Below, piece after piece: positions 1 to 64,000 of a stretch of 64,000 nucleotides of DNA. Both the position numbers and the translations under genes were made by a program. Numbering within the stretch: position 1 is the stretch's first letter; each line of letters opens with the position of its first letter. This DNA comes from Candidatus Omnitrophota bacterium. GTDB lineage: Bacteria > Omnitrophota > Gorgyraeia > Zapsychrales > JAHFFX01. The notes under the pieces were generated by a model. The model was not told the DNA's origin. It saw nothing but the letters and a program-made list of their open reading frames with translations, and did not search any database. The stretch covers positions 14,424 through 78,423 of the forward strand of contig JAHFFW010000009.1 of NCBI GenBank assembly GCA_023247725.1. Reading direction: 5' to 3'.

Positions 1-148
1 AAAATCTGGGTTTCTTTATTATAAGAGAGCTCGATTTTCGAAGGGGGATGGGCAAAGGCAGGACTTCTTCCCAGAAGCAAAAAAACAATGGTCAATGAAC
101 TAAAAAATATTTTCCAATTCATCCTCAACATCCTTGGGTTCCTGAAAA

Positions 149-2389
149 TTACTGCGGCCGCTTTTCCAGCGTTTCCAGTTCTTTGAGATACTGATGCGTG
201 TTTCTATAATCGCTCTTTATGTCTTCGACTGCAAGAAATTTTTCTTTGGCCGCGGAATATTTTTTGTCCAAGTACAAGACCATGCCTTCTCGGTACATTT
301 TTTCGACGAGTTTTTCGCGTGGGTCATGGGTGGTCGGTGCGGAATTGGGCTCGGACAGGGACGGGGTTTCTTGTTTACTCTGCGGTGAGGATTGCCCACG
401 AGGCAGGGAAGGCTCACGGTTTGTCTCTGGCATCGGCACGGCTGATTCTTCAGATACAGAAGCGGCCGGCTGGGATTTTTTTTCAGCGGCCTTGAGCGCT
501 TGTTCCAAAGTTTGAGAACGCCCTTCCGATTGTTCGGCTTTTTGTTTGCGCCGGGCTTCCTTTTCGGCCATGGCCTTTTGTTTTTGTTCCGCTTTTTTTG
601 CCAAGGCCTGGCGCTTCCTTTGTTTTTCTTTTAAGCCTTTCTCTTTTTGAGCTTGCCTTTCTCTCTGGATGTTTTCTTGCTGAGACTGTCGTTGTGTTTG
701 AGCTTTTTGCCGTAATTCCTCTTCGTGGGCCTTTTTTCGGGCTTCGGCTTTTTCAGCCTGCGCTTTTTGTTTTGACGCCTCTTTCTCGGCTTTGGCTTTT
801 TGCTCAAGTTCGGCCTTTTCAGCCTGCGCTTTCTTTTGGGTTTCGGTCCTTTCGGCCAAAATATGCTCACGCTCTTCTTCTTTTTGCGCCTGTATCTTTT
901 GCCGATTTTCCTCTTGTTGAGCCAAGGTCTTTTGGCGTATTGCTTCTTTTTCCTTCAAAGCCCGCCGGAGAGCTTCTTCTTTTTCGGCCTTAACCTTCTG
1001 CCGTCGTTCTTCTTCCTGGGCGAGGGTCTTCTGGTGAAGCTGTTCTTTCTCAACCAAGGCCTCTTGTCGAATCTTTTCTTTTTTGGCTAATTCTTTTTTC
1101 CGCTGTTCATCTTTCTGAGTTCGGATCTTTTCCTGTCCGGCCATTTGTATCTGACGCAATTTTTCTTTCTCTTGACGGACCTGTTCGCGTTCTTTTTGTT
1201 GATGAGCCAGGAAGCGCGCGCGTTCTTTTTGCCGAGCGGCTTCTGCCTCTTCTTTAAACCGTTTATCTTCTAGTAATTTTTTCTGGCGTTCTGCTTTTTC
1301 CTTTTGCAAGGCCAGGCGCTGTTGTTCGGCTTCCTTGAGTGCAGGGCGTTTCTCCTTGCGCCTGGCTGTCTCTTCGACAAAAAGATTGGGCTGCTTGGCT
1401 CGAATCAGTCCCAGATAGCGCTGCGTCAATTTGTAATCGGGATCATCGGCGCTGACCTGTGCAAATTTCTGTTTGGCTTCGCTATATTTTTCGTGATTAA
1501 AAAGATAAATGGCATAAGCGTATTTGTCTTCCATTTCGTTGCGAATAATCTTTTTGGGAGGAACATCGAATTTCACCTGATCCAATTCTTTAAAAAGATC
1601 AGGCTGTCCCTCCTTCGGTTGCGAGGCGACCGTCGCGGGAGCAGGCTTATCCAATTCCTTGGCAATCCTCTTTAAGTAATCCTCGGTTTTCTGATAGCCC
1701 GGTTGCAATCGTTCAATATCCTCAAAAAGGGCCTGGGCTTTTTTCCAATCCTTCTCTAAAAAAAGGTCCACGGCCGCAGTGTAAAGCTTTTCTAAACCCG
1801 AAGAATAATTTTCCTGCAAATTTTCCCGTTCAGCGGCCAATTCTTGTTTGCGGGCATTGATATCGGCGAGCACAAGTTCTTCGGCTTCGGGTTTTCCCTC
1901 CTCAACCGCAGAATCTGGTTCTGGAGATGTCACGAAAGTCGGATTATCAACGGCCCGTCCTTCCGGAGGAACATTTTGCCCGGTCGTTTGCTTTTCTTCG
2001 CGAACCTGTTTGAGGAATTCCTGCGTGCGATGGTCTGCTTCGGTGGATACGGACTGGGGGGGCTGTTTTTCTTCACTGAATTTCTGCTCGATCCGGGCGA
2101 GGTATTTCCTGGTGGACTTGTATTCCGGAAGCATTTGGTCGGCCTGCAAAAATTTTTCTTTGGCCTCGGCTAAACGATTGGTTTTATAAAGGCTGACCGC
2201 TTCTTGATAAATAGCCTGAACCTCGCGAACCGTATCTTGATTCTGGCCTTTACCCGAAGCAAGGCTATCGGCCACATAGGACCAACTGAGCGGCGCAATG
2301 AACACACTCATGGTCAGAAAAATAACAGTGCTCATCATCTTCCTAAAACTGCTGCGTCGATGGAAAGGCATAAACGGCTCCGAGATCAT
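149..2389 (-). CDS. Secreted K/E/Q-rich coiled-coil protein with about four TPR-like modules (hypothetical)
   Basis: 746-aa ORF. A signal-peptide-like stretch begins at Met18 (MMSTVIFLTMSVFIAPLSWSYVA). Repeated Y..A..LY....Y.EA...F modules resemble TPR. A long KEK/RQK low-complexity coiled-coil core follows. The start could be 2338. Confidence 0.5.
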   Translation of the reverse strand: MISEPFMPFHRRSSFRKMMSTVIFLTMSVFIAPLSWSYVADSLASGKGQNQDTVREVQAIYQEAVSLYKTNRLAEAKEKFLQADQMLPEYKSTRKYLARIEQKFSEEKQPPQSVSTEADHRTQEFLKQVREEKQTTGQNVPPEGRAVDNPTFVTSPEPDSAVEEGKPEAEELVLADINARKQELAAERENLQENYSSGLEKLYTAAVDLFLEKDWKKAQALFEDIERLQPGYQKTEDYLKRIAKELDKPAPATVASQPKEGQPDLFKELDQVKFDVPPKKIIRNEMEDKYAYAIYLFNHEKYSEAKQKFAQVSADDPDYKLTQRYLGLIRAKQPNLFVEETARRKEKRPALKEAEQQRLALQKEKAERQKKLLEDKRFKEEAEAARQKERARFLAHQQKEREQVRQEKEKLRQIQMAGQEKIRTQKDEQRKKELAKKEKIRQEALVEKEQLHQKTLAQEEERRQKVKAEKEEALRRALKEKEAIRQKTLAQQEENRQKIQAQKEEEREHILAERTETQKKAQAEKAELEQKAKAEKEASKQKAQAEKAEARKKAHEEELRQKAQTQRQSQQENIQRERQAQKEKGLKEKQRKRQALAKKAEQKQKAMAEKEARRKQKAEQSEGRSQTLEQALKAAEKKSQPAASVSEESAVPMPETNREPSLPRGQSSPQSKQETPSLSEPNSAPTTHDPREKLVEKMYREGMVLYLDKKYSAAKEKFLAVEDIKSDYRNTHQYLKELETLEKRPQ

Positions 2390-2491
2390 GAAATGGTTTA
2401 AAGAAAGGAGTTTGACTTTTACTTTAAGACTTTGATCGTAACGACATTACCACAAGTATGCCATAACTAACACTTAACACACAATTTTTCT

Positions 2492-3787
2492 TTAAGGATG
2501 TGTGCCTTTGCGGAAACACGCATTCTGAACGCAAATAGGATTTATATGAAAAAGGTAACGATTTTTCGCAATCCAGGCATACACCCAAGGCCCCATCAGG
2601 CCTGTTCCCGGAAAATAAAAAAGGATGATGCAAGGGTAAAGCATGGGCAACAGCAGGGACAATCGGCGGAAGGCAAAAAATCCGCCCGAAAGCCGGCCGT
2701 CGGGTTCAATCAAATACAGCTGACTCGCAGCCTTCGCATGATTCAAATCGGGATGAAGCAAGGTCAAATCTTCCATCGTATGGAAGTCCCTCATCTGTAA
2801 ACGCCCCCAAAGATCCATGATTTCGAGATGCCGGACACTCAGACGGCAAAAATTGCATTGGCCATCAAAAACGACAATGGAGCGTTTGGCCTGGAGGTTC
2901 AATTTCCTTCTGACTTCGATCCTTTCAAGAATTTTTTCCGGATTAATGAATAACAACATCTGCGGAGGAAACAGGAAAAAGAAAATGGCCGGCACATCTA
3001 ACGTCAGCAACAACATCAAATGAAAAATAAATCCCCAGATGATCCCGGAACGCCGAGTCGCCGGAAAAAACAGCAAAAATGGCAGGAGGAATTCCGTGGA
3101 GAAAATAAAAATTCCCGTCCAGTAGCAGAGGGCTGGATGAACCGCCAGAAAATCCCGCAAAAGAAAGTTTTTGGTCGATCCTTCGTCAGGATAAAGCATC
3201 AAATAATAAAGCGGGTTATCTTTGATCCAATTGCCTTCCGGATAAATTTTGTATAAGGCCGTAAAGAAAAACGTCGCGGCCAGCTGAATCTGCAGTAACC
3301 GCTGGATAAAATAGGGTCGAGGAGCCTTATAGGCATTGGGATCACGCCTTCTTAAGGCATCGACGGAGAAATAATCTCCCGGATAAGGCGTCAGGCACAC
3401 CAGAAAGAGCGTCACCAAAAGCAGATCCCAGGCCAAAGACGAGCCAATATAAAAATCATTGAGGGCATAAAAATAAAGTAAGGATCCAAATAATATCCAG
3501 CCGCTTGGCTGGGTGTAGCACCCGAGCAAAAAAAGCAACCAGCTGCAAAAAAGCACGGCCAACATCAAGATGATCAACCAGTCCGGACTTTGATCCACGA
3601 GATTGAGAAAATCCACCGGGAAAAAATTGGCATTGTACGTTTTAAAAGCCCCGTGGAGATAATGTTCGCGAAAATGAAAAAAGGATGGACAGACATGCAA
3701 AAAGGTTGCGACCGCCACGGCAATCCGAAATAAGGATAGGCTCAGTGTCGGGCGTTCCACTAAAAATAGCCGGTGCCAAAGATTCAT
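2492..3787 (-). CDS. HTTM-domain (vitamin K-dependent gamma-carboxylase-like) membrane protein fused to a C-terminal DCC-family (DUF393) thiol-disulfide oxidoreductase domain
   Basis: The N-terminal half is polytopic membrane protein typical of HTTM. The C-terminus carries VVFDGQCNFCRLSV, which is the FDGxCxxC DCC motif. The start was moved to Met13 (MNLWHRL), which gives an ATGA overlap with the upstream gene. The track ORF extends to 3823. Confidence 0.6.
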   Translation of the reverse strand: MNLWHRLFLVERPTLSLSLFRIAVAVATFLHVCPSFFHFREHYLHGAFKTYNANFFPVDFLNLVDQSPDWLIILMLAVLFCSWLLFLLGCYTQPSGWILFGSLLYFYALNDFYIGSSLAWDLLLVTLFLVCLTPYPGDYFSVDALRRRDPNAYKAPRPYFIQRLLQIQLAATFFFTALYKIYPEGNWIKDNPLYYLMLYPDEGSTKNFLLRDFLAVHPALCYWTGIFIFSTEFLLPFLLFFPATRRSGIIWGFIFHLMLLLTLDVPAIFFFLFPPQMLLFINPEKILERIEVRRKLNLQAKRSIVVFDGQCNFCRLSVRHLEIMDLWGRLQMRDFHTMEDLTLLHPDLNHAKAASQLYLIEPDGRLSGGFFAFRRLSLLLPMLYPCIILFYFPGTGLMGPWVYAWIAKNRYLFHINPICVQNACFRKGTHP

Positions 3788-4416
3788 GGAGTCAGGCTTT
3801 CTTTGGGGAAGATTTGCCGGCAACGAAAAATTCCGGCCTCTTCATAAATATGGGGTTGGCGCGAAAGCGATCGGTATCGCCGCAAGGCAACGACAAAATC
3901 ATCAAATTCTGGAAAGCGCCGATCCATCATTCGGCAAAAACTGGGGGCGGTCTCGCGATCGGCAATGGCGCTCAAGACTCCCCGATGGGTATTATCGTAA
4001 AATAAGGTTCGGTTCTGGATGATCTTGTGGGGATTTAATTCATAGAGCTTCAAATCCTTGACCCCATAAACGACAAAGTGGGCAAAGGTGTCATCCAGGT
4101 GCAGAAACATGATAGGCCCGGCCGGCGGGAAAAGGAATTGATTGACCGGCAAATGCGCCGCGGCCCGGGGGAAATGACGCTGGATGAATGGCCGAAGCAG
4201 CATGAGCCGGGTGTTATTATAAAAATAAACGATCAGCCAGATGAGGACGAAGAGGGTGATGAAGCGGTCACGGACAGCCCGGTTGCGGGCAAGATTGACG
4301 ACAACAATGGGGGGAATGGTGAGGGTATAAACCCAGTAAACTGGCAATTTGAAAATCAAAAAAAACCAGCCGAAGAAAAATATGACCCCACCGACATATC
4401 GGGATATAGCACTCAT
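3784..4416 (-). CDS. Hypothetical membrane protein (about 3 N-terminal TM helices plus a soluble domain)
   Basis: 210-aa ORF translationally coupled on both sides by ATGA overlaps at 4413-4416 and 3784-3787. No recognisable family. Confidence 0.45.
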   Translation of the reverse strand: MSAISRYVGGVIFFFGWFFLIFKLPVYWVYTLTIPPIVVVNLARNRAVRDRFITLFVLIWLIVYFYNNTRLMLLRPFIQRHFPRAAAHLPVNQFLFPPAGPIMFLHLDDTFAHFVVYGVKDLKLYELNPHKIIQNRTLFYDNTHRGVLSAIADRETAPSFCRMMDRRFPEFDDFVVALRRYRSLSRQPHIYEEAGIFRCRQIFPKESLTP

Positions 4417-5894
4417 TGATTTTCATCATGCTCCCCAAAAACTTCGGCGGTAAAAATTTCCATGATCGTATTGGGATCCATCCAGGCCTTCGGGGGCAGA
4501 CCGGCTTTTTGCGCACATAAGACCGATAAAAAAGTGGCCTTGTCCCAGCCGGTTTCGGTTGCCACCTGCGGCAAAAATAATCCCTGATGCATCGAGCCCT
4601 GGCTGACAATCACGCCGTGTTTGCCCAATTCAATTTCATCAATCGAATGAATCCGATGCGGAACCGATAAAACCGAGACCTCCACATCGATATCGCTCAG
4701 TTCTTCCTGCTTTAACGGATCAAACCGGGGATCGCGGGTCGCTGCCGAAACCGCCATATCGCGGACCGTCAGATACAAAGGTTCCCTCCCTATCACTTGA
4801 CCGATGCAGCCGCGCAATTCTCCCTTTTTTCTAATCGTCACAAAGGCACCCTGGGTTTTCAATAAAGCATCCTCTTTGGTCTGGAACTCGGGAATTTTCT
4901 GGGAACGGACAAAGGATTCAATTGTCTCGCGGGCGATTTTCAATAACTCCTTCTTTTGTTCAGGGGTCAAGGCGCCGGCCGCCTTTTGATTATTTTCTGC
5001 GGCCGGCGTCGTGGACGGATGGAATATAACAGAACAATATCCGACGACGCGAAATTTATCTCCGGATGTATCGCCAGAATTGCCATATCGCAAAACTTCT
5101 GCTGTCCAATGTCGCCGTTCGGCTAGCGCAAGGGCGGTCGCGACACCCATAAATCCACACATCTCCATTGTCCCGGAGATGTTTCCATTCCAGAATTCTT
5201 CCACGTCTCCCTTTTCAATGGCCTTGAGTGTGCCGGCATCCATGGCGCGAGCCACCGAATCCGGATGGTAATGCGACATATCGGTGGAAATAACCATCAA
5301 GACATCCTTGCGCTCGCCAATGAGTTTATCGAGGGCCAGCGCCAACTCCTCGATCACCTCAGGATTCGGTTGTCCCATCAGAATCGGAACCAATTTAAAA
5401 TCTTTAAAGGTCTGCTGCAGAAAGGGCAATTCCACCTCGAGGGCATGCTCGCGTTCATAAACCTCCGGCTGAAAATGAAAGTTGGGGCTCTCCGCCAGAA
5501 GCCTTTGGGTGAATTCATCGTCGACTGGAACAATCCCCAGCGGGGTTTTGAATCCCCCCTCTTTCCAGACGGAGATCCCGGAAAACGGGAAAAAGTGGCT
5601 AGGCGCAATGACGATGATGGTGGAATACTGGCCAGCGCTCACCGCGCGAAAACTGTAGGCCGCGACCGGCCCGGAATACGGATAACCCGCATGCGGGGCA
5701 ATGACCATCGGTAAAGGCTGTTCCAAAGGCTTTTGACCGGATTGGTCAAAAAATGTTTGGATTTGCTTCACCAGTTCCTTCGGATTATCGTTGTAAAATT
5801 GGCCACTCACGTTTGGTTCTTTGATGAGCGGTTCAGCGTGCGAATAAGAACATGTCCCCATCATCATGGCCCCAACTAAGCAAAGGATTTTCAT
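4413..5894 (-). CDS. Memo-like (AmmeMemoRadiSam system protein B) - AMMECR1 (protein A) fusion with an N-terminal signal peptide
   Basis: Memo motifs VIAPHAGYPYSG and ISTDMSHY are in the N-terminal half. AMMECR1 motifs GAFVTIRKKGELRGCIGQ, RDPRFDP and GKHGVIVSQG..GLFLPQV are in the C-terminal half. The N-terminus MKILCLVGAMMMGTCSYSHA looks like a cleavable signal peptide. Confidence 0.7.
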   Translation of the reverse strand: MKILCLVGAMMMGTCSYSHAEPLIKEPNVSGQFYNDNPKELVKQIQTFFDQSGQKPLEQPLPMVIAPHAGYPYSGPVAAYSFRAVSAGQYSTIIVIAPSHFFPFSGISVWKEGGFKTPLGIVPVDDEFTQRLLAESPNFHFQPEVYEREHALEVELPFLQQTFKDFKLVPILMGQPNPEVIEELALALDKLIGERKDVLMVISTDMSHYHPDSVARAMDAGTLKAIEKGDVEEFWNGNISGTMEMCGFMGVATALALAERRHWTAEVLRYGNSGDTSGDKFRVVGYCSVIFHPSTTPAAENNQKAAGALTPEQKKELLKIARETIESFVRSQKIPEFQTKEDALLKTQGAFVTIRKKGELRGCIGQVIGREPLYLTVRDMAVSAATRDPRFDPLKQEELSDIDVEVSVLSVPHRIHSIDEIELGKHGVIVSQGSMHQGLFLPQVATETGWDKATFLSVLCAQKAGLPPKAWMDPNTIMEIFTAEVFGEHDENQ

Positions 5895-6334
5895 AAGGGT
5901 TGATTGGTTTTTGAAAAATAACGGTCAAGACTAAAAAAGGCCGTCCGCTCAATGCGAATCCGAAGATAAGCGGTGATTGTCCAGAGAATGATGTCCATGA
6001 GGAATGTCACCGGTAGAGGAAAAGACCAGCGGGAACCAAAACATCCGCACTCTTCTAAAGGCAGGCGGCGAATCAATGCCTGTCCGACGATCAAAAGAAA
6101 ACCCAAAATCATGATCAAGACCCCGCGCAGGGTCCATTCCAGCCACAAACCCAGGATGAGAAACACCCCTAAAATCAGTTCGATCCAAGGCATGACCCGG
6201 GCGGCCGACTCCTCCGCAAATGGCGGCAGGATCTGATAATTTTGAATCACATACAAAAAATTCTGATAAGGGAAAAGCAGTTTTTCCCCGCCGGAAGCGA
6301 CAAATAACAAACCCAGCAGGATTCTTAGGATCAC
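5891..6334 (-). CDS. MauE/DoxX-like 4-TM membrane protein with a CGCFG motif
   Basis: 147-aa hydrophobic ORF. It has the conserved EECGCFG motif seen in the MauE (methylamine utilisation) and DoxX-type thiol-redox membrane protein families. ATGA overlap with the downstream gene. Confidence 0.45.
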   Translation of the reverse strand: MILRILLGLLFVASGGEKLLFPYQNFLYVIQNYQILPPFAEESAARVMPWIELILGVFLILGLWLEWTLRGVLIMILGFLLIVGQALIRRLPLEECGCFGSRWSFPLPVTFLMDIILWTITAYLRIRIERTAFFSLDRYFSKTNQPL

Positions 6335-6996
6335 TAAGGCATTGATGGCAATTCTCCCAGACGCGTTTTCAATTCCGATTCCAATGATTTGATCCCGACA
6401 AACATTTGATCGTTAATAAAATAAGTCGGGGTGGACTGAATCCCTAAGGCCACGCCATTCTCTTTTTCGCGAAGAATCACCGATTTGACCTCATCATTGG
6501 TCAGGCATACCTCTAATTTCAGTTTATCCAGCCCGACGGCGGTGCCGATTTCCTGAAAGATGGGATCGGCATTGATGAGCCCCTTCCAATCATTCTGCCG
6601 GGCAATCAGAAGATCATGAAAAGGCCAGAATTTTCCCTGACGGGCGGCGCATTCTGCGTAACGGGCACAAAGCTGGGCGTGTTGATGCCCGTCCAATGGG
6701 AAATATTTCATTTGCAGATAAAGTTTTTTGGGGTAGGCCGCGTAATATTGATTGAGCATGGCGACCCCGCGGGCGCAGGCAGGGCATTGAAAATCGATGT
6801 ACTCGACGATTTTGACCGGGGCATTGGGATCGCCTTTGGTGCGCATCCGACTGACATCTTTGGGTCCTTGGCTTAAATATCCTTTTAAAAGATTGATGAT
6901 GACGATGAGGAGAATGCATAAAATAACGATCAAAACAGTGGTATTTTGTTTCTTTTGAATCGCATTCTTGGCTGGTGGGTTGGAAGCCTTCGGCAT
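6334..6996 (-). CDS. DsbA-like thioredoxin-fold thiol:disulfide oxidoreductase, membrane-anchored
   Basis: N-terminal TM anchor (TTVLIVILCILLIVIINLL). CPAC active site in YIDFQCPACARG. DsbA-like length of 220 aa. First gene of the coupled operon. Confidence 0.65.
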   Translation of the reverse strand: MPKASNPPAKNAIQKKQNTTVLIVILCILLIVIINLLKGYLSQGPKDVSRMRTKGDPNAPVKIVEYIDFQCPACARGVAMLNQYYAAYPKKLYLQMKYFPLDGHQHAQLCARYAECAARQGKFWPFHDLLIARQNDWKGLINADPIFQEIGTAVGLDKLKLEVCLTNDEVKSVILREKENGVALGIQSTPTYFINDQMFVGIKSLESELKTRLGELPSMP

Positions 6997-7039
6997 AAAA
7001 AAAGTCTCCCGCGGTGGGAAAACTAAAATCTCATAAGAT

Positions 7040-7110
7040 TTTTTAAGCGATTCTTGCTGATCGTGGAAGGCATTCTAGCACAAAAGAAAGGGGGAGTAAA
7101 ACGATTGATC
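7040..7110 (-). promoter_or_regulatory. Putative sigma70-type promoter of the dsbA-like operon
   Basis: On the minus strand there is a TTTACT, a 17-nt spacer, TGcTAGAAT (-10 at about 7077-7072), and about 70 nt of 5' UTR before the ATG at 6996. Confidence 0.25.
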
Positions 7111-7138
7111 AATGAAACATGCTGCGAATCAAAGCAGA

Positions 7139-7176
7139 GCGCCCCGCCCCACAGAAATTTTGCGGGGCGGGGCGCT
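7139..7176 (-). terminator. GC-rich hairpin, probable terminator downstream of the small Met-rich ORF
   Basis: Perfect inverted repeat agcgccccgcccc / ggggcggggcgct with a 12-nt loop. It lies about 35 nt after the stop at 7211. The flanking U-tract is only modest. Confidence 0.4.
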
Positions 7177-7210
7177 TCTCGTGAACTCCTTCAAAATCTT
7201 CGTGGCAATA

Positions 7211-7387
7211 TTAGCGACGATACATATTCATCTTCATCATGGTGTTACCCATCATGCCGCCTTCTTCATTCATCATATTGCCCATTTCTTCATTATTCAT
7301 GTCCCAATCCATATGGGAGGCATGCGAGATGCCTAAGAAACAAAATCCAATAAGCACGGCTGCCGCTAGCGTTAATCCATATTTCAT
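7211..7387 (-). CDS. Unannotated small secreted Met/Asn/Glu-rich peptide (58 aa)
   Basis: Hand translation gives MKYGLTLAAAVLIGFCFLGISHASHMDWDMNNEEMGNMMNEEGGMMGNTMMKMNMYRR*. AGGAGA lies 7 nt upstream of the ATG. A signal peptide and probable ...SHA cleavage site are present. The mature part has 11 Met in about 35 residues. A His-rich plus-strand ORF in the track is its antisense shadow. Confidence 0.5.
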   Translation of the reverse strand: MKYGLTLAAAVLIGFCFLGISHASHMDWDMNNEEMGNMMNEEGGMMGNTMMKMNMYRR

Positions 7388-7552
7388 TAGTTCTTCTCCT
7401 TTAAGTTAACAATAAAAAATAAGCGCGAATAAATCCAAAAATTTTTATCCTTTAGCTCTCACCTCCCCGGCCTCCTTCTCCCTTTAGGCATAAGACAAAC
7501 ACATTGTTGAAGTTTAAAGGCGTTTAAAAAGAAAATCAAGGGAAAACTTTCT

Positions 7553-9208
7553 CTAAAGTTGTGGGCCCGCGGCCACCAGGGCTTGGCCGTGCGGCGTGTC
7601 GGTGAAGACTTTGAAGTTCTCAATGAACATCCCGGCCAGCTTGCGCAGCATTTGGTCGTACGCGTTTTTATCGGTCCAGCTGTCTCTGGGATTTAAGGCT
7701 GTCTGGACTCCCGGAAGGCTTTTGGGAATCCGCAAATTGAAAATCGGGAGATTGCCATATCCATCCTTTTCCAAAGTATTATTGAATATCGCATCAATAA
7801 CGGTCCGATTGTCCTGGATTGCAATCCTTTTGCCAACCCCGTAAGACCCCCCCACCCAACCGGTATTGATCAAATAGACTTTCGTGCGGTGCTCATCCAT
7901 TTTTCGGCCAAGAATTTCGGCATAACGGGTCGGATGCAGAGTCAAAAATGCCTTTCCAAAGCAGGCGGAGAATGTGGCCTTGGGCTCGGTGACGCCGAGC
8001 TCAGTCCCCGCCACCTTTGCCGTGTAACCACTCAAAAAGTGGTACATCGCTTGCTCGCGGGTTAATTCCGCAATGGGCGGAAGAACTCCAAAGGCGTCAC
8101 AGGTTAAAAAGATGACATCCTGAGGATGGCCGCCTTTAGAAACTGGCAAGACAATATTGTCAATGTGGTCAAGAGGGTAAGAAACCCGCGTATTTTCCGT
8201 TTTCTGGCCAGAGGCAAAGTCAACTTTTCCGGATTCATCGACCACGACACTTTCCAGGAGAGAATTAACCTTGATGGCATTGTAAATCTGCGGTTCCTTC
8301 TCCCGGGATAGGTTAATGCATTTAGCGTAACAACCTCCTTCAAAATTGAAAATACCCTCATGATCCCAGCCATGCTCATCATCGCCAATCAGACGGCGTT
8401 TGGGATCGGTTGATAGGGAGGTCTTGCCCGTGCCAGAAAGGCCAAAAAAAAGCGCCGTGTCTCCTTTTTGACCCATATTGGCCGAACAGTGAAATGATCC
8501 AATCCCTTTGAGGGGCAGAAAATAGTTCATGATGGAGAAAATCCCTTTTTTGATTTCGCCTCCATACCAAGTTCCGCCAATGCAGGTCATTCGCTGGGCG
8601 AGGTGAAATGCCACAAAAACTTCCGAGCGCAGCCCATGCTGGGCATAATCAGGACAGATGGCCTTGCAGGCATTGAGGATGGTCCAGTCAGGTTTGAAAT
8701 TTTTTAATTCGCTTTCGCTGGGACGGATAAACATATTTTTAAAGAAGTGCGCCATCCATGCAACCTCGGTCACCAGACGAATCGACAACCGCGTTGCCGG
8801 ATTGGCACCGCAGAAGCCATCCATCACGTAAAGTTTTTTGCCGCTCAATTGATAGACGCAGATTTCTTGCAAATGATTCCACGTGGTTTCACTGATCGGT
8901 TGGTTGTCGGAACCTTCTTTGCGGCCGCTTGCCCACCAGACCGTATCATGACTGGAACGCTCATCGACGATATATTTATCTTTGGGCGAGCGTCCGGTGA
9001 ATTTGCCGGTATCGACCGCCACGGCCCCGAACTCCGTCACTACCCCCCGCTCATAACCGGTGAGGGCGGGATCGGTTTCATGCAGGAAGAGTTCTTCATA
9101 GGAGAGGTTATAAAATATTTCGCTCCAGCCCGTGATACCAATCCTTTTGAGCTCCCCCCCAGGGGAAATGGTCTCCACGACACGATTGCCAAAGATATTG
9201 AGTTTCAT
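7553..9208 (-). CDS. pckA: Phosphoenolpyruvate carboxykinase (ATP)
   Basis: 551 aa. Has the kinase-1a motif [13 protein letters not shown] and conserved PckA blocks (DDEHGW, GGCYAK). Confidence 0.9.
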
Positions 9209-9243
9209 CGAATACTCTCCTTTTGAGGGATAGGGCTACCTTA

Positions 9244-10938
9244 TCAGGAATAAATACTAACCCGATTACGGCCTTCTTTCTTGGATTGGTACAGCGCCCG
9301 ATCGGCCTTGAGGATGAGCTCATGCCGGTCCATCTGCTCGCTATAGGCGGCGATGCCGATGCTGAGCGTGATCGGTCTTTTTAACTGCAATTGTTCCACC
9401 GCATGAAGGAATTTTTTGGCGACGACTTCCGCCTTATGGATCCGAGTTTCCACCAGAATGACCGCAAATTCGTCTCCTCCATAACGACAGGCCACATCGA
9501 TTTCACGCAGATTTTTGCTGATGGTCCGGCTGACTTCTCTTAATAACTGATCCCCTTCGAGATGACCGTAGGTGTCGTTATAAGTTTTGAAATTGTCAAT
9601 ATCGATCATCATCAAGCACAACGGCGCCGGGTAACGCTTCAAGCGTTTGATTTCCTGGTCGAGGGTCTTGGCGAAATGCCGGTGGTTATACAAACCCGTC
9701 AATGGATCGGTAATGGACAGATATTTGAGCTCGCGGTAGAGATTGGCATTTTCAATGGCCACCGCCGCCTGGCGAATGATGGCGGACAAAACCCGCAGGT
9801 CCGTGGAGGTGAAGATTTCATTCTTGTTGCGTCCTTTATCCGCGACGTTCACCACCCCAATCACCTTTTTTTCCAGCTTGATGGGCACGCTCAAAAAGGA
9901 TTTACCATGATAGGCTGGGCGGTTCTTACGCGGTAAGGGGCTTTCCTTATCAATATCCGTCACCAGCATCGGTTCACCATACATGGCCACCAGACCCGAG
10001 ATCTGCTCCCCCAATTTGATCCGTGTATCATGGATAATATCATCACTCAAGCCCTTCGCCCCTTTGATGAGAAGCTCATTGCGTTCCTTGTCGATGAGCA
10101 TTAAGGAGCAGCGGTTAGCATCAATGATTTCCACGGACTTGTTCACTACAAAATCCACGAGCTCCTCCAGTTTCAGGATGGAACTGATCTCCTCATGCAG
10201 GCTCAGGATATGCTCGAGCTTGAGCTTCTCAATGCGCATCTGCTCCTGATGACGCTTTTTCTCCGTAATATCGCGCACGATCCCTTCCATCCCCAGAAAA
10301 TTTCCCTCTGGTCCAAGGATCGCTCGAACGGTTTCGGCCAAAGTGATGATCTTTTCATCCTTGCGCACGAATTTGATTTCATAATCGATGAGCGAACCTT
10401 TTTCTTTCAAGTCAGACACGAGATTGGCATGCTCTTGCGGATTCATCTGCAATTCCTGATGCAGATTGGTGCCGATCAATTCCTTGGGCTCTTCATAGCC
10501 AAGCATCCGGGCAAAGGCGCCGTTGGCATAGGTGATGATCCCATGGGCATCCGTCATATAAATCCCAGCGGGCATCGATTCGACGAATTGAAAGAAACGC
10601 TGTTCCGGCCCGGGGCCGGAGGTGGGTGAAGGAGGCGTCATAGAAGTCATGGATTTTGTTTTTGCGGTTAAACCGGCCGAGGGTAACGTGTCATGTTCAT
10701 GAAATGGTAATAGGCGGTTGCGCGCGCTGGAATCACCCTCCGGCGTCAGGGACACCACCAATTGATCCTTATTCGTATCAACCTGCACATATTTTTCGCG
10801 CACCAGCCATCCGATGCACACATGGATATCATCGATCGGCTCTTGCAAAATATCGGCCAGATCCTTGGCCGTTAAAGATTTTCCGTCCTGCTCCAGGACC
10901 GCCAGAATCTGTCCGGAGATAATCCCAATCTTGATCAT
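9244..10938 (-). CDS. Diguanylate cyclase (PAS-GAF-GGDEF)
   Basis: PAS-like region (PAGIYMTDAHGIITYANGAFARMLGY), a GAF-like middle region, and a C-terminal GGDEF with RYGGDEFAVIL. Confidence 0.8.
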   Translation of the reverse strand: MIKIGIISGQILAVLEQDGKSLTAKDLADILQEPIDDIHVCIGWLVREKYVQVDTNKDQLVVSLTPEGDSSARNRLLPFHEHDTLPSAGLTAKTKSMTSMTPPSPTSGPGPEQRFFQFVESMPAGIYMTDAHGIITYANGAFARMLGYEEPKELIGTNLHQELQMNPQEHANLVSDLKEKGSLIDYEIKFVRKDEKIITLAETVRAILGPEGNFLGMEGIVRDITEKKRHQEQMRIEKLKLEHILSLHEEISSILKLEELVDFVVNKSVEIIDANRCSLMLIDKERNELLIKGAKGLSDDIIHDTRIKLGEQISGLVAMYGEPMLVTDIDKESPLPRKNRPAYHGKSFLSVPIKLEKKVIGVVNVADKGRNKNEIFTSTDLRVLSAIIRQAAVAIENANLYRELKYLSITDPLTGLYNHRHFAKTLDQEIKRLKRYPAPLCLMMIDIDNFKTYNDTYGHLEGDQLLREVSRTISKNLREIDVACRYGGDEFAVILVETRIHKAEVVAKKFLHAVEQLQLKRPITLSIGIAAYSEQMDRHELILKADRALYQSKKEGRNRVSIYS

Positions 10939-11537
10939 AGGAAAGCCTTCTTTTCTTCCTTTTTTTGCCGAGGGACAGGCCCCATCGAAACTTCCATTAC
11001 CACGCGTTTCTCGTTCCTGATGAAGAAGCTGATTTCATACTTTTCCAGCAATTTGAAATAAAAGGGCACTCCCATGAGCGCGCTGTTGCGATAGCTGGAG
11101 AAGTGCGACATTTCCATTTCGCAGTAACCCATTAAGGAGAGATCCGAACGAAACTGACCGCTGATCAAATTGCAAAGAGCACCGCAGGCATCTTTGAGCT
11201 GTTCCTCGTCATCCTCATCGATTTCCGGATATTGCAGAAGCTTGATCAACCGGGCCATATATTCCTGCTCGACATACAAACAGATGACGCCGAAGGTCTG
11301 GTGATGTTCCATCTCCTTTTTATTGAGATAAAAATTCACCGAGGCGATATAGGTTGGAGTGGGGAATTTCTCCATGCCAAAAATCCGCATCCGGCGCATG
11401 AATTCAATGATCGGCTTTTTCTCCAGGATAGGTTTGGCGGTAAGCTTCAGACCCTGCTTTTCAAAAACCTTTCGAACCGCACCCGCCAGAAGGATCGCCA
11501 TAATGCGCAAATGATCTTCTTTATCCCGTCGGGCCAA
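10935..11537 (-). CDS. CheC/CheX-like domain protein (putative, degenerate)
   Basis: 200 aa, ATGA-coupled to the GGDEF gene and downstream of the CheY-like receiver. CNLISG resembles the CheC/CheX ..N(I/L)I.G motif, but the catalytic Glu is not evident. Confidence 0.3.
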   Translation of the reverse strand: MARRDKEDHLRIMAILLAGAVRKVFEKQGLKLTAKPILEKKPIIEFMRRMRIFGMEKFPTPTYIASVNFYLNKKEMEHHQTFGVICLYVEQEYMARLIKLLQYPEIDEDDEEQLKDACGALCNLISGQFRSDLSLMGYCEMEMSHFSSYRNSALMGVPFYFKLLEKYEISFFIRNEKRVVMEVSMGPVPRQKKEEKKAFL

Positions 11538-11563
11538 TGAAAACCTCTTATTTCGGTCGGGGG

Positions 11564-11944
11564 TTACTTCACATGCGGACGAATGACGCTCAACAAATCC
11601 TCGGGTTTATAGGGCTTAACGACATAACCGGCGAGGTTGGGATTGGTGTCTCGGGCCTTCTTTTTGTTTTCTTCTGAACCGGACGCCGAAACCATCACAA
11701 TGGGAATCGTGGCAACCTGGGGAACCTTGACCACCCCTTCCATAAATTCAATGCCGGACATGACCGGCATCTGCCAATCCAAAAGGATCAAACAGATATC
11801 TTTATAATTGGAGGCTAGAATCTGTAGGGCCACCTCCCCGTTCTCCGCCTGCAAAACTTCATTTTCAATCCCATTTTTCTTAATTAGACTCGAAAGCAGT
11901 TTCCGTTCAAGGTTGGAATCATCCACAATCAAAATCTTCATCAT
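11564..11944 (-). CDS. Single-domain response regulator (CheY-like receiver)
   Basis: 126 aa, starts KILIVDDS, has the phospho-acceptor region LILLDWQMP and a conserved Lys. Confidence 0.8.
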   Translation of the reverse strand: MMKILIVDDSNLERKLLSSLIKKNGIENEVLQAENGEVALQILASNYKDICLILLDWQMPVMSGIEFMEGVVKVPQVATIPIVMVSASGSEENKKKARDTNPNLAGYVVKPYKPEDLLSVIRPHVK

Positions 11945-12095
11945 ACCAATCTATTCAGCTTCGCAAAACCAATAGAACTTTCCAGTATTACGATAAGATT
12001 TCCTTGAATCGGGTCCTGACTTTCGCCAACAATAATACCATACGTTGTGACAAATTTCCCTTTTCTTTTAGGCCGTTCCCACTCAAAAAAAATCG

Positions 12096-13487
12096 TTAAA
12101 GGGCCGTACGGATGAAAAAAAATTTTTTCTCTCCGGCTTTTAAAATAACCGTTCCTAAATCAACCTGCTCAATCGTTTCTCTGTTGGAATTCAGGTTGTC
12201 CACACGGAGCTTGTACTCTCCGGGATTGAGGATCAGCCGGGCGAGGCGGATTTCGTCGGGCAATGTCTGCCAACTGCGCAGGTCTGCTTGCTCGGAAAAC
12301 AGATTGTAAAGGCTCGCGGCGCTCCGATACCAAGGAATCGATGGATCACCCCAGCTCTCTTGTGCTTTTCGTTCTAGCCCTCGTTCCGCTAAGTATTTGC
12401 CCGTCGGTCGTAAGGCCGCCTTGACGAAAACCCGGATCCGCCGATTTTCCAGATTCTTCACAGCAATGGCGCCTAAGGGCTCGGCGAGTTCTGATTCTTC
12501 CTGGCTTTCCCTACGCTGTCTGTCAACGGCGATGAACCGGCTGCTTTTGGTGTCGTAGCTTCGTTCACTATAATGGGGGAAGGCAACCTTATTCATGTAC
12601 CCGCCGGGTAAGGGAAAAGGGAAAGACGTTTGCACCTTGATGGGCGCCAAGCCGTTGTACTGGATCAAATACACCTCTGCTTTTTGAGCCTTCTCTTTTA
12701 AAGGAATGAACCCCGCCTGCGGGAACTGTTTGCGATATGGCGCAAAGTCTGCTTCCCCCATCCATTGGGCGGTCGATAAAAGATTTTCCTGTAAAAAGCG
12801 GGGAACCGCCGTCCGGTACGTAGGCTCATAATCCCCGGCATAAATTTGGGCCGCCTTCTGGTACGAGATCAATGCATTATTGATATCTTCCGCGGTTCCC
12901 GAGGCTTCATAAAGAATGCCCATGAGAAAACGGACGAACGCATCCTCGCGGTAGACATTTTTTTGCTGCGGCGGATACAGACTATTGATGACATTGAGTT
13001 TGGAATCCACATCCCGGGCTTCCACTAAGGCTTCCCCAATCTGTCCCAGGCCAACATAATTCAAGGCCTGGAACACATTGACAAGGACATGCTCGAAATC
13101 TTCGCCTTGATAAGGCGCCGTGTAATCATTGTAGATCCACGATCCCGCGATCCGGGTCAACGACTTGGTGTAAAGCGCATCGATCTTTCGCTGCGCCTGA
13201 GCCAGGGTCTCGATACTTTCGGGATAATGTTTGGCCAAATGCAAAATAAGCCCCTTATCCAAAAGGAAAAGGAGCTCATTATTGGGCCCGTATGCGTGCG
13301 GCTGGCTATTGAGAACCTTGAGGGCTTTTTCCAAACGATTCGCGACGACCAGGCCATTGACTTGCGGTTGGATACTGGGCGCGTTCAGACTGCAGGAAAT
13401 TCCCGTCAAAACGAAAACACCCATGAGAATGAAGAAAGCGACAAAGAGGGCAGATAAGGACCTTGCCAAGCAAACCGTATGCATCAT
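12096..13487 (-). CDS. Putative lipoprotein (LpoB-associated), hypothetical
   Basis: 463 aa. Signal and lipobox-like N-terminus (..LTGISC). It sits immediately upstream of the LpoB-like gene. Confidence 0.35.
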   Translation of the reverse strand: MMHTVCLARSLSALFVAFFILMGVFVLTGISCSLNAPSIQPQVNGLVVANRLEKALKVLNSQPHAYGPNNELLFLLDKGLILHLAKHYPESIETLAQAQRKIDALYTKSLTRIAGSWIYNDYTAPYQGEDFEHVLVNVFQALNYVGLGQIGEALVEARDVDSKLNVINSLYPPQQKNVYREDAFVRFLMGILYEASGTAEDINNALISYQKAAQIYAGDYEPTYRTAVPRFLQENLLSTAQWMGEADFAPYRKQFPQAGFIPLKEKAQKAEVYLIQYNGLAPIKVQTSFPFPLPGGYMNKVAFPHYSERSYDTKSSRFIAVDRQRRESQEESELAEPLGAIAVKNLENRRIRVFVKAALRPTGKYLAERGLERKAQESWGDPSIPWYRSAASLYNLFSEQADLRSWQTLPDEIRLARLILNPGEYKLRVDNLNSNRETIEQVDLGTVILKAGEKKFFFIRTAL

Positions 13488-13496
13488 TCGCCTGTC

Positions 13497-14102
13497 TTAG
13501 AGAGAATACCTGCTTTTTTCGACGACCTTCTTGATCTTTTTTTCTCCAATCCAGACTTTTTGATTGGTACTCAGATCCACCAACTCCAGATTGACCTGAT
13601 ACAGGATCACATATTTGCCTTTGATCTCATCCTTGACCGAATGGATGCTGCCCTGAAGCATAAAATCGGCGCCCAGCTCCTTGCCTTTGGCCTTGATGGT
13701 TTCTCGATCGGTAAAGCCGCCGGTATTCTGGTCCTCGCGCTCCTCGCGGATCTCGGCCCGCTCCTGGCTCGAGGCCACGAACTTCACCTTGTCCGAATTC
13801 AACAAATTCATCTCCAGATCCTTGATGAACAAAGGTGCATCGATATGTTCGTGGCTGCGGTTATTGATCGTGCCGACGATCACGATGGGATCCTTTTTGT
13901 ACTGCTCGTTAAAATGATTGACCCAGGGCCGGCCCAAACAATCCTTGATCATCTCTTCGGCGACCAGCCGTGAATCCGTATCGTTCCAGCGACCGGAAAG
14001 ATCAATGGGCTTTTCAATTTCAGTGCGGATGACTTTGGGCCCACAACTTGCGAGCGCTGTGGCCAGGATGGCGACCGCTAAAACTCTGTAAGGGATTCTC
14101 AT
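13497..14102 (-). CDS. lpoB: Penicillin-binding protein activator LpoB-like lipoprotein
   Basis: 201 aa. Lipobox ALASC. The conserved LpoB core is GTINNRSHEHIDAPLFIKDLEMNLLNS ... KVWIGEKKIKK. Confidence 0.6.
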   Translation of the reverse strand: MRIPYRVLAVAILATALASCGPKVIRTEIEKPIDLSGRWNDTDSRLVAEEMIKDCLGRPWVNHFNEQYKKDPIVIVGTINNRSHEHIDAPLFIKDLEMNLLNSDKVKFVASSQERAEIREEREDQNTGGFTDRETIKAKGKELGADFMLQGSIHSVKDEIKGKYVILYQVNLELVDLSTNQKVWIGEKKIKKVVEKSRYSL

Positions 14103-14124
14103 TGCCTTCTCCTTTTTTGTTCAC

Positions 14125-14412
14125 TTAAGAAAATTCTGATCCGGCGCGCGTCAACTCCATTTTCCGACGGATCAAAACCAAATTACGGGCATAAACAACC
14201 AACCCCGAGGCCTGGCCAATGGTGAACACAAGGTCCCGACGAATGATCGCATAAACGAGCAAGATTGTCCCACCCAGGAGACTCAGATACCAGAAAACCA
14301 GCGGAACGTAACTTTCTTTTTTTTTCTCCGAGCAGATCCATTGGACGATGAAGCGCAATGAAAAAATGAGCTGGCCCACCAAACCAAACAGCAACCAGAT
14401 GTCGCACTTCAT
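14125..14412 (-). CDS. Lipid-A-disaccharide synthase N-terminal domain (LAB_N) small membrane protein
   Basis: 95 aa. Matches the LAB_N pattern W..G..GQ.IF..RF.VQW..SEKKKES..P..FWY.SL.G..LLL.YA..R.D.VF..GQ..G...Y.RNL. Confidence 0.6.
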   Translation of the reverse strand: MKCDIWLLFGLVGQLIFSLRFIVQWICSEKKKESYVPLVFWYLSLLGGTILLVYAIIRRDLVFTIGQASGLVVYARNLVLIRRKMELTRAGSEFS

Positions 14413-15101
14413 ACGCCTTTATCCAATTCGGACAATATCTTAAAAAAATGCAGAACGACTTGCGGGATTCGGCGATGCCGATATTTGGAGGTCCCGTAAA
14501 ACCTTTTGCGGTGATTTGAAACGACCTCGGCAATCTTGTAACCCCGCCGGAACAAAATGAGCGGAATGAATCGATGCTGGCCATCCCAGGTTAAACTGAC
14601 ATCGTTGAGGCATTCCCTTTTATAGATACGCAACGTGCAAGACAGATCGTGGACGGGCACGCCGGTCATCTGGCGCTGCAGGATATTCGCCAGCTGCGAA
14701 AAAGTTCTCTTTAGGGGTTCATCCATGCGCACGCGTCTCCAGCCGCAGACGACATCATAGCCTTCTTCCATTTTCTCTAAAAGCCGAGGAATATCCGCCG
14801 GATCATTCTGCAGGTCCGCATCGAGCGTCATGGCAATCTTACCCCGAATCCGACTTAATCCTTCTTTAAGGGCAAAGGTCTGTCCCCGACGTTGAGCCAG
14901 CCGGATGACCTGGACCTCTTGGGGAAAGGAATTTTGCAGATCGGCGAGAAATTCCAACGAGCGGTCGCTGGACCCGTCATCAACGAAGATGACCTCATAG
15001 GACTGGGTGAGTTTTTCCATCTCCCTTTTAAGCTCATTCCATAATATCGGAAGCGACTCCGCTTCATTATGGACGGGAACCACAATGGAATAGTCCGCCA
15101 T
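14409..15101 (-). CDS. GT2 polyprenyl-phosphate glycosyltransferase (ArnC/DPM1-like)
   Basis: 230 aa. Starts SIVVPVHNE, has VIFVDDGSSD and DADLQNDP. Confidence 0.75.
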   Translation of the reverse strand: MADYSIVVPVHNEAESLPILWNELKREMEKLTQSYEVIFVDDGSSDRSLEFLADLQNSFPQEVQVIRLAQRRGQTFALKEGLSRIRGKIAMTLDADLQNDPADIPRLLEKMEEGYDVVCGWRRVRMDEPLKRTFSQLANILQRQMTGVPVHDLSCTLRIYKRECLNDVSLTWDGQHRFIPLILFRRGYKIAEVVSNHRKRFYGTSKYRHRRIPQVVLHFFKILSELDKGV

Positions 15102-15103
15102 GA

Positions 15104-16873
15104 TTATTCTTTTCTCAACAAGACGATCTCTTCGAGCAGATACTTTTGAACCTGGGACCGGTTAAGGGTCAGGATGGCCCAGAGCAGATCGCGATCCACG
15201 GGAATCCTTCTCCTGCAAATGAGTCCGCGTTGAATGATATCAATTTTAGCAGGCCCGAGGGATTTTTGGAAAATATCATAATCTTTACGTAGCATCAGGC
15301 AATAGACCGTTTGGTTCATTTTAAAAAGATTTTGCAAACCTGTCCGTGTGACAACGGCCTCCTGCGTGGCAACCTGACGGACCGGCTCGGAAAAATAAAC
15401 CTGCAATTCCTTTTCATGAATATCGGGATCACCAACCGCGATGATCTTCTCTGGATACGGTTCAGCCTTAATCGTCATTGCCATTGCCTGCAAAACGGAA
15501 TGGGAGGTAAGGCCTGCCTGCGAGATCATTCCCGAGTTGAAAAAAACGAAAATAAGGAAACCACCTAAAATTGACGGAGCCAACAAGGAATTGTCAGAAA
15601 CCGTGATGACGATCAAAGCGCCGATCAATAAAAAAAATGCAACAAAGAGCCATAAAGCACTTGCCCCAGTCAAAAAGATCTGTATAAAAGTCAGACCGAA
15701 TAATCCCAAACCAATAAAACTGATGCATAAAAATTTCCGCAGCGAGGCATTCATGAGATGGCGGAAAGAATGATCGTGGTACTTTTCCAATAAAAAAGCC
15801 GCGACCAGCAGGGCAAAGGGCGTCGAAAGCACGAGCACCAAATGATTGATCCGGGCAAAAATGAGCGAAAAAAATACGAACACAACGGCGAACCATACGA
15901 GTAAAAATAAAAGTCGGGCGCGATCGACCGCTTGCCCGGCGACCATCCGGATGGACCAGGGAATCGCCACGACGGCAAAAATCGACCAAGGGGCAAAATA
16001 GCCAAACATATTGCGCACATAAAACCAGCTGTTGGAGAGAAAGGTTTTCCCCAGCTTGAGGAAAAACGGCTCCGATCCCGCAGCGATCAAACGGTCGACC
16101 GTCTCGGTTTTTATCATGTAATGGGTGTAGATGTCTCCATAAAGCCACATCATGCAAAAAAACCAGGGCAGGATGAGAAGCCCCATCCAAAGAAAACCTG
16201 ACCACAATTGGATTTTCTTTAAATCATCCCATTGGCGGGTCAGCCCACAATAAATGATCAAAGTTAGAATGGGGATAATGATCGCAGCAAAACCCTTCAC
16301 CAGGAAACCTAAAGCGCAGGCTGAAAAGAACATGTACCGAATGGCCCGGCGCGGATTTTCCCAAAAACGAGTCAGTGCATCCATCGCCAGGACAATAAAA
16401 AAATTGAGGGCCATATCCGGAACCACATTCTTGGCATGACGGAAAAATAAAGGAATGGTCACTATGATGAGACAGCCCAGGAAGGCATGCCGCCGATCCA
16501 GCAGACGGCAACCGATGCGATAGGTTAGGACGACACTGCCCGCGGCAAAAAGGACAGCAACAAACCGGGCGCCAAACCAGCTGCAACCAAAAATTTTATA
16601 GGAAGCAAGGACGAACCAGTAAAAAAGAATGGGTTTTTGAAAACGGTATTCGCCAAAATAGGTCGGAAAAAAATAATTGTGACTCTGCGCCATTTCCTGC
16701 GTGCTTTGATAATAAAAGATTTCATCATCGCGGTATTCGACACCATGCTGGTTCAGATGATAGCCGAAAAATAAAATAGACAAAGCAAAAAGCAGAAAAC
16801 AAACCGTTCGTCGATGCATCTTTGCTAAAATAAAGTCAAAGGCCATCGGGATCCTAAAATCTTTTAAAACCAT
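15104..16873 (-). CDS. ArnT/PMT-like (GT39/GT83) membrane glycosyltransferase using undecaprenyl-phosphate sugar
   Basis: 589 aa, polytopic. The N-terminal region (DDEIFYYQ ... RFQKPILFYWFV ... ) is typical of 4-amino-arabinose/mannosyl transferases. It sits in a cluster with GT2 and LAB_N. Confidence 0.6.
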   Translation of the reverse strand: MVLKDFRIPMAFDFILAKMHRRTVCFLLFALSILFFGYHLNQHGVEYRDDEIFYYQSTQEMAQSHNYFFPTYFGEYRFQKPILFYWFVLASYKIFGCSWFGARFVAVLFAAGSVVLTYRIGCRLLDRRHAFLGCLIIVTIPLFFRHAKNVVPDMALNFFIVLAMDALTRFWENPRRAIRYMFFSACALGFLVKGFAAIIIPILTLIIYCGLTRQWDDLKKIQLWSGFLWMGLLILPWFFCMMWLYGDIYTHYMIKTETVDRLIAAGSEPFFLKLGKTFLSNSWFYVRNMFGYFAPWSIFAVVAIPWSIRMVAGQAVDRARLLFLLVWFAVVFVFFSLIFARINHLVLVLSTPFALLVAAFLLEKYHDHSFRHLMNASLRKFLCISFIGLGLFGLTFIQIFLTGASALWLFVAFFLLIGALIVITVSDNSLLAPSILGGFLIFVFFNSGMISQAGLTSHSVLQAMAMTIKAEPYPEKIIAVGDPDIHEKELQVYFSEPVRQVATQEAVVTRTGLQNLFKMNQTVYCLMLRKDYDIFQKSLGPAKIDIIQRGLICRRRIPVDRDLLWAILTLNRSQVQKYLLEEIVLLRKE

Positions 16874-17066
16874 GGACCTCCAATCAGAAAAAGAATTTTA
16901 TTGTCCGTTTTGCGCCAGCCGCAACACGCTGTTCCTGGATCTCACCGCGGGCCGCCGCCAGGAATTCACCGTCGATTGTGAGGTCTGCTGTCACCCGATC
17001 AAGATATCGGTATCCCTCGGCCGCCATCGTTCCATCGAACTTAGGGTTGAGCCGGAAAACGGGTAA
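16872..17066 (+). CDS. CPXCG-motif cysteine-rich small protein (zinc ribbon)
   Basis: 64 aa. CPFCASRNTLFLDLTAGRRQEFTVDCEVCCHPIKISV matches the CPxCG...vDC.vCC.P family pattern. It is the only convincing plus-strand gene. Confidence 0.7.
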   Translation: MDLQSEKEFYCPFCASRNTLFLDLTAGRRQEFTVDCEVCCHPIKISVSLGRHRSIELRVEPENG

Positions 17067-17070
17067 TTTC

Positions 17071-17262
17071 TTAACGACACTTGCCCCAAAAATAGCCGAC
17101 GCTCAAACCTAAGAAAAGAATCAATAGCTGCAGGATAATCAAAGACATGCTGAGGTTCCAAAATAAAATATGGAACGTGACCACATGGGTGTTCTGCAAC
17201 AAAATGATTAAAAAAATTCCCCCAACGACGAAAAGAATGATCTCTTTAGTTTTTTTATTCAT
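17071..17262 (-). CDS. LapA-like (DUF1049) small inner-membrane protein
   Basis: MNKKTKEIILFVVGGIFLIILLQNTHVVTFHILFWNLSMSLIILQLLILFLGLSVGYFWG matches LapA topology and motif. The track ORF's extension to 17379 reads through a long hairpin and is rejected. Confidence 0.5.
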   Translation of the reverse strand: MNKKTKEIILFVVGGIFLIILLQNTHVVTFHILFWNLSMSLIILQLLILFLGLSVGYFWGKCR

Positions 17263-17305
17263 TAAGATTAAAACCCATCTCATCAACACCATTTTTGTCG
17301 TCATT

Positions 17306-17372
17306 GCGAGCCCGAAGGCCGAAGCAATCGCAGACATCGGCGAATGCGATTGCTTCGGCTGCCTTCGGCTCC
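17306..17372. repeat. Long imperfect palindrome (about 25-bp stem, 12-nt loop), REP-like intergenic hairpin
   Basis: gagcccgaaggccgaagcaatcgca ... tgcgattgcttcggctgccttcggctc. It is downstream of the TamB-like gene. There is no U-tract on either side. Confidence 0.45.
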
Positions 17373-17408
17373 CTCCCAATGACCAAGCGCCTATTGATGA
17401 GACAAGTT

Positions 17409-18680
17409 CTAGAAATTGGTTCGAAACTTGATCAAAACTCGATCATCGGGAAGTGTTTCCCCTTGCGGTGATTGCCCGGGTTCCTGATTCAAGGCATAGG
17501 CATGCTCCACACCCAATGACACATTCCGGGTAACGACATAATCTCCTTCGAATTTTTCCGTCTGTGTTTGAACGTTGTGCAGTTCCTGCCGCGTTTGTTG
17601 GACCGAATAGCCTACCCCCAAACGTCCCTTTTGGATTCCGATTCCCCTTGTCTCTCCGGTAAATTTCAAATAAACATCTTCGATCCCAAAGGCATTGGCC
17701 ATTTTGTCGCCGGAACCGGAGAACAAAAAATAATCCACGAAATCTCTGACAATATCCATGCTCACTCGCCCCTGTGTCAGCATGCTTTCGGTTTTCGCCC
17801 ATCCTTTGCCCGTGACGAGCATGAATAACAGTTTATCCTGCTGCGCGGGTGGATTGGAGGTGAGTGTGAGTTCAGGCCGCCGCGCGGTTCCTCGCAAAGT
17901 GATGTTGATCTTTGTCTCTTCGACTTGGGAACTACCGGCCAGATCAAAGGTGGTCGAGCGCATGGGCCCGTGAAAAAGCACGCGGCTGGGATCCAGATTC
18001 ACTTTAATTCTTCGCGCCGCCAACAACCCGGCATCGACTCGAATGACTCCTTTCATGGTGAACTCTTGATTTCTGGACGCAAATTTCAAGGCCAACATTC
18101 CCGGCGCATTGTCAAAGGTCGTGCCAAAGCGCCGTAAATGCTCGACGTAAAAAGTTCCATTGATCGATGGTTCCTTGAAATATCCCACGACGTAGAGGTC
18201 CACATCATTGATGCCACCATTGACTCGCTTCAAGGCCGGCGGCACCGAGACCGAGCGCAGAATATCTTCAACCACCAGACCATGGCAAAAAATATTCAGG
18301 TCGAGGAATCGGCCATTGATATTCCCGGAGAAAACAATGGGTTCGCTCGAAGGCAGTTGCAAACGCCCGTTAAGAATATTCAAGCGGGGATTGCGATAAT
18401 CGAAAAACGGCACCTTTAAGATCAATTGGTCAATTTTTAAGGTGCTCTCGGCGGGAATTTTCTTAAAACCTTTGGCTTCGATGTTGGTAAAGACCATGCC
18501 CCGGGCCAGATTCCCATTCATTTTTTCGATCACGAGTTGGCCCGTCGAGATATAATCGCTGGCCAAATGTTCCACCAGCCACCAGGACCCCCCGGTCGTA
18601 AAAAGAATAGCGAAGCCGGCGGCAGCTATAATCCCCGCAATGACCAGGACGATCGAGAAAAAATATTTCAAAATCAGCAT
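17409..18680 (-). CDS. TamB/AsmA-like (DUF490 C-terminal domain) envelope protein
   Basis: 423 aa. N-terminal TM anchor. The C-terminal RPELTLTSNPPAQQDKLLFMLVTGKGW resembles the TamB C-terminal motif. Confidence 0.45.
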   Translation of the reverse strand: MLILKYFFSIVLVIAGIIAAAGFAILFTTGGSWWLVEHLASDYISTGQLVIEKMNGNLARGMVFTNIEAKGFKKIPAESTLKIDQLILKVPFFDYRNPRLNILNGRLQLPSSEPIVFSGNINGRFLDLNIFCHGLVVEDILRSVSVPPALKRVNGGINDVDLYVVGYFKEPSINGTFYVEHLRRFGTTFDNAPGMLALKFASRNQEFTMKGVIRVDAGLLAARRIKVNLDPSRVLFHGPMRSTTFDLAGSSQVEETKINITLRGTARRPELTLTSNPPAQQDKLLFMLVTGKGWAKTESMLTQGRVSMDIVRDFVDYFLFSGSGDKMANAFGIEDVYLKFTGETRGIGIQKGRLGVGYSVQQTRQELHNVQTQTEKFEGDYVVTRNVSLGVEHAYALNQEPGQSPQGETLPDDRVLIKFRTNF

Positions 18681-18696
18681 AAATCATCCTTGCGAC

Positions 18697-19269
18697 TCAT
18701 TTCTCAATGATAAAGCTATCCGGAACAACATTTTTTATCTCCGGTAGCGCACCCTGTGCGTCTTTGTGCGAGGCAAAATCGCCGGTCCAAATTCGGTATA
18801 AAGTTCCTTTTTCTTTCGAATCCGACTTCATCAAATAAGCCGAAATATTTTTCTTTTTCAGATTCTCCATCATTTCGCGGGCCCGACGTTCATCTTTATA
18901 GGAATACATTTGAATGGCATAACGCTTCGACAGACTTGGTGCGGGCACGCTCTTCGTCGGATGGGGGGAAGGCTTCGCCGGCGCCGGATGGGAACGGGTT
19001 AATCCCGGAGATTCGACGGGAGTGGTCGGATGCGTCGCCGTCCTTTGCGGCTCCTCTTGCTGCGCGTTGTCAACGTACTGAATTTCCGGATAAGAGCCGC
19101 CCGGCTCACCGCTGGAGGAGACCTCGGGTTCGCTCTTATGGGAATTGAGGAGATAGAGCGCGGCCAAGGCAAAGATAAGTAAGAGGATTCCCCAAAACCA
19201 GGAAGAATTGAATGCTCCCCGTTGGGATTCAGGGTTAGGCATGTTCGTACCCCCTTTCAGATCAATCAA
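18697..19269 (-). CDS. SPOR-domain cell-division/peptidoglycan-binding protein
   Basis: N-terminal TM, a Pro-rich linker, and a C-terminal SPOR domain (YAIQMYSYKDERRAREMMENLKK...LYRIWTGDFASHKDAQ). Confidence 0.6.
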   Translation of the reverse strand: MIDLKGGTNMPNPESQRGAFNSSWFWGILLLIFALAALYLLNSHKSEPEVSSSGEPGGSYPEIQYVDNAQQEEPQRTATHPTTPVESPGLTRSHPAPAKPSPHPTKSVPAPSLSKRYAIQMYSYKDERRAREMMENLKKKNISAYLMKSDSKEKGTLYRIWTGDFASHKDAQGALPEIKNVVPDSFIIEK

Positions 19270-19346
19270 TGACTTTTGTTTATTTTTAGAATACGACGAT
19301 TATACAACCAAAGAGGATTTTGGAGCGTGAAAAATTTTTGCGGATC

Positions 19347-19928
19347 TTAAAGTTTGAAGACTTGCATGATGCCTTTACGGATCATCATGACGGCAATGGC
19401 CGACAATAACAGCGCCGTCACCTTTGACATGGCCCGCGAACCGCCTTCCCCAATCAGGCGAATGAGACCATCCGAAAAAGAAAAAACCAGTCCCGTCAAA
19501 AGGATGTTGATTAAAACTGCGGCCAGCGTCGGCCCCAAACCATATTGGTCAATGAGAATCAAAGACGTGGTCAAAACCGCCGGCCCGACAATCAAAGGGG
19601 TTCCCAGGGGAACTGCGCCCATGTCTTTGGTTGAAACCAAACGTTCCTTCCGCGGATTAAGGAGGTCACTAATGGCCAAACAAAACAACAGGATTCCGCC
19701 AGCGATCATAAAATCCCCGATGGTGATGCCCAAGAGATGAAAGATACCTTTCCCTAAAAAAATAAAACCCAGCGCCAGTCCAACGGCCGTCAGCATCGAT
19801 TGGACAATGATAGAGGTTTTTTCTTTGGGATCAATTCCTTCGGTCAAAAGGACGAAGATAGGCAGAGTGCCAAGGCAATCCACAGCGACAAAAATTGGGA
19901 TAAAGGCTAAAAAAACATCATGGAGCAT
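19347..19928 (-). CDS. MarC-family (UPF0056) membrane protein
   Basis: 193 aa, 6 TM. Typical MarC N-terminus FLAFIPIFVAVDCLGTLPIFV. Confidence 0.7.
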   Translation of the reverse strand: MLHDVFLAFIPIFVAVDCLGTLPIFVLLTEGIDPKEKTSIIVQSMLTAVGLALGFIFLGKGIFHLLGITIGDFMIAGGILLFCLAISDLLNPRKERLVSTKDMGAVPLGTPLIVGPAVLTTSLILIDQYGLGPTLAAVLINILLTGLVFSFSDGLIRLIGEGGSRAMSKVTALLLSAIAVMMIRKGIMQVFKL

Positions 19929-20042
19929 GCGAGTCTCCTGAAAAGGTTGCTTTTCCTAATTATTGTAGGGGCCTGGATCCTGGTTGCAACAGTTTTTTTG
20001 GATCAATTGAGGATTTTATTTCCAAATGAGAGGAAGAATCCT

Positions 20043-21380
20043 TTAATATTGCACTGGTTCGCGATCGCTCCCCAATAATGGTTTCATCCCGATCACGCTG
20101 AAGAATAGCCGGTCACTGCGGACATGCGCAACAGAACGGACTTCTTTAAGGAGAGATGGTAGGGAAATTCCGATCACCAGCCGCAACAGTGAAGAAAAAA
20201 TAAACAAACTTAACAGGGAATAGCCTTGATAGAGCGGTAGATGCGAGCTCAAGTACCCACCGAGAATGGCTCCCAGGCTCAGGGCCAGACCATTGAGCAA
20301 ATTAAAATAAGCAATGCAGCGAGTCCTTTTGGAAGGAGAAACCGCATCATAGATAAAATTGGAGGCGCACAGATTAAATCCAGCCCAGGCAAATCCCGAA
20401 ACCAATTGCCAGATCCAAAGGATCACCGGCTCACGATTGATCACCCATAACAAAGGCAAAATGCCGATGATGGGGGCGGTGAACTTCATGACCCGAAGAT
20501 TTCCTACCTGATCAGCCACTTTTCCCCAACGCGGCATCAAAAGATAAATTGTCGTCGTCGCAGTCACGGTCAAAAATGTATAAAGGAGATAATTGAAATG
20601 CAGATCCCGCAGCATGAACACAGCAAAAAAAGGCGACGCAATATTGACCGAAAAATTCAACAGCGCCACAAAGACGACGAATCGGGCAAAATTACTTTCT
20701 CGGATCCGTCCCAAAAACATAAAAAGCGTGAATTGGTCCTCCTTTTTGAACTCCAGCGGCGGTTCATGAAGTCTGGTCAGAAAATACCAGGACACCAAAC
20801 GAAAAAGACAAGCCGATAAAAAAATGAAAAAAAATCCGGCATAAGGATGCGCATGCTGGCGGAATTGATGAAGAATAAACCCGGCTAAAAAACTCAGAGC
20901 CACCGTTATCAAGCCGAGTACTTTATTTCTCCAACCGAAATACTCCCCTCTTTTTCTCTCGGCGACCAAATCCGACATGAGGCTTCCCCAGGCCGGGGTG
21001 GCACTGGCGCCGAAAGCGGTGAAGGCCGTCACCAAAACAATGAACCAATTGGCCCCGGCCGTTAAAGAATAAGCCAGAAAGGCCATCGGTATGAGGATCA
21101 AGGCCTGGAGCAGGACAAAAAAAGTCATGATCTTCTTTCGCGAACGCAAAACGAGGGTCAAATCAGCGGTTTTTAATTGGACGAGGGCGGCGAAGAGATT
21201 GGGAAGAGAACTCAAAAAACCCACATGCCGGGCGCTTCCACCCAGAAGCAACAAGAAGGGAGTGAAATGATCCTGCGTGAAGCCAACCATACCGCTGCAA
21301 AAAATTCCGTCAAGAAAACTCAGCCGCAGACTTTTTTTATTTTTCGCAAGCTCAGGCCCCGTCCGAATTGCGCCTTCCAA
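20043..21380 (-). CDS. MFS transporter
   Basis: 445 aa, about 12 TM, with an MFS-like loop motif. Confidence 0.6.
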   Translation of the reverse strand: MEGAIRTGPELAKNKKSLRLSFLDGIFCSGMVGFTQDHFTPFLLLLGGSARHVGFLSSLPNLFAALVQLKTADLTLVLRSRKKIMTFFVLLQALILIPMAFLAYSLTAGANWFIVLVTAFTAFGASATPAWGSLMSDLVAERKRGEYFGWRNKVLGLITVALSFLAGFILHQFRQHAHPYAGFFFIFLSACLFRLVSWYFLTRLHEPPLEFKKEDQFTLFMFLGRIRESNFARFVVFVALLNFSVNIASPFFAVFMLRDLHFNYLLYTFLTVTATTTIYLLMPRWGKVADQVGNLRVMKFTAPIIGILPLLWVINREPVILWIWQLVSGFAWAGFNLCASNFIYDAVSPSKRTRCIAYFNLLNGLALSLGAILGGYLSSHLPLYQGYSLLSLFIFSSLLRLVIGISLPSLLKEVRSVAHVRSDRLFFSVIGMKPLLGSDREPVQY

Positions 21381-21544
21381 TGGCTTCCCTTTCTTAAAAG
21401 GTAACGCCCCGCCAATTTTCCTAAAGCCGATCAGGAATCTTTAGCGAGGCGTCGAGCGATGCAGAACCGCAAAGAATTAATGAGAGCAGCCGCAAAAGGA
21501 TCCGCAGGAAGAGCGTCTTCCTATTTTCCTGCCTTTAGCCATGT

Positions 21545-22018
21545 TTAATTACCCAGCTGGGTTTCGAGCGAGGAAGTCGACGAGGATGAGACATTGATGG
21601 GCGCCTCCAGATAATAATTGCGCATTTGCGCCCAGGTCTTGGGACCAACTTTTCCGTCGGGTTTAAGATTATTCTGCGCCTGGAATTGCCGGATCGCCTG
21701 TTTGGTGTGGGGGCCCATCACTCCATCAACCTTCCCTTCATACAGATTGGCATGATGCAAGGCCTGCTGGATATCCTTGATGGTGGGTTGATCGGGGATA
21801 TTCCCTAAGGCGGGAACTCCCGGGTTTGCCGCTGGCGACTCCCTATTGCCGGGTAAGGATTTTCCATTTTCGGTATTGGCCTCTACGACAACCGGGGCCT
21901 CAATCTCTTTGAAAAATTCTTCCGAGGCCATAGGTTCATTTTTGTTTTGGGCCCTTTGCCCACAACCGGAAACAAGGACAACCACCATTGCCACCCATAC
22001 CATCTGAATCGTTGACAT
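21545..22018 (-). CDS. Lipoprotein with a peptidoglycan-binding (PG_binding_1) domain
   Basis: Lipobox VSGCG. The C-terminal IKDIQQALHHANLYEGKVDGVMGPHTKQAIRQFQAQNNLKPDGKVGPKTW is a PG_binding_1 repeat. Confidence 0.55.
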   Translation of the reverse strand: MSTIQMVWVAMVVVLVSGCGQRAQNKNEPMASEEFFKEIEAPVVVEANTENGKSLPGNRESPAANPGVPALGNIPDQPTIKDIQQALHHANLYEGKVDGVMGPHTKQAIRQFQAQNNLKPDGKVGPKTWAQMRNYYLEAPINVSSSSTSSLETQLGN

Positions 22019-22346
22019 CTTGCCGATATCCTTTCTTTTAAAAAAAATGAAAATCGTCTATTCTTCTTCATGTTCACCGCGTCCATGAAAATTTTTTCCA
22101 AAGGCCTCTGCCAAAAATTTGGCCAGGAGCAAAAAAATGATCGCGTTGATCAACATCCGGAACGCCTTGATTTTTCTTATTGAAGATTGAAATCTGCTGA
22201 TCGAAATTGGACAAAATTTTATGACGAAGGACTTTTATAACTATTCATTGGAATTATAAAGGCTGGCCATTGAGTGTCAACGATATTTTGGGAAATTTGT
22301 GATTGTGGAAGTGCAGCCAGAGGATTTTCAAGAAAAGACAAACGCG

Positions 22347-22395
22347 CGGGGGCCATCCCGACGGAAAAACGTCGGGATGGCCCCCGCGCAACAAT
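22347..22395 (-). terminator. Rho-independent terminator for the OmpA/LysM gene
   Basis: Perfect 20-bp inverted repeat gcgcgggggccatcccgacg-gaaaaa-cgtcgggatggcccccgcgc. On the minus strand it is followed by GUUUGUCUUUUCUU. Confidence 0.55.
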
Positions 22396-22445
22396 GCTTC
22401 TTTTGATTTCTCGCTGAATGCGGATGAGCGAGTTTTCTTTGACTT

Positions 22446-23732
22446 TTATTTTACGGGAAGCAAAATCGTTTGTCCCGCCTTTAAGCGATTCGGATCTTTG
22501 ATCCGGTCCTGATTCAGTTGATAAATTTCCCGCCAGCGTTTGCTCGTTCCCAATTGTTGCAGGGAAATTGCTCCCAGCGTATCACCGGATTTTACCACAT
22601 ACTCGCGCGTCTCCACGGTGGCCGGGACCTCCGCAGTCGTTGGTTCGCTTGGCATGGTGGCCGAAAAACCCGCCGGAGGAGCCTTTGATTCCGGCTCTGC
22701 CAGCGACGGTGATTCTCCCGCAGGAGCTTCGCTCGTCGGAATTTCAGCTTTGATCTTATCAGCTTCAACTTCAATGGGAATAATAATCACCGTCCCTGCC
22801 TGCAGCTTCCTGGGATTGGCAATCCGCTCTTTATTCACTTCATAAAGATACTTCCAGCGGTACGCGGCGCCCAGATACTCTTTGGCGATTTTCTCGAGGG
22901 TGTCTCCGGCCTTGATCGTGTATTCCTTGGTGGAGACTTTCACTTCGCCCTCCAAGTGCTCTTCTTTTTCCACCATGTACTTGCCTTCTTCCATCGGCTT
23001 GGCATTGATCTCGGGCGGCTCCCCCGGAGAAGGGATCATCACCTCTTCCACGTCCGCAATCATGAATTGGGCATTGCGGTCTTTCTGCATCCCAACCAGA
23101 TCCGTGACCGGCGCCACCGCATCGAGTTTCCCCCGGCTGACAATCTTGATGCGCTCCTCGGGAATGCCTTTCTGCAGCATGTAGTCTTTGACCGATTCCG
23201 CCCGATGACGGGCCAATTTTTCGTTGTAAGCCTCTGATCCGCGAACATCCGCATTACCGGTAATCAATATTTCCGAATCCGGATATTTGTGGAGTGTCCC
23301 CACGGCTTTATCCAAGATGCTGATGGCGTCATCGCGTAAATCAAAACGGTCATAATCAAAATAAATTTTGACGTTTTTGATGATCTTCCTGATTAATAGA
23401 GAAGGACGCAGCTCCTTTGGTTGCGGCGGAGGAAGTTCTTCTTCTTTATAATCGAAGATAATCTTATAAACATAAATATAGCCGCGGTTGCCCCAAGGCC
23501 GAACCTCTCCGGGCTTATCCGGCCACCACCAATATCCCCCTCTTTCTAAATCCTTCACCGGGCCGGGCTTGGCATCGGTTGGCCACCATTGAAATTTTTC
23601 TTGCAGCTGCTCAATTTCCTCTTTGCGCTTTTCATCCTTGTTTTCCCTGGTCCTAGCAAAAACCGGATTGGTCCCCAAAAGCAGGGTCAATATCATGAGA
23701 AATAAAGAAAAGCTGATTACACTCTTGCGCAT
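22446..23732 (-). CDS. OmpA-family protein with two C-terminal LysM domains
   Basis: OmpA_C block (FDYDRFDLRDDAISILD...ITGNADVRGSEAYNEKLARHRAESV). Two LysM repeats (YTIKAGDTLEKIA..., YVVKSGDTLGAIS...). Pro/Glu-rich linkers. Confidence 0.75.
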   Translation of the reverse strand: MRKSVISFSLFLMILTLLLGTNPVFARTRENKDEKRKEEIEQLQEKFQWWPTDAKPGPVKDLERGGYWWWPDKPGEVRPWGNRGYIYVYKIIFDYKEEELPPPQPKELRPSLLIRKIIKNVKIYFDYDRFDLRDDAISILDKAVGTLHKYPDSEILITGNADVRGSEAYNEKLARHRAESVKDYMLQKGIPEERIKIVSRGKLDAVAPVTDLVGMQKDRNAQFMIADVEEVMIPSPGEPPEINAKPMEEGKYMVEKEEHLEGEVKVSTKEYTIKAGDTLEKIAKEYLGAAYRWKYLYEVNKERIANPRKLQAGTVIIIPIEVEADKIKAEIPTSEAPAGESPSLAEPESKAPPAGFSATMPSEPTTAEVPATVETREYVVKSGDTLGAISLQQLGTSKRWREIYQLNQDRIKDPNRLKAGQTILLPVK

Positions 23733-23787
23733 TTTTTCACCGTCGGCCTTTTCTGATTGTTGATGAGAAGATCTTTAAATTTTACGT

Positions 23788-24381
23788 TCAAAGAAGGTTT
23801 GTTTTCAATTTGCTCCAGGTCTTTTCTCCCACAACACCGTCGGCATTAAGACCGTTGGCCTGTTGAAAGGCCTTGATGGCAGTCTTTGTCTTTTCTCCCA
23901 GCTTACCATCGATAGGGCCCTTGTAATAACCGGCATTTTTGAGGGCCTTTTGAATGTCTTTGCCGGAGGCCGCCACCCTAATCAATTCCTCGGAAGTCCT
24001 GGTAGAAACATTTTGGGGCCCCGAAGAAGTTTGTGGCGAAGGCGCTAAAGGAACGCGTTTGATTTCCTGTCCGAGTTGCCGGAGATCCGTTTTTAAAGCT
24101 TCGATGTCTTCCCCTTCCTCCGCAACGCGTTTTTCCATATCATCAACCCGTGAGTGCAGTTCTTGGAAGGGCGTTGTTGTGCGGGTCGTGGCACAACCGG
24201 CCGTCCATAGGACGAGCGGCAGGCACACAACGATCAACCCGTCCAGGCGGCGCGATCGCTCGCATTGCTCACGCAATGGCGTTGAGGGCAAGACCAGGTT
24301 TGCTTTGTCACTGATCAGTTTTTGTGAGCAGGGCTCGGCAAAAGGCGGGCGCGCTCGAAGTGTCAACCGATGGAAATCCAT
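23788..24381 (-). CDS. Lipoprotein with coiled-coil and PG_binding_1 domain
   Basis: TAGC lipobox-like segment, a coiled-coil, and C-terminal IQKALKNAGYYKGPIDGKLGEKTKTAIKAFQQANGLNADGVVGEKTW. The true start may be a non-ATG codon downstream of the annotated Met. Confidence 0.5.
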   Translation of the reverse strand: MDFHRLTLRARPPFAEPCSQKLISDKANLVLPSTPLREQCERSRRLDGLIVVCLPLVLWTAGCATTRTTTPFQELHSRVDDMEKRVAEEGEDIEALKTDLRQLGQEIKRVPLAPSPQTSSGPQNVSTRTSEELIRVAASGKDIQKALKNAGYYKGPIDGKLGEKTKTAIKAFQQANGLNADGVVGEKTWSKLKTNLL

Positions 24382-24569
24382 TGTGCCTCCAAGTCAGGTT
24401 AGATTGAAATAAATCTTTTATTTGAAAGGGTTTTGGGGAAGTGACCGATGTTCATCGTCATTCAAAAATGTGACCTATTATATTATTTCATTTTCAATAA
24501 ATCAAATATTAAAATCGGCCTTGTCAATCCGTAAACGGTGGTTTTTTCCGTCGGATAGGATTTTATCAT

Positions 24570-25868
24570 TCAGGTTCGTGGTGGAAAAGGCCGTACGATC
24601 AAGCGAATTCCCTTATCATAACTCAAATAACTAAAAACCCAATTCACAAAGGTCACGACCCGGTTGCGAAATCCCACCAGTGTCATCAAATGAACAAACA
24701 CCCAAATAAACCAGCCCAGGATTCCTTGAAATTTCACAAAAGGCAAATCCACGACGGCCTGATTGCGCCCAACGGTGGCCATGACCCCCAAATAGTGAAA
24801 ATGAAAAGGGTTCAAGGATTCGTTATTCAACAAATGCTGGAGATTGCGAGCGAGGTTAGTTCCCTGCTGGATAGCCACCGGGGCTAACATGGGAAATCCG
24901 TGGGGATGGTCTTTGGTTTGCATGGCGGCCACATCGCCGATGGCAAAAATATCTTCATATCCTTGCACCCGACTGTATTCGTCGACGTGAATCCGGTTAT
25001 TCTTGTCCAAAACCTCGGGATTTAAACCCGCGATAGCGGCTCCCATGACTCCCGCCGCCCAAATCACCGAGCGGGTGGGAATTTGTTTGCCACCATCCAG
25101 GGTGAGGGTGAATCCGTCATAAAGAGCGACCTTGGTGTTGAGCCAGATATTGACATCAAACTTCTGTAAAAAATTCATGGCGCCTTTGGATGCCTCTTGC
25201 GACATGGTCGGCAATAAACGCTGGGCCGCATCGATGATATGGATCTGCATCTTGTCGAGATCCAATTCCGGATAATCCGCAGGAAGGATATGATTTTTTA
25301 ATTCCCCCAAGGCTCCGGCCATCTCCACGCCGGTTGGCCCCCCTCCGACGACCACAAAAGTCATGAGACTTTGGCGCTCTTTAAGATCCGTCGCCAGGAT
25401 CGCCGCCTCAAAATTTTGCAGCATCAGGCTGCGCAAATCCAACGCCTCCGTCAACGATTTCATTGACATCGCGTATTTCTTTACATCCTCCATTCCCAGA
25501 TAATTAGTTTTCGAGCCCATGGCCAAGACCAAATAATCATAAGGAATCTTGCCGATGGAGGTTTCCACGGTCTTTTGCGCAGGATCAATTTTGATCACCT
25601 CGGCCATGCGAAAAAACAGATTTTTTTGATGCTTGAAGATTTTGCGCAAAGGAAACGCAATCGAATCAGGCTCTAATCCAGCGGTCGCGACCTGGTACAA
25701 CAAGGGTTGAAAGGTATGGTAATTATTCTTATCAATCAAAACGATCTGCAGTTCGGCCTGCTTGAGCGATTTGATGAGGTGCATGCCGGCGAAACCTCCG
25801 CCGATGACAACCAGGCGGGGTTTATTCGTGGTGGGGATGTTAACGGATAAGGATAATGGAATCATCAT
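24570..25868 (-). CDS. ndh: Type II NADH:quinone oxidoreductase (NDH-2)
   Basis: RLVVIGGGFAG Rossmann motif, QPLLYQVA, and a second GGGPTGVE dinucleotide motif. The start was moved to Met25 (MMIPLS) to remove the overlap with TerC. Confidence 0.75.
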   Translation of the reverse strand: MMIPLSLSVNIPTTNKPRLVVIGGGFAGMHLIKSLKQAELQIVLIDKNNYHTFQPLLYQVATAGLEPDSIAFPLRKIFKHQKNLFFRMAEVIKIDPAQKTVETSIGKIPYDYLVLAMGSKTNYLGMEDVKKYAMSMKSLTEALDLRSLMLQNFEAAILATDLKERQSLMTFVVVGGGPTGVEMAGALGELKNHILPADYPELDLDKMQIHIIDAAQRLLPTMSQEASKGAMNFLQKFDVNIWLNTKVALYDGFTLTLDGGKQIPTRSVIWAAGVMGAAIAGLNPEVLDKNNRIHVDEYSRVQGYEDIFAIGDVAAMQTKDHPHGFPMLAPVAIQQGTNLARNLQHLLNNESLNPFHFHYLGVMATVGRNQAVVDLPFVKFQGILGWFIWVFVHLMTLVGFRNRVVTFVNWVFSYLSYDKGIRLIVRPFPPRT

Positions 25869-25893
25869 TTTGAAAACTGAATTTTTTCGATTT

Positions 25894-26826
25894 TCAATCT
25901 TGGGAAGCTTTTTTAAGCGGAAACCAAAAAGAGGCCGCAATGGATAAGGCCAGGATCGCTGACACGGTTATCAAGGTAACAACGGCGGGAACGTGAACGA
26001 CCCGATCCAACAGCATCTTGCCACCAATCAAAACTAAGATCAAAGACAAACCATAATTGAGATAATGAAATTTATCCATGATCGCCGCCAAGACGAAATA
26101 CAGCGCCCGCAGTCCCAAAATGGCAAAGCAGTTGGAACTGTAAACAATGAAGGGATCGCGCGTGACCGCGAGGATGGCCGGTATCGAATCCACGGCGAAG
26201 ACCACATCCACCACATCGAGGACAAAAAGCGCAACAAATAAAGGCGTCACCCACCAATGGCCATGCCGGAACACAAAATACCGTCCGCCCTCGTAATCGG
26301 CGCTGATGGGAACAAACTTGCGGAACAATTTGAGAACTGGATTTCGCTCTGGTTCAAACTGCTTCTCTTTTTCAAGCAACATTTTGATGCCGGTCACCAA
26401 TAAAAATAAGCCGAAAACATAGATCATCCAGTGGAATTTGGCGATAAGGGCGATCCCCATGACAATGAACAGCCCGCGGACTAAAAAGGCCCCAAAAATT
26501 CCCCAGAAAAGGACGCTGTGCTGCTGTTCGGCCGGCACTTTGAAATAATTGATGACCAAAAGAAAGACAAACAAATTGTCCATGCTCAAAGAACGTTCGA
26601 TGAGATACCCGGTAAAAAAATTGAAGGCCCTCTCCGGTCCGCTGAAGACATAAATTCCCGCATTGAAAACCAGGGCCACGACCGTCCAAATGACACTCCA
26701 GATGATTGATTCCTTTAAGCCAATCTTGTGCGCCTTGCGGTTGAATACGCATAAATCCAGATACAGCATGACCAGGATGGATGCGATAAAGATGCCCCAC
26801 AAAAACGCCGGGCTTATGGGATTCAT
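25894..26826 (-). CDS. TerC-family integral membrane protein
   Basis: 310 aa. Has the SLSMDNLFVFLLV and DSIPAI TerC signatures. Confidence 0.75.
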   Translation of the reverse strand: MNPISPAFLWGIFIASILVMLYLDLCVFNRKAHKIGLKESIIWSVIWTVVALVFNAGIYVFSGPERAFNFFTGYLIERSLSMDNLFVFLLVINYFKVPAEQQHSVLFWGIFGAFLVRGLFIVMGIALIAKFHWMIYVFGLFLLVTGIKMLLEKEKQFEPERNPVLKLFRKFVPISADYEGGRYFVFRHGHWWVTPLFVALFVLDVVDVVFAVDSIPAILAVTRDPFIVYSSNCFAILGLRALYFVLAAIMDKFHYLNYGLSLILVLIGGKMLLDRVVHVPAVVTLITVSAILALSIAASFWFPLKKASQD

Positions 26827-26950
26827 TTTGCTCCATGGCGTGAAGCGTCGTTCGGCAAGAGTGAAGCATCAACACGAAATACGCTTCACGAGCGACGAAC
26901 GAAAAAAGTCATGATTAAAATCTATAGTCTTTCACTGTGACAATAGCCCG
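26827..26950 (-). promoter_or_regulatory. TerC 5' leader with three mutually exclusive complementary repeats (candidate riboswitch/attenuator)
   Basis: On the mRNA strand: CGUGAAGCGU ... GAUGCUUCAC ... ACGCUUCACG, then GGAG and the ATG. Copy 1 can pair with either copy 2 or copy 3. Confidence 0.3.
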
Positions 26951-27550
26951 CTAGCGCTTATTAATCGACTCTCCCTCAATGATCCCACCGGAGATGACGA
27001 CTTTTAACGCCTCCTCGACACTCCAGCCCGTATCACGGACTAATTTTTCCTCAACCAAAATAATAAATCCCGACATGGGAGAAGGGGTTGTGGGGATGAG
27101 GACCTTGAGCCACTTCTTATTGAGAGTATGATCAACGGTCTCGCCGGTGATGAATCCAATAAGCCAAATATCATTTTTAAAGCACTCAATCATCACCACT
27201 TTTTTGAAAGGCTGACGGTCTTGCACGGAAAATGTTTCGGAAAGCTGTTTCCCAACCTGGTAGGTTGTTTTGACCAACGGAATAATTTTGGCGATATTTT
27301 CTAAGAGGTTAAAGAATTGCCGCCCGATATAGTTGCTGGCCAAAAAGCCAATGAGGCACAAAACGACCAGAACCAGCAGAAGACCCAAGCCCGGAATGCG
27401 GTAGCCGATATATTCACTCAAAAAATCTGCGATGCGTTTATCAATATAGACGTAGATAAACCGCACGGCAAAAAAGGAAAGGGCCAAGGGAATAATGGCC
27501 AAAAGACCGCGGAAGATGTAGGTCCGAAGGATGTTAAAAAATTCTTTCAT
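26951..27550 (-). CDS. DUF502-family membrane protein
   Basis: 199 aa. Two N-terminal TM helices and a conserved ..PTTPSPMSGFIILV.. segment. Confidence 0.5.
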   Translation of the reverse strand: MKEFFNILRTYIFRGLLAIIPLALSFFAVRFIYVYIDKRIADFLSEYIGYRIPGLGLLLVLVVLCLIGFLASNYIGRQFFNLLENIAKIIPLVKTTYQVGKQLSETFSVQDRQPFKKVVMIECFKNDIWLIGFITGETVDHTLNKKWLKVLIPTTPSPMSGFIILVEEKLVRDTGWSVEEALKVVISGGIIEGESINKR

Positions 27551-27639
27551 GGGATTGTCCTTTTCGCAGATTTTTTAAGGTCGCTATGTGGGATTAGGAT
27601 ATCATTAAATGCCCTATCGCGGAAGAAACTTTGAAAGAG

Positions 27640-27680
27640 AAAAAGCGAGGGCCGCCCCGCCAAAGGCGAGGCGGCCCGTC
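27640..27680 (-). terminator. Rho-independent terminator after yceI-like gene
   Basis: Stem gggccgcc / ggcggccc. On the minus strand it is followed by CGCUUUUUCUCU. Confidence 0.4.
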
Positions 27681-27710
27681 CCTTTTCGCCGTCGCTTAAT
27701 ATTTCGAAAA

Positions 27711-28313
27711 CTATTTTTTATCCGCCTCAATACTGACTTGGATTAAAACCACGTCGTCAACAAGCAAACCTCCATTGTCCATCTGTTTATTAAAAGAGAC
27801 TCCAAAATCCTGACGATTGATGGCCCCATCAGCTTCAATCCCAATGACGGTTCCCCCCATCGGGCTCTTCACCGGGCCCGAAACCTGACCAAAAAGAGTC
27901 GTGGTCTTCGTCACATTCTTGATCGTTAAATCACCGGTCATTGCAATGCCATCGCCCTGTTTGACAAATTTAACGTTCTTAAAAGTGATCTCGGGGAATT
28001 TTTCGACCTCCAAAAAATCCGCACTTTTTAAGTGTTCATCCCTTTTTTCGTTGCGCGTGTTGATACTGGGGGTTTTCACAACAATATCCGCCGTGGATGC
28101 CTTTAAATCATCCGGGTCATACGTGATCGTTCCCTGGTAATCGGTGAATTCCCCTTTGGTGGTACTCACCATCATGTGTTTGACCGCAAAACCAATCCTT
28201 GAATGCACCGCATCAATCTGATAGGTTTCGGCACAAAACGCCAGCGGGCTACCTAAGACAAAAGATCCCGCCAATACGAACAACGCCCAAAATCCTTTAA
28301 GCTGTTTCTGCAT
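27711..28313 (-). CDS. YceI-family periplasmic polyisoprenoid-binding protein
   Basis: Signal peptide. YQIDAVHSRIGFAVKHMMVSTTKGEF and the C-terminal block are YceI-like. AAGGAGG RBS. Confidence 0.75.
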   Translation of the reverse strand: MQKQLKGFWALFVLAGSFVLGSPLAFCAETYQIDAVHSRIGFAVKHMMVSTTKGEFTDYQGTITYDPDDLKASTADIVVKTPSINTRNEKRDEHLKSADFLEVEKFPEITFKNVKFVKQGDGIAMTGDLTIKNVTKTTTLFGQVSGPVKSPMGGTVIGIEADGAINRQDFGVSFNKQMDNGGLLVDDVVLIQVSIEADKK

Positions 28314-28329
28314 CAGTTCCTCCTTTTGG

Positions 28330-28494
28330 TTATGATTTTACAAAAACTCTGATGACCCAAACAATCCCCACCATGATGACCAATGATAGACCCATGATCT
28401 TCGTCCAAAGGAAAATCCGTCCCGATGTCGCCGAAAATTCCGGACCACTCCCGACGATTGAATTGAATCTTCCCGGAAAAGAACTGGCGCCCAT
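28330..28494 (-). CDS. Unannotated 54-aa small protein with a C-terminal TM helix, upstream of yceI
   Basis: MGASSFPGRFNSIVGSGPEFSATSGRIFLWTKIMGLSLVIMVGIVWVIRVFVKS*. GGAGG lies 6 nt upstream of the ATG. The stop is 16 nt before the yceI ATG, and that gap is yceI's own SD (AAGGAGG). Confidence 0.4.
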   Translation of the reverse strand: MGASSFPGRFNSIVGSGPEFSATSGRIFLWTKIMGLSLVIMVGIVWVIRVFVKS

Positions 28495-28554
28495 AGAATT
28501 CCTCCAATTGATGCGGCAGCCCCGATCCTCTAAAACGAAAATTGATTCATTCTC

Positions 28555-30114
28555 TTACTTCAATAAAGCAAAGAGGATCAAACCATAAGCAAAATACAAA
28601 AGGAAAACTCCTCTTTCGTTTGCGCCACTCCGGGCAATGTAGCAAAAATTCAAACCCGCGAACAAAAAGGCAAACCAGGTCAAGGCCAGATGAGCATAAT
28701 GCGGGACAAGAAAAACCGCCGTCAGAACATAGCCTAAGGCCACGAGGCCGCCAATCAGATTCCTGGCATCTTTTTCTCCCAGAAGCACCGGCAAGGTGAC
28801 AACTCCGGTCGCAGCATCTCCCTCGATGTCTTTAAGATCTTTGATGCTTTCCCCCAGACAGATAATGATAAAAATAAGCAAGGCCACGGTAGCGTTAATC
28901 GTCAAAACCGATCCTGGAGGCGAGAAGGCCACCTGCCCCAGAACAAAGACTAACATGGCTTCCAGACCCAGAATGAGCATGGAAGAAAACAAATTTTTCT
29001 TGAGCCGCAAGGGCGGCGCGGAATAAATAAAGGCCAAGGCGACCAAAAAGACAATCACCATAAAACATGCGTCCGAGACCCAAAGAGCAAAGGCTAAGGC
29101 CAAAGCCAAGAATATAGATCCGATCAAAAAATATTCTTGCCTTTCCATCGCCGCGGACACCAGCGGTCGACGGGTATTCGTCATTTTATCGCCGGCCACA
29201 TCAAACAGATCATTGACCACGACCGCATGTTGGAAGGCAAAAAAAATGGCGGTGAGCATCGCGCCTATTTTAAAAAGAATAAAAAGATCCTGAAAGCTTA
29301 CCGCCGGAACCGCGAGCCTTAAACCCAACAGCGCCATGAGCACGTAATGGACCGAGCGCTCCCAGCGCAAATTCCCGACGATCGCGCGAAACTTATGCGA
29401 ATCGTATCGCCAATACCACATGGCGCAAAGCCCAGTCAGGCTAAAAAGCTGGGTGATCACAATGACCGATTCATCCATCGTCGCTCCCACGGGCCCTTTG
29501 AGGAAGAGCTTCAATACTGGATAAACCAGGCCATTAAAGGCATTGATGATGAATGCAGGCAGGGCTCCGTAAGCAAAGATGAGGAGAAAGATACACAAGG
29601 CCCCTAATACCGCGCGAACCAAACGACCGGTTTTCACGACGATATAAATGAAAGAAAGAATGGTAATGATGGCGACTTCCAACCGCTGACTGATCGGAAT
29701 ATCGGGGGCGGAATAAAACGGATTAAAAAAATTTAAAAATTTTACCCCCGGATTTTCAAAGACATAATTGTAATTGGTCGGTGTTCCGCGCAACGCTGGG
29801 ATCAAATCCACCAGAATCGGCACGAGGATGACCAGAAAGCCAATGAGGCAGGTTCGCGACAGCGCCGCCACTCCGGTCGCAGAGAAGAAATGCAAAATCA
29901 GGATCACTCCCAAAAGGACCGACAGAAAAAGAACGGGGACATGCACAAGATCAAAGGCCGTGATATCCGGAAACTTTCCGTAATCAATGAGGCTTTCGAG
30001 GCTATTGCGGATAAAAATAATCGAAAGAGCCGTGGCCATCCAAAGGCCGAAACCAATGGGCAGTTTTTCGGTGGACAGAATGAATGTGGCAAACTTTTGG
30101 TGCATAGGGCTCAC
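28555..30114 (-). CDS. UbiA-family prenyltransferase with about 250-aa N-terminal membrane extension
   Basis: The C-terminal half has the UbiA Asp-rich motif (NDLFDVAGDKMTNTRRPL). The N-terminal half is an extra polytopic domain. Confidence 0.6.
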   Translation of the reverse strand: MSPMHQKFATFILSTEKLPIGFGLWMATALSIIFIRNSLESLIDYGKFPDITAFDLVHVPVLFLSVLLGVILILHFFSATGVAALSRTCLIGFLVILVPILVDLIPALRGTPTNYNYVFENPGVKFLNFFNPFYSAPDIPISQRLEVAIITILSFIYIVVKTGRLVRAVLGALCIFLLIFAYGALPAFIINAFNGLVYPVLKLFLKGPVGATMDESVIVITQLFSLTGLCAMWYWRYDSHKFRAIVGNLRWERSVHYVLMALLGLRLAVPAVSFQDLFILFKIGAMLTAIFFAFQHAVVVNDLFDVAGDKMTNTRRPLVSAAMERQEYFLIGSIFLALALAFALWVSDACFMVIVFLVALAFIYSAPPLRLKKNLFSSMLILGLEAMLVFVLGQVAFSPPGSVLTINATVALLIFIIICLGESIKDLKDIEGDAATGVVTLPVLLGEKDARNLIGGLVALGYVLTAVFLVPHYAHLALTWFAFLFAGLNFCYIARSGANERGVFLLYFAYGLILFALLK

Positions 30115-30189
30115 GTATCAGAGATAGGATAAAGTATTGGCTTATAATTGCAACAAATATTCATTACGTATATTCCCATTGGTTCAAAA

Positions 30190-30534
30190 CTACCAATGGA
30201 ATTGTACGGCTGCGGTCGATTCATATTTCAATTCCTGATGCACACCGCCTAGGTCCTGATAAACCGGATAAAAAAATCCCAGTTCAAAAGAAAGAGATTC
30301 CCGGGAACCGATTTTGAAGGTAGGACCAGCCAGGATGGTCGTCCCACCGCTGTCAGCAATTTTGATATCGTCCTGGCGTTGTTTTTCTTCCCAACGATAA
30401 TCGATATCGGTTCCGACGGAAAAAGGCACCCGTTCATTTTCTGGATTGAGACGATACTCCATGAAGATGGCACTGGAAAAGTAATCGCCAAATTGAAATC
30501 CCTGCGCCCCTTTCGTGGTTTTAGCCGAATTTTA
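30190..30534 (-). pseudogene. Outer-membrane beta-barrel C-terminal fragment (possible gene remnant)
   Basis: The open frame ...GAQGFQFGDYFSSAIFMEYRLNPENER...AAVQFHW* ends in a typical OMP beta-signal with a terminal aromatic. There is no signal peptide or N-terminal part. An in-frame stop lies at about 30532. Confidence 0.3.
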
Positions 30535-30625
30535 ATGAACCACCCCGCAGCAAGCTGACGGGGTATCCACAGCAAACTGCCAAAAGGAAGCGCAGCAAGC
30601 TGCGGGGAATTATACCCAAAGAGAA

Positions 30626-31633
30626 TTAAATACTATACCCAATCCCTCTCTTTTCAATGATGATTTCCCATTGGGTAGAAGAAATTTGTCTCACTTCCAA
30701 GACCTTATGACCCTGACCTTGCTCTAAATCTAAAATTTGCCGAAGAAGACCTTCGTTATCAACCAGTGTTTTGAAGATCTGTCCTTCGGTAAGGCCTCTG
30801 AGGCTTTCTTCAAACCGAAACGGAAAATCCTGCTTGGCCCCGCCGCAAAGATCCAATTCGGCCGCGATGGGAAATTCCTCAATGAACCTCCCCTCCAAAT
30901 AAGCCTGAGTTTTGACAAATCGTGGAGAGCTTAAAACTTTTTCCGCCGGACCATGCTCAATCAAATTTCCTAGATAAAGAAAAATTACATAATCCGCCAG
31001 CCGTTTGGCCTGCCGGAGGATGTGCGTGACCAAAACAATCGTGTACTGATTTTTTAAGGCTAAAAAACGCTGCTCAATTTGCTCGGCGGAAACTGGATCC
31101 AAGGCCGAGGTCGGTTCATCGCCGAGGATAATTTCGGGTTCAACCGCCAAGCCACGAGCCAGGCACAGACGTTGTTGTTGGCCTATCGATAACCGGCTCG
31201 CCGAGTCATGCAAACGATCCTTGACTTCATTCCATAAATTCGCTTCCCGCAAATATTTTTCGACGGCCTGGTCTAGCTTGCTCTTGTTCTTCTCCCCGTG
31301 AATCCGCAAACCATAAACCACATTCTCATAAATCGACATGGGTAATACGGTTGGCTTTTGGGAAAGTAATCCCATGCGTCGCCGCAAATGAGTCATTTCG
31401 GTTCCGGGATCATAGATATCTTCTCCATCAACGAGGACCTGGCCGGAGACCTTCGCTCCTTCCTGAAGATCGAGCAGGCGATTGAATGATTTCAAAAGCG
31501 TCGTTTTCCCGCAACCGGAAGGCCCGATGATCGCGGTAATTTTCTTATCGGGGATATCAATCGAAATATGGTTCAGGATGGTTAAAGCTCCGTATTGAAC
31601 GCTCAAATCTTTGACACTGATATGGGGTCTCAA
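30626..31633 (-). CDS. pstB: Phosphate ABC transporter ATP-binding protein PstB with about 85-aa C-terminal extension
   Basis: Walker A GPSGCGKTT, signature LSIGQQQRL, Walker B ILGDEPTSALD. PstB-type ends near ..YLEGRF. Extra C-terminal residues follow. Confidence 0.85.
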   Translation of the reverse strand: MRPHISVKDLSVQYGALTILNHISIDIPDKKITAIIGPSGCGKTTLLKSFNRLLDLQEGAKVSGQVLVDGEDIYDPGTEMTHLRRRMGLLSQKPTVLPMSIYENVVYGLRIHGEKNKSKLDQAVEKYLREANLWNEVKDRLHDSASRLSIGQQQRLCLARGLAVEPEIILGDEPTSALDPVSAEQIEQRFLALKNQYTIVLVTHILRQAKRLADYVIFLYLGNLIEHGPAEKVLSSPRFVKTQAYLEGRFIEEFPIAAELDLCGGAKQDFPFRFEESLRGLTEGQIFKTLVDNEGLLRQILDLEQGQGHKVLEVRQISSTQWEIIIEKRGIGYSI

Positions 31634-31642
31634 AATTTTCTC

Positions 31643-32494
31643 CTATTTGATAATGTGGCGGCTAAACCGACTCCCGATGATTCTGGCCAAAATATTCAAT
31701 AACAAAACCATGGCGGTGAGAATGAGGGCCGCGGCATAGCCGCGAGCCTGGACTTCTGCAAACGGGGTTCCCAATTGGAAAAATACCGCCAAAGGCAGCG
31801 TGGCGACCGGCTTCCATAAAGAGTGCGGCAGGGAATCGGTAAACCCGGCGGTGAAAAGAACCGCGGCCGCATCACTGATTCCGCGACCAAATGCCAAGAG
31901 GACGGCGGTGATAATTCCCGGCAAGGCCTGACGGAAAATAACTTTCGTGGCGGTTTCCCAGCGGGTGGAGCCCAAGGCTAAAGTCGCTTCCTTTAATTCG
32001 GATGAAATCATCTTCAAGACTTCATCAATGCCTCGGGTCATAATGGGGAAAATCAAAAGCGCGATCGTGATCATTCCCGCGAGTAAAGATGCCGGGATCT
32101 TTAACCAGAGCATCAAAGTAAATCCAAAGGCTCCGTAAACAATCGACGGTATTCCCCAAAGGACATCCAAGGCAAAACGGATTGCCAGTGCCAGGCGGGA
32201 TTTCTTTTGCAGATAAAGATTCAAATAAAACGCAATCGGCAGGCTTAAGACAATAGCGAGAAGCGTTGATCCGATCCCCAGGATCAGCGAGCCCAAAATC
32301 GCGTTGAGAACGCCGCCTGCCTTCCCTATATAATATCCTCCTTTAGGCGATTGAGTAACCATTTCCCAGCTCAACGCTGGAATTCCCTTCCACAATATCG
32401 TCAGCAAAATAAAAGCCAAGCTGCCCAAAACTGTTAACGTTGAAAAAATCATGAGCAATTTAAAAAAATTTTCTTCGATTTTGCGCTTGTCCAT
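31643..32494 (-). CDS. pstA: Phosphate ABC transporter permease PstA
   Basis: 283 aa, 6 TM, with an EAA-like loop and a PstA-like C-terminus. Confidence 0.85.
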   Translation of the reverse strand: MDKRKIEENFFKLLMIFSTLTVLGSLAFILLTILWKGIPALSWEMVTQSPKGGYYIGKAGGVLNAILGSLILGIGSTLLAIVLSLPIAFYLNLYLQKKSRLALAIRFALDVLWGIPSIVYGAFGFTLMLWLKIPASLLAGMITIALLIFPIMTRGIDEVLKMISSELKEATLALGSTRWETATKVIFRQALPGIITAVLLAFGRGISDAAAVLFTAGFTDSLPHSLWKPVATLPLAVFFQLGTPFAEVQARGYAAALILTAMVLLLNILARIIGSRFSRHIIK

Positions 32495-32496
32495 GG

Positions 32497-33429
32497 TTAA
32501 GCTTCCCTATTTTCCAAATACAACAAAATTCCCCAGGCGATCATGTTGAAGGCGACTGTCAAAATAAACAAAACCAGGGCGGCGAGCAAAATCGCCGCAT
32601 CATATAAGGGCACTGACATCATCTCTCCATAAGTGTTCGCAATCAAGGCGGGTAATGGATAGGCCGTATCGAATAAGGAATGGGGAAAGATTCCCATGGC
32701 ACAGCCGGCCACCATCAGCACCGCCATGGTCTCTCCCATCGCCCGGGAAAAACCCAAAATGATCGCCGCCACCATGCCCGGACTGACTTTCCGCAGAACC
32801 ACGGTTTTAACCATCTGCCACTTCGTTGCTCCGAGGGCGAGAGCGACCTCCCGCATCCCAAAGGACACGCTGTGCATGATCTCTTCCAGAAGGGAAATGA
32901 TCAATGGTGAAACCATGACGGCGAGCACTATTCCCGCGGTCAATGCACTAAAGCCGGTATAATTTTCCGAAACAAAAGGAAAAAAAGGAAAATGCTCACT
33001 AAAAAATGGCATCAGATAATCGCGTACTAAAGGAACAATGACGAGCATTCCCCAGACTCCGTAAACCACCGGCGATATTCCAGCAAGAAGTTCAATCCCG
33101 GGTTTCAGCCACAGCCGTACTGGGGAAGGACAATATTCCGAAAGGAACATGGCCGTCAAGACACTTAATGGAACGGCGATCAAGATGGCAACGAATGTCA
33201 CCCAAAGCGTTCCGGCAATGAAGGCGCCCAGACCAAACTGGCCTTGGGTGGGGTGCCATTGAGAGGAAAAAAGCAGTTGATCCCAATGATGGTGTTGCAA
33301 GACCGGCAGTGCCCGGGCCAACAAACCGCCGCCAATAAAAAAACCGAGGAAAAGAACCATGAGGCCCATGAGTATCATGAGCCGATGGCTCACCTGGTCT
33401 TTCCATAATCGGAGGGTCAATTCGGCCAT
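32497..33429 (-). CDS. pstC: Phosphate ABC transporter permease PstC
   Basis: 310 aa. PstC-like, with conserved ALGATKWQ. Confidence 0.85.
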   Translation of the reverse strand: MAELTLRLWKDQVSHRLMILMGLMVLFLGFFIGGGLLARALPVLQHHHWDQLLFSSQWHPTQGQFGLGAFIAGTLWVTFVAILIAVPLSVLTAMFLSEYCPSPVRLWLKPGIELLAGISPVVYGVWGMLVIVPLVRDYLMPFFSEHFPFFPFVSENYTGFSALTAGIVLAVMVSPLIISLLEEIMHSVSFGMREVALALGATKWQMVKTVVLRKVSPGMVAAIILGFSRAMGETMAVLMVAGCAMGIFPHSLFDTAYPLPALIANTYGEMMSVPLYDAAILLAALVLFILTVAFNMIAWGILLYLENREA

Positions 33430-33451
33430 TTTGGTTTACCTATTCTCCTTC

Positions 33452-33469
33452 GCCCCGCCGTGGCGGGGC
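33452..33469 (-). promoter_or_regulatory. Intergenic stem-loop between pstS and pstC
   Basis: gccccgc-cgtg-gcggggc. A second longer imperfect hairpin (cttcggagcaataattct...agaatattgctgcgaag) follows. Confidence 0.3.
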
Positions 33470-33524
33470 TTCGGAGCAATAATTCTACCCGAGAATATTG
33501 CTGCGAAGCAAAAACGAAAATCTA

Positions 33525-34481
33525 TTAGTTTTGCGAAGCAGAATACCGCAGCGATTCCAGAGTTTTCTGCCGTTCTTCAGGCTTGAGGGTTAAACTAGCC
33601 CCGGTCTCATCGGCGATTTTAGTTCCTTCTTCTGACAGGGCAAAGCTGATAAATTCTTTGATCAGGGGATTCCGATTCTTCGTATTAACGAAAAAAAGGT
33701 TTTTGCGGATTGCAGGATACCGGCCGGATTCAATGGCCGCAATGGCCTGTGTTTTATTTGTAAAGATTTCATCCGAGTCAGCCCGCCCATTCTCGTTGGA
33801 ATCAATAGGCACTAAACGAATTCCCGGATTCAATTGGCCTTCCCGGCTAAAAACAAAACTGAAATTATTGTAGCCGATCCCCACCGGATCGCGTTTGGCC
33901 GATTCCAGCAAACCTGGATCTCCGTAAACTCCCACACCCTTGAGGTCTTCCTGCTTTTTTCCTAAATAAGCAGCCCAACTTGCGGCGGCTCCGGAAGAAT
34001 CTGATCGTGTGTAAACGTGAATCGGTTTCGAATTTTTTGTTCCGGTCAGCTGGCCCCACGTTGTTCGTGTTCCATGAATGTACAGATCAACAAGCATTTT
34101 CCGGCTAACCCCTTTTTGCAGCAATTCTTTTAAGGCCACATTTTTATCGCTGACGACGGGAAAGATCGCATCTTTGAGGATGTACAAAGCCTGAACGCCT
34201 CTGGCGAGCTCAGCAGGATCAGGATCGCGGGACACCATTCCAATATCGACTAACCCCGCGATGGCATCCGCCGCGCCTTTGCCCGCACCTCCAGCCGAGA
34301 TGTCAATCTTCACTTTAAGATTGGATTTCTTGAAGGCATCGGCCCAAGCGACTGCCGTCGGATAAATAGCCCACGCGCCCGACAAGGTCAAGGTCCCTTC
34401 CAATTCGGCAAAACTCAAAGAAGGTTTCAACATGAAAAGTGAAATGAGGGAAGCGAATATGAGGGAAGAAACTTTTTTCAT
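33525..34481 (-). CDS. pstS: Phosphate-binding periplasmic protein PstS
   Basis: Signal peptide. PBP superfamily. Conserved TRSDSSG... phosphate-binding residues. Confidence 0.85.
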   Translation of the reverse strand: MKKVSSLIFASLISLFMLKPSLSFAELEGTLTLSGAWAIYPTAVAWADAFKKSNLKVKIDISAGGAGKGAADAIAGLVDIGMVSRDPDPAELARGVQALYILKDAIFPVVSDKNVALKELLQKGVSRKMLVDLYIHGTRTTWGQLTGTKNSKPIHVYTRSDSSGAAASWAAYLGKKQEDLKGVGVYGDPGLLESAKRDPVGIGYNNFSFVFSREGQLNPGIRLVPIDSNENGRADSDEIFTNKTQAIAAIESGRYPAIRKNLFFVNTKNRNPLIKEFISFALSEEGTKIADETGASLTLKPEERQKTLESLRYSASQN

Positions 34482-34513
34482 TGGTTCTCCTGAAAATTAT
34501 TGATCAATGTGAG

Positions 34514-34969
34514 TCATATGGAATAAGTGATATGGCTGTTCTCTGACCTTGAACCATATTTTCTTACCACATCGGCCAAACTCATTTTATCCATGACGTT
34601 GGCGATGGCATCGCGGACTTCTTTCAGCAAAGGCCGGATGCAACAGGTCTCCTCATCGCGGCAGTCATCACAACGGCGGTACGCAGTTTGGCTGACGCAG
34701 GAAACCGGCGCGAGAGGACCTTCGAGGGCACGGACGATTTGACCAACGGTGATTTGATCAGGCGGTTTCCCTAATATATAACCCCCGCCCTTGCCTTTCT
34801 TGCTATGCAGCAGTCCTTTATTCTTGAGTTCAAGAAGAATGGCCTCAAGAAATTTCTGGGGGATTTGCTCGGTTTTGGCTAAATCCGAAATTGAAACCGA
34901 ACCGCGGTTATAGTGTCTGACTAAATAAATGAGGGCCTTCAATCCATATTTTGTTTTTCTAGAAATCAT
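34514..34969 (-). CDS. Rrf2-family transcriptional regulator with Cys cluster (IscR/NsrR-like)
   Basis: KTKYGLKALIYL HTH. C-terminal cysteines in VSCVSQTAYRRCDDCRDEETCC. Confidence 0.75.
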   Translation of the reverse strand: MISRKTKYGLKALIYLVRHYNRGSVSISDLAKTEQIPQKFLEAILLELKNKGLLHSKKGKGGGYILGKPPDQITVGQIVRALEGPLAPVSCVSQTAYRRCDDCRDEETCCIRPLLKEVRDAIANVMDKMSLADVVRKYGSRSENSHITYSI

Positions 34970-35040
34970 AATCTATATTTCCTATAGGCTTAGTAGAGTA
35001 TAAATCCATCCTCTTGAATGTCAAGGAGGTTTTTAAAAAT

Positions 35041-35095
35041 AAAAAAGGCGGCTTCCGGTCCCACCGTTGACGGAGCCGGAAGCCGCCTTAACTTC
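35041..35095 (-). terminator. Strong bidirectional rho-independent terminator
   Basis: aaaaaa-GGCGGCTTCCGG...CCGGAAGCCGCC-ttaactt. On the minus strand the hairpin is followed by UUUUUUAUUUUU. Confidence 0.6.
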
Positions 35096-35103
35096 AGCTT
35101 AAG

Positions 35104-35772
35104 TTATCTCGTAAAGAATCTTGTTACATGGTCCTTGATTCCTAATCCAACACCGAGGGCTACGCCAGCCAACAAGATGTGAAACGGCGTCCCTACGAAT
35201 AAGGAACCATAACCCAATTGTTCCGCAGTCAAGGTGATGGCATAAATCAAAATCGCCCAGCGGCTGACCTGCTCAAGCAATTTTGGTTTGGGAAGATCCA
35301 TCATCCCCGCCACCATATGCACCAGCGTCGAAACGAATTTGGCCAATACATGCCCCAAGGTTAAAATCAATACGGCAATCAAAACACTGGGGATATAGGC
35401 GAGAATTCGATCGATCGCGTCGGTAATGCCCGTCAACCCGACGGCCTTGACCATGACCAGCACAAAGATGATCGTGAAGACCGCATAGATCAGCGACCCA
35501 ATTAAGTCGCTGAACGAAGCTTTAATCCCGCCCTTTTTCAGTACGCCCGACAACCCTGTGTTATCGGCGATCTTATCGATCTTCAATTCTTTAAACAAAC
35601 GAATCACCAAGTAATGAACGAGCTTTGTGATGAGTAAACCGATAACCAGAATGACGAAGGCACTGATCAAGGTAGGGATAAACGCGATCACCTGATCCAA
35701 CATTCCACGGAATGGATCAACGACGAGTGTTTGGAAGGTCATCATATTTCTCCCCTCCTTTCTTCTCAACAT
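35104..35772 (-). CDS. Conserved-TM-helix-repeat membrane protein (MscS-related small channel-like)
   Basis: 222 aa with repeated TM-helix repeat segments. Confidence 0.4.
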   Translation of the reverse strand: MLRRKEGRNMMTFQTLVVDPFRGMLDQVIAFIPTLISAFVILVIGLLITKLVHYLVIRLFKELKIDKIADNTGLSGVLKKGGIKASFSDLIGSLIYAVFTIIFVLVMVKAVGLTGITDAIDRILAYIPSVLIAVLILTLGHVLAKFVSTLVHMVAGMMDLPKPKLLEQVSRWAILIYAITLTAEQLGYGSLFVGTPFHILLAGVALGVGLGIKDHVTRFFTR

Positions 35773-35915
35773 TTGCTTCTTTGAGAAATCACGAAGGAAT
35801 CATATGACGAAACCTACGATGAGACCCAACTTTCTAAAGAGCACTGCTGCCAATGGAACTATAGCACATGCGGAGGGGAAGACAAGGTCACTGTTCCGAG
35901 ACTCTGGTATCGTTT

Positions 35916-37538
35916 TCAGTCAAACAAACCGATCTGGGTCTGCTTTTTCTTTGGGCGGGATTTCTGATTGGAAACATGATAGGCCTTCAGGTCTTCCTCG
36001 ATATCATTAATAAATGGGGAAGGAGTTTGCTGGCGGAATTGCCCATAGAGTTGACGCCTCCCGGCATGGGTTAAATACAATTTCGTTTTAGCGCGGGTCA
36101 TGCCGACGTAAAAAAGTCGGCGTTCTTCCTGCGGGTCGGCCATCATCTGATCCATCTGCAAAGGCAGCAAATTGGATTCGCATCCGATGATGAAAACGAC
36201 GCGAAATTCCAAACCTTTGGCCGCGTGCAGTGTCAATAAGGAAACCTTTTGAGTTTCGAAGTTATTTGACTCGGCCTTCTGTGAGTTTTGTTCCGGCTTT
36301 TTCCAGTCCTGCCATTCCTCCCGTGATTGATCGGCACTCGTAAAAAAAGGAATGCCGCTGCGAGAAAAGGCTTCTTCTAAAACAAATCGCTGGCTATTGA
36401 GCCGGTATAATACGGCGATGTCGGCAAAACCAACCTCAGCCTCGCCTGCAGAATCGACGCGTTTCGAATCCAGAGAAAAAAGACTCGTCCCGCCGACCAA
36501 TTTCTCAATTTCATGAACGACGAATTCCGCCTCGGCCTTGTCCGTCGCAGCGGCGTGAATGATCAAGTGGCCCTCTGCCTGCATTTTTGCAACCACGGAA
36601 GGCACGCCAAAACGCTGATCCTTCGCCATCACTTGAGTGCTGGCCTTTAACAGGGATTGGGCCGATCGATAATTTTCCGAAAGTTCCAGGATTTGGGCGC
36701 CGGCAAAATCGCTGGCAAAATTTTCAAAATAAATCACCCGGCTGCCGCGGAAACCGTAGATGGCCTGATTCGGGTCGCCGATGGCGGTTAGAAAAATTTT
36801 TTCTTCCGCGCTCGTTAGTTGTTTCAACAATTCATGCTGCCGTGCATTGATATCCTGAAATTCGTCTACACAGATATGACGCAAGCCCCTCTGTAATTCA
36901 ATCCGGGCCGAGGAATGGTGCTTCATCAATTCGACCGTCAAAGCAATCAAATCGTCAAAATCCAAACAGCCTCGCCGCTTTAAATGTTGGTTGTAATGAT
37001 CCAGCCATTGGGGGTGTGAGAAAACTTCCGCATCGGACTTGCAGCGAGAGATTTCCTCAAGGCGGTGATTGCGCTCAGCCGACGATAATTTTGGCCAAAG
37101 TTCTTTGGCCAAATTTTGAGTTTCTTCCGGCAAAAGGATGCGAAAATCATCGGGCAATTGGGCTAATTCACGGAAATGCCGCAAAACCTTTAGGCAAAAA
37201 GAGTGAAAGGTGCCAACGTAAATCCGATCAAGATCATCATGCAATAGTGTCTTTAAGCGCTCCTGCATTTCCCGAGCCGCCTTGTGGGTGAAGGTGATGG
37301 CTAAGACCTGCTGACCCTTTTCCAGTTCTTGGCAAAGCCCTTCGATGCGGCGGGTCAGAGTGTGGGTTTTACCAGTCCCGGGACCGGCCATAATCAAAAG
37401 ATGGCGATCACGGTGAATCACCGCTTGCCATTGCAGGGAATTCAAATCGGAATTTTTTTCAGGAAGCGGCAAAGGTTTTGCCTGTGGGTGTGATCGTGGC
37501 TTCGACCTTGGCGAAATCGTAATCGACGAGCTTTTCAT
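35916..37538 (-). CDS. UvrD/PcrA/Rep-family ATP-dependent DNA helicase (short form)
   Basis: Motif I AGPGTGKTHTL. Motifs Ia to VI are present (FTHKAAREMQERL, DEFQD, YRS.., VTRAK). The true start is probably a non-ATG codon near LNSLQWQAV. Confidence 0.75.
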   Translation of the reverse strand: MKSSSITISPRSKPRSHPQAKPLPLPEKNSDLNSLQWQAVIHRDRHLLIMAGPGTGKTHTLTRRIEGLCQELEKGQQVLAITFTHKAAREMQERLKTLLHDDLDRIYVGTFHSFCLKVLRHFRELAQLPDDFRILLPEETQNLAKELWPKLSSAERNHRLEEISRCKSDAEVFSHPQWLDHYNQHLKRRGCLDFDDLIALTVELMKHHSSARIELQRGLRHICVDEFQDINARQHELLKQLTSAEEKIFLTAIGDPNQAIYGFRGSRVIYFENFASDFAGAQILELSENYRSAQSLLKASTQVMAKDQRFGVPSVVAKMQAEGHLIIHAAATDKAEAEFVVHEIEKLVGGTSLFSLDSKRVDSAGEAEVGFADIAVLYRLNSQRFVLEEAFSRSGIPFFTSADQSREEWQDWKKPEQNSQKAESNNFETQKVSLLTLHAAKGLEFRVVFIIGCESNLLPLQMDQMMADPQEERRLFYVGMTRAKTKLYLTHAGRRQLYGQFRQQTPSPFINDIEEDLKAYHVSNQKSRPKKKQTQIGLFD

Positions 37539-37725
37539 CGACGAGGGTTTCCATCAGCCGCGAAAAAGCCTGATGTTGAACAAAGTAGCGATTAAGGCTG
37601 TAATCGTGCAGGTCAGCCAGAGGCAGGGTCCCGCCTTTTTCATTCAAAAATTTCAGCAACGCCTTGCGGGCCTTTTCGAAATGAGCCTGTTGCTTGGCTT
37701 GTACGTCTTGTGGATTCGGATCCAT
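37459..37725 (-). CDS. Small hypothetical protein (88 aa)
   Basis: The ORF overlaps 80 nt of the annotated helicase N-terminus, which is low-complexity and probably not real. It is non-repetitive and helical. Confidence 0.35.
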   Translation of the reverse strand: MDPNPQDVQAKQQAHFEKARKALLKFLNEKGGTLPLADLHDYSLNRYFVQHQAFSRLMETLVDEKLVDYDFAKVEATITPTGKTFAAS

Positions 37726-37734
37726 TGCGGCGAC

Positions 37735-38955
37735 TTAAAGATAAACCAGGTCTTCGGCATAATCGAGCGACAAAAACAGCAGCATGTAATCGCGCAAATG
37801 CCGGGTCAACAAAAAGTTGTTGCGGATGTGCTCCCGGCCATTTTCGCCCAAGCGTTTGGCAAAGGCCGGACTATTGAGAATTTGTTTTAAGGCAAAGGCC
37901 GCGCCTTCGACGGAATTGCACAACATTCCGGAATATTTATGCTTGATTTGCAAAGGAATGCCGCCGACATTGCCGGCCACGACCGGCTTCACTTTCCAAA
38001 GCGCCTCGGAAACCGTCAATCCAAATCCTTCCTTTAAAGATTTCTGCATGATGACGTCCGATCCCCGCTGCAAGGCGTTCACCTCAAAATCATTCTGCGG
38101 CAATAAAAGGATGTGAATGTCCGGATTGTCCGCAGCCTTCTCCTTGACCTCGGCCAGGACCTGTAATCCTTCCGGGTCATCGGTCGCCGTGCCGCCGGCC
38201 AGAATGAGCTGACAATCAATATATTTTCGCACCATCAAAAAGGCCTCAATGACGCCAACCGGATCCTTGAGACGGTCGAAACGCGAAATCTGCGTGATGA
38301 TGGGTTTGTCGCGAGAGATTTGGTATTTGGCCAAAACCCTGTCCACGTCTTCGGGACTAAGCTCCCGGTTCTTTTCACTCAATGGATCGATCGACGGGGA
38401 AATAAGCGCCTGGCGAATTGGAAGCTGTTGGGAAAAACTCGGCGCAGAAAAGACCGAGGCGTCATAACGGACAATGAATTCCTTAAGAAACGCCCAGACG
38501 ATCGGATGCGGTTTGGAGACATCAATGTGACAGCGCCAGATCCATTTGTTCTGTCCTTTTTTCTGAATCAAGGCAATGGGCTGCGGATCATGAATAAAGA
38601 CAATGTCATAATCCGTGTTCATCTCCGCAATATTTTTACGGCTGGTTTCCATAAAAATCTCAAAATCCGCCGGAGTTACTTCATCCGGCCGGCCGTGCAA
38701 AACATTATGGAATTTCTTGGTCACTTGGTAAAACTGGTCTCCCCCTTTGATGACCTCCCACTTCGTGTTGATCCCCATTTCGCCCAAAAGCGGCACCATA
38801 CGGCTGAGGATTTCCGCCACTCCACCTCCGACGGCGGTCGAATTGACATGAAGGACATGCTTTTGGGCCAGTCGTTCAGCCAAGAGCTTTAAATCGTCGA
38901 TGATGGCTTGCCCCACGACCGGAATATATTCATCTAATTTGGCGGTCGCATTCAT
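37735..38955 (-). CDS. treT: Trehalose glycosyltransferring synthase TreT (GT4)
   Basis: Blocks characteristic of archaeal/bacterial TreT: VNSTAVGGGVAEIL, WRCHIDVSKP, SPSIDPLSEKN, IITQISRFDRLKDP, EGFGLTVSEALWKVKPVVAGNVGGIPLQI. Confidence 0.75.
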   Translation of the reverse strand: MNATAKLDEYIPVVGQAIIDDLKLLAERLAQKHVLHVNSTAVGGGVAEILSRMVPLLGEMGINTKWEVIKGGDQFYQVTKKFHNVLHGRPDEVTPADFEIFMETSRKNIAEMNTDYDIVFIHDPQPIALIQKKGQNKWIWRCHIDVSKPHPIVWAFLKEFIVRYDASVFSAPSFSQQLPIRQALISPSIDPLSEKNRELSPEDVDRVLAKYQISRDKPIITQISRFDRLKDPVGVIEAFLMVRKYIDCQLILAGGTATDDPEGLQVLAEVKEKAADNPDIHILLLPQNDFEVNALQRGSDVIMQKSLKEGFGLTVSEALWKVKPVVAGNVGGIPLQIKHKYSGMLCNSVEGAAFALKQILNSPAFAKRLGENGREHIRNNFLLTRHLRDYMLLFLSLDYAEDLVYL

Positions 38956-39683
38956 TTTCGCCTCAATCTTTTCTCAACGATCGAGATGATGATTCGCCGC
39001 AAATCTTCCAACGTGTGAGTATAAGGATCCAGATTGGAAAGTTTCCGGGCAAGATCGGTTTCGCCAAACTCCTGTTCGATCCAGGCGGAAAAATCATTCG
39101 TCTTTTTTTCCAAACGCAGACGAGCTTCGAAAACATGGAAGTAAATGGAATCAACCGTAATTTTCTTGAGGATTTCAATAAATTCCGCCAAGTCCGTGGC
39201 AAAATCATGGGTTGGTAAGATGAAACTCAGCGATTTCATGAAATAAAACTCTTCGCCATCATTGACAAACTTTTTTTGCGAGAGAGGATTCTGTTGTACA
39301 TAGTTGGAAATGACCTCGATCAAACGGTTGCGCAGGTCGCGAATCGTAGAAAATTGGACGACATCAATGCTGGAGATGCCCTCGCCCAATTTCTTCTCGC
39401 CCAAAACCTCGGTCGTCCAGTAGGCAAAATCATTGGGCGGCTCAGGATTCAGGTATTGGTGTTGTTGCAGGAACCGGTGCGTATGATGATAAATAGAAGA
39501 ACCCGGAACCTCTTTAAGATGTTCCAGAAGTTCCGTCAGATTGGCGGCCTTAAGCCCAGTCAACACGGTCAAATGCAGCCGAGTATAAAAATGAAAAGGC
39601 AATTTGGCCTTCTTCAATCCGCTTTCTTTCTCGTCGGTTTTATTTAATAGGGATGCGTCGGAAGCCATGGAGGGATCTCCCAT
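38952..39683 (-). CDS. Hypothetical protein translationally coupled to treT
   Basis: 243 aa. ATGA overlap with treT. No recognisable family. Confidence 0.45.
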   Translation of the reverse strand: MGDPSMASDASLLNKTDEKESGLKKAKLPFHFYTRLHLTVLTGLKAANLTELLEHLKEVPGSSIYHHTHRFLQQHQYLNPEPPNDFAYWTTEVLGEKKLGEGISSIDVVQFSTIRDLRNRLIEVISNYVQQNPLSQKKFVNDGEEFYFMKSLSFILPTHDFATDLAEFIEILKKITVDSIYFHVFEARLRLEKKTNDFSAWIEQEFGETDLARKLSNLDPYTHTLEDLRRIIISIVEKRLRRK

Positions 39684-39816
39684 TGCAGATCGTTTTAAGG
39701 TGAGTTTTTGATGGGCACCCGATCAAAATGACAACCATCGTGGGCCGCTGAGAACGCAAGGCCCATTTTAATCCAACTGCGGCGAGGAATCAATGGAATT
39801 TTTAAAGGGCTTTTTA

Positions 39817-39930
39817 AAATCACCAAATTTCAAGAAGCAATGACCAAAAAATAACCAATTCCTCAATAACCAAATTTGATAATTGGTGATTTATGAAAAT
39901 TTTTTGATGATTGTCTCTTGGTTATTGGTC
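39817..39930. promoter_or_regulatory. Array of CCAATAACCAA / TTGGTTATTGG-type motifs in an AT-rich intergenic region
   Basis: Hits: aatcaccaaattt, ataaccaatt, aataaccaaattt, ataattggtgatt, ttggttattgg. This is a candidate operator/promoter for the treT operon. Confidence 0.3.
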
Positions 39931-39937
39931 TATTAAC

Positions 39938-40711
39938 CTAGGTTCTTAAACCAACACCCTTATTCATCAAATAAATATTCACGACACTGAGAATCAGCGC
40001 AAACAAAAAGAGGATGACTAAACTGAAGAAGACATTCACATCGCTGATGCCGAAAAAGCCGTAGCGAAATCCGTTGATCATATAAAGGATCGGGTTCGCA
40101 TACGAAACCTTCTGCCAGAAATCCGGCAAATCGTGAATCGAATAAAACACTCCCCCCAGATAGGTCAAAGGGGTCAAGACAAACGTGGGGAAGATCGATA
40201 CGTCATCAAATCTTTTGGCAAAAACCGCATTCATGAACCCCCCTAACGAAAAGACAATCGATGTAAGAATGACGAATAGCGCCACCAAAAAAAAATTATG
40301 CACGACCGGATGCTGGAAAAAGATAGAGACAAGAAAAACCAGAATACCGACCACCATGCCTCGCAGCGTCCCTCCCACAACGTAGCCTGCGATGATGATC
40401 CAAGAAGGCGCTGGTGAGACCAAAAGCTCTTCGATGCTGCGCTGAAATTTTGAGCTGAAAAAAGAGCTGACCACATTCGCAAACGAATTGTTGATGACCG
40501 CCATCATGACTAGGCCCGGAATAATAAAAGCCATATAATTGACTCCCTGGATCTGGCCAACCTGAGAACCGATGAATTTACCGAAGATCACGAAGTACAA
40601 AGTTTGGGTGATGATCGGCGGCAACAGCGTCTGACTCCAGATCCGCAAAAACCGCACCACTTCTTTGCGGACGATGGTGGAGAAGACGATGTATTTTTCG
40701 GCGTGGGTCAT
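39938..40711 (-). CDS. ABC-2 type transporter permease (Wzm/KpsM-like), no adjacent ATPase
   Basis: 257 aa, 6 TM. Has the ABC-2 signature region. Confidence 0.6.
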   Translation of the reverse strand: MTHAEKYIVFSTIVRKEVVRFLRIWSQTLLPPIITQTLYFVIFGKFIGSQVGQIQGVNYMAFIIPGLVMMAVINNSFANVVSSFFSSKFQRSIEELLVSPAPSWIIIAGYVVGGTLRGMVVGILVFLVSIFFQHPVVHNFFLVALFVILTSIVFSLGGFMNAVFAKRFDDVSIFPTFVLTPLTYLGGVFYSIHDLPDFWQKVSYANPILYMINGFRYGFFGISDVNVFFSLVILFLFALILSVVNIYLMNKGVGLRT

Positions 40712-40717
40712 GTTCGG

Positions 40718-41833
40718 TCAATGCATTTGGTGATGGGTTATTTTTTCCTCATACAACTTTAGGGTCCTGTTCACCATCTCCTCGGCAGAAAATTTTTCGG
40801 TCACCACCGCTCGACCCTCCTGAGCCAATTCCTTGGCCTTCTGCGGATTCTTCAATAGAAGGATGAGCGCTTGCGCCAGAATGGCAGGTTGTTCGACCGG
40901 AACTAACAGGCCGGTTTTCCCGTCATCGATGAGATTGATGAGTCCCCCCACTTTTGAAGCAATGACGGGGATTGCGCAGGCCTGAGCTTCCATGACGGAA
41001 ATGCCCAGCCCTTCCTGACGGGAAGGCATGACAAAAATATCCAGGGCTCCCAGAATTTCCCGAGATCGTCCGATGAGCGGGAAAAAAAGCACCTGTTTTT
41101 CCAGGTTTAAATCGTTGGTCAATCGTTTTAAGAATGGCAACTGGACTCCTTGCCCAACGACCAAAAGTTTCGCCGAAGGAAATTGCGCGATAACCTTGGG
41201 CATGGCTTTGATGAGAATATCAATCCCTTTGACCGGGGACAAGCGCGCAATGGTGCCCATGACCGGTCCTTCCTTGATCCGCAAAATTTGGCGAATCCGA
41301 CAACGGTCATCGGGGCTCGCTGGCGCAAATTCCTCAAGGTCAATCCCGTTCGCAATGACGTGCACACGCTGAGGCGCCACTCCCAAATCGTTCTGCAGAT
41401 GCTCACCCACCGCCGGACTTATCGCGATCGCCGCATCACCCCAAGCGGGAAATAAACGACGGCTCCATCGCGGTCGAAAAAAGCCATGACAGGTGGAAAC
41501 ATAGGGGCGTTTCGTCAGGCGTCCCAGGAATGTTCCCATGACCTGGGTCACGCGGGTTTGAGCATGGATGCAGTCGATGCGCTCATGGCGGATCAAATTT
41601 GTCAAAGGAGGCAGCGCAGTATAAATCTTGGGACTCAATTCTGATTTTGTCCGAATATTCATGCACCGGTGCACCGCGGCAGGCTTGAACTTTTCCAAAT
41701 CGACCAATCGATCTCCGCCGCTGGAAACGATCACCACCTCGTGCCCTTTCTTGATGAAGCCCTTCGTCAAGGTCAAAACATACTGCGTTATACCGCCGCT
41801 ATTAAAATGTGTGGTCAGAAAAAGGATCTTCAT
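40718..41833 (-). CDS. GT4 (group 1) glycosyltransferase, LPS core
   Basis: Starts at MKILFLTTHF.SGG. C-terminal EGLGISVMEAQACAIPVIASKVGG. ATGA overlap with the upstream gene. Confidence 0.7.
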   Translation of the reverse strand: MKILFLTTHFNSGGITQYVLTLTKGFIKKGHEVVIVSSGGDRLVDLEKFKPAAVHRCMNIRTKSELSPKIYTALPPLTNLIRHERIDCIHAQTRVTQVMGTFLGRLTKRPYVSTCHGFFRPRWSRRLFPAWGDAAIAISPAVGEHLQNDLGVAPQRVHVIANGIDLEEFAPASPDDRCRIRQILRIKEGPVMGTIARLSPVKGIDILIKAMPKVIAQFPSAKLLVVGQGVQLPFLKRLTNDLNLEKQVLFFPLIGRSREILGALDIFVMPSRQEGLGISVMEAQACAIPVIASKVGGLINLIDDGKTGLLVPVEQPAILAQALILLLKNPQKAKELAQEGRAVVTEKFSAEEMVNRTLKLYEEKITHHQMH

Positions 41834-43926
41834 CGCCGTTTCTCCGCCAACTGCACAACCGCCTTGAACACTTGCTCCGGCGAGATCTGCTGCATGCAAT
41901 CGTGAGTCTTCACCCGGCAAGTGGAACTGTAACAAGGAGCGCAAGGCAAATCCATTTTCAGCACGGAAAAATGTTTCGCCGGAGGCAAATGCCGCAGCGC
42001 TTGCGTCGGGCCAAACAGGGCAATGAAGGGCGTTCCCATCGCCGCCGCAACATGCATCGGCGCCGAATCCGGAGTGATATAAACTTTGCAGCGCTTGATT
42101 AAGGCGGCGAGCTGGAGAAGATCTGTCCGGCCCACCACAATCGTGGGCTTGGCCTTCGTCATTTTTGCCAGCTTGCGGGCCGATGCCTTATCTTTCTGCG
42201 TACCGGTAATGACCACGCGATAATTTTTGGCGGTCAATAAATCACAGAGTTTGGCCAGATGCAGCAGAGGCCAATTCTTCGTTGGCCAGCGGCCAGAGGC
42301 GCTGATATTGATTCCAATGACCTGGTCCTGTTGGCCAATCCACTCCGCTTCCCAAAGATCCTGGATATAGTGCTCGTCATTCCTCGACGGCCATAATTCG
42401 AGCGCCGGATGATTGAAATGAATCCCCAACATCTTCAAAATCTGGAATTGATGTTCCACCGGCCCCATGGGAGGATGACGATTTTTTAATCGATGGGTCA
42501 AAAGCCATCCGAATTTACCCGCATAGCCGTAACTCTGTGGGGGAAAGCTTAAAAAACTCAGCAGGTGGCTGGTGCGGTTATTCTGAAAATCAATGACCTT
42601 GTCGAATTTGTGCAGACGGAGTTTCTGGGCCATCCTCCAGATCCCGGCTAAACCCCGATCTTTTTCTTTCGGATCAAAAACAATCAATCCGTCAAGGTAA
42701 GGGCAACGCGCGAGGACTTCGCGGGATTCCTTGCCGACCAGACAATAGATGCTCGCGTTGGGAAATTTTTCCCGCAGGGCTTTTAAGGAAGCCGTGACCA
42801 AAACGACGTCGCCAACGGCGCTTATTTTGATGACAAGGATATTCTGCGAACGCAACAACTCTTCGTAGACCCCGATGGTTTTATGCGCCATCATATCGAG
42901 CGTGAAGCGTTCCTCCAATTTTTTTCTCGCCGCCTTGACAATCGTTTCGGCCAACTTGCGGTCGCGTAAAAGGCGCACGACCTCCTGGGCCATGGCGTCG
43001 GGATCCTTGGGGGGAACCAAAATCCCGGTGCGATCATCGTCAATGATTTCAATGACGCCCCCCACGCGCGTGGCAACGACCGGCACTCCCGCCGCCTGAG
43101 CCTCCAGGATGACCCGGCCAAAGGCCTCTTGGGTCGTCGTTGAAAGAACGAGCACATCCGTCTGAGCCAGCAATTGGGGAACATCCTGCCGATTGCCTAA
43201 AAATTCCACCTGTTCACTTAGGCCTAGCTGACGAACCAAAACTTCCAGTTCCTGTTTATAAGAGGCTTTTTTCTCAGGGACACCGCCAATCACCCAGATT
43301 TTGACATAGGGCAGGCTGCGGATAACCGTGGCCATCGCTCTTAAAAAATACGTGTGTCCTTTTAAAGGCGTAATCCGGCCGACGATGGAAATCACAGAGT
43401 GAGACTTTCCCGGAACATCCGCCCGAGGGACGCCAAACTTTTTGAGATCCACGCTCCGGGCAATGAGACGCAGGTTTTCTTTGGGCACGCCAAAGGCTTC
43501 GACCATATGCTGTCCAATCACGGTGCTGGGAACAATGACAAGCTTGGCCCAGCCCATGACATGGCTGAACCAATGCCGGCGATAATAGCCGTGGCAAGTC
43601 GTAAGGAAGGCCGCCTGAGTGTGACGACAGGCAAAATAGGCAATCCACGCCGGTACGCGCGAACGCGCGTGCACGATCTGAATGTTTTCCTGAATGATAA
43701 TTTTTCGCACTTTCGTAATACATCGAACCATCGTCCATAAATTTTTCTTATGAACGGGAAGAGTGTAGTGAGGAATTCCGGCTTTTTGCAATTCGGCAAC
43801 CAGCGCCCCGCCGCTGGAAATAACGATCGACCCATGGCCGCGACCGACGAGGTATTTTGCCAAATCCACGGTTCCGGTCTCGACACCGCCCACATTCAAT
43901 TCCGGCACGACCTGCAAAACGTTCAT
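41830..43926 (-). CDS. Fusion of GT4 glycosyltransferase (N) and GT9 heptosyltransferase-like domain (C)
   Basis: The N-terminal about 370 aa are GT4 (VVPELNVGGVETG...EAFGRVILEAQAAGVPVVATRVGG). The C-terminal about 320 aa are GT9 (ILVIKISAVGDVVL...ITPDSAPMHVAAAMGTPFIALFGPT). Confidence 0.65.
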   Translation of the reverse strand: MNVLQVVPELNVGGVETGTVDLAKYLVGRGHGSIVISSGGALVAELQKAGIPHYTLPVHKKNLWTMVRCITKVRKIIIQENIQIVHARSRVPAWIAYFACRHTQAAFLTTCHGYYRRHWFSHVMGWAKLVIVPSTVIGQHMVEAFGVPKENLRLIARSVDLKKFGVPRADVPGKSHSVISIVGRITPLKGHTYFLRAMATVIRSLPYVKIWVIGGVPEKKASYKQELEVLVRQLGLSEQVEFLGNRQDVPQLLAQTDVLVLSTTTQEAFGRVILEAQAAGVPVVATRVGGVIEIIDDDRTGILVPPKDPDAMAQEVVRLLRDRKLAETIVKAARKKLEERFTLDMMAHKTIGVYEELLRSQNILVIKISAVGDVVLVTASLKALREKFPNASIYCLVGKESREVLARCPYLDGLIVFDPKEKDRGLAGIWRMAQKLRLHKFDKVIDFQNNRTSHLLSFLSFPPQSYGYAGKFGWLLTHRLKNRHPPMGPVEHQFQILKMLGIHFNHPALELWPSRNDEHYIQDLWEAEWIGQQDQVIGINISASGRWPTKNWPLLHLAKLCDLLTAKNYRVVITGTQKDKASARKLAKMTKAKPTIVVGRTDLLQLAALIKRCKVYITPDSAPMHVAAAMGTPFIALFGPTQALRHLPPAKHFSVLKMDLPCAPCYSSTCRVKTHDCMQQISPEQVFKAVVQLAEKRR

Positions 43927-45902
43927 ATGATCTTTCGAACCTCGTTCAAAAGGAGTTCTTCTTCATTGATGGTCTTCATTCGGATCTTATTGCGGGCGAT
44001 ATCGCGAATGAAGCGCGCGACCTCACTCGTCGGCACGCTCAGGGCATAACCTTCATCGTTGAGAATTCCGGCGAATCTGGCGTATTTGTCTTTGGCCGAC
44101 AGACCCCCATTACGATTCTGCAAAGGAAAGATGATCGGATTCTTGCGGGCGCTCACCGCCTCGGAAATCATGGAAATGCTGTCTCCCGAAACAACGAGGA
44201 CATCCGTCAAGGCCAGGATGCCTCCCACCGCTTCGGGGATATTGTTGCGATTGGCGATGATGAGAACCTGGCAGCGAGGAAAACGTTTCAATTCCCGGAT
44301 GACCAGATTTTCAATCCGGCTGGAGGTCCGACGGGAGGTGGTGGCCAGGATATCGGCGTTGAGTTCTTGTGCCGCTTCCTTGATCTGATTGATCACCATT
44401 TTAACCACGGCTTCACTCAAGGCCAGCTCGCGGGTGTCTCCACCCAAAAGAAAACCAATCTTCAGGCGAGAACGTTGCTTCAAATGCGAATAGCGCTTTA
44501 AAAGCAAATCGGATTGTTCGTTGAGATAATCGGGATTCATCAGATTGGGCGCGATCCGAGTATAAATCACCCGACCAGGAAATTTCTGCGCTCGCCACAG
44601 ATCGTGTTTCGGTAAAACCACCAAATCAAACTTGCGAAAATCCAGGATTCCCGGCGTGAGGATCGCGATGTTTTTGGCCTTGTGATCCATGGTCAACAGG
44701 TAATTCAAACTGGCTAATGATGAACCGCAAGAAATAATGAACTCCGCCTTAAAGGCCATAAGCTCGTTGTAACAATGTTCAGAGAGAAACCCCTTTAAGA
44801 AATCCAAACGCCCTTGGCACAAAAAACGGTTGGCCAATACTCCGATACCTGAGACCAAGCGCGCCGACAAAACATTTTTAAAATTGACCGATACAGTTTT
44901 GATTTCGGAGGCAATGCCTCTCTCACCTAAGGCCTTAGCCACGGCCTGGGCGAGCGCCTGCGACTGGCGTAGATGACCGGTCCGGCCATCGTCCAAAATG
45001 AGCGTGGTGGATTCGGTAGAATATTTCCAGATTTTATAAAACCACATGTATTCCGCCGGGTATTGTTCGATAAAGTATTCCATCTTGGTGACGATCTGAT
45101 TCAGGTTAGCCACTACATCCTCATCGATGTCGCCGGTGTTGATCAATTCCAGGGGAGGATAGATTTTCATTTTATGGTGGGGCCCTTTTTGCCGAAAGAT
45201 AACACAAAAGCATAAGGGCACGCCCATTTTGAGCCCAAGCTTGATCGCGCCGACCGACATCGAGGCCTTGCGGCCAAAAAAAGGAACCAAGACGCCTTCT
45301 TTACCGCCCTGATCGACGACGATTCCAATCATTTCATTCTGATGCAAAGAACGGATGATATCCCGGGTGCCCATCCCGCGCGCGAGTGTTTCGGATCCGG
45401 CCCGGGCCCGATAGGAATTGAGCAGTTCATCCAATTTGGCCATCCGGATCTGGGGCTTGGCAACAAGTTTATATCTTCCCAAGGCGCAACAGGCAAGACT
45501 CGCCAATTCCCAGCTGCCAAAATGCATGGCTACCAACATCAATCCCTTGCCTTGTTGCAAGGCTTCGTGGAGGTGCTCTTTGCCTTCGATCTCGACAATT
45601 TCCTGGCAAGTCTCGGCGCGCAATAAGGGAAGACGCAAAAGCTCAATGAGATTCTGACCATAATTTTTGAAAATTTGCCTCGTGATCCGGCGGATTTCCG
45701 CCGGAGATTTCTTATTGGCAAAAGCGATCTTCAAATTGGCATAGGCCATCGCTCGGTGGCGCAAATCAAAATAATAAGCGATCGTGCCAATGGCGCGTCC
45801 AATCCGTAACGCCACATTCACCGGCAAGAGCCGAATAAAGCCGGCAAAAGATTTAACGCACCAATAAATGAGTAATTCGTTTAAGGAGGTCGTCTTTTCC
45901 AT
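43923..45902 (-). CDS. Fusion of lipid A late acyltransferase (LpxL/HtrB family) and ELM1/DUF1022-like domain
   Basis: The N-terminal about 300 aa are the LPLAT LpxL family (MHFGSWE, VDQGGK..). The C-terminal about 350 aa are ELM1-like (KIGFLLGGDTREL...LIIANRNNIPE...LVVSGDSISMISEA). Confidence 0.55.
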   Translation of the reverse strand: MEKTTSLNELLIYWCVKSFAGFIRLLPVNVALRIGRAIGTIAYYFDLRHRAMAYANLKIAFANKKSPAEIRRITRQIFKNYGQNLIELLRLPLLRAETCQEIVEIEGKEHLHEALQQGKGLMLVAMHFGSWELASLACCALGRYKLVAKPQIRMAKLDELLNSYRARAGSETLARGMGTRDIIRSLHQNEMIGIVVDQGGKEGVLVPFFGRKASMSVGAIKLGLKMGVPLCFCVIFRQKGPHHKMKIYPPLELINTGDIDEDVVANLNQIVTKMEYFIEQYPAEYMWFYKIWKYSTESTTLILDDGRTGHLRQSQALAQAVAKALGERGIASEIKTVSVNFKNVLSARLVSGIGVLANRFLCQGRLDFLKGFLSEHCYNELMAFKAEFIISCGSSLASLNYLLTMDHKAKNIAILTPGILDFRKFDLVVLPKHDLWRAQKFPGRVIYTRIAPNLMNPDYLNEQSDLLLKRYSHLKQRSRLKIGFLLGGDTRELALSEAVVKMVINQIKEAAQELNADILATTSRRTSSRIENLVIRELKRFPRCQVLIIANRNNIPEAVGGILALTDVLVVSGDSISMISEAVSARKNPIIFPLQNRNGGLSAKDKYARFAGILNDEGYALSVPTSEVARFIRDIARNKIRMKTINEEELLLNEVRKII

Positions 45903-46911
45903 GGGTAAACCGAATCTCGATCACCAGACTAAACCAGGCGTGTTCCCTCCATTGCGATTGAAATTTTTTTAACTTGATTGCGTCTTTCTGTGTTGTGACA
46001 AAGATGCCGTCGTGTTTTTGTCCATCTTCGCTGAGCGTCCCAATGTCCTCGGCAGAATACCGGTGATGATCCGGAAAAATTCGAAAATTTTCCAGCTGAA
46101 TATTGAATTGCTTCAAGATCCGCTCAAATGATTTGGGATCGCCGATCCCACAAAAGGCCGTGATCCTTTTTCCCTTCAGGAATGACAAAGAAAGCCGTTT
46201 TTCCGTCTTTAAGTCAATCAGCTCGACCGGCGCATGGATGGATTCCGCAATGGGAGCTTGCGGATTTAAGCGAGACAATTTTTCCCGAAGGATCGGAAGA
46301 TGGCTTTGCCCCCCATCGGTCTTGGTCAAAACAAAAATGTCCGCTCGTTCTAACGCCTCAATCCTTTCCCGCAAGATTCCGCGAGGAATCAAATGACCAT
46401 TGCCAAAGGGATTCGTCGAATCAACGACGACAATGTCCAGATCGCGAAAAAGCCGCCAGTGCTGAAATCCATCGTCGAGTAAAAGCACATCCGGCGAATA
46501 ATCCCGGATCGCCTGCGCCGCGCTGCGAATCCGGTTGCGGCCAACCATAACCGGGATGCTGCCTAAGGCCGCTTCCAATTGGCCGGCTTCGTCACTTTTG
46601 GATTCCGGGCGGCCATGTCCCATATATCCCCGGGTCAGAATGACGGGCCGAGATTTTTCTTGCGCCAAATACCGGGCGATCCATTCGACCAAGGGTGTCT
46701 TGCCCGTACCGCCCCAGGTGATGTTGCCAACGCTGATGACAGGACAGGAGAAACGATGCGTCTTCAAAATATGCCAGTCGTAACCCCGTCTGGCCAAGGA
46801 TACTCCCAGCCCATAGGCTCCCGACAGAATGCAGGCCATCGGTTCTAAAAAAATCCGGCCGTTGGGACCTTGATCGGTCGCCAGCGCATACAAATCTTCT
46901 TTCAACGTCAT
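45853..46911 (-). CDS. lpxK: Tetraacyldisaccharide 4'-kinase
   Basis: P-loop ISVGNITWGGTGKTP. LpxK length. Confidence 0.8.
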   Translation of the reverse strand: MTLKEDLYALATDQGPNGRIFLEPMACILSGAYGLGVSLARRGYDWHILKTHRFSCPVISVGNITWGGTGKTPLVEWIARYLAQEKSRPVILTRGYMGHGRPESKSDEAGQLEAALGSIPVMVGRNRIRSAAQAIRDYSPDVLLLDDGFQHWRLFRDLDIVVVDSTNPFGNGHLIPRGILRERIEALERADIFVLTKTDGGQSHLPILREKLSRLNPQAPIAESIHAPVELIDLKTEKRLSLSFLKGKRITAFCGIGDPKSFERILKQFNIQLENFRIFPDHHRYSAEDIGTLSEDGQKHDGIFVTTQKDAIKLKKFQSQWREHAWFSLVIEIRFTHGKDDLLKRITHLLVR

Positions 46912-48167
46912 GCCAAAAACCTCGATAAGACATCGACCGTCTTTTGGGTTGCTCCTTGAGAATTTTTGACCACGGCCCGGGCTCGGTCTCCTAAGGCCGC
47001 CGCCGCCGCAGGGTCGGAAAGCAACTGGCGCAAAGACACAAGCAATTCATTCTCATCCTTCACCTGAATGACGGCCTGGTTCCTTAAAAATGTTTCAAGG
47101 ATCTCGCGGAAATTTTCCATCATTGGTCCGACGAGGATTGGCTTGCCAAAAAAGGCTGGTTCGATGATATTATGCCCGCCGCCAACCCTAAAACTTTTGC
47201 CGACAAAAACCACCTGCGCCAGACTATACAACCAGTGCAGATTCCCAATTGTATCGACGACAAGGACACGGTTGGCTGCCAAAGATCCATTCTTGGTTTC
47301 CGAAAATTTTACGGGCTGCAGATTTTCTTTGGACACAAGCTCGCAGACCTGTGCCGACCTCTGCGGATGGCGCGGGGCCAAAACCAATTGCAACGAAGGA
47401 AACTGGGGATGAAGTGCTTTAAACATTTCTAAAAGAATTTCCTCCTCGCCGGGATGAGTGCTGCCGGCGACCAACAATGAACTTCCGTGATTAAACCTTA
47501 AATCCTCAGGGAACTTTGCAGCTTGCAGAAGAACATCAAATTTCAAATTTCCGACGACGCAAACCTTTTCCGGATCGGCACCCAGCTTGATGAACCGCTC
47601 TTTGTCCGTTTCGCTCTGAGCGCAGATTTGGTTGATTGGCCGCACGACCGGACGCAAAAAAAATCGAACCCAGTGATACCTTCGGTAGGCCTTGGGAGAT
47701 ATTCGTCCATTAATGAGGACAACCGGAATCTTTCGGCGAAAAAGCGCCAAAAGCAAATTTGGCCAAATCTCGGTTTCTGCCAGGACATAAAGCACCGGCT
47801 GAATCTGGCGGATATATTTACGAACAACCCAGCTCAAATCAAAAGGCGCATAAATGATGTGGCATTGATGGCCAAATTTTTCCGTAGCGAGCGTATACCC
47901 CATCGATGTGACTGTAGAGATAATATATTGATAGCTGGAATAACTCTTTTTTAGTTCCTCCAGGAGTGTTCCCACCGCCATCACTTCGCCGACGCTGACC
48001 GCATGCAGCCAAATATTTTTTGAGCTCCGCAATGCTTCGGTCAGCTCTGGGGAAAAATTCCCCCAGCGCTGCCAAAGCCCCGCATGCCATTTGCCCTTGA
48101 GCAAGAGATAAGGCAGGTAGATTAAGGTATAAAGAAAGAAAATGAAATCGAAAAGAAATCGCATCAT
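46908..48167 (-). CDS. waaA: 3-deoxy-D-manno-octulosonic acid (Kdo) transferase
   Basis: WaaA/KdtA N-terminal domain (IWLHAVSVGE) and a GT-B C-terminal domain. ATGA overlap with lpxK. Confidence 0.8.
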   Translation of the reverse strand: MMRFLFDFIFFLYTLIYLPYLLLKGKWHAGLWQRWGNFSPELTEALRSSKNIWLHAVSVGEVMAVGTLLEELKKSYSSYQYIISTVTSMGYTLATEKFGHQCHIIYAPFDLSWVVRKYIRQIQPVLYVLAETEIWPNLLLALFRRKIPVVLINGRISPKAYRRYHWVRFFLRPVVRPINQICAQSETDKERFIKLGADPEKVCVVGNLKFDVLLQAAKFPEDLRFNHGSSLLVAGSTHPGEEEILLEMFKALHPQFPSLQLVLAPRHPQRSAQVCELVSKENLQPVKFSETKNGSLAANRVLVVDTIGNLHWLYSLAQVVFVGKSFRVGGGHNIIEPAFFGKPILVGPMMENFREILETFLRNQAVIQVKDENELLVSLRQLLSDPAAAAALGDRARAVVKNSQGATQKTVDVLSRFLA

Positions 48168-48171
48168 TGTT

Positions 48172-48243
48172 CCGGTGCCCCAGCGACCCGGGATCCCGGT
48201 GACCCAGTCGATTCTCTGGGACGCTGGATCTCTGGGGCACCGG
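48172..48243. repeat. Palindromic element with 12-bp perfect arms (ccggtgccccag / ctggggcaccgg) and internal GTGACC-type motifs
   Basis: It lies between the xerC/D stop and the waaA start. It contains cccgggatcccggtgaccc. Confidence 0.35.
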
Positions 48244-48266
48244 GCTCCCCATGAATTTACTTGGTA

Positions 48267-49127
48267 CTATGCCCGCGGATGCGCCTTGTCGTAAACGCTT
48301 TTCAGCCGCTCGGTAGTTACGTGAGTATAAATCTGAGTCGTGGATAAATTCACATGGCCTAAAAGTTCCTGGACACAACGCAGATCCGCCCCCCGATTGA
48401 GCAGATGCGTGGCAAAGGAATGGCGCAGGACGTGCGGCGAAACATGATTGGCCAGGCTGGCGGCTTGCAGGTATTTCTGAGTGATATTGAGGATACTGCG
48501 GGTGGTGAGCCTCCCTCCCTGCTTATTTAAAAAAAGAGCGGTCGTGGACGACTGGCGCTGTTCGAGATATTCTTGAATGGCTTGCAGGGCCTGGTTGCCG
48601 ATGGGAAGCAACCGTTCTTTTTTTCCCTTGCCTCTCACTTTAACGATATTGCCAATCGCATCGAGGTCTTCCACATTCAAACCCACAAGCTCGCTCACCC
48701 GCATACCCGTCGAATACAACGTTTCAAAGATGGCCCGGTCCCTTTTTCCGGAGAGCTTGTCGGCAGGCGGACTTTCGATGAGTTGAACCATCTCGCCTTC
48801 GCTCAAAAATTTAGGAAGCTTCTTGTCCAACTTCGGGGTTTGCAACAATAACGCTGGATTTTCTTTCATATGATTTTCCCGCATCAAAAATTTGAAAAAA
48901 CTGCGCAGGCTGGACAATTTCCGGGCGAGGCTCCGGGGCTTTAATTCCTTTGTCCGCAAGTGCGCCAGGTATTTTCTTAATGCCAGGTAATCAATATGGT
49001 CAAGGGCTGGATCTTGATGAAAGGCAAAAAACTCCTCAAGATCAAGCCGATAATTGAGCAAGGTATGCTCCGAATAATTTTTTTCGATTTCGAGATAGGA
49101 AATGAATTTATCGACGTAGCGGTTCAT
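48267..49127 (-). CDS. Tyrosine recombinase XerC/XerD family
   Basis: Catalytic R..H.R.Y region: HVLRHSFATHLL...LLGHVNLSTTQIYTHV. N-terminal core-binding domain. Confidence 0.8.
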   Translation of the reverse strand: MNRYVDKFISYLEIEKNYSEHTLLNYRLDLEEFFAFHQDPALDHIDYLALRKYLAHLRTKELKPRSLARKLSSLRSFFKFLMRENHMKENPALLLQTPKLDKKLPKFLSEGEMVQLIESPPADKLSGKRDRAIFETLYSTGMRVSELVGLNVEDLDAIGNIVKVRGKGKKERLLPIGNQALQAIQEYLEQRQSSTTALFLNKQGGRLTTRSILNITQKYLQAASLANHVSPHVLRHSFATHLLNRGADLRCVQELLGHVNLSTTQIYTHVTTERLKSVYDKAHPRA

Positions 49128-49130
49128 TGT

Positions 49131-49193
49131 CCGTGACTCGTGACCGGTGGCCTGTGACTCGACGGGTCACGAGTCACGGATCACGGGTCACAA
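49131..49193. repeat. GTGAC/GTCAC heptad-repeat palindromic element (15-bp perfect arms) abutting the xerC/D start codon
   Basis: ccgtgactcgtgacc-ggtggcctgtgactcgac-gggtcacgagtcacgg-atcacgggtcacaa. There are 4 x GTGACNN heptads, then 4 x GTCACNN. It ends 3 nt before the xer ATG. Confidence 0.5.
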
Positions 49194-49195
49194 TT

Positions 49196-51172
49196 TCAAT
49201 TTTCTTCCAAGCCCCCACCCGGCTCTGGCAGTTTGTTTTCGATATGAGTGCACTGCGGATAATTGCTGCAGCCAAAAAAGATCGAGCCTCGCTTGGATCG
49301 GCGTTCCGCCAATTCTCCCGTGCAGCCAGGTTCCGGACACTTGACCCCCGTCAAGAAGGCTTGTGCGAACTTGCATTCGGGGAAACCCGAACAACTCATA
49401 AATTTGCCTTTGCGGCCCCATTTGATCGTCATCGGCCGGCCACACTGCGGGCATTGACGGTCAATGAATTGCTGGGTTTTGACGATGTTGGCCATGGCAT
49501 AATCCAATTCTTCTTTAAACGGCTGGTAAAATTCGCCCAGAAGTTTGTTATAGGCAAGTTTCCCCTCTTCAATGAGATCAAGACTTTCTTCCATCGTCGC
49601 GGTAAACCCAATATCCATGATTTTAGGGAAATACTCGACGAGCAAGTCACAGATGAGCATTCCCAACTCGGTCGCCATGAAATAACCGCGATCCCGCAAA
49701 ACATAATTGCGGGCTGCGAGCGTCTGGATGATGGCCGCATAAGTGCTCGGACGGCCAATCCCATCTTCCTCGAGAGCCTTGACCAGGCTCGCTTCCGAAT
49801 AACGAGGCGGCGGTTTGGTGAAGTGTTGACTGGGCCTCAGTTCGAGAAGTTTCAGCCCATCGCCTTTTTGAAAATGGGTTAAATCGAGTTTCTCTTCTTC
49901 CTGGCGGGATTCGGCGTCCAAAATTAAAAAGCCATCAAACAAAAGCGTAGAACCGGAGGCGCCAAACAGGAATCGGCCGGCAGAGATTTCAATTTTTTTG
50001 TATTGATAAACCGCCGGTACCATTTGGCAACAGATAAATCGTTTCCAGATGAGTTCATACAATTTGTACTGATCCGCATCTAAATATGCCTTAAGATCGG
50101 CGGGTGTTCGGCCCACATCCGATGGGCGAATCGCTTCGTGCGCTTCCTGAGCGGATTTTTTTGATTTAAAACGATTCGGGGTTTCGGGCAAATATTGTTG
50201 ACCATAATTATGGGGGATCCATTGCCGGGCGCCTTCAATGGCTTCTTTAGAAATATTCACCGAATCCGTACGCATGTAAGTGATCAAACCCACCGGCTCT
50301 CCATTGCCGATTTCGATCCCTTCGTAAAGTTGCTGGGCGATCATCATGGTTTTCTGGGCATTAAAACCCAGTTTGTTGAAAGCTTCCTGCTGCAGGGTGC
50401 TGGTAATAAAGGGAGGCAGAGGATTGCGTTTGACTTCCCTTTGGGTGATCTGCGAAACCACAAACTCTTGCTGTTTGATTTCGCTCGTCAGCTTTTGCGC
50501 TTCTTGGCCCGTGGTCAATTCAAATTTTTGTCCGTCGACTTTCTCGAGCAAGGCCACCAGCAAATCCTCAAATCCCGCTTTCTTTAATCTGGCTTCGATT
50601 TGCCAATACTCCTGAGGAACAAAACTTTTGATGGCCCTTTCTCGCTCCACAATCAAACGCAATGCAACCGATTGAACGCGTCCAGCGCTTAAGCGGGATC
50701 CCACCTTCTTCCACAATAAAGGGCTAATCTGGTAACCGACAATCCGGTCCAATACTCGTCGGGCAATCTGGGCGTCGATCTTTTTTTGATCGAAATCCCT
50801 GGGCTTGGCAAAGGCCCGCAGGACCGCATCGCGAGTGATCTCATGGAAGGTCACTCGATAAAATTTTTTTCCATTGCCAAGCTGATTCACAATATTCCAG
50901 CCGATCGCCTCGCCTTCGCGGTCGGGATCAGTGGCGATATAAATTTCCTTTTTATTTTTGGCTTCCTTCTTAAGCGAGGAAAGGACTTTTTGCTTGGCCC
51001 GCACGACGACAAATTTTGGCTCAAAATTGCGTTCCAGATCCACCCCCAAGGTCGATTTTGGCAAATCAATCAAATGCCCCATGGAGGGAAGGACTTTGTA
51101 TTTATGACCCAAGATCTTATTAATCGTCTTGACCTTGGCCGGGGATTCAACAATAACCAGCGATTGCGCCAT
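49196..51172 (-). CDS. topA: DNA topoisomerase I
   Basis: Toprim N-terminus (LVIVESPAKVKTI), active-site Tyr region, C-terminal Zn-ribbon repeats (CPQCGRPM.., CSGFPECK.., CPEPGC..). Confidence 0.85.
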   Translation of the reverse strand: MAQSLVIVESPAKVKTINKILGHKYKVLPSMGHLIDLPKSTLGVDLERNFEPKFVVVRAKQKVLSSLKKEAKNKKEIYIATDPDREGEAIGWNIVNQLGNGKKFYRVTFHEITRDAVLRAFAKPRDFDQKKIDAQIARRVLDRIVGYQISPLLWKKVGSRLSAGRVQSVALRLIVERERAIKSFVPQEYWQIEARLKKAGFEDLLVALLEKVDGQKFELTTGQEAQKLTSEIKQQEFVVSQITQREVKRNPLPPFITSTLQQEAFNKLGFNAQKTMMIAQQLYEGIEIGNGEPVGLITYMRTDSVNISKEAIEGARQWIPHNYGQQYLPETPNRFKSKKSAQEAHEAIRPSDVGRTPADLKAYLDADQYKLYELIWKRFICCQMVPAVYQYKKIEISAGRFLFGASGSTLLFDGFLILDAESRQEEEKLDLTHFQKGDGLKLLELRPSQHFTKPPPRYSEASLVKALEEDGIGRPSTYAAIIQTLAARNYVLRDRGYFMATELGMLICDLLVEYFPKIMDIGFTATMEESLDLIEEGKLAYNKLLGEFYQPFKEELDYAMANIVKTQQFIDRQCPQCGRPMTIKWGRKGKFMSCSGFPECKFAQAFLTGVKCPEPGCTGELAERRSKRGSIFFGCSNYPQCTHIENKLPEPGGGLEEN

Positions 51173-51204
51173 GAGTCGATTCCTTCATTTAGTGGATTGA
51201 TGAT

Positions 51205-52329
51205 TCAATTCCAATGACTGGATTTAACGTAAAACTTCCCTGGCAACTGCTTAATCAGCTGTTTCAATTCGAGGGAAAGGATGGTGGTCGACAATCGGGT
51301 TCGATCCAAGGGGCTCAGCTGCGCGATTCCGTCGATATGAAGCGGTGTTGAACTCAACACTCCCAAGACGGCTTCTTCTTCGGGCAAAAGCCCAGGTTCA
51401 GGTTTCCGACCAGACGGGGCCAAATGTTTTTTGACCCGAGGAACAACCTTGGAAATTTTCGCCAGCGGCAATTCTTCCAAAATATCCTCCACGCAGGTCA
51501 CAAGCTTGGCACCTTGTTGGATGAGCCGGTGCACACCTTTGGTCGTCGGACTTTCCACTGGTCCGGGAAGCGCGAAGACCTCTCGACCTTGCTCCAGCGC
51601 AAAATCCGCCGTGATGAGCGCTCCACTTTTTTCCGAAGCTTCAATGACGAGGACACCCAAGGAAAGGCCGCTGATGATCCGATTTCTCCTCGGGAAATTC
51701 TGCGACAATGGCGGTGTATTCATGGGGAATTCCGAGATGACGCCTCCATTTTGAGAAATCTTTTCCGACAGATCTTTATTTTCAGACGGATAAATTTGGC
51801 CCAGCCCCGATCCCAGCACGCCCAGGGTCGCGGCCCGGGACAGGAGCGCGCCTTCGTGAGCACACGTATCAATTCCACGGGCCAAACCAGAAACGATGGT
51901 AAAACCCTTTTCTCCCAATTCTCTGGCAAAGTTGGTGGCCATGGTCATGCCGTAGCACGAAGCCCGACGGGAACCAACGATGGCCAAAGAACGTAGAAAT
52001 TCCGGAAAAATTCCTTTCACCATCAAAACAATGGGTGCGTCGGGAATTTCTTTAAGGATGTCAGGATATTCAGGGTCCTCATCCGTGATGAGGCTCACAT
52101 GATTTCTTTCGATCAGGCGCCTTTCGGATTCCAAAAATTGTGTCTGGGGAAAATGCATGATGCGGTTAGCGATTTTGGCAGTGACACTTCCAGTCGCCGA
52201 CAAATCCTCGGGGCTTCGCAAAGAAAGGATGGCTCTAGCCGAGCCAAAATATTCTCTCAACCCACGGATTTTAGCATTACCAAGGCCAGGAATTCCATTC
52301 AGGATCAAAAGGGCATCATCTTCATTCAT
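51205..52329 (-). CDS. dprA: DNA processing protein DprA (Smf)
   Basis: Rossmann-like DprA core: IVGSRRASCYG, SGLARGIDTCAHEGAL. Confidence 0.8.
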   Translation of the reverse strand: MNEDDALLILNGIPGLGNAKIRGLREYFGSARAILSLRSPEDLSATGSVTAKIANRIMHFPQTQFLESERRLIERNHVSLITDEDPEYPDILKEIPDAPIVLMVKGIFPEFLRSLAIVGSRRASCYGMTMATNFARELGEKGFTIVSGLARGIDTCAHEGALLSRAATLGVLGSGLGQIYPSENKDLSEKISQNGGVISEFPMNTPPLSQNFPRRNRIISGLSLGVLVIEASEKSGALITADFALEQGREVFALPGPVESPTTKGVHRLIQQGAKLVTCVEDILEELPLAKISKVVPRVKKHLAPSGRKPEPGLLPEEEAVLGVLSSTPLHIDGIAQLSPLDRTRLSTTILSLELKQLIKQLPGKFYVKSSHWN

Positions 52330-52831
52330 TTGGCAAGATTTTTAAAACCTCCGTAACGGTGTCTTGGACCGTCAACTGATCCGTATCAATAATAAAATCG
52401 GCCTTCTCATAAAATCTTTTTCTAGACTTGACCAATTCCTCAATCTTGTCTAAAGGGAATTGGACCTTGAGCAAAGGCCGATGGCTCTGGTTCTTGATCC
52501 TTTGGTAGGCCACCTCCGGTGATGTCTTTAAATAAACAAGGATTCCGTTTTTTCTAAGATTCGCAATATTTTTGGGATTGATGACAACTCCGCCGCCGCA
52601 ATCAACCACCCAACCCTGCAATTGGCTAACCTCCCGGACCACCTGTTCTTCCAATTGGCGAAAATAAGGCTCTCCCGACTCCTGAAAGATGGCCGCAATC
52701 GTTCGGCCTTCTTTTTTTTCCACCATTTCGTCGGTCGAGATTCGCTCGCAGTGTAAATGATTTGCTAAGCTATTGGATACCATTGTCTTGCCAGCTCCCA
52801 TAATTCCGACGAGAACAACGCTTTTTTGCAT
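52322..52831 (-). CDS. aroK: Shikimate kinase
   Basis: P-loop GIMGAGKT. 169 aa. Confidence 0.8.
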   Translation of the reverse strand: MQKSVVLVGIMGAGKTMVSNSLANHLHCERISTDEMVEKKEGRTIAAIFQESGEPYFRQLEEQVVREVSQLQGWVVDCGGGVVINPKNIANLRKNGILVYLKTSPEVAYQRIKNQSHRPLLKVQFPLDKIEELVKSRKRFYEKADFIIDTDQLTVQDTVTEVLKILPNE

Positions 52832-53018
52832 GCGCAGATTTTAACATATTCCCGCAGGCGTGTCAAAAAAAAGGCAGATATTCTAAATGGGAGAAGGCCA
52901 GAGACTTAAAAACGAAAAAGAAAAAACTAGAACACCGGAGGCAGATTCAAGTGATAAAAACCGTGGGATACAGCCAGGTATAATATTAGAGAAGGCTCCC
53001 TCTCATAATCCTTTCCAT

Positions 53019-54053
53019 TTAAAAGAATCCATAGCCGCGAAGGATAAAATCAATAATCTGGTTACCCCAAAACAGACTCACCAAGGCCCCCAAAGCCAAA
53101 AATGGTCCGTAGGCGATGACACTTTCTTTCGTGCGGATTTTTACCACGATACCCGCCAGTGCCCCAAATAACGGCGCGATAAAAAAGGCTAAGATCGTCA
53201 ATTTCCATCCCAAAAATGCCCCCACCATCGCCAGCATTTTTACATCCCCGCCACCCATCGATTCCTTCCGAAAGATGAGATCACCCACCATCCCCATCGC
53301 GTAGATGCTACTGCCACCCGCCAAAAATCCAATTAAGGAAGCTTCCAACGAAAGTGTATGCGGCAGGATGTTCTCCCAGCCCGGTTTCTCCAGCAGCGGC
53401 CATAACGAATGAATAAGAAAGACCAATCCGCAAGCAATGAGAATCATGGTATAAAACATGCCGTCGGATTCTGCAGTATCCGGCTCGATCGAAGTCGTTT
53501 CCTGATCTTTTTGAAGAAAATGCCCCACCAACAATAACACAAAACAAAAAGCAACCAGAATCACCATGAACCAACGCCCTGCCAAGAGAGTCATATCGGA
53601 TGTGTCGTGCATCTGGGGAACCAAAAGGCTCAAAGCCAGGCCGGCCACAAGCCCTCCTACGGAAATCTCATCGGGAATGATTCGGTGTTCCAGATCTACA
53701 AAGGTGGCCACGATGAATCCACTCAGCAAAAAAAGATACGGAACAAGAATCAGCTGGAGCCCAAAGTGTTCATAAAACAATACAAATGCCAAGGCCGTCA
53801 GCAGTTCCACCAGAAAATAACGAAAAGAAATTTTTTTGCGGCAAAAACGGCAATGCGCCCTCAAAACTAAAAAACTGATCAAAGGGATATTATCATACCA
53901 GGGAATGGGGGTCGCACAATGAATACAGCGAGAGGCCGGCGCGACGATGGATTGCATTTTTGGCAGACGGACAATACACACATTGAGAAAGCTGCCGACA
54001 ATCGCTCCTAAAATAAAAAATGCGAACAGAAAAAATCCGTCCAGATTCGTCAT
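53019..54053 (-). CDS. pilD: Prepilin peptidase / N-methyltransferase (A24 family)
   Basis: N-terminal Cys cluster (CIHCATPIPWYDNIPLISF..HCRFC) and a DiS_P_DiS/peptidase A24 membrane core. Confidence 0.75.
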   Translation of the reverse strand: MTNLDGFFLFAFFILGAIVGSFLNVCIVRLPKMQSIVAPASRCIHCATPIPWYDNIPLISFLVLRAHCRFCRKKISFRYFLVELLTALAFVLFYEHFGLQLILVPYLFLLSGFIVATFVDLEHRIIPDEISVGGLVAGLALSLLVPQMHDTSDMTLLAGRWFMVILVAFCFVLLLVGHFLQKDQETTSIEPDTAESDGMFYTMILIACGLVFLIHSLWPLLEKPGWENILPHTLSLEASLIGFLAGGSSIYAMGMVGDLIFRKESMGGGDVKMLAMVGAFLGWKLTILAFFIAPLFGALAGIVVKIRTKESVIAYGPFLALGALVSLFWGNQIIDFILRGYGFF

Positions 54054-54931
54054 CGGCCTTTCTTAGCTAAGGTCAGAGTTTCTCTCATTTTAGATTTGAT
54101 TTTAGCGTCCAATTCGAGACCGGCCCAATGTTGAAAGGAAAGAACCCCTTGGTAATAAAGCAGTCCGAGTCCATCGGCTACCTTGGCGCCTTTGGCCTGA
54201 GCCATTTTGAGCAATTTGGTCGGCGAAGGCGAATAGACCACATCATAAACAAGCATGTTTTGGTGAAGGAGTTCCTCGTCGATTAAAAGGGGATCATCGG
54301 GTTTCATCCCTAGCGGAGTCGTATTGATGAGAAGATCGGCGAGTTCTAGATGAAGGTCATCCACCGTTTCCACGGATTGGACAAAATCCAACTCGAATCG
54401 CTGGCCCAGATCGCGGAGGAGTTCATCGGTTTTTTCCTGATGGCGATTATAAATATGAATGGAATAAGGACGCTCTGGGATTAGGCAAAGGGCGCTAAGA
54501 ATTGCGCGCGTCGTTCCCCCGGCCCCTATCATGGAAATCCTTTTATTTTTGGTATTGAATCCCAATTCCGCCAGATGCGTTAAAAACCCCGGGCCGTCGG
54601 TATTGATGCCGGTCAAGGCCTTTTGGGGGGAGATGACCACGGTGTTGACGGCCATGGCTTTTTGGGCGAATGGATTCAAAGAATCCATGAAGGGAACAAC
54701 TGTTTCTTTATAGGGAATCGTGACGTTCAAACCGAAAATGTCCGAATCTTTCTGCCGCAGCTCAGAAAAAAAATCCGCCAGGTTCTCCGGCGGCACAGAA
54801 AAAAGTTTGTAGACGGCATCCACTCCCAATTCCCGAAAAGCCGTGTTATGCATCTGGGGAGACAAACTGTGCGTCACCGGATAACCGATGATTCCATAAA
54901 CCGATGTGTGTCCATGCACGGGATTGCTCAA
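54050..54931 (-). CDS. aroE: Shikimate dehydrogenase
   Basis: YGIIGYPVTHSLSP, GAGGTTRA NADP-binding motif. Confidence 0.8.
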   Translation of the reverse strand: MSNPVHGHTSVYGIIGYPVTHSLSPQMHNTAFRELGVDAVYKLFSVPPENLADFFSELRQKDSDIFGLNVTIPYKETVVPFMDSLNPFAQKAMAVNTVVISPQKALTGINTDGPGFLTHLAELGFNTKNKRISMIGAGGTTRAILSALCLIPERPYSIHIYNRHQEKTDELLRDLGQRFELDFVQSVETVDDLHLELADLLINTTPLGMKPDDPLLIDEELLHQNMLVYDVVYSPSPTKLLKMAQAKGAKVADGLGLLYYQGVLSFQHWAGLELDAKIKSKMRETLTLAKKGR

Positions 54932-54936
54932 TGGGA

Positions 54937-56457
54937 TTATGGCTGGGAAAGCACTTTATTGATGGCGTTTAAGTAGGCCTTGGCCGAGGCTTCCAGAATA
55001 TCCGTGCTGGCGCCGTGGGCGATCACTTTTTTCCCGCCGATCTTGACCTTGGCGGTGACTTCTCCAATCGCGTCCTTTCCCCGGGTCACCGATTGAATGG
55101 AATATTCCAAAAGCTCGCCTTTCATCTGGGTCACCGCATCGATCGCCTTGTAGAGGGCATCCACCGGCCCGTCCCCGGTCGAACGGGTTTTGTAAATTTT
55201 TCCTTTGGATTTGAGTGACAGCTCGACCCTGGGTTTTAGATTCGTGCCGCTGGTCGTCTTCAAACTGACGAGACTCCAGGTGTCTTTGACGGTTTTCACC
55301 TCATCTTCCGCAATCGTCAACAAATCCTCGTCGAATATCTGTTTTTTCTTGTCGGCCAGACGCTTGAATATCTCGAAGGCCTTATCCAATTGCGCGGGTT
55401 TTAATTCCACGCCCAGATGTTTTAAACGCTCCAGGAAGGCGTGCCGTCCCGAATGTTTCCCCAAGACCAATCCGGTCCCCACAAATCCCACATCTTCGGG
55501 ACGCATGATTTCATAGGTGGAACGCTCTTTCAACATTCCGTCTTGATGAATGCCGGCCTCGTGCCGAAACGCATTGGCGCCCACAATCGCTTTATTCGGC
55601 GGGACGACAAAACCCGTGGCCTTGCTGACCAGACGCGAGACGCGGCAGATTTCTTTCGTCTGAATGCCGGTGCAGCATCCGTAATAATCCCGGCGGGTCG
55701 CAAGGGCCATCACGATTTCTTCCATCGAGGCGTTGCCGGCGCGTTCGCCAATGCCATTGATCGTGCATTCAACCTGCCGGGCCCCATTTTTAATAGCGGC
55801 CAGGCTGTTGGCGACCCCCATCCCCAAATCGTCATGGCAATGGACGGAAATGATCGCTTGATGAATATTGGGCACATGCTCTTTAATATCCGCAATCAAT
55901 TGCCCATAAAGAGCCGGAATTGTGTACCCGACGGTATCGGGAATATTGACCGTCCTTGCTCCGGCCTTAATGACCGCTTCAAGGATGCGATAAAGAAAAT
56001 TCTTATCGGAGCGGGTGGCATCCTCGGGAGAGAACTCGATATCATCCATTTTATCTCTGGCATATTTGACCGCATCGACGGCCATCTGTAAAATCTGCTC
56101 GGGAGTTTTTTTGAATTTATGCTCAAGATGGATCTTGGAGGTGGCCAAAAAAACATGGATGCGGCCATGCCTGGCCGTTTTGACGGCCTCGGCGGCTGCG
56201 TCAATATCCTGTTTGATGGACCGGGCCAGTCCGCAGACAATGGAATTCCTGATCGTCTTGGCCACTTTTCTAACGGATTGGAAATCTCCCGGAGAGCTGA
56301 CGGGAAATCCTGCCTCAATCACATCGACCCCCAGGCGCTCGAGGGCTAAAGCGATCTCCAGCTTTTCTTTTTCATTCATGCTGGCGCCGGGCGCCTGCTC
56401 GCCGTCGCGCAGGGTGGTGTCGAAAATCAAGACTCTTTGTCCTGGATCTGACATCAT
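54937..56457 (-). CDS. leuA: 2-isopropylmalate synthase
   Basis: [14 protein letters not shown]; HxH TIM-barrel metal site; C-terminal LeuA dimerisation domain. Confidence 0.85.
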
Positions 56458-56463
56458 TCTTCT

Positions 56464-56655
56464 TTAAAATCCTTTCTCTTTCAATCTCTGCCATATCTTT
56501 TTATTTTTGGGTGGCATCAGGCGATCAAGAAAATGATTCATGTTCTCCAGCCATTGCAATTTTTGCCGTAAAGGCAAAGCGATATAGCTTTTTAAATCTT
56601 CTGTACAATATCCTTCATTTTTATTTTTCTTTCTGATCACGACCCAACTCCTCAA
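56464..56655 (-). CDS. Small hypothetical ORF (63 aa) upstream of leuA
   Basis: Track ORF with no recognisable features. It overlaps the end of the nucleotidyltransferase gene by 35 nt. Confidence 0.2.
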   Translation of the reverse strand: MRSWVVIRKKNKNEGYCTEDLKSYIALPLRQKLQWLENMNHFLDRLMPPKNKKIWQRLKEKGF

Positions 56656-57124
56656 TTTGCTTTAATCCGATGATGTCCAGTTGATCTCTCGCTCGGCCAG
56701 CGCTTTTTTTCATTTTAATCAAATTGGCAATGTCCATGACTGGCACCACTAGGCCTCGGTCTCGAAAAATCTTTCTTCGCCTGAAAGCCTTCGAGAAATT
56801 AATCGGATGATCAATGACCACATCCAAATATTTGCTTTGAAAACCTGGATCATAAAACGTAAACGCCTTCATATTTTTGTCTTTGATCCAAACTCTCCTT
56901 AACGCGGCAATCGCAAAATCCTCGATCTTCACCGGAATTCTTGGCACTAATCTTAATCTCTTAACGGCCTTGACAAAATTTCTGATGTTTCCATCTTGCA
57001 AAAGGAGGATGATATCCAAATCCGCGGTTAAACGATAGAAACCATGCAAGTTAACAGCCAACCCTCCTACGACTAAATATTTTACCTTGCGGCGATTGAG
57101 TTCCTGTAGAATTTCCTCAAACAT
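56621..57124 (-). CDS. Pol-beta-superfamily nucleotidyltransferase (Lnu/ANT(2'')-like fold), function unknown
   Basis: KYLVVGGLAVNLHGFYRLTADLDIIL matches the hGG.A...G..R.T.DlDi minimal-NTase motif. The start was moved to MFEEILQ (57124), 4 nt after the methyltransferase stop. Confidence 0.5.
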   Translation of the reverse strand: MFEEILQELNRRKVKYLVVGGLAVNLHGFYRLTADLDIILLLQDGNIRNFVKAVKRLRLVPRIPVKIEDFAIAALRRVWIKDKNMKAFTFYDPGFQSKYLDVVIDHPINFSKAFRRRKIFRDRGLVVPVMDIANLIKMKKSAGRARDQLDIIGLKQIEELGRDQKEK

Positions 57125-57746
57125 GGAATTGATCCTGGAAATCCCGAATTCTTTCTCGAACCAGCCCAACCGCCAGCCTTGGGGCTCCGATGCCGGTGGC
57201 ATTGGCATGGGAATAAATTTCGATGCGATCGATATCCTCGTCGATAACATGGCGCTTCTTCTCCCCCACCAGCCGGAGGTTGAGGCCTTTATGCTCCAAC
57301 AACATTGTTTCAATGCCGAAACTTGCAACAAATCGTTTCAAACTTTCTTCCGAGTACCCCCATTTGTGATTGCCAAAATGACCGATATAAACTGTCGAAC
57401 GCCACATATTCTCACCGAATATGAAATCCACAAAGTTATCAAATCCAAACTTAAAGTAGCGAAAAAGTATCTTCTTGAAATTAGGAACCTGCAAGGTGAT
57501 CGTTCCGCCAATCTTCAACACCCTGGCCCACTGGGCAAAAACAACATACCGCACGTACTTATCGAAGTGCTCCAACAAATCCTCGGCGAGGATGGCATCC
57601 ACGCTCTGATCTTCGTATGGTAAGGGCTGCGTCAGATCGAGAACAAGGTCCGGCTGGCAACGGGCGACCGAATCGATGTTCACCCAGCCGGGCAATTTGT
57701 TGGTCCCGCAGCCGAGGTGGAGCTTGAGGGGTTGTTCGTTAGACAT
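57117..57746 (-). CDS. Class I SAM-dependent methyltransferase
   Basis: LHLGCGTNKLPGWVNID motif I, LAEDLLEH, LKIGG. The start was moved to MSNEQPL because the track's N-terminal extension runs through a structured repeat region. Confidence 0.65.
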   Translation of the reverse strand: MSNEQPLKLHLGCGTNKLPGWVNIDSVARCQPDLVLDLTQPLPYEDQSVDAILAEDLLEHFDKYVRYVVFAQWARVLKIGGTITLQVPNFKKILFRYFKFGFDNFVDFIFGENMWRSTVYIGHFGNHKWGYSEESLKRFVASFGIETMLLEHKGLNLRLVGEKKRHVIDEDIDRIEIYSHANATGIGAPRLAVGLVRERIRDFQDQFHV

Positions 57747-57937
57747 ACTTAGTGTACGTAGGACGATGGACGTCCGTTCACCCGCCTTCGGCGGGTTCAC
57801 TTGGACGTGGGACGTTCGCTCGTCCCCGCCATTGTGGCGGGGGCTCGCTCGGACGAAGGACGTAAAATTGAATGTGGCACCATTCAAAGGCCACGTCCCA
57901 CGTCCAACGAATCTCACTGGCGCTACCTCTGGCCATT
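57747..57937. repeat. Highly structured GC-rich intergenic element with nested inverted repeats
   Basis: ttggacgtgggacgt ... acgtcccacgtccaa (15-bp arms about 80 bp apart). Hairpins acccgcc-ttcg-ggcgggt, ccccgcc-attgt-ggcgggg and ttgaatg..cattcaa. Repeated GGACG(T/A) units. Confidence 0.45.
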
Positions 57938-58366
57938 CTATGAATCCTGATCCTGTAAGAAGCGCATAATCTCCTGCGAGAACTGTTGAAAATCGGCGAG
58001 GTCATTTTGTAGGTGTTTATAAACCAATTCCCAATTAATCCGACTGTATTCATGGACGATAAGATTTCTGAATTTAACGGCCTGTGAAAATCTTTCGGCA
58101 ATGGATAAGGAAATAATATTATGCTTGGCGAGCCCGGCGAAGATATCTTTCCCTTCCTGTGGTTTGGGAAGTTTCTTTTCACTGATAATCAATTCTCCGA
58201 TATCCATCGTGCTCTCCACCGCGACTTGAAAATATCTCAATATAGCTCCTTGAACCGTATGATCTTTGAGGATCTCTGGCAGTGAGAGTTTTTGATAGCC
58301 TTGCAAATACCTCGAGCACTCTTGCAAATGCTCCATCTTGGTCACTATGGAAATTTTAGCAATCAT
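57938..58366 (-). CDS. hepT: HepT-like HEPN toxin (DUF86)
   Basis: RNLIVHEY matches the Rx4HxY HEPN motif. 142 aa. ATGA overlap with the upstream MntA gene. Confidence 0.7.
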   Translation of the reverse strand: MIAKISIVTKMEHLQECSRYLQGYQKLSLPEILKDHTVQGAILRYFQVAVESTMDIGELIISEKKLPKPQEGKDIFAGLAKHNIISLSIAERFSQAVKFRNLIVHEYSRINWELVYKHLQNDLADFQQFSQEIMRFLQDQDS

Positions 58367-58812
58367 AAGATCCCCTCCCTGGCAATCCTGGCAATGGCAA
58401 GGTCGGCGTGGCGGCCGAAATAATACTGCTCATCATAAAACTGACTCATCACTCTCGCCTCAAAATGGATCCTCGTCCATTCGTTCTGACAAACCAGGAT
58501 TTCCCCTTCTCGGATCACATTGAACTTTAAAAATAATGGCGCATCATTGAGCACCACCAGATCCACAAAAGGAGAGCTGCGCCAGGGCCCTTGCAGTTGC
58601 CCGATCAAATCCAATCGCTTTTGCAAGCGTTGATCATTATCCAACGAGGGTGCCAGATACACCGCCAGATCCATATCGCTTCGTTGACTAACTTCCCGGC
58701 GTGCCACCGAACCGAACACATAGGCCACGATCACGGTGGGATCTTTCGAAAAGCCCTGCTTCGCCTTTTCTTTCAGTTGCTCTAGCCTTTGCTCGTAATC
58801 GTCCTCAGACAT
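58363..58812 (-). CDS. mntA: MntA-like nucleotidyltransferase antitoxin
   Basis: FGSVARREVSQRSDMDLAV matches the GSxAR...SDxDL minimal NTase motif. It is paired with HepT. Confidence 0.7.
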   Translation of the reverse strand: MSEDDYEQRLEQLKEKAKQGFSKDPTVIVAYVFGSVARREVSQRSDMDLAVYLAPSLDNDQRLQKRLDLIGQLQGPWRSSPFVDLVVLNDAPLFLKFNVIREGEILVCQNEWTRIHFEARVMSQFYDEQYYFGRHADLAIARIAREGIL

Positions 58813-59392
58813 GAGAGGAAGCCCTTAAAGGAATTTGTTTGGATTTCTTAAACACTCTCACCCTATCAGCACATCCCTTGGAAAGCTGAGGTTCTGGGCC
58901 AAGTCCTTCGCTAAAGCGGCGCAACTCATAAAACAATCGGATCAAGGGATGCTCATCTTCTTTTAGTTTAATCCTAACGAGGCGACGTTTTCCTAACCGG
59001 CGATCAATCATTCCTAAGGCTCGGATCAATATTTTTTCAGAAGCCATCGCTTCATCAATGGAATACGACAAATAGTCTTGTAAAATGCGTTGCGAATTCT
59101 CATGGCCACTCATGGCTAATTTATCCATTCTTCGACCCGCCTCGAGATATCGATTCTTTTTTTCTACGGTTTGATCCATTTTTACTTGCTGGCATACTGC
59201 ATTCCAGAAGATTTCGGCTTCATGACTATTGGACCGGAAAACGATAAGGCGGTCCACAAGAATTCTCATCTCACCTAAAGCTATATGCGGGGTCTTCCTC
59301 GTCCGATATAAAACCACATGTAATGCAATCCTTTTTCTCAAGGGCTCGCAAAAGTTGCTTTCAATTTTCTTTTTTAATTGGCTCCAGTACAT
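58805..59392 (-). CDS. Hypothetical protein (195 aa), first gene of the island
   Basis: No recognisable family. It overlaps the mntA start by 8 nt. Confidence 0.4.
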   Translation of the reverse strand: MYWSQLKKKIESNFCEPLRKRIALHVVLYRTRKTPHIALGEMRILVDRLIVFRSNSHEAEIFWNAVCQQVKMDQTVEKKNRYLEAGRRMDKLAMSGHENSQRILQDYLSYSIDEAMASEKILIRALGMIDRRLGKRRLVRIKLKEDEHPLIRLFYELRRFSEGLGPEPQLSKGCADRVRVFKKSKQIPLRASSHV

Positions 59393-59414
59393 CCCATTTC
59401 CTAGGGTTTCACAA

Positions 59415-60407
59415 TCACTTCCGCATCCACGGCATCATGTCGCGCAATTTCCGTCCCACCTGCTCCACCGGATGATTCTCGTCGCGCTGTCGGTACTCGT
59501 TGAACTTTGGGCGGCCTTTTCTATTTTCCCGGATCCATTCGCGCGCGAATTTGCCCGATTGAACTTCTTTGAGAATCTTGCGCATTTCTTTGCGAGTGCG
59601 TTCACCGATGACGCGCGGGCCCCGGGAGTAATCGCCGTACTCGGCGGTGTCCGACACCCGTTTGCGCATTCCGGTCAATCCGCCTTCGTAAATCAAATCC
59701 ACAATAAGTTTGAGTTCATGACAGCATTCAAAATAAGCGATTTCCGGTTGATAGCCAGCCTCGACGAGGGTTTCGAAACCGGCCTTGATCAATTCACTCG
59801 TTCCCCCGCAAAGAACCGTTTGTTCCCCAAATAAATCCGTTTCGGTTTCTTCTTTAAAGGTGGTCTCGATGACGCCCGCCCGCGTGCCGCCGATGCCTTT
59901 GGCATACGCCAGCGCGATTTGCAAAGCCTGGCCCGTCGCATCCTGATGAATCGCCACCAAACAGGGAACGCCTTTTCCTTCCTCATATTGCCGGCGCACC
60001 AGTGAACCCGGTCCTTTGGGCGCAATCATGAACACATCCAGATCACTGGCCGGGATGATTTGCCGGAAATGAATATTGAATCCATGGGAAAAAAGCAGGG
60101 CCTTGCCTTTTTTCATGTGTTTCTTGATGGACTTTTTATAAAGGTCGCCTTGAAGATGATCCTGCACTAAAAGTTGGATAATCTCGGCACGATTGGCCGC
60201 TTCCCCGGCCTCGACGGGCTCAAATCCATCTTGTCTGGCTTGCTCATAATTGGGCCCACCCGCACGCTGGCCGATCACGACCTTTAAACCGCTGTCGCGC
60301 AAATTGAGCGCCTGCCCTCGTCCCTGAATGCCATAACCGATGATGGCGATCGTCTTGTCTTTGATCAAATCCAGATCTGCGTCTTTGTCGTAATAGATTT
60401 TCGGCAT
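59415..60407 (-). CDS. ilvC: Ketol-acid reductoisomerase
   Basis: [21 protein letters not shown]. 330-aa class I KARI. Confidence 0.9.
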
Positions 60408-60479
60408 GAGGGTGTCCTTTTTTGTCCAGAAACTTTTATGAGAAAAATGAATAACAGCTATTTTAGGTTGATTTACCTT

Positions 60480-61445
60480 TTAAGTCAAAATTTTTAAAAG
60501 CTTGTAGTTTTCTTTGTAGTTGAGATTTTCCCGACGCCGCGCCTTCGCCAGATCGATGATGTGGATTTTATTCTGCAGAACGCCGACCGCCTTGCCGAAC
60601 TTGCCCTTTCGAATCAATTGAACGGCCTCGGCTCCCAGGCGGGTCGCAAGGATGCGGTCCGAGGCAACCGGAGTTCCGCCGCGCTGGACATGCCCGAGAA
60701 CGACATAGCGGGTTTCCAAACCGGTTGCCTGCGTAATTCTTTTGGCCACGTCCTGCGCCTTGGCCGCGCCTTCGGCCGCAATCACCATCCAGCTGAGTTT
60801 CCCCTTTTTATTTCCCTCCACCATATCCTGGTAAAGTTTAGCGTAATTAAATTTCTGTTCGGGGATGATGACATCCTCCGCTCCGGAGGCGAGCGCCACT
60901 TGCATGGCAATGAATCCGGATTTATTTCCCATGACCTCAATGACAAAGATCCGTTCCATGCTATGCGCCGTGTCGCGGATTTTGTCGATGGATTCGATGG
61001 CGGTATTGATCGCAGTATTGGAACTGACGGTTTGATCAGTTCCCACCAGATCATTATCAATCGTTCCGGGCAGGCCGACGATCGGAATATGAAACCTGGT
61101 AAAAAGCTCGTTGGCCGCGCGGTATGTTCCGTCGCCGCCGATCGCAATCAAGGCATCCAACTCATGCTGACGAATGGTCGCGACGGCCTTTTTTAAGCCA
61201 GCCGGCGTGCGAATCTCTTTCGATCGTGCGGTCTTAAGGATGGTCCCGCCGCGGTTAATGATATTGGCAACGGAACGATGATCAAGGTTGACCACCTCGC
61301 CCTTAATCAAACCGTCATAACCGCGTAGAACTCCCTTGACCTTAAAACCCTGGGCCAAGGCGCACCGCACCACGCTGCGGATGGCGGCATTCATGCCCGG
61401 GCCATCTCCCCCGGCCGTCAGTAAACCAATTTGCTTGACCTGCAT
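60480..61445 (-). CDS. pfkA: ATP-dependent 6-phosphofructokinase
   Basis: GGDGPGMNA, GGDGT, PGTIDNDL, MGNKSG. Confidence 0.85.
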   Translation of the reverse strand: MQVKQIGLLTAGGDGPGMNAAIRSVVRCALAQGFKVKGVLRGYDGLIKGEVVNLDHRSVANIINRGGTILKTARSKEIRTPAGLKKAVATIRQHELDALIAIGGDGTYRAANELFTRFHIPIVGLPGTIDNDLVGTDQTVSSNTAINTAIESIDKIRDTAHSMERIFVIEVMGNKSGFIAMQVALASGAEDVIIPEQKFNYAKLYQDMVEGNKKGKLSWMVIAAEGAAKAQDVAKRITQATGLETRYVVLGHVQRGGTPVASDRILATRLGAEAVQLIRKGKFGKAVGVLQNKIHIIDLAKARRRENLNYKENYKLLKILT

Positions 61446-63122
61446 TTATAATCCTTGAATTTGCAAATCCCGGGAATGCTCAACGAAGAAATCCAGGAAG
61501 ATTTCTTTTTTGGCCCGTGGCTCCAGAGGAAATTCCCAGCGCCAGATGCCGCTGCGTTTTTCCCAGTCCTTTTCTTTGGGCTCGGGATTAACGCTGGTCA
61601 CCTTCACCTTGATGCGGTCGTTGTCGGAAAAAGGGATGGCGTCGAAGAGGATCAGTTGGATTGGTTTATTTTTATAATTCTCGACGCTAATCCTGTACTT
61701 CAGACTTGTTTTACGGTTCGGCGAAGGAATCCCGCCGATGAGGACATCATCGATCTTGCGCTCCAGCTCGTCGCGCTTGACCTTCACATTTTCATCGATT
61801 CCCAGATAAAGAAGAAATTCCTCTCCCGGACCAATGGCATCAATCGAGGACGCCCCCACAAAATCCCCTTCCAGAAACACATTCACCCGGCCCGCCAACA
61901 ATTGTTCTTCACCTCCATTACGCACCTTTGTTCCCAGATACGCATAAGGGCTCACACGAGGATAGGCGGAATATTCAAATTTCGCGGTTAAGGATTGGGT
62001 CGAGATGGGCAGCTTTTGTTCCGTGCCGTCGGCAGTGATGCTGGCTTTTTTGGGGATCCGATACAAAACCGCAACGCCTTTGGATTCCACTTGAGTGAAC
62101 GCCATCTGCGCGGGCGTCGGGGTTGAGGCCGTCGCTCCTTCCATCGGCGGTGATGCAAGGTAATAGGGCTCATATTGATTCTGCGCCATATCGGCTGCAT
62201 TTTGCATCTTGGCCGCTCTGACCGGCTGGGGTTGATAGACCGAAAGAATCCACGGCGCCACATCCGGCATTCGGCCCTTCACCGATGGCTTGGCCGTCGA
62301 GAGCGTCAAATCCACATCGTTCCAATCTTCGCCGGTCGCTTGCTGCACAACGCCGAAGGTCGTTAGTTCCACCTTGCCAGAATCCAACGCAGCGCGCGCG
62401 TCGTACACCGGATGCCAGGCGGCCCCTTGCACCAGATAACTGACCTGAAGGCTAAGGTCGCCTGCCTTCTCGCAATCCACGTCGACGACAATATGACGCT
62501 GCAGCTGTGTTCCTTCCTGGCTGACTTGTCCTAATTCTTTCTCAAGGACTTCCTTTTCGCGGTTCAAATTCCTTAATTGAATATTGGCCTCTTGCTGCGA
62601 TTGATTGATCTTGGCGAGACTTTGCCCGATGAATTCCCGGACTTGTTCCAGCTCATTGACCGTCGGCATTTTCGTCACCAAATCCCGCGGAATCTGTTGT
62701 CCGGCGTACAATTTGACGGAGTCAATATATTCGCGCTGTTTCTGCAGGGACGCCAGGGAATTGGTGGTTTCCGTCATTTGATCCTCAAGGTCCTCGATCT
62801 TTTTGCGCAGGGATTTTTCGCGCTCATTGGCTGCCTGCTGGAGATATTCCCGTTTTAACAACGCGCCCAGAATTTTCACCTGCGCATGGCCCTCGCCGCT
62901 GACATTCAAAGAATTCTCATCAAATTCCGGAATGATGGGACCAAACGATAGGCTCTGTGGTCCGGCCTTTAATTCCACGTTTGCCCGACGGGTGACGAGC
63001 GCCGCTCCGGGATAAACCACGACCGAGGTAATCTGCGAATGGACCGGCAGCAAATCCGCAAAGCTTCGCTGATTCACACTGGCAAGACAGAATCCGATGA
63101 AGATCACTCTGAACCAACGCAT
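61446..63122 (-). CDS. DUF4139/DUF4140 (mucoidy-inhibitor MuiA-like) secreted coiled-coil protein
   Basis: The start was moved to MRWFRVIFIGFCLASV (signal peptide), with GGAAGGAG 6 nt upstream. It has a central coiled-coil and a beta-rich C-terminal domain. Confidence 0.55.
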   Translation of the reverse strand: MRWFRVIFIGFCLASVNQRSFADLLPVHSQITSVVVYPGAALVTRRANVELKAGPQSLSFGPIIPEFDENSLNVSGEGHAQVKILGALLKREYLQQAANEREKSLRKKIEDLEDQMTETTNSLASLQKQREYIDSVKLYAGQQIPRDLVTKMPTVNELEQVREFIGQSLAKINQSQQEANIQLRNLNREKEVLEKELGQVSQEGTQLQRHIVVDVDCEKAGDLSLQVSYLVQGAAWHPVYDARAALDSGKVELTTFGVVQQATGEDWNDVDLTLSTAKPSVKGRMPDVAPWILSVYQPQPVRAAKMQNAADMAQNQYEPYYLASPPMEGATASTPTPAQMAFTQVESKGVAVLYRIPKKASITADGTEQKLPISTQSLTAKFEYSAYPRVSPYAYLGTKVRNGGEEQLLAGRVNVFLEGDFVGASSIDAIGPGEEFLLYLGIDENVKVKRDELERKIDDVLIGGIPSPNRKTSLKYRISVENYKNKPIQLILFDAIPFSDNDRIKVKVTSVNPEPKEKDWEKRSGIWRWEFPLEPRAKKEIFLDFFVEHSRDLQIQGL

Positions 63123-63175
63123 GGTTGTCTCCTTCCATTGAGAATCTTTAAAAACAGGACGAAAAAATTCCAGGC

Positions 63176-63212
63176 CACGGGTCACAGGTACCAGTGACCC
63201 GTCACCGGTCAC
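63176..63212. repeat. GTGAC/GTCAC heptad-repeat palindrome downstream of ahcY
   Basis: cacgggtcacaggtaccagtgacccgtcaccggtcac. It shares the cacgggtcac core with the xer-proximal element. On the minus strand it is followed by AAUUUUUUCG. Confidence 0.4.
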
Positions 63213-63215
63213 TTC

Positions 63216-64000
<785 letters not shown>

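What the first reader, a model, noticed from the sequence alone, without database searches (positions are those of the whole stretch)
2492..6996. Translationally coupled envelope operon combining DsbA-like, MauE/DoxX-like (CGC), secreted Memo-AMMECR1, and HTTM(carboxylase-like)-DCC proteins
Five minus-strand genes are joined by ATGA or 1-nt overlaps at 6334, 5891-5894, 4413-4416 and 3784-3787, so they are almost certainly one operon. Every product is membrane-bound or carries a signal peptide. The mix combines disulfide machinery (a CPAC thioredoxin-fold protein, a CGCFG membrane protein and the DCC FDGxCxxC domain) with an HTTM domain. HTTM is the bacterial homologue of the vitamin K-dependent gamma-glutamyl carboxylase. 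The cluster also contains an apparently exported Memo-AMMECR1 fusion. In animals the carboxylase works with a thiol-dependent quinone reductase (VKOR). A carboxylase-like enzyme plus thiol-redox membrane proteins here echoes that logic. I know of no described system linking the AmmeMemo proteins to an oxidative-folding or HTTM module.
Basis: partly seen in the sequence, partly recalled or inferred. Interest (0 to 1): 0.85.

Follow-up and report, generated by a model that had tools for sequence, protein, structure and literature searches.

The report
Carboxylase-like membrane enzyme with exported Memo-AMMECR1
A five-gene envelope operon, conserved across the uncultured phylum Omnitrophota, places a relative of the vitamin K-dependent carboxylase next to exported Memo and AMMECR1 domains, where other bacteria have a radical SAM enzyme; this gives a new clue to two protein families whose biochemistry is unknown.

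Summary
Five minus-strand genes (6996-2492) are joined by a TAGTG junction and three ATGA junctions, and every domain call was confirmed: DsbA-like (CPAC), MauE (CGCF), Memo+AMMECR1 fusion, and HTTM+DCC.

The fourth gene (210 aa) belongs to no Pfam family. It is the near-invariant partner of HTTM-DCC, present in 77 of 78 related loci.

The HTTM-DCC model matches human gamma-carboxylase structures (Foldseek E about 1e-6). The catalytic lysine is kept (K180 = K218). The Glu/CO2-site residues N159/H160 do not align.

Exported Memo-AMMECR1 lies next to gene4+HTTM-DCC in 66 of 73 informative loci, in different arrangements across two deep clades. DsbA-MauE is present only in one clade. A 2026 preprint shows that MauE can replace DsbB, so this pair is a known kind of disulfide-forming system.

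A reciprocal scan from Memo-AMMECR1 shows that other lineages pair similar, mostly signal-bearing fusions with the AmmeMemoRadiSam radical SAM enzyme. None of the 90 HTTM loci fetched (about 83 distinct), nor the window, has that enzyme.

Best reading: a split, quinol-dependent, periplasm-facing carboxylase-like enzyme takes the radical SAM partner's place. The substrate and the chemistry are unknown. I rate it a new variant of known kinds, interest about 0.7.

The parts
7072..7100 (-). Promoter-like site (TTTACT-17-TAGAAT, with TG) upstream of the first gene
   Evidence: It lies downstream of a strong hairpin at 7176-7139. This is a consensus match only.
6334..6996 (-). DsbA-like thioredoxin-fold protein, N-terminal signal anchor, active site CPAC (C71/C74)
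   Evidence: Pfam Thioredoxin_4 1.8e-22 and DSBA 1.6e-14. TM segment 15-44. Present in 48 of 48 fully visible clade-1 loci and 0 of 13 clade-2 loci.
5891..6334 (-). MauE/DoxX-family membrane protein, 4 TM segments, CGCF motif (C96/C98) in the loop between TM3 and TM4; probable DsbB-like oxidant of the DsbA-like protein
   Evidence: Pfam MauE 2.1e-21 and DoxX 2.5e-8. TM pattern. Preprint 10.64898/2026.03.05.709764 reports that MauE complements dsbB and that the CXC motif is needed.
4413..5894 (-). Exported Memo + AMMECR1 fusion (AmmeMemoRadiSam proteins B and A in one chain), signal peptide about residues 1-20, active-site motifs intact (PHAG, PSH, DMSH, MCG; LRGCIG)
   Evidence: Pfam and NCBIfam full-length matches. 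Signal-like N-terminus conserved in the orthologues that could be read. When the genes are split, AMMECR1 has its own signal-like N-terminus. Invariant columns.
3784..4416 (-). Gene 4: membrane-anchored protein of a family with no Pfam or NCBIfam model. TM helices followed by a small alpha/beta domain predicted to face the periplasm, with the invariant motif LFPPxG(W)IMF, H130, D141, R145 and two invariant Cys (C161, C199). Near-invariant upstream partner of HTTM-DCC.
   Evidence: No family hit. 1100 homologues with a profile, none with a Pfam domain. Only 47 clusters in an exhaustive search of 1.84 billion representatives. AF2 model with pLDDT 80.6. Present in 77 of 78 loci.
2492..3787 (-). 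HTTM (vitamin K-dependent carboxylase-like, about 8 TM) fused to a C-terminal DCC1-like CxxC domain predicted to face the cytoplasm. Invariant K180 and W187 (= GGCX K218 and W223), and C311/C314.
   Evidence: Pfam. AF2 pLDDT 87.5, pTM 0.85. Foldseek top 15 PDB hits are all human GGCX, E 8e-7 to 7e-4. hhalign to GGCX 47-324. Invariant columns.
149..2389 (-). Possible sixth gene: exported TPR protein rich in E, K and Q (746 aa; 14.7% Glu). No terminator-like site separates it from HTTM-DCC.
   Evidence: A homologous TPR protein follows HTTM-DCC in 16 related loci, usually followed by a 118-126 aa secreted protein, a DsbH-like thioredoxin and AsmA. Its membership in the system is uncertain.

Best explanation
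This is a conserved envelope module of Candidatus Omnitrophota and of some MAGs labelled Elusimicrobia.

**Core.** The core is a two-gene, split relative of the vitamin K-dependent gamma-carboxylase (GGCX).
- HTTM-DCC supplies the quinol-binding transmembrane catalytic domain. Its conserved base, K180, faces the periplasm.
- A CxxC (DCC) domain sits on the cytoplasmic face. I infer that it feeds electrons to re-reduce the quinone or quinone epoxide.
- Gene 4 supplies one further transmembrane helix and a small periplasmic domain. In GGCX the equivalent position is taken by TM9 plus the lumenal substrate-clamp domain.

**Partner.** The enzyme works together with an exported Memo-AMMECR1 protein. 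It occupies the genomic place that the PflA-like AmmeMemoRadiSam radical SAM enzyme holds next to Memo-AMMECR1 in other bacteria. I therefore infer that it performs the C-H-activating or maturation step by quinol/O2 chemistry instead of SAM radical chemistry. Its target would be either a periplasmic substrate shared with Memo-AMMECR1 or Memo-AMMECR1 itself.

**Added pair.** In the window's clade the operon also carries DsbA-like plus MauE, a DsbB-type pair that makes disulfides and passes the electrons to membrane quinone. This pair can oxidise the exported components, for example the two invariant Cys of gene 4. As a by-product it yields the quinol that an HTTM enzyme consumes.

**Shown:**
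- gene structure, domain identities and the GGCX fold
- conservation of K180 and the CxxC motif
- conserved adjacency
- absence of a radical SAM gene nearby

**Inferred:**
- topology of the DCC domain
- physical complex between gene 4 and HTTM
- use of quinol and O2
- functional replacement of the radical SAM enzyme
- nature of the substrate
For: **Domains and fold.**
- Domains confirmed.
- The predicted fold matches GGCX: Foldseek E 8e-7, TM-score about 0.5 over about 300 columns, and the top 15 hits are all GGCX.
- hhalign pairs K180 with K218 and W187 with W223.
- K180, G185-N186-W187, D308-G309, C311 and C314 are invariant in 58 homologues.

**Gene 4 as partner.**
- Gene 4 lies immediately upstream of HTTM-DCC in 77 of 78 loci.
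- Its start overlaps or nearly abuts the neighbouring genes.
- Its most conserved motif (residues 95-104) is the least confident part of the monomer model, as expected for an interface.
- A 2026 preprint predicts with AlphaFold 3 that an analogous pair forms a GGCX-like complex. That pair is a TM-anchored DUF5819 protein plus an HTTM-DCC1 protein.

**Link to Memo-AMMECR1.**
- Exported Memo-AMMECR1 is adjacent in 66 of 73 informative loci.
- The arrangement differs between clades: co-directional in clade 1, convergent or divergent in clade 2, and the flanking genes differ.
- Signal-like N-termini are conserved, also on AMMECR1 when the genes are split.

**Radical SAM swap.**
- In the reciprocal scan, 32 of 80 Memo-AMMECR1 loci carry a TIGR04337-type radical SAM gene (9 of 10 tested pass the curated cut-off). 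Only the 4 Omnitrophota-type loci carry HTTM and gene 4, and no locus has both.
- There are no TIGR04337-like hits in the 90 HTTM loci fetched or in the 64-kb window.

**Quinone context.**
- MauE as a DsbB replacement with a CXC active site.
- The window encodes an NDH-2-type quinone reductase and a YceI protein, so a membrane quinone pool is plausible.
Against: - No activity, complex or substrate has been shown.
- GGCX residues N159/H160, needed to bind Glu and hold CO2, fall in an alignment gap (their role is described in PMC12647623). Carboxylation in particular is therefore doubtful.
- Gene 4 shows no detectable similarity to the GGCX lumenal domain, to DUF5819 or to SdpA by sequence or fold.
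- GGCX chemistry needs O2, and many Omnitrophota are thought to be anaerobes. The window shows no oxidase.
- Only neighbourhoods of up to 10 kb per side were examined. A radical SAM partner may be encoded elsewhere in these genomes.
- Seven loci have gene4+HTTM-DCC without Memo-AMMECR1 nearby.
- Within clade 1 a long stretch is syntenic (PEPCK ... AsmA), so part of the conservation may be inertia.
Confidence: 0.5

Rival explanations
1. Juxtaposed but functionally separate units. DsbA-MauE is the cell's general disulfide-forming pair. Memo-AMMECR1 and gene4+HTTM-DCC each do something unrelated, and the shared order reflects inherited synteny in a slowly rearranging genome region.
For: - DsbA-MauE is absent from all 13 clade-2 loci.
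- MauE is described as a generalist DsbB replacement.
- Clade-1 loci share a long syntenic block that includes PEPCK, a TPR protein, a DsbH-like thioredoxin and AsmA.
- Seven loci lack Memo-AMMECR1.
Against: - Memo-AMMECR1 stays adjacent to gene4+HTTM-DCC in two deep clades whose HTTM-DCC proteins are only 45-50% identical to the window's. The orientations differ and the flanks are unrelated.
- Start and stop codons overlap in the window and in several relatives.
- HTTM-type and radical-SAM-type neighbourhoods are mutually exclusive.
Confidence: 0.2
2. The target is a membrane isoprenoid or quinone, not a protein. HTTM-DCC, gene 4 and Memo-AMMECR1 would together modify or recycle a prenylquinone or another polyprenyl lipid at the outer face of the inner membrane.
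For: - The HTTM fold binds vitamin K within the membrane.
- Memo-AMMECR1 is exported, while in some lineages its radical SAM partner has no signal sequence (L110, L111, L113). That is easiest to explain if the substrate is a lipid reachable from both faces.
- From my own recollection, which I could not verify here, Burroughs et al. 2019 (JBC 294:10211) linked Memo contexts to aliphatic isoprenoid modification.
- YceI, UbiA-family and NDH-2 genes lie in the window.
Against: - No prenyltransferase or quinone-biosynthesis gene is part of the conserved neighbourhood.
- The characterised HTTM enzymes I know of act on peptidyl substrates. GGCX and MloH are mentioned; SdpB is from my own knowledge and was not checked here.
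- The UbiA-family gene is 25 kb away and is not specifically MenA.
Confidence: 0.2
3. An SdpA/SdpB-like maturation system for a secreted peptide toxin or RiPP. In this reading the small Met-rich exported peptide upstream (7211-7387) is the precursor.
For: - The layout of a small protein followed by an HTTM membrane protein resembles sdpA-sdpB (own knowledge).
- A 58-aa exported peptide gene lies just upstream.
Against: - The peptide gene is followed by a strong hairpin and is absent upstream of DsbA in all other clade-1 loci. It also has no tblastn match in related loci.
- Gene 4 does not hit the SdpA family, even at E<=10.
- There is no immunity, transporter or protease gene.
- The module is a conserved, phylum-wide feature and not an accessory island.
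Confidence: 0.05

Closest known systems
[quoted passage not shown]
   Same: Same HTTM transmembrane fold. The catalytic base K218 and W223 are conserved. The active face is predicted to point away from the cytoplasm, and a further TM helix plus an extracytoplasmic domain is supplied, here in trans by gene 4.
   Different: - The enzyme is split into two genes.
- The lumenal domain is replaced by an unrelated small domain.
- N159/H160 are not alignable.
- A C-terminal DCC CxxC domain is added.
- No propeptide-bearing Gla substrate is known.
DUF5819 protein + HTTM-DCC1 protein pair (Melghirimyces; AlphaFold 3 prediction in bioRxiv 10.64898/2026.08.19.745780) and the fused bacterial carboxylase MloH of malonomycin biosynthesis
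   Same: Adjacent genes for a TM-anchored small protein and an HTTM-DCC1 membrane protein. The pair is predicted to rebuild a GGCX-like architecture.
   Different: Gene 4 is not a DUF5819 member (no hit at E<=10). Its family is restricted to 47 clusters. The Omnitrophota module adds exported Memo-AMMECR1 and, in one clade, DsbA-MauE. There is no natural-product cluster around it.
AmmeMemoRadiSam system (TIGR04335 AMMECR1-like protein A, TIGR04336 Memo-like protein B, TIGR04337 radical SAM enzyme)
   Same: Proteins A and B are present, full length and with intact motifs, here fused. Related fusions with signal peptides sit next to TIGR04337 in other lineages.
   Different: No TIGR04337 gene lies within 64 kb here or within 10 kb in 90 related loci. 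Gene4+HTTM-DCC occupies the neighbouring position instead.
DsbA-DsbB / VKOR / MauE disulfide-forming pathways
   Same: A DsbA-like CxxC protein followed by MauE with a CGC loop and the conserved Phe, as in the MauE proteins shown to replace DsbB.
   Different: The pair is translationally coupled to the HTTM module in one clade only. Whether it serves the whole envelope or this module alone is unknown.

Membership tests
HTTM / vitamin K-dependent carboxylase family (PF05090) | Profile match above the curated threshold | tested here: met
   40.3 bits against a cut-off of 27.7, residues 16-283.
HTTM / vitamin K-dependent carboxylase family (PF05090) | GGCX transmembrane fold | tested here: met
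   AF2 model with pLDDT 87.5. The top 15 Foldseek PDB hits are all GGCX, E 8e-7 to 7e-4.
HTTM / vitamin K-dependent carboxylase family (PF05090) | Catalytic base Lys218 (deprotonates vitamin K hydroquinone) | tested here: met
   K180 aligns with K218 and is invariant in 58 homologues.
HTTM / vitamin K-dependent carboxylase family (PF05090) | Glu-binding / CO2-site residues N159 and H160, needed for carboxylation | tested here: not met
   This segment of GGCX falls in a 7-residue gap of the hhalign alignment. The alignment has modest confidence (probability 52%).
HTTM / vitamin K-dependent carboxylase family (PF05090) | Fused lumenal substrate-clamp domain | tested here: not met
   The chain ends in a DCC domain. 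Gene 4 shows no similarity to the GGCX lumenal part.
HTTM / vitamin K-dependent carboxylase family (PF05090) | Quinol- and O2-dependent epoxidase/carboxylase activity | not testable with these tools
   Needs biochemistry.
DCC1-like thiol-disulfide oxidoreductase (PF04134) | Profile match and the D-G-x-C-x-x-C motif | tested here: met
   63.6 bits against a cut-off of 27.8. D308, G309, C311 and C314 are invariant.
DUF5819 + HTTM-DCC1 GGCX-like pair | The partner protein belongs to DUF5819 | tested here: not met
   No DUF5819 hit for any of 10 gene 4 homologues at E<=10. No distant relatives in the exhaustive search.
DUF5819 + HTTM-DCC1 GGCX-like pair | A TM-anchored small protein encoded next to HTTM-DCC | tested here: met
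   77 of 78 loci. TM helices followed by a globular domain.
DUF5819 + HTTM-DCC1 GGCX-like pair | Predicted physical complex | not tested
AmmeMemoRadiSam system | Protein A (AMMECR1-like, TIGR04335) and protein B (Memo-like, TIGR04336) | tested here: met
   176 bits (cut-off 99) and 283.5 bits (cut-off 26), both full length.
AmmeMemoRadiSam system | Associated radical SAM enzyme (TIGR04337) | tested here: not met
   No CxxxCxxC ORF in the window. No tblastn hit in the window or in 90 related loci. The rest of the genome was not seen.
DsbA + MauE disulfide-forming pathway | MauE profile match, four TM segments, CXC (CGC) followed by Phe in the loop between TM3 and TM4 | tested here: met
   with motifs read. 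Criteria taken from the preprint.
DsbA + MauE disulfide-forming pathway | Ability to replace DsbB / oxidise DsbA | not testable with these tools
   Needs complementation of E. coli dsbB.
SdpA/SdpB peptide maturation | SdpA-family partner and an adjacent precursor peptide | tested here: not met
   No SdpA hit. No conserved upstream peptide.

The most novel reading that the evidence does not exclude
The gene4 + HTTM-DCC pair is a quinol/O2-dependent functional replacement of the radical SAM 'activase' of AmmeMemoRadiSam systems. The parallel is O2-dependent FGE against the radical SAM enzyme anSME in sulfatase maturation (own knowledge). In this reading the pair matures the exported Memo-AMMECR1 protein itself, or activates its substrate, at the periplasmic face. 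MauE/DsbA and the cytoplasmic DCC domain would close a bacterial vitamin-K-like redox cycle. This would be the first physiological partner for a bacterial GGCX homologue, and it would give a biochemical handle on Memo and AMMECR1.
Probability: 0.3. Interest if true: 0.85.

Novelty: new variant of a known kind. Interest (0 to 1): 0.7.

Why it matters
**Open questions it touches.**
- Memo (MEMO1) and AMMECR1 are conserved from archaea to humans and are linked to human disease. Neither has a known reaction.
- Bacterial homologues of the vitamin K-dependent carboxylase have almost no known partners or substrates.

**What the module shows.** It ties the two problems together.
- The same exported Memo-AMMECR1 unit is found either with a PflA-like radical SAM enzyme or with a GGCX-like quinol enzyme.
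- Both enzyme classes are specialised in activating inert C-H bonds.
- This narrows what Memo-AMMECR1 may do.
- It also suggests the system works outside the cytoplasm.

**What can be tested.** The five proteins form a compact set that can be expressed in E. coli. It also adds a new partner family for HTTM enzymes that no current domain library covers, and a natural case of a MauE-DsbA pair coupled to a quinol-consuming enzyme.

Tried and rejected
1. **Gene 4 as a homologue of the GGCX TM9 plus lumenal domain.** I saw a by-eye resemblance of motifs (SWDMM against GWIMF; CLSRLLP against CRFLxRRFP). It failed every test, so I rejected it as homology and kept it only as a positional analogy:
   - hhalign probability 0.7%
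   - Foldseek against PDB found nothing below E=0.03
2. **Gene 4 as DUF5819 or SdpA.** No Pfam hit at E<=10 for 10 members.
3. **Sequence search of HTTM-DCC against PDB.** It did not reach GGCX. A weak hit to arabinosyltransferase EmbB (E 1.8e-4) is probably TM composition. The link to GGCX needed hhalign and fold comparison.
4. **RiPP or toxin precursor.** The upstream Met-rich peptide is not conserved.
5. **Radical SAM partner in the window or in related loci.** None found.
6. **afdb50 fold library.** It was not available, so bacterial DUF5819 models could not be compared.
7. **Burroughs et al. 2019 (JBC).** The paper could not be read. What I say about it rests on my own memory.
8. **Conserved extra partner in clade-2 loci.** The flanks differ from locus to locus.

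Full report
**1. What is in the sequence**

Five ORFs lie head to tail on the minus strand between 6996 and 2492.
- Reading the reverse strand confirms the junctions.
  - The TAG stop of the first gene shares G6334 with the GTG start of the second.
  - The next three junctions are ATGA overlaps at 5891-5894, 4413-4416 and 3784-3787.
- The last gene most likely starts at the ATG at 3787, not at the upstream TTG at 3823.
- An independent gene call on another assembly of the same sequence gives the same five products of 220, 147, 493, 210 and 431 aa.
- Upstream there is a promoter-like site at 7100-7072.
- Before that lies a separate 58-aa ORF (7211-7387), closed by a 16-bp GC hairpin of -39 kcal/mol. 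The operon therefore very probably begins at about 7100.
- Downstream, no terminator-like site separates the HTTM-DCC stop from the next gene (149-2389). That gene may belong to the same transcript.

**2. Domain identities**

| Gene (minus strand) | Assignment | Evidence |
|---|---|---|
| 6334-6996 | DsbA-like, active site CPAC | Thioredoxin_4 1.8e-22, DSBA 1.6e-14 |
| 5891-6334 | MauE, motif CGCF | MauE 2.1e-21, DoxX 2.5e-8 |
| 4413-5894 | Memo + AMMECR1 fusion | Memo 6e-62, AMMECR1 3e-54; TIGR04336 1.4e-84 and TIGR04335 4.4e-52, both full length |
| 3784-4416 | gene 4, no family | no hit in Pfam or NCBIfam |
| 2492-3787 | HTTM + DCC1-like | HTTM 3.7e-10 (above the curated cut-off), DCC1-like 5e-17 |

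- A simple hydropathy scan agrees that every product is membrane-bound or has an N-terminal signal-like segment.
- The Memo motifs (PHAG, PSH, DMSH, MCG) and the AMMECR1 motif LRGCIG are intact. They are invariant among orthologues.

**3. The HTTM-DCC protein**

- It has more than 540 homologues at 50-65% identity, almost all from Candidatus Omnitrophota MAGs.
- An AlphaFold2 model built on 58 homologues is confident (pLDDT 87.5, pTM 0.85).
- Its 15 best matches among solved structures are all human GGCX, with E from 8e-7 to 7e-4 and TM-score about 0.5 over about 300 columns.
- Profile alignment places residues 8-295 on GGCX 47-324. K180 falls on the catalytic base K218 and W187 on W223. Both are invariant, as are D308, G309, C311 and C314 of the DCC motif.
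- The GGCX residues N159/H160 bind the substrate glutamate and help hold CO2 (PMC12647623). They fall in a gap of this alignment.
- Quinol activation is therefore plausible, while carboxylation is not established.
- The HTTM part ends where GGCX enters its cytoplasmic loop, and the following segment is rich in Lys and Arg. I infer, at about 70% confidence, that the DCC domain faces the cytoplasm. That is the opposite side from DsbA and the MauE loop.

**4. Gene 4**

- A first search found only 7 relatives. The roughly 150-aa proteins upstream of HTTM-DCC in other Omnitrophota then proved to be homologous.
- A profile search found 1100 members, none with a Pfam domain.
- An exhaustive HMMER search of 1.84 billion representatives found only 47 clusters and no distant relatives.
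- The model (pLDDT 80.6) shows membrane helices followed by a small alpha/beta domain. There are three helices in the window's version and one in the short versions.
- Invariant positions include the motif LFPPxGxIMF, H130, D141, R145 and two cysteines, C161 and C199.
- No similarity was detected to the GGCX lumenal domain, to DUF5819 or to SdpA.
- Its position does match a recent AlphaFold 3 prediction. There, a TM-anchored DUF5819 protein and an adjacent HTTM-DCC1 protein of a Firmicute rebuild a GGCX-like architecture (bioRxiv 10.64898/2026.08.19.745780).

**5. Conservation**

I fetched 80 genome loci through HTTM-DCC and 8 through gene-level look-ups. I surveyed them with tblastn and placed them on a neighbour-joining tree of HTTM-DCC. 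After removing duplicate contigs, 83 loci were classified.

| Arrangement | Description | Loci |
|---|---|---|
| A (clade 1) | DsbA-MauE-Memo-AMMECR1-gene4-HTTM-DCC, same strand | 48 fully visible, plus 5 cut off upstream |
| B (clade 2) | gene4-HTTM-DCC with Memo-AMMECR1 adjacent on the opposite strand; no DsbA or MauE | 13 |
| C (scattered in both clades) | gene4-HTTM-DCC alone | 7 |
| too short to judge | | 10 |

- Gene 4 is present in 77 of 78 loci with enough upstream sequence.
- Memo-AMMECR1 is therefore adjacent in 66 of 73 informative loci. This holds through a change of orientation and with unrelated flanks.
- That is the main argument for a functional link between Memo-AMMECR1 and the HTTM pair.
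- Within clade 1 a longer block is syntenic: a 66-72 aa membrane protein, PEPCK, the operon, a TPR protein, a 118-126 aa secreted protein, a DsbH-like thioredoxin and AsmA. Conservation of order inside that clade is therefore weaker evidence.

**6. Export of Memo-AMMECR1**

- In every orthologue that could be read, a hydrophobic signal-like segment precedes the conserved start of the Memo domain, IKEPNVSGQFY.
- Where the two domains are separate genes (L048), or only AMMECR1 is seen (L025), the AMMECR1 ORF has its own signal-like N-terminus.

**7. The reciprocal test**

I scanned metagenome contigs from the Memo-AMMECR1 side (80 loci).
- Only the four closest loci (at least 50% identity) carry HTTM-DCC, gene 4, DsbA or MauE.
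- The others (30-45% identity) are also Memo-AMMECR1 fusions, most of them with signal- or lipoprotein-like N-termini.
- Of the 80 loci, 32 have a nearby TIGR04337-like radical SAM gene. Nine of ten tested pass the curated NCBIfam cut-off.
- Many of those radical SAM proteins themselves begin with a twin-arginine motif (RRxFLK) or a hydrophobic segment.
- No TIGR04337-like sequence is found in the 90 HTTM loci or in the window.
- The exported fusion is thus not peculiar to this operon. What is peculiar is the partner: a GGCX-like enzyme where other lineages have a PflA-like radical SAM enzyme.

**8. DsbA-MauE**

- A March 2026 preprint shows that MauE proteins from two phyla complement an E. 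coli dsbB mutant.
- It also shows that the CXC motif in the periplasmic loop between TM3 and TM4 is required, and that ubiquinone docks as in DsbB (10.64898/2026.03.05.709764).
- The window's MauE has these features.
- This pair is therefore a known kind of disulfide-forming system. It may serve the whole envelope.
- Its coupling to the HTTM module in clade 1 is suggestive, because it reduces quinone and an HTTM enzyme would consume quinol. It is not part of the conserved core.

**9. Interpretation**

The best-supported model has three parts.
- A split, periplasm-facing, quinol-dependent GGCX-like enzyme (gene 4 + HTTM-DCC) works with exported Memo-AMMECR1.
- It stands in the place of the radical SAM partner.
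- Redox supply comes from the cytoplasmic DCC domain and, in clade 1, from DsbA-MauE.

The substrate is unknown. Candidates are Memo-AMMECR1 itself, the Glu-rich TPR protein encoded downstream (14.7% Glu), or a membrane isoprenoid or quinone. I found no literature describing this association.

**10. Verdict**

- The module is a new variant assembled from known kinds. It includes one protein family that has no model in Pfam or NCBIfam.
- The main uncertainties:
  - whether the proteins form a complex
  - the chemistry, including whether O2 is required
  - the substrate
  - whether a radical SAM partner is encoded elsewhere in these genomes

Noticed in passing
window 7211-7387 (-), hairpin 7139-7176: A 58-aa ORF with a good RBS encodes a signal peptide followed by a Met-rich tail (SHMDWDMNNEEMGNMMNEEGGMMGNTMMKMNMYRR). 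A -39 kcal/mol GC hairpin follows it. The tail resembles Met-rich Cu(I)-binding motifs (own knowledge). The ORF is also called in another assembly but is absent upstream of DsbA in all other related loci.
   Followed up: partly
L094-L165 (e.g. L118:4312-5442, L102:3557-4660, L158:4881-5960, L164:3549-4790): Many AmmeMemoRadiSam radical SAM enzymes (TIGR04337, above cut-off) next to signal-bearing Memo-AMMECR1 fusions begin with twin-arginine motifs (MTLNRRTFLRM..., MNRRSFLKL..., MISRRVFLF...) or hydrophobic N-termini. This suggests that whole AmmeMemoRadiSam systems may be exported or membrane-anchored, which is unexpected for a SAM-dependent enzyme. I found no literature on this.
   Followed up: partly
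window 149-2389 (-): Exported 746-aa protein with TPR repeats at both ends and a long central stretch rich in E, K and Q (E 14.7%, K 13.3%, Q 10.5%, no Cys). A homologous TPR protein follows HTTM-DCC in 16 related loci. It could be a substrate or a partner; this was not tested.
   Followed up: partly
window 24570-30114 (-): A group of quinone- or isoprenoid-related genes: NDH-2-type NADH:quinone oxidoreductase (24570-25940), TerC, DUF502, a YceI-like polyisoprenoid-binding protein (27711-28313), and a 519-aa UbiA-family prenyltransferase with a long N-terminal extension (28555-30114). The last is not specifically MenA.
   Followed up: partly
L008:6168-9768: In a locus without Memo-AMMECR1, gene4+HTTM-DCC is flanked by a glutaredoxin and an aldo-keto reductase upstream and a DoxX protein downstream. 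These may be alternative redox partners.
   Followed up: no
L077:11202-14345 (-): The Memo-AMMECR1 reading frame is continuous with an upstream segment of about 540 aa resembling carbon-starvation protein CstA (my own recognition of the N-terminal sequence; no family search was run), giving a 1047-aa ORF. It may be a real fusion, a read-through or an assembly artefact.
   Followed up: no
window 2492-3787 (-), residues 178-263: A single-sequence search against PDB gave a weak match (E 1.8e-4) to the membrane domain of mycobacterial arabinosyltransferase EmbB (7bvf_B). It disappeared when the family profile was used, so it is probably transmembrane composition.
   Followed up: partly
window 1-64000: Nearly all ORFs of at least 150 aa that do not overlap a longer ORF lie on the minus strand, and the cumulative GC skew falls steadily across the window. 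This fits a single replichore with strong gene-strand bias.
   Followed up: no
L001:16238-16594, L006:10740-11120 and relatives: A conserved 118-126 aa secreted protein of unknown function, followed by a DsbH-like thioredoxin (PF03190), lies downstream of the TPR gene in 16-17 related loci. In the source contig it lies just beyond the window's start.
   Followed up: no

Follow-up and report, generated by a model that had tools for sequence, protein, structure and literature searches.

Memo and AMMECR1 occur in conserved form in organisms ranging from bacteria to humans. MEMO1 has links to the motility of cancer cells and to metal homeostasis, and AMMECR1 to an X-linked syndrome. To our knowledge neither protein has a known biochemical reaction, and the only functional lead so far is a genomic link to one family of radical SAM enzymes, TIGR04337, which together with protein A (AMMECR1, TIGR04335) and protein B (Memo, TIGR04336) makes up the AmmeMemoRadiSam system. 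Human MEMO1 (PDB 3BCZ, 7KQ8, 7L5C, 7M8H) is a stand-alone, cytosolic protein without an AMMECR1 fusion, in which H49, H81 and C244 serve as Fe or Cu ligands (PMC11081632), and no enzymatic activity has been reported for it (PMC11081632; PMC9477392).

Two further systems are relevant to the locus described here. MauE proteins with a CXC-F-G signature have been shown to replace DsbB, the Caldithrix and Desulfatibacillum proteins being the only ones for which oxidation of DsbA has been demonstrated, and MauE has been proposed as a generalist DsbB replacement that would be second in frequency among such pathways in bacteria (bioRxiv 10.64898/2026.03.05.709764). HTTM-DCC1 proteins, together with an adjacent small transmembrane (TM) protein, have been predicted with AF3 to form a complex like the vitamin-K-dependent carboxylase GGCX (bioRxiv 10.64898/2026.08.19.745780).

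The window analysed here, the whole 64-kb stretch of DNA from a Candidatus Omnitrophota bacterium, contains a gene that resembles the AmmeMemoRadiSam A and B proteins in scoring far above the cut-offs of both families and in retaining all of their family-wide conserved residues. It differs from that system in that A and B are fused, the product carries a predicted signal peptide, TIGR04337 is absent from the window and the neighbouring genes encode a DsbA-like protein, MauE, an orphan membrane protein (U210) and an HTTM-DCC1 protein.

Results

Pfam and NCBIfam agree with the earlier note on this DNA that proteins B and A form one 493-residue polypeptide, and in that order (Table 1). The Memo half matches TIGR04336 at 283.5 bits (cut-off 26), residues 25–291 covering profile positions 1–270, and PF01875 at 209.7 bits (cut-off 27); the AMMECR1 half, which also aligns with the archaeal AMMECR1 structures 1zq7, 1vaj and 1wsc, matches TIGR04335 at 176 bits (cut-off 99) and PF01871 at 183.5 bits (cut-off 25). 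The residues that are invariant across 35 diverse fusions are all held by the protein (H68, H100, H150, E153, D205, H208, C363, D388, R390 and C460), as is the near-invariant C246 of the C246-G247 pair (99–100% conserved). Two of the conserved cysteines lie in the AMMECR1 half, C363 within ELRGCIGQ, where it is the fully conserved cysteine of the LRGCIG motif, and C460, which is 90–100% conserved. Alignment with human MEMO1, which spans only residues 25–209 (E ~1e-16), equates H68 with H49, H100 with H81, D205 with D189 and H208 with H192. By its position C246 would correspond to C244 of MEMO1, the pairwise alignment ending at residue 209. The two proteins belong to the same fold family, and the metal triad H68/H100/C246 is intact. 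The same three cysteines are conserved in exported and cytoplasmic forms of Memo/AMMECR1, and a comparison between the two revealed no extra conserved structural cysteine pairs in the exported ones.

Table 1. Features of the Memo-AMMECR1 locus, with positions in the 64-kb window.
Feature	Position	Strand	Basis
Memo-AMMECR1 (AmmeMemoRadiSam B-A) fusion	4413..5894	-	ORF with ATG start, 493 aa; Pfam and NCBIfam
Memo domain, aa 26–289	5028..5819	-	Pfam, E 6e-62
AMMECR1 domain, aa 318–486	4437..4943	-	Pfam, E 3e-54
Predicted Sec-type signal peptide, aa 1–20, MKILCLVGAMMMGTCSYSHA, predicted cleavage after SHA	5835..5894	-	n-h-c layout, homologues
MauE/DoxX membrane protein, 147 aa, C96-G-C98-F-G motif	5891..6334	-	Pfam MauE (PF07291), 77 bits, cut-off 27
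DsbA-like thioredoxin-fold oxidoreductase, 220 aa	6334..6996	-	Thioredoxin_4 (PF13462), 80.7 bits; DSBA (PF01323), 54.6 bits
U210, orphan membrane protein, 2–3 TM helices and ~110-aa domain	3784..4416	-	ORF
HTTM fused to DCC1-like oxidoreductase, 431 aa	2492..3787	-	HTTM (PF05090), DCC1-like (PF04134)
Accessory secreted Met-rich peptide, 58 aa, 21% Met, upstream of DsbA-like gene	7211..7387	-	Translation
Exported TPR/Lys-Glu-rich protein, 746 aa, downstream	149..2389	-	Weak TPR_2 match

The N-terminus, MKILCLVGAMMMGTCSYSHA followed by EP, stands before position 1 of the Memo profile (residue 26) and can be parsed as MK, ILCLVGAMMMGTC and SYSHA ahead of E, that is, a lysine n-region, a hydrophobic core of about 13 residues and S-x-A at −3/−1. 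Signal peptides were called by rule, requiring a positive n-region, an h-region of 7–15 hydrophobic residues, small neutral residues at −3/−1 and a location ahead of the first domain. The N-terminus holds no 19-residue TM segment, and the core is too short to be a TM helix. Among the 120 closest homologues the n-h-c layout is kept in 88 despite sequence drift, with K/R conserved at positions 2–3, and in 87 leaders the small −3/−1 site lies no more than six residues from the mature motif (I/V)K(E/Q)PNV. About 30 of the 120 have been called with shorter N-termini (for example MVFSTRSWGD...), but these begin inside the conserved leader and so look like mis-called starts. In the window the ATG of the fusion overlaps the stop codon of the upstream MauE gene as ATGA, which favours this start over an internal one at Met10–12. 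The sequence-level tests thus all support the signal-peptide-like N-terminus that the earlier note had described. A lipoprotein (SPase II) signal was considered for MGTC at residues 12–15 and rejected, this motif having threonine at −1 and methionine at −3; its cysteine is not conserved in clade relatives. Lipoboxes are present in many distant fusions. Genes for LpxK, Kdo transferase, lipid A acyltransferase, OmpA, TamB and LpoB in the window indicate a diderm envelope and therefore a periplasm, to which the fusion is predicted from the sequence features of its N-terminus to be exported by the Sec pathway, its leader probably being cleaved by signal peptidase I.

The fusion gene occupies the middle of an envelope operon whose genes are coupled in translation; the junctions comprise three ATGA overlaps and one overlap of 1 nt, the latter between the DsbA-like stop and the MauE start. 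The DsbA-like protein has an N-terminal membrane anchor (TM 19–37) and a CPAC motif at 71–74. MauE carries its cysteines in ECGCFGS, and GGEKLL in TM1 supplies a glutamate and a lysine that may correspond to the published conserved pair; we predict MauE to be a quinone-coupled DsbB analogue. Downstream of the fusion, U210 has ATGA overlaps at both ends, its stop overlapping the start of the HTTM-DCC1 gene. Neither Pfam nor NCBIfam gives a match to U210, even with the threshold relaxed to E ≤ 10, and only seven clusters of homologues were found; two cysteines of its ~110-residue domain, C161 and C199, are invariant in the homologue alignment. U210 shows no tie to DUF5819, the partner in bacterial HTTM-DCC1/DUF5819 pairs: sequence similarity was not detected, and a fold search with the AF2 model of U210 (pLDDT 63.9) returned no match. 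A small unannotated gene occupies the same position in L004–L006, L090 and L091, and U210 is a possible partner of HTTM-DCC1.

The HTTM-DCC1 protein matches the HTTM profile at 40.2 bits (cut-off 27.7) and the DCC1-like profile at 63.5 bits (cut-off 27.8), and the CNFC of the DCC1-like domain lies at 311–314. Comparison of its HTTM domain with the GGCX chains of the PDB gave no sequence alignment. The motif Y179-K180...G185-N186-W187 is invariant in four orthologues and may correspond to the region around the catalytic lysine of GGCX. Two genes at the margins are less firmly placed. The Met-rich peptide, for which genes are called in L001, L002 and L004, has in L004 a counterpart of the same composition, signal peptide and position and is absent from L005–L007. 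The 746-residue TPR protein is possibly associated with the operon: a homologue follows HTTM-DCC1 in L006 and L090, and a segment resembling it, a match that may be partly compositional, lies inside a 783-residue DCC1-like protein of L004, which matches the window HTTM-DCC1 at 6e-155 and carries only the DCC1-like Pfam label.

Beyond the Pfam matches, the thiol-redox operon that the earlier note had placed around the fusion is corroborated by conservation in relatives. The window clade is a derived Omnitrophota clade represented by eight independent genomic contexts (L001, L004–L007, L090–L092), is monophyletic in an NJ tree and is nested beside radical-SAM-linked clades. All eight contexts keep the DsbA-MauE-fusion order, with the DsbA-like gene conserved and MauE adjoining the fusion in each; the triad stays together across 52–63% identity while the gene upstream of it varies (PEPCK or GH77). 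HTTM-DCC1 is present in seven of the eight, that is, besides the window in L004–L006 and L090–L092. In the sister cluster (L010–L012, L087–L089; Omnitrophota/Planctomycetota) the order is TIGR04337, fusion and DsbD_2, then RsmE and a MiaB-like gene; there both the TIGR04337 protein and the fusion, which is 43–46% identical to that of the window, bear leaders. As DsbD_2 follows a leader-bearing fusion in this sister cluster, a membrane thiol-redox protein appears as a recurring companion of exported fusions.

The absence of a radical SAM gene from the window, which the earlier note had reported, was confirmed by all of the searches made: none of the real ORFs of at least 100 residues contains a CxxxCxxC motif, neither tblastn nor a profile built from 37 TIGR04337 proteins detects TIGR04337, and none of the 47 principal ORFs matches PF04055. 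The note had reasoned that its reading would be contradicted if relatives had a radical SAM partner in this operon context. None lies within about 10 kb in any of the eight contexts with the DsbA-MauE operon, and only the sister clade, in its different context, has one.

The factual basis of the earlier interpretation (fusion, leader, lack of a radical SAM gene in the window and thiol-redox operon) therefore stands, but its premise that such a fusion is exceptional does not. When representatives clustered at 50% identity were considered, 123 of the best 150 matches, from many phyla, were fusions with a hydrophobic or lipobox leader. Nor does export go with the lack of a radical SAM partner, since in species-representative genomes of many phyla 34 leader-bearing fusions have TIGR04337 adjacent or within 6 kb, a number that three further Omnitrophota loci raise to 37. 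Most fused, leader-bearing relatives thus adjoin a TIGR04337 gene, and a signal peptide does not imply its loss. The linkage is variable: TIGR04337 lies 1–6 kb away rather than adjacent in 14 leader-bearing loci, it is not seen in 13 leader-bearing loci whose flanks extend 5 kb or more, and the close relatives L008, L009 and L022 have solo fusions. The radical SAM protein has a Tat-like or Sec-like leader of its own in 28 of the 37 loci, while six leader-bearing fusions are paired with a leaderless one (for example in Prevotella, L050, L051 and L076).

Many TIGR04337 proteins seem to carry twin-arginine leaders. If confirmed, these would imply a radical SAM enzyme at work outside the cytoplasm, where we know of no supply of SAM.

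Discussion

We place the fusion of the window in an extensive branch of the AmmeMemoRadiSam A/B family whose members are predicted to be exported and which has so far attracted little attention. Neither fusion nor export is its unusual part; what sets it apart is specific to its clade, in which DsbA-MauE and U210 with HTTM-DCC1 take the place of radical SAM and DsbD_2 as neighbours. On balance we favour the view that the protein is a Sec-exported periplasmic metalloenzyme within a quinone-coupled thiol-redox operon module. Because the His-His-Cys site, the LRGCIG cysteine and the second cysteine of the AMMECR1 half are all kept, export would expose three functional thiols and a metal capable of redox chemistry to an oxidizing compartment. 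The membrane-anchored DsbA-like protein (CPAC) and MauE (CGCFG) would form a DsbA/DsbB-like pair that passes electrons, presumably in this direction, from periplasmic thiols to the quinone pool, and may in doing so set or recycle the balance of thiols and disulfides in the fusion enzyme or in the envelope substrate on which it acts. The NDH-2, UbiA and YceI genes of the window make the presence of a quinone pool plausible. U210 and HTTM-DCC1 recall the vitamin-K-dependent carboxylase, an enzyme that uses quinol, and include a CxxC domain of their own. The sister clade may be read as a mirror image, in which DsbD_2 would serve as the conduit for reductant alongside a radical SAM enzyme that bears a leader. 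We infer that the fusion is functionally coupled to DsbA-MauE and may operate independently of a radical SAM enzyme. We know of no biochemical function for any Memo/AMMECR1 system, and the substrate and chemistry are therefore conjectural; an envelope lipid, an isoprenoid-quinone or a protein side chain would be our guess.

With the sister cluster the locus of the window shares an exported fusion, the same conserved residues and a membrane thiol-redox protein alongside, the difference being that the neighbours are of the oxidative type here (DsbA-MauE, with HTTM-DCC1) and there a radical SAM enzyme and the reductive-type DsbD_2. MauD and MauE act in methylamine dehydrogenase maturation. As in the MauE pathway (bioRxiv 10.64898/2026.03.05.709764), a MauE with CXC-F-G adjoins a DsbA-like CxxC protein, but in contrast to that pathway, to DsbA-DsbB/VKOR and to MauD-MauE, the pair is here translationally coupled to one exported enzyme and a GGCX-like protein. 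The HTTM-DCC1 protein agrees with that of the GGCX-like complex (bioRxiv 10.64898/2026.08.19.745780) in architecture and size (431 versus 447 aa) and in having a small TM gene immediately upstream, although for this gene, U210, no similarity to DUF5819 was detected. A quinone-coupled thiol oxidoreductase in the same operon recalls the vertebrate vitamin K cycle of GGCX and VKOR.

The strongest alternative, a serious one to which we nevertheless give less than even weight, is that all three components of the canonical system are present but not linked, the fusion still being partnered by a TIGR04337 enzyme encoded elsewhere in the genome. That enzyme could be a cytoplasmic maturase acting before Sec export, much as anSME is the maturase for periplasmic sulfatases, or could act after its own export, and the DsbA-MauE/HTTM neighbourhood would then say little about mechanism. 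The loci in which TIGR04337 is displaced by 1–6 kb or not visible, and the solo fusions of close relatives, show the kind of loose linkage this would entail, and the leader-bearing fusions paired with leaderless radical SAM proteins fit a cytoplasmic maturase with an exported client. TIGR04337 is moreover abundant in Omnitrophota, and the fusion keeps every residue that is conserved in radical-SAM-linked versions. Against this stand the lack of TIGR04337 in the window and around the operon in the eight clade contexts and the finding that the inspected Omnitrophota radical SAM genes each adjoin a sister-type fusion of their own. In addition, no contig, as judged by length, is common to the best 120 Omnitrophota-type TIGR04337 clusters and the best 120 fusion matches of the window clade, the latter including contigs of 414–466 kb, although this is a weak test, each set comprising the top matches only.

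It is somewhat less probable, though still a reading to be reckoned with, that the DsbA-like/MauE pair is housekeeping machinery for oxidative folding and merely syntenic with the fusion, which would be one more periplasmic protein. The proposed generalist role of MauE would suit this, as would the lack of a DsbB or VKOR gene among the window ORFs scanned and the absence from exported fusions of an extra conserved cysteine pair that would mark special DsbA clients. Simple synteny, however, sits poorly with the ATGA overlap between MauE and the fusion, and with a triad that remains intact in all eight contexts while its upstream gene changes. The sister clade, in pairing its fusion with a different thiol-redox membrane protein, suggests that exported fusions specifically need a redox partner.

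A role of the operon in periplasmic Cu or Fe handling or protection seems improbable to us. The Memo half would here bind Cu(I)/Fe(II) rather than convert a substrate, the Met-rich peptide would buffer Cu(I) and the Dsb-type proteins would repair thiols mis-oxidized by copper. CusF, PcoE and CopC bind Cu(I) through Met-rich motifs, and Scs/DsbC-type systems offer protection from copper; the secreted peptide directly upstream, with its compositional counterpart in L004, and the intact triad, at which MEMO1 binds Fe and Cu, are consistent with such a function. Yet the peptide is missing from L005–L007, no copper ATPase, multicopper oxidase or CusCBA-type gene occurs among the window ORFs scanned, and such a role would account neither for the AMMECR1 half nor for the linkage to radical SAM genes in the family at large. 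Finally, that the N-terminus is an incidental hydrophobic stretch or lies upstream of a true start at Met10–12, the protein being cytoplasmic like the classical A and B proteins, is very unlikely: the h-region is weaker than in relatives (mean hydropathy ~2.6 versus 3.0–3.6), three in-frame Met codons are present and some homologues have been called short, but the leader is conserved in full in most homologues, the ATGA coupling fixes the upstream ATG and each of the four operon partners is a membrane protein or faces the periplasm.

Within the favoured reading of an exported metalloenzyme in a quinone-coupled redox module, a bolder proposal, which we advance as a long shot, is that the radical SAM and DsbD_2 half has been functionally replaced in the window clade by a bacterial ‘vitamin K cycle’. 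With the help of quinol (and O2), a GGCX-like HTTM-DCC1/U210 complex would carry out C-H activation on a shared envelope substrate, standing in for the 5'-deoxyadenosyl radical, and the MauE/DsbA-like pair would act as VKOR and thioredoxin, regenerating the quinone species and exchanging thiol-disulfide equivalents with the Memo-AMMECR1 enzyme. If true, Memo-AMMECR1 would be a catalytic module that accepts one or the other of two unrelated C-H-activating partners, and an isoprenoid-quinone, lipid or protein-side-chain substrate would be expected across the family, including human MEMO1 and AMMECR1.

For the family as a whole, the window and its relatives indicate that the fused A/B enzyme is very often exported, that DsbD_2 or DsbA-MauE recurrently accompanies exported fusions as a membrane thiol-redox conduit, and that one clade has lost its radical SAM neighbour and gained a predicted quinone-linked DsbB analogue together with a protein resembling the vitamin K carboxylase. 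The frequent export, the thiol-redox companions and the exchange of partners in this clade together point to the cell envelope as the likely site of action and implicate the three conserved cysteines in redox turnover, and they provide small operons that can be expressed as functional tests.

The fusion protein and its leader

The reading frame described in the earlier note is real, lies on the minus strand and has the domain order B then A that had been claimed for it: in Pfam a Memo domain (residues 26-289, E = 6e-62) precedes an AMMECR1 domain (residues 318-486, E = 3e-54), while NCBIfam gives matches to TIGR04336, AmmeMemoRadiSam protein B (283.5 bits, cutoff 26), and TIGR04335, protein A (176 bits, cutoff 99). 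By these profiles the two halves belong to the A and B families, and the three-gene AmmeMemoRadiSam set is incomplete at the window locus. Alignment places H49, H81, H131, D189 and H192 of human MEMO1 at H68, H100, H150, D205 and H208 of the fusion. Crystal structures and mutants identify H49, H81 and C244 of MEMO1 as Fe or Cu ligands (PMC11081632), and the place corresponding to C244 is held in the fusion by the C246-G247 pair, nearly invariant in the family. The AMMECR1 half, to which the archaeal structures 1zq7, 1vaj and 1wsc align, retains the LRGCIG cysteine C363 as well as C460. All three cysteines (C246, C363 and C460) are conserved at 90-100% across 121 leader-bearing and 15 leaderless fusions, and comparison of these two sets revealed no extra conserved cysteine pair specific to the exported forms. 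With three conserved thiols and a metal site that is redox-active, the fusion would, in an oxidising compartment, have an obvious need of a thiol-redox partner.

The leader combines a Lys-containing n-region, a hydrophobic core that at about 13 residues is too short to score as a transmembrane helix, and an S-x-A end followed by Glu. These n-h-c features and the retention of the leader in homologues support the signal peptide proposed earlier, as far as sequence can tell. A lipoprotein reading of the MGTC in the leader was rejected, the lipobox being poor and its Cys not conserved. Genes in the window for enzymes of lipid A and Kdo, and for OmpA, TamB and LpoB, show that the cell is diderm.

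Leader-bearing fusions and their radical SAM partners

The premise that the fusion and its leader are exceptional did not survive comparison. The best 120 homologues in a collection of 5.8 billion proteins are all fusions (467-547 aa), several of them bearing the name Candidatus Omnitrophica; a leader of the form MKRIILLLMVLMAFSTQSWG then DMIKEPNVAGGFY is present in 88, and the shorter homologues start within the leader and resemble mis-called starts. A small -3/-1 pair lies six residues or fewer from the conserved mature motif in 87 leaders. In a filter-free search of 50%-identity cluster representatives, 123 of the best 150 matches (38-53% identity) are fusions with an N-terminal hydrophobic leader, which a hydropathy and lipobox heuristic divides into 52 of lipobox and 71 of signal peptidase I/anchor type; the Memo domain stands right at the N-terminus in only 15. 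Leaders so common among homologues and representatives point to exported Memo-AMMECR1 fusions as a large multi-phylum family, in which the fusion and leader of the window are not unusual. Memo-AMMECR1 systems are reportedly the subject of a 2019 JBC paper by Burroughs and colleagues, its abstract said to tie Memo to nucleotide-base and isoprenoid modification. Our search of the AMMECR1, Memo and radical SAM literature gave incidental mentions only, and nothing that it covered describes Memo-AMMECR1 export, TIGR04337 proteins with Tat leaders or the DsbA-MauE/HTTM-DCC1 context; that key comparative work lay outside its coverage, and a prior description is possible.

The window itself does lack a radical SAM gene, as the earlier note had seen: the CxxxCxxC motif is absent from every genuine ORF of at least 100 aa, TIGR04337, the dedicated radical SAM partner, gave no match by tblastn or by an HMM from 37 bona fide partners, and PF04055 matched none of the 47 principal ORFs. 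The implied link from an exported fusion to this absence is nonetheless contradicted by a neighbourhood survey of species-representative genomes, in which 80 loci with fusions span Omnitrophota, Planctomycetota, Desulfobacterota, Nitrospirota, Bacteroidota, Acidobacteriota, Zixibacteria and others. For 20 leader-bearing fusions the distance to a radical SAM ORF bearing the motif S(I/L)ATAGCNLxCxxCQNW(E/Q)ISQ is at most 300 bp, and for 14 more it is at most 6 kb; all nine such ORFs scanned against NCBIfam are TIGR04337 (321-395 bits, cutoff 220), and the Omnitrophota loci L087-L089 raise the number of leader-bearing fusions with a TIGR04337 neighbour to 37. Since leader-bearing fusions so often adjoin TIGR04337, a leader on the fusion does not predict radical SAM loss.

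The leaders of these 37 partners are twin-arginine-like in 21, Sec-like or anchor-like in 7 and another extension in 3, the remaining 6 being leaderless; for the three leaderless fusions with a TIGR04337 partner, none of the partners has a leader. The Tat-like motifs include SRREFLRK, SRRNFLRN, DRRTFIKI and PRRQFLKM, with KR variants in Bacteroidota. Read at face value, such leaders imply that a folded radical SAM enzyme would be exported to the periplasm, where we know of no SAM supply. In the TIGR04337 proteins of Omnitrophota and Planctomycetota the leaders lack RR and are Sec-like or of lipobox type, such as MKNFFKLILGLFFLFGLIAAC..., and 117 of the best 120 TIGR04337 matches have a hydrophobic leader, 50 of them with a lipobox-like motif. 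It would be very strange for Sec to export a radical SAM enzyme with its Fe-S cluster; alternatively, the segment may anchor the N-terminus in the membrane, in an uncertain orientation.

The operon, its spread and its origin

The proposal that the fusion sits in a thiol-redox operon is borne out by the DsbA-like, MauE and HTTM-DCC1 genes packed round it. The five minus-strand genes meet at one 1-nt overlap and three ATGA overlaps. The principal ORFs of the window (1-64000) all share the minus strand, a run of one orientation that is unusually long; any plus-strand ORF that reaches 150 aa overlaps a longer gene on the minus strand. A promoter and terminator scan found sites no more numerous than in shuffled sequence; an apparent terminator at 7024-7003 was rejected, since it is the Shine-Dalgarno stretch that serves the DsbA-like gene.

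Coordinates of the features discussed, in the window or at other loci (L numbers)
Feature	Location	Strand	Remarks
Fusion ORF	4413..5894	-	ATG start, 493 aa
Fusion leader	first 20 residues	-	MKILCLVGAMMMGTCSYSHA; ahead of first Memo profile position
DsbA-like gene	6334..6996	-	
MauE/DoxX gene	5891..6334	-	
U210	3784..4416	-	unannotated 210-aa membrane protein
HTTM-DCC1 gene	2492..3787	-	
TPR/Lys-Glu protein	149..2389	-	746 aa, predicted exported, TPR-like ends
Met-rich peptide	7211..7387	-	58 aa, signal peptide and Met-rich tail, 21% Met; SHMDWDMNNEEMGNMMNEEGGMMGNTMMKMNMYRR
Quinone/isoprenoid-related gene run	24570-30114	-	NDH-2 24570-25940; TerC; DUF502; YceI 27711-28313; UbiA 28555-30114
Tat-like-leader TIGR04337	L025:8620-9873, L035:4447-5586, L067:8552-9832, L070, L077:4322-5485, L081:8857-9957, others		outside window
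Sec-like/lipobox-leader TIGR04337	L010:1543-2643, L012:1459-2538, L016:8779-9909, L087-L089:8001-9212; P0278-P0397		
Solo leader-bearing fusions	L008:1445-2959, L009:9896-11488, L022:9983-11467		RsmE, then MiaB-like gene directly after

Eight independent contexts (L001, L004, L005, L006, L007, L090, L091 and L092), at 52-63% identity, share the order DsbA-MauE-fusion; HTTM-DCC1 comes next in seven of them, and none of the eight has a Radical_SAM gene within about 10 kb. Among 86 loci searched, partner-protein profiles match beside the fusion in L001-L007 only. At the HTTM-DCC1 position of L004 (12016-14367) lies a 783-aa protein that matches the window HTTM-DCC1 at 6e-155, has only the DCC1-like Pfam label and contains a segment matching the 746-aa TPR/Lys-Glu protein of the window. 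The latter, in the middle of which about 300 residues of low complexity, rich in Lys, Glu and Gln, look like coiled coil, has much longer or shorter versions 3' of the operon in relatives (1368 aa in L006, 447 aa in L090). A large Thioredox_DsbH/Thioredoxin_7 protein is encoded a few kb downstream in L004 (14733-17225) and L090 (15110-17233), so that further thiol-redox genes cluster at the locus.

In a neighbour-joining tree of 80 fusions the window clade is a single group, and its neighbours are the solo fusions L008, L009 and L022, near which no radical SAM, DsbD_2 or DsbA-MauE gene was found, and a clade (L010-L012/L087-L089) whose fusion, itself leader-bearing, has a TIGR04337 gene with a leader before it and a gene for the membrane protein DsbD_2 after it. 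Solo exported fusions thus occur among the closest outgroups. This placement makes the window arrangement derived: the neighbourhood has lost radical SAM and DsbD_2 and acquired DsbA-MauE and HTTM-DCC1. The recurrent companions, DsbD_2 or DsbA-MauE, fit the expected need of the fusion for a thiol-redox partner. The sister arrangement is itself a second conserved Omnitrophota cluster (L087:8001-13291, L088, L089, L010-L012), which continues after DsbD_2 (PF13386) with RsmE and a MiaB-like gene and is preceded by genes for type II secretion and pilins.

Partner proteins and a proposed pathway

The DsbA-like protein has an N-terminal anchor at 19-37 and a CPAC motif, and the window MauE presents E-C96-G-C98-F-G-S. 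MauE proteins from two phyla replace DsbB in E. coli through an active site of CXC then a conserved Phe-Gly, and are predicted to dock quinone (bioRxiv 10.64898/2026.03.05.709764). In the light of this preprint and the matching motif, the best reading of the pair is that it generates disulfides in the manner of DsbA/DsbB, coupled to quinone. NDH-2, an NADH:quinone oxidoreductase, a UbiA prenyltransferase (519 aa, with a long N-terminal extension) and the polyisoprenoid-binding YceI, all encoded in the window, make a quinone pool plausible.

HTTM-DCC1, a 431-aa membrane protein, contains both of the Pfam domains in its name as well as CNFC. A 447-aa HTTM-DCC1 and a neighbouring small DUF5819 protein have been predicted to form a complex like GGCX, the vitamin-K-dependent carboxylase, with menaquinol in its pocket (bioRxiv 10.64898/2026.08.19.745780); the window protein, when compared with PDB sequences, did not align to GGCX. 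U210 occupies the same gene position beside HTTM-DCC1 as DUF5819, always wedged between it and the fusion, and sequence and fold searches found no link to DUF5819 or to any fold, nor is there a Pfam or NCBIfam match. It has transmembrane helices and a domain with two invariant cysteines, C161 and C199, and belongs to an orphan family that has the invariant motifs FLFPPAG.IMF and DN.HR.VL and forms no more than 7 clusters among 5.8 billion proteins.

We propose that the fusion would be exported by Sec and, once in the periplasm, act on a substrate of the envelope. The translationally coupled DsbA-like/MauE pair would swap thiol-disulfide equivalents with the fusion or its substrate and pass electrons to quinone, while U210 and HTTM-DCC1 would together make up a membrane enzyme of this pathway that uses quinol. 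Taken as a whole, we judge this model to stand slightly better than even. The gene anatomy, the motifs, their conservation and the polarity of the tree are observed; export, the coupling, the way the electrons flow, the substrate and any independence from a radical SAM enzyme are inferred.

Alternative explanations

The competing explanations are not mutually exclusive. A TIGR04337 gene may lie unlinked elsewhere in the genome, possibly encoding a cytoplasmic maturase that acts before export, as the six leader-bearing fusions paired with a leaderless partner would suggest; no contig is common to the fusion and TIGR04337 matches among the matches listed, a weak and indirect comparison. We hold this to be a serious contender that falls short of probable. 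The DsbA-MauE pair could instead be housekeeping and merely syntenic with the fusion, MauE having been argued to be a generalist and the second most common bacterial disulfide-forming protein (bioRxiv 10.64898/2026.03.05.709764); the gene 5' of DsbA-MauE-fusion varies among the eight contexts (PEPCK or GH77 glycosidase), and we consider this reading unlikely. A role of the operon in periplasmic copper or iron handling is more doubtful still: the secreted Met-rich peptide, which may be a Cu(I) binder, recurs in L004 (8476-8685) with like composition and position, and is absent from L005-L007, for which reason it was also rejected as a substrate peptide and core part of the system. That the fusion is cytoplasmic and made from an internal start at Met10-12 is very hard to credit, because the MauE stop and fusion start codons overlap as ATGA, which favours the upstream ATG.

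The exchange of partners, together with a thiol-redox companion that keeps recurring, provides concrete leads on the long-unsolved Memo/AMMECR1 pair.

Follow-up and report, generated by a model that had tools for sequence, protein, structure and literature searches.

One of the closest described counterparts of the peptide discussed here is MrpX of Azospira suillum PS, which is encoded in a yedYZ-mrpX operon and combines a signal peptide with 20% Met and many charged residues (PMC4436054). MrpX is rapidly oxidised by hypochlorite, scavenges it and is recycled by YedY/MsrP (PMC4436054), its function being carried by the Met side chains. A second group, SilE and PcoE, are disordered His/Met periplasmic proteins that act as metal 'molecular sponges' (PMC5008109); SilE has about 123 residues after signal removal and carries paired His/Met motifs of the forms MxxHxxxxxHxxM and HxxMxxxHxxM (PMC5008109). 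Motifs that offer thioethers only have also been described. MX1-2MX1-2M motifs are Cu(I)/Ag(I) sites according to Rubino et al. (2010), as that work is cited in PMC5008109, and thioether-only Mets motifs occur in the Ctr1 transporters and in the Met-rich inserts of the multicopper oxidases CueO/CopA (PMC12041951).

In the 64-kb stretch of DNA that we analysed (hereafter the window) lies a short ORF that very probably encodes a real exported Met-rich peptide. Like MrpX, it would be a small exported peptide, very Met-rich, with many charged residues and no enzymatic domain, and in size, signal and a Met content of at least about 20% it is of the MrpX type (58 aa, Kyte-Doolittle means up to 2.7, a cleavage point SHA/S and a tail with 31% Met). 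However, msrP/yedY and msrQ/yedZ are absent beside it and from the whole 64 kb, it has no SigF/NrsF-type regulator, and it probably goes with pckA. When the two are compared by description, its Met content is 28-31% against 20% in MrpX, its charged fraction 20-26% against 44%, and it is Asn-rich.

The likeness to SilE and PcoE is that of an exported, probably intrinsically disordered, Met-containing and Cys-free candidate, with a helical propensity predicted at low confidence. Unlike SilE, the mature peptide has 35-46 residues, at most one His (one in the window, none in its relative in locus L005) and no MxxH/HxxM repeats; there are no sil, pco or cus genes nearby, and Pfam, PDB and plasmid tblastn searches gave no similarity. 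As in the Mets motifs, the peptide has MxM/MxxM clusters with Gly, Asn and Asp between the Met residues, and MMKMNM (window) and MMNMDM (L005) fit this form. In Ctr1 and CueO such motifs form part of a much larger transporter or enzyme, whereas here the segment that carries the motif is the whole mature product. Compared with the bufferin-type Cu-binding RiPPs, the mature region has no Cys and the neighbouring operon has no MNIO (DUF692) enzyme.

The reading frame and its signal

The ORF starts with ATG, and its minus-strand translation is MKYGLTLAAAVLIGFCFLGISHASHMDWDMNNEEMGNMMNEEGGMMGNTMMKMNMYRR up to the stop codon (coordinates in Table 1). Its 35-aa tail after SHA/S contains 11 Met. None of the other ORFs of at least 25 aa in the window (786 in all) is as dense in Met, the runner-up having 7 in 35 residues, and shuffling the window 30 times gave a maximum of 7. 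A preliminary description of this DNA had proposed a 58-aa minus-strand ORF with an AGGAGA Shine-Dalgarno sequence at a 7-nt spacing, a signal peptide and a mature region with 11 Met. All of these were confirmed, including a hydrophobic N-terminus. It had also read the His-rich plus-strand ORFs at 7054-7353 as an antisense shadow of the peptide frame, and we agree, as CAT complements the ATG-rich frame there; the ORF at 7112-7336 is a shadow of the same kind. We considered the His-rich antisense ORF as a gene in its own right and rejected it: it is open in L005 too, but its start is not conserved and its frame crosses the terminator. The word "unannotated" in that description has to be dropped, since NCBI-, ENA- and Logan-derived sets already list the exact protein (P0001) as a predicted gene product without a name.

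Table 1. Features at and around the peptide gene, in positions of the 64-kb window.
Feature	Position	Strand	Details and source
Hydrophobic 210-aa protein between Memo-AMMECR1 and HTTM/DCC1	3784-4416	(-)	no Pfam or NCBIfam match
Putative dsbA operon promoter	7072..7100	(-)	TTTACT, 17 nt, TAGAAT with upstream TG (extended -10); promoter scan
Predicted intrinsic-terminator hairpin	7138..7176	(-)	16-bp perfect stem, 7-nt loop, then CUGCUUUGAUU; terminator scan
Met-rich peptide ORF, predicted to be exported	7211..7387	(-)	58 aa, stop codon included in coordinates; ORF list and translation
Predicted mature peptide, 35 aa	7214..7318	(-)	composition and motif scan
Predicted signal sequence, residues 1-23	7319..7387	(-)	MK, hydrophobic core with conserved FCFLG, SHA before Ser24
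Shine-Dalgarno AGGAGA	7395..7400	(-)	7-nt spacer AGAACTA to ATG; read from sequence
pckA, ATP-dependent PEP carboxykinase	7553..9208	(-)	Pfam PEPCK_ATP, E = 2.3e-208

The N-terminal region has the form of a Sec signal, with Lys at residue 2 and an 11-residue Kyte-Doolittle mean that peaks at 2.7 and afterwards drops below 0. Cleavage after SHA is predicted from the -3/-1 rule, and export likewise from sequence rules. A lipoprotein reading was rejected on the translations of the window and L005 peptides, in which Phe precedes the Cys and there is thus no lipobox. The L005 peptide has Pro at -3 of its predicted cleavage site, so it might remain membrane-anchored.

The predicted mature peptide contains 11 Met, 6 Asn, 4 Glu, 4 Gly, 2 Asp, 1 His and no Cys. 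Its C-terminal MMKMNM fits MX1-2MX1-2M, as do MESMDDM, MDDMMNM and MMNMDM in the L005 peptide. Both peptides are acidic and Cys-free, carry an export signal and contain 28-31% Met, with an MX1-2MX1-2M cluster towards the C-terminus. All that AF2 predicted was a helix over residues 27-57, at low confidence (mean pLDDT 66). When the two were tested for a helical Met face, the L005 peptide gave a significant result (p = 0.025) and the window peptide did not (p = 0.79). The peptide sequence gives no sign of an enzyme or a fold.

Relatives and evidence of selection

Homology searches, with the peptide alone and with a two-sequence profile as queries, returned very little. In a word-indexed search of 5.8 billion proteins the only matches were the peptide and its L005 orthologue, and a full HMMER scan of 1.84 billion cluster representatives gave, besides the peptide, just one repeat protein of 503 aa that is unrelated. 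Pfam, NCBIfam and PDB sequence searches with the peptide gave no meaningful match, and neither did tblastn against 72,556 plasmids give any, to which the low-complexity filter may contribute. The degenerate DNA pattern MKY-x11-FCFLG, run on metagenome contigs, yielded no Met-rich peptide among the at least 120 matches listed, and a genome-contig search with the Memo-AMMECR1 fusion gave one locus, cut by the contig start. The Rfam scan of the peptide region produced sub-threshold miRNA matches on the hairpin only, which are without meaning, and the whole 64-kb window holds no Rfam family and no tRNA. The peptide is thus an orphan small protein conserved by synteny, although its general kind, an exported Met-rich peptide, is known; in these searches it has no detectable homology to the characterised Met-rich examples.

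Relatives were instead reached through the neighbourhood: related loci were fetched via homologues of the downstream DsbA-like protein, and orthologues of the peptide were then recognised by synteny. In L005 (GCA_964372915.1) a 69-aa ORF, MKYALSLVSVVVVAFCFLGSPQAQDMMVPANMEEMNPVMNGTINAMTNAMTNAMESMDDMMNMDMNNEQ, occupies the same position between pckA and dsbA. It is preceded by AAGGAGA with a 7-nt spacer, has the MKY start and FCFLG core seen in the window, and its tail holds 13 Met in 46 aa. The two peptides have 25 residues in common, including MKY, FCFLG, N-x-E-E-M and the C-terminal MMxMxM, while their PckA proteins are 74% identical. The preliminary description had pointed to two EE pairs in the peptide; only one is conserved with L005.

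In the signal region the window and L005 agree at 13 of 23 residues, and 6 of the differences between them are synonymous. Identity at codon positions 1, 2 and 3 is 0.74, 0.74 and 0.35, and pN is 0.25 against a pS of 0.84 (synonymous sites being saturated), which is the mark of purifying selection on the peptide frame. A third relative comes from L012, a locus that opens mid-gene with a C-terminal fragment of the peptide, ending in MMDDTMNMEVNGEGY and its stop codon, just upstream of dsbA. This fragment matches the L005 C-terminus at 8 of 12 residues, four of the identical residues being written with different synonymous codons, and the alignment scores 46 against a maximum of 43 in 2000 composition-preserving shuffles. 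Among the loci compared, the L012 DsbA is the closest to that of L005. The extreme C-terminal ends of the three peptides differ (YRR, NEQ and EGY), and L001 and L002 show zero nucleotide differences in the peptide ORF. Conservation of the frame in relatives was the point on which the preliminary description had let the gene stand or fall, and the L005 orthologue, the L012 fragment and the codon-position pattern all favour a gene. Judged by these signs, we take the Met-rich ORF to be a real protein-coding gene.

Transcription unit, terminator and promoter

The 165-nt gap between pckA and the peptide in the window contains no terminator-like or promoter-like site in our terminator and promoter scan, and in L005 the peptide begins 43 nt past the pckA stop. 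The peptide stop codon lies about 34 nt upstream of a hairpin whose surroundings (7110-7260) fold at -63 kcal/mol with z = -5.05. An equivalent long hairpin is found 3' of the peptide in L005, and in L007 and L004, which lack the peptide, equivalent hairpins follow pckA directly. For this reason we read the hairpin as the predicted pckA terminator, which would end the pckA/peptide transcript; the position in the peptide-less relatives also places the peptide inside the pckA unit, upstream of its terminator. The preliminary description had offered a pckA/dsbA intergenic terminator as the explanation of the hairpin should the peptide not be a gene. Since the peptide gene sits between pckA and the pckA terminator, it is probably co-transcribed with pckA.

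On the far side of the hairpin is a putative promoter of the dsbA operon, which would mark the boundary and lie outside the peptide unit. In 9 of 11 loci (the window, L004, L005, L007, L009, L013, L014, L135 and L136) the motif T[AG]TGnTAn[AG]AT, often with a T-run before it, occurs at most 150 nt ahead of the dsbA start as called, and there are only 13 occurrences in 152 kb overall. The preliminary description had placed the peptide just upstream of a redox operon. The adjacency is real, but a terminator and a promoter separate the two, and the peptide gene in the window is, as predicted from these signals, transcriptionally insulated from the downstream dsbA-mauE-memo/AMMECR1-HTTM operon. 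In L012 fewer than 100 nt separate the peptide stop from dsbA, and neither a hairpin nor the promoter motif lies between them, so co-transcription with dsbA is possible there.

Two of the gene calls at this boundary deserve a remark. The L005 dsbA call (243 aa) starts 9 nt downstream of the promoter motif (L005 8001-8060), and its real start is probably the ATG at 8058, with GGAGAAG before it. The L004 dsbA call, at 274 aa, looks extended at its C-terminus in comparison with homologues of 209-220 aa.

Distribution and the neighbouring operon

In trees of DsbA, Memo-AMMECR1 and PckA, the window, L005, L012, L007, L013 and L004 form one clade. The peptide occurs in three of these six lineages (the window, L005 and L012), and it is absent from the pckA-dsbA gap of the other three. 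The five lineages examined outside the clade (L009/L010, L011, L014, L135 and L136) all lack it too, and the loci examined hold no further Met-rich ORFs. From this distribution the gene appears to be young or dispensable, with a fast-evolving mature part; the empty gap in half of the clade speaks for dispensability if the gene has not been relocated elsewhere. It is conceivable that a young gene arose here de novo, within one clade, from DNA 3' of pckA.

The operon itself is far more constant. It runs from a membrane-anchored DsbA (CPAC) through MauE/DoxX (CGC), a Memo-AMMECR1 fusion, the 210-aa membrane protein and an HTTM+DCC1 fusion to a TPR protein. Usually with pckA upstream, it is kept in all lineages examined, most of them without the peptide, and eight lineages have the operon and no peptide at this position (L004, L007, L009/L010, L011, L013, L014, L135 and L136). 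The co-localisation of peptide and HTTM operon, which the preliminary description had proposed to check, therefore fails in these eight. The dsbA and mauE genes look like a disulfide-forming pair, because a 2026 preprint reports that MauE proteins with a CXC motif can substitute for DsbB (10.64898/2026.03.05.709764). Among the called genes we detected no radical SAM partner such as the 'AmmeMemoRadiSam' set would include.

Several observations on this neighbourhood are of interest in their own right. The order pckA-dsbA-mauE/doxX-memo-AMMECR1-x-HTTM+DCC1 spans 149-9208 (-) in the window and recurs in L005, L007, L009, L011, L014, L135 and L136. These lineages share no more than about 50-70% identity in their Memo-AMMECR1 proteins. 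The slot of the 210-aa protein is filled by an unannotated ORF of 100-211 aa in every related operon, and a TPR protein and a DsbH/DUF255 thioredoxin often come after the operon. In L136 a PemK-family toxin and a small upstream ORF (3265-3800) lie directly upstream of dsbA, in the place that pckA takes elsewhere, and the pckA adjacency is therefore not universal. The pckA-dsbA-mauE-memo/AMMECR1-HTTM/DCC1 module is uncharacterised as a unit, and it is more intriguing than the peptide.

Discussion

The account that we put forward, though tentatively, is that of a lineage-restricted, Sec-exported, Cu(I)/Ag(I)-buffering peptide in the pckA unit. A lineage-restricted gene, read with pckA and insulated from the downstream dsbA operon, would give a small pre-peptide for export by the Sec pathway. 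Removal of the signal of about 23 residues would leave in the periplasm a 35-aa acidic, Cys-free and probably disordered peptide with about 31% Met. Its clustered thioethers, especially the conserved MMxMxM, could then serve as soft-ligand sites that bind or buffer Cu(I) or Ag(I). The cell is diderm, with a periplasm, as is shown by LPS biosynthesis genes in the window (LpxK, Kdo transferase and lipid A acyltransferase). Cu(I)/Ag(I) binding as the role of the peptide is possible, somewhat short of an even prospect, and is read from the chemistry of the Met motifs only.

Two alternatives we consider to be very improbable. One is that the ORF makes no functional protein. It would then be a chance ORF in intergenic DNA rich in ATG, or a leader peptide acting in cis that tunes the terminator and with it the read-through from pckA to dsbA. 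The ORF is indeed short, of low complexity, orphan and patchily distributed, and it stands directly upstream of a terminator as attenuator leaders do. However, its N-terminal 23 residues are conserved as protein while third codon positions are saturated, the Shine-Dalgarno spacing is kept in L005, and the L005 and L012 C-termini agree beyond what composition gives. As for a leader, the stop codon does not overlap the hairpin, and at its distance a terminating ribosome would be too far away to act; there is no conserved C-terminal arrest motif, the ends differing unlike those of arrest peptides, and the downstream genes are unrelated to Met supply. The other alternative, which the preliminary description had raised on account of the HTTM operon, makes the peptide a substrate or partner of the dsbA-mauE-memo/AMMECR1-HTTM/DCC1 system, for instance as a target of Glu gamma-carboxylation or some other modification. 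Wherever the peptide occurs, in three lineages, it adjoins the operon, N-x-E-E-M is conserved between the window and L005, and the L012 arrangement leaves a small opening for a functional link. Sec-signal RiPP precursors encoded beside DoxX-type proteins are known, and the window MauE/DoxX weakly matches HvfX, although below threshold (E = 0.024, 14.8 bits against a cutoff of 80). Against this, a substrate should co-occur and be co-transcribed with its enzymes, and here the operon is conserved in eight lineages without the peptide, while a strong terminator and a separate conserved promoter stand between the two in both the window and L005. Additionally, the mature peptide lacks Cys and so offers DsbA and MauE no target, a single EE pair is conserved, and no radical SAM or MNIO enzyme is present. 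The idea of a modification substrate is thus not supported. A broader version, in which the peptide is a natural client of the envelope module, Glu/Met-modified or metal-loaded, and the co-transcribed arrangement of L012 is ancestral, seems to us equally remote.

The choice between metal and oxidant is much closer. In an MrpX-like role the peptide would be a sacrificial antioxidant that takes up periplasmic oxidants (HOCl, chloramines, peroxides) as Met sulfoxide; a periplasmic Met sulfoxide reductase would afterwards reduce the peptide again, unless it is simply turned over. Its architecture is that of the Azospira suillum protein, being small, Met-rich, with a signal peptide and charged residues (PMC4436054), and envelope thiol-redox is the theme of its neighbourhood, with DsbA (CPAC), MauE (CGC), the thioredoxin-like DCC1 and, in relatives, DsbH-like proteins. 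However, MrpX is defined by its yedYZ(msrPQ)-mrpX operon, and MsrP, MsrQ, MsrA and MsrB are absent from the window and the related loci: Pfam found no Oxidored_molyb, Ferric_reduct or Msr family in the 59 longest ORFs of the window, and the gene tables of the related loci list none. The lower charged fraction also counts against an MrpX-like role, and probable co-transcription with pckA gives no hint of stress induction. We regard this role as rather doubtful, yet nearly as likely as Cu(I)/Ag(I) buffering, which we slightly favour because both the Mets motif, which is conserved, and the Met clusters with their Gly/Asn/Asp spacing resemble copper-handling segments. Copper binding had been suggested in the preliminary description as well. 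What holds of that suggestion is the conserved thioether-only MX1-2MX1-2M; the copper or silver homeostasis genes that might have accompanied it were not seen, as P-type ATPase, Cus, multicopper oxidase and CopC/D were all absent from the 64-kb window (Pfam scans of the 59 longest non-overlapping ORFs) and from the related loci (judged from their gene tables). Other points weigh against a metal role too. His is nearly absent from the peptide, unlike SilE/PcoE, half of the six lineages in its clade lack the gene in the pckA-dsbA gap, and the helical Met face is not significant in the window peptide. Known metal sponges are stress-induced, whereas this gene is probably co-transcribed with the housekeeping gene pckA. 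The gene context supports neither a metal nor an oxidant role.

If the peptide does bind Cu(I) or scavenge oxidants, it would be among the smallest stand-alone Met-only periplasmic buffers, in an uncultured lineage, and such peptides would arise independently of the MrpX and SilE/PcoE families. Fast-evolving, low-complexity small proteins of this type evade homology searches, and synteny alone reveals them. The conserved pckA-dsbA-mauE-memo/AMMECR1-HTTM/DCC1 module, for its part, should not be read via this peptide.

Other features of the window

The window (1-64000) is an unusually long co-directional stretch, with 58 of its 60 longest non-overlapping ORFs (90 aa or more) on the minus strand. 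The two on the plus strand are the shadow ORF at 7054-7353 and an unmatched 114-aa ORF at 41028-41372. Further along, a TreT-type trehalose synthase is paired with DUF5752 at 37735-39683 (-), and a HepT-like RNase forms a pair with a Pol-beta/MNT nucleotidyltransferase at 57938-58812 (-), which is type VII toxin-antitoxin-like and lies beside an SF0329-family gene. At 48267-49127 (-) a XerC/D-like tyrosine recombinase adjoins topoisomerase I and DprA.
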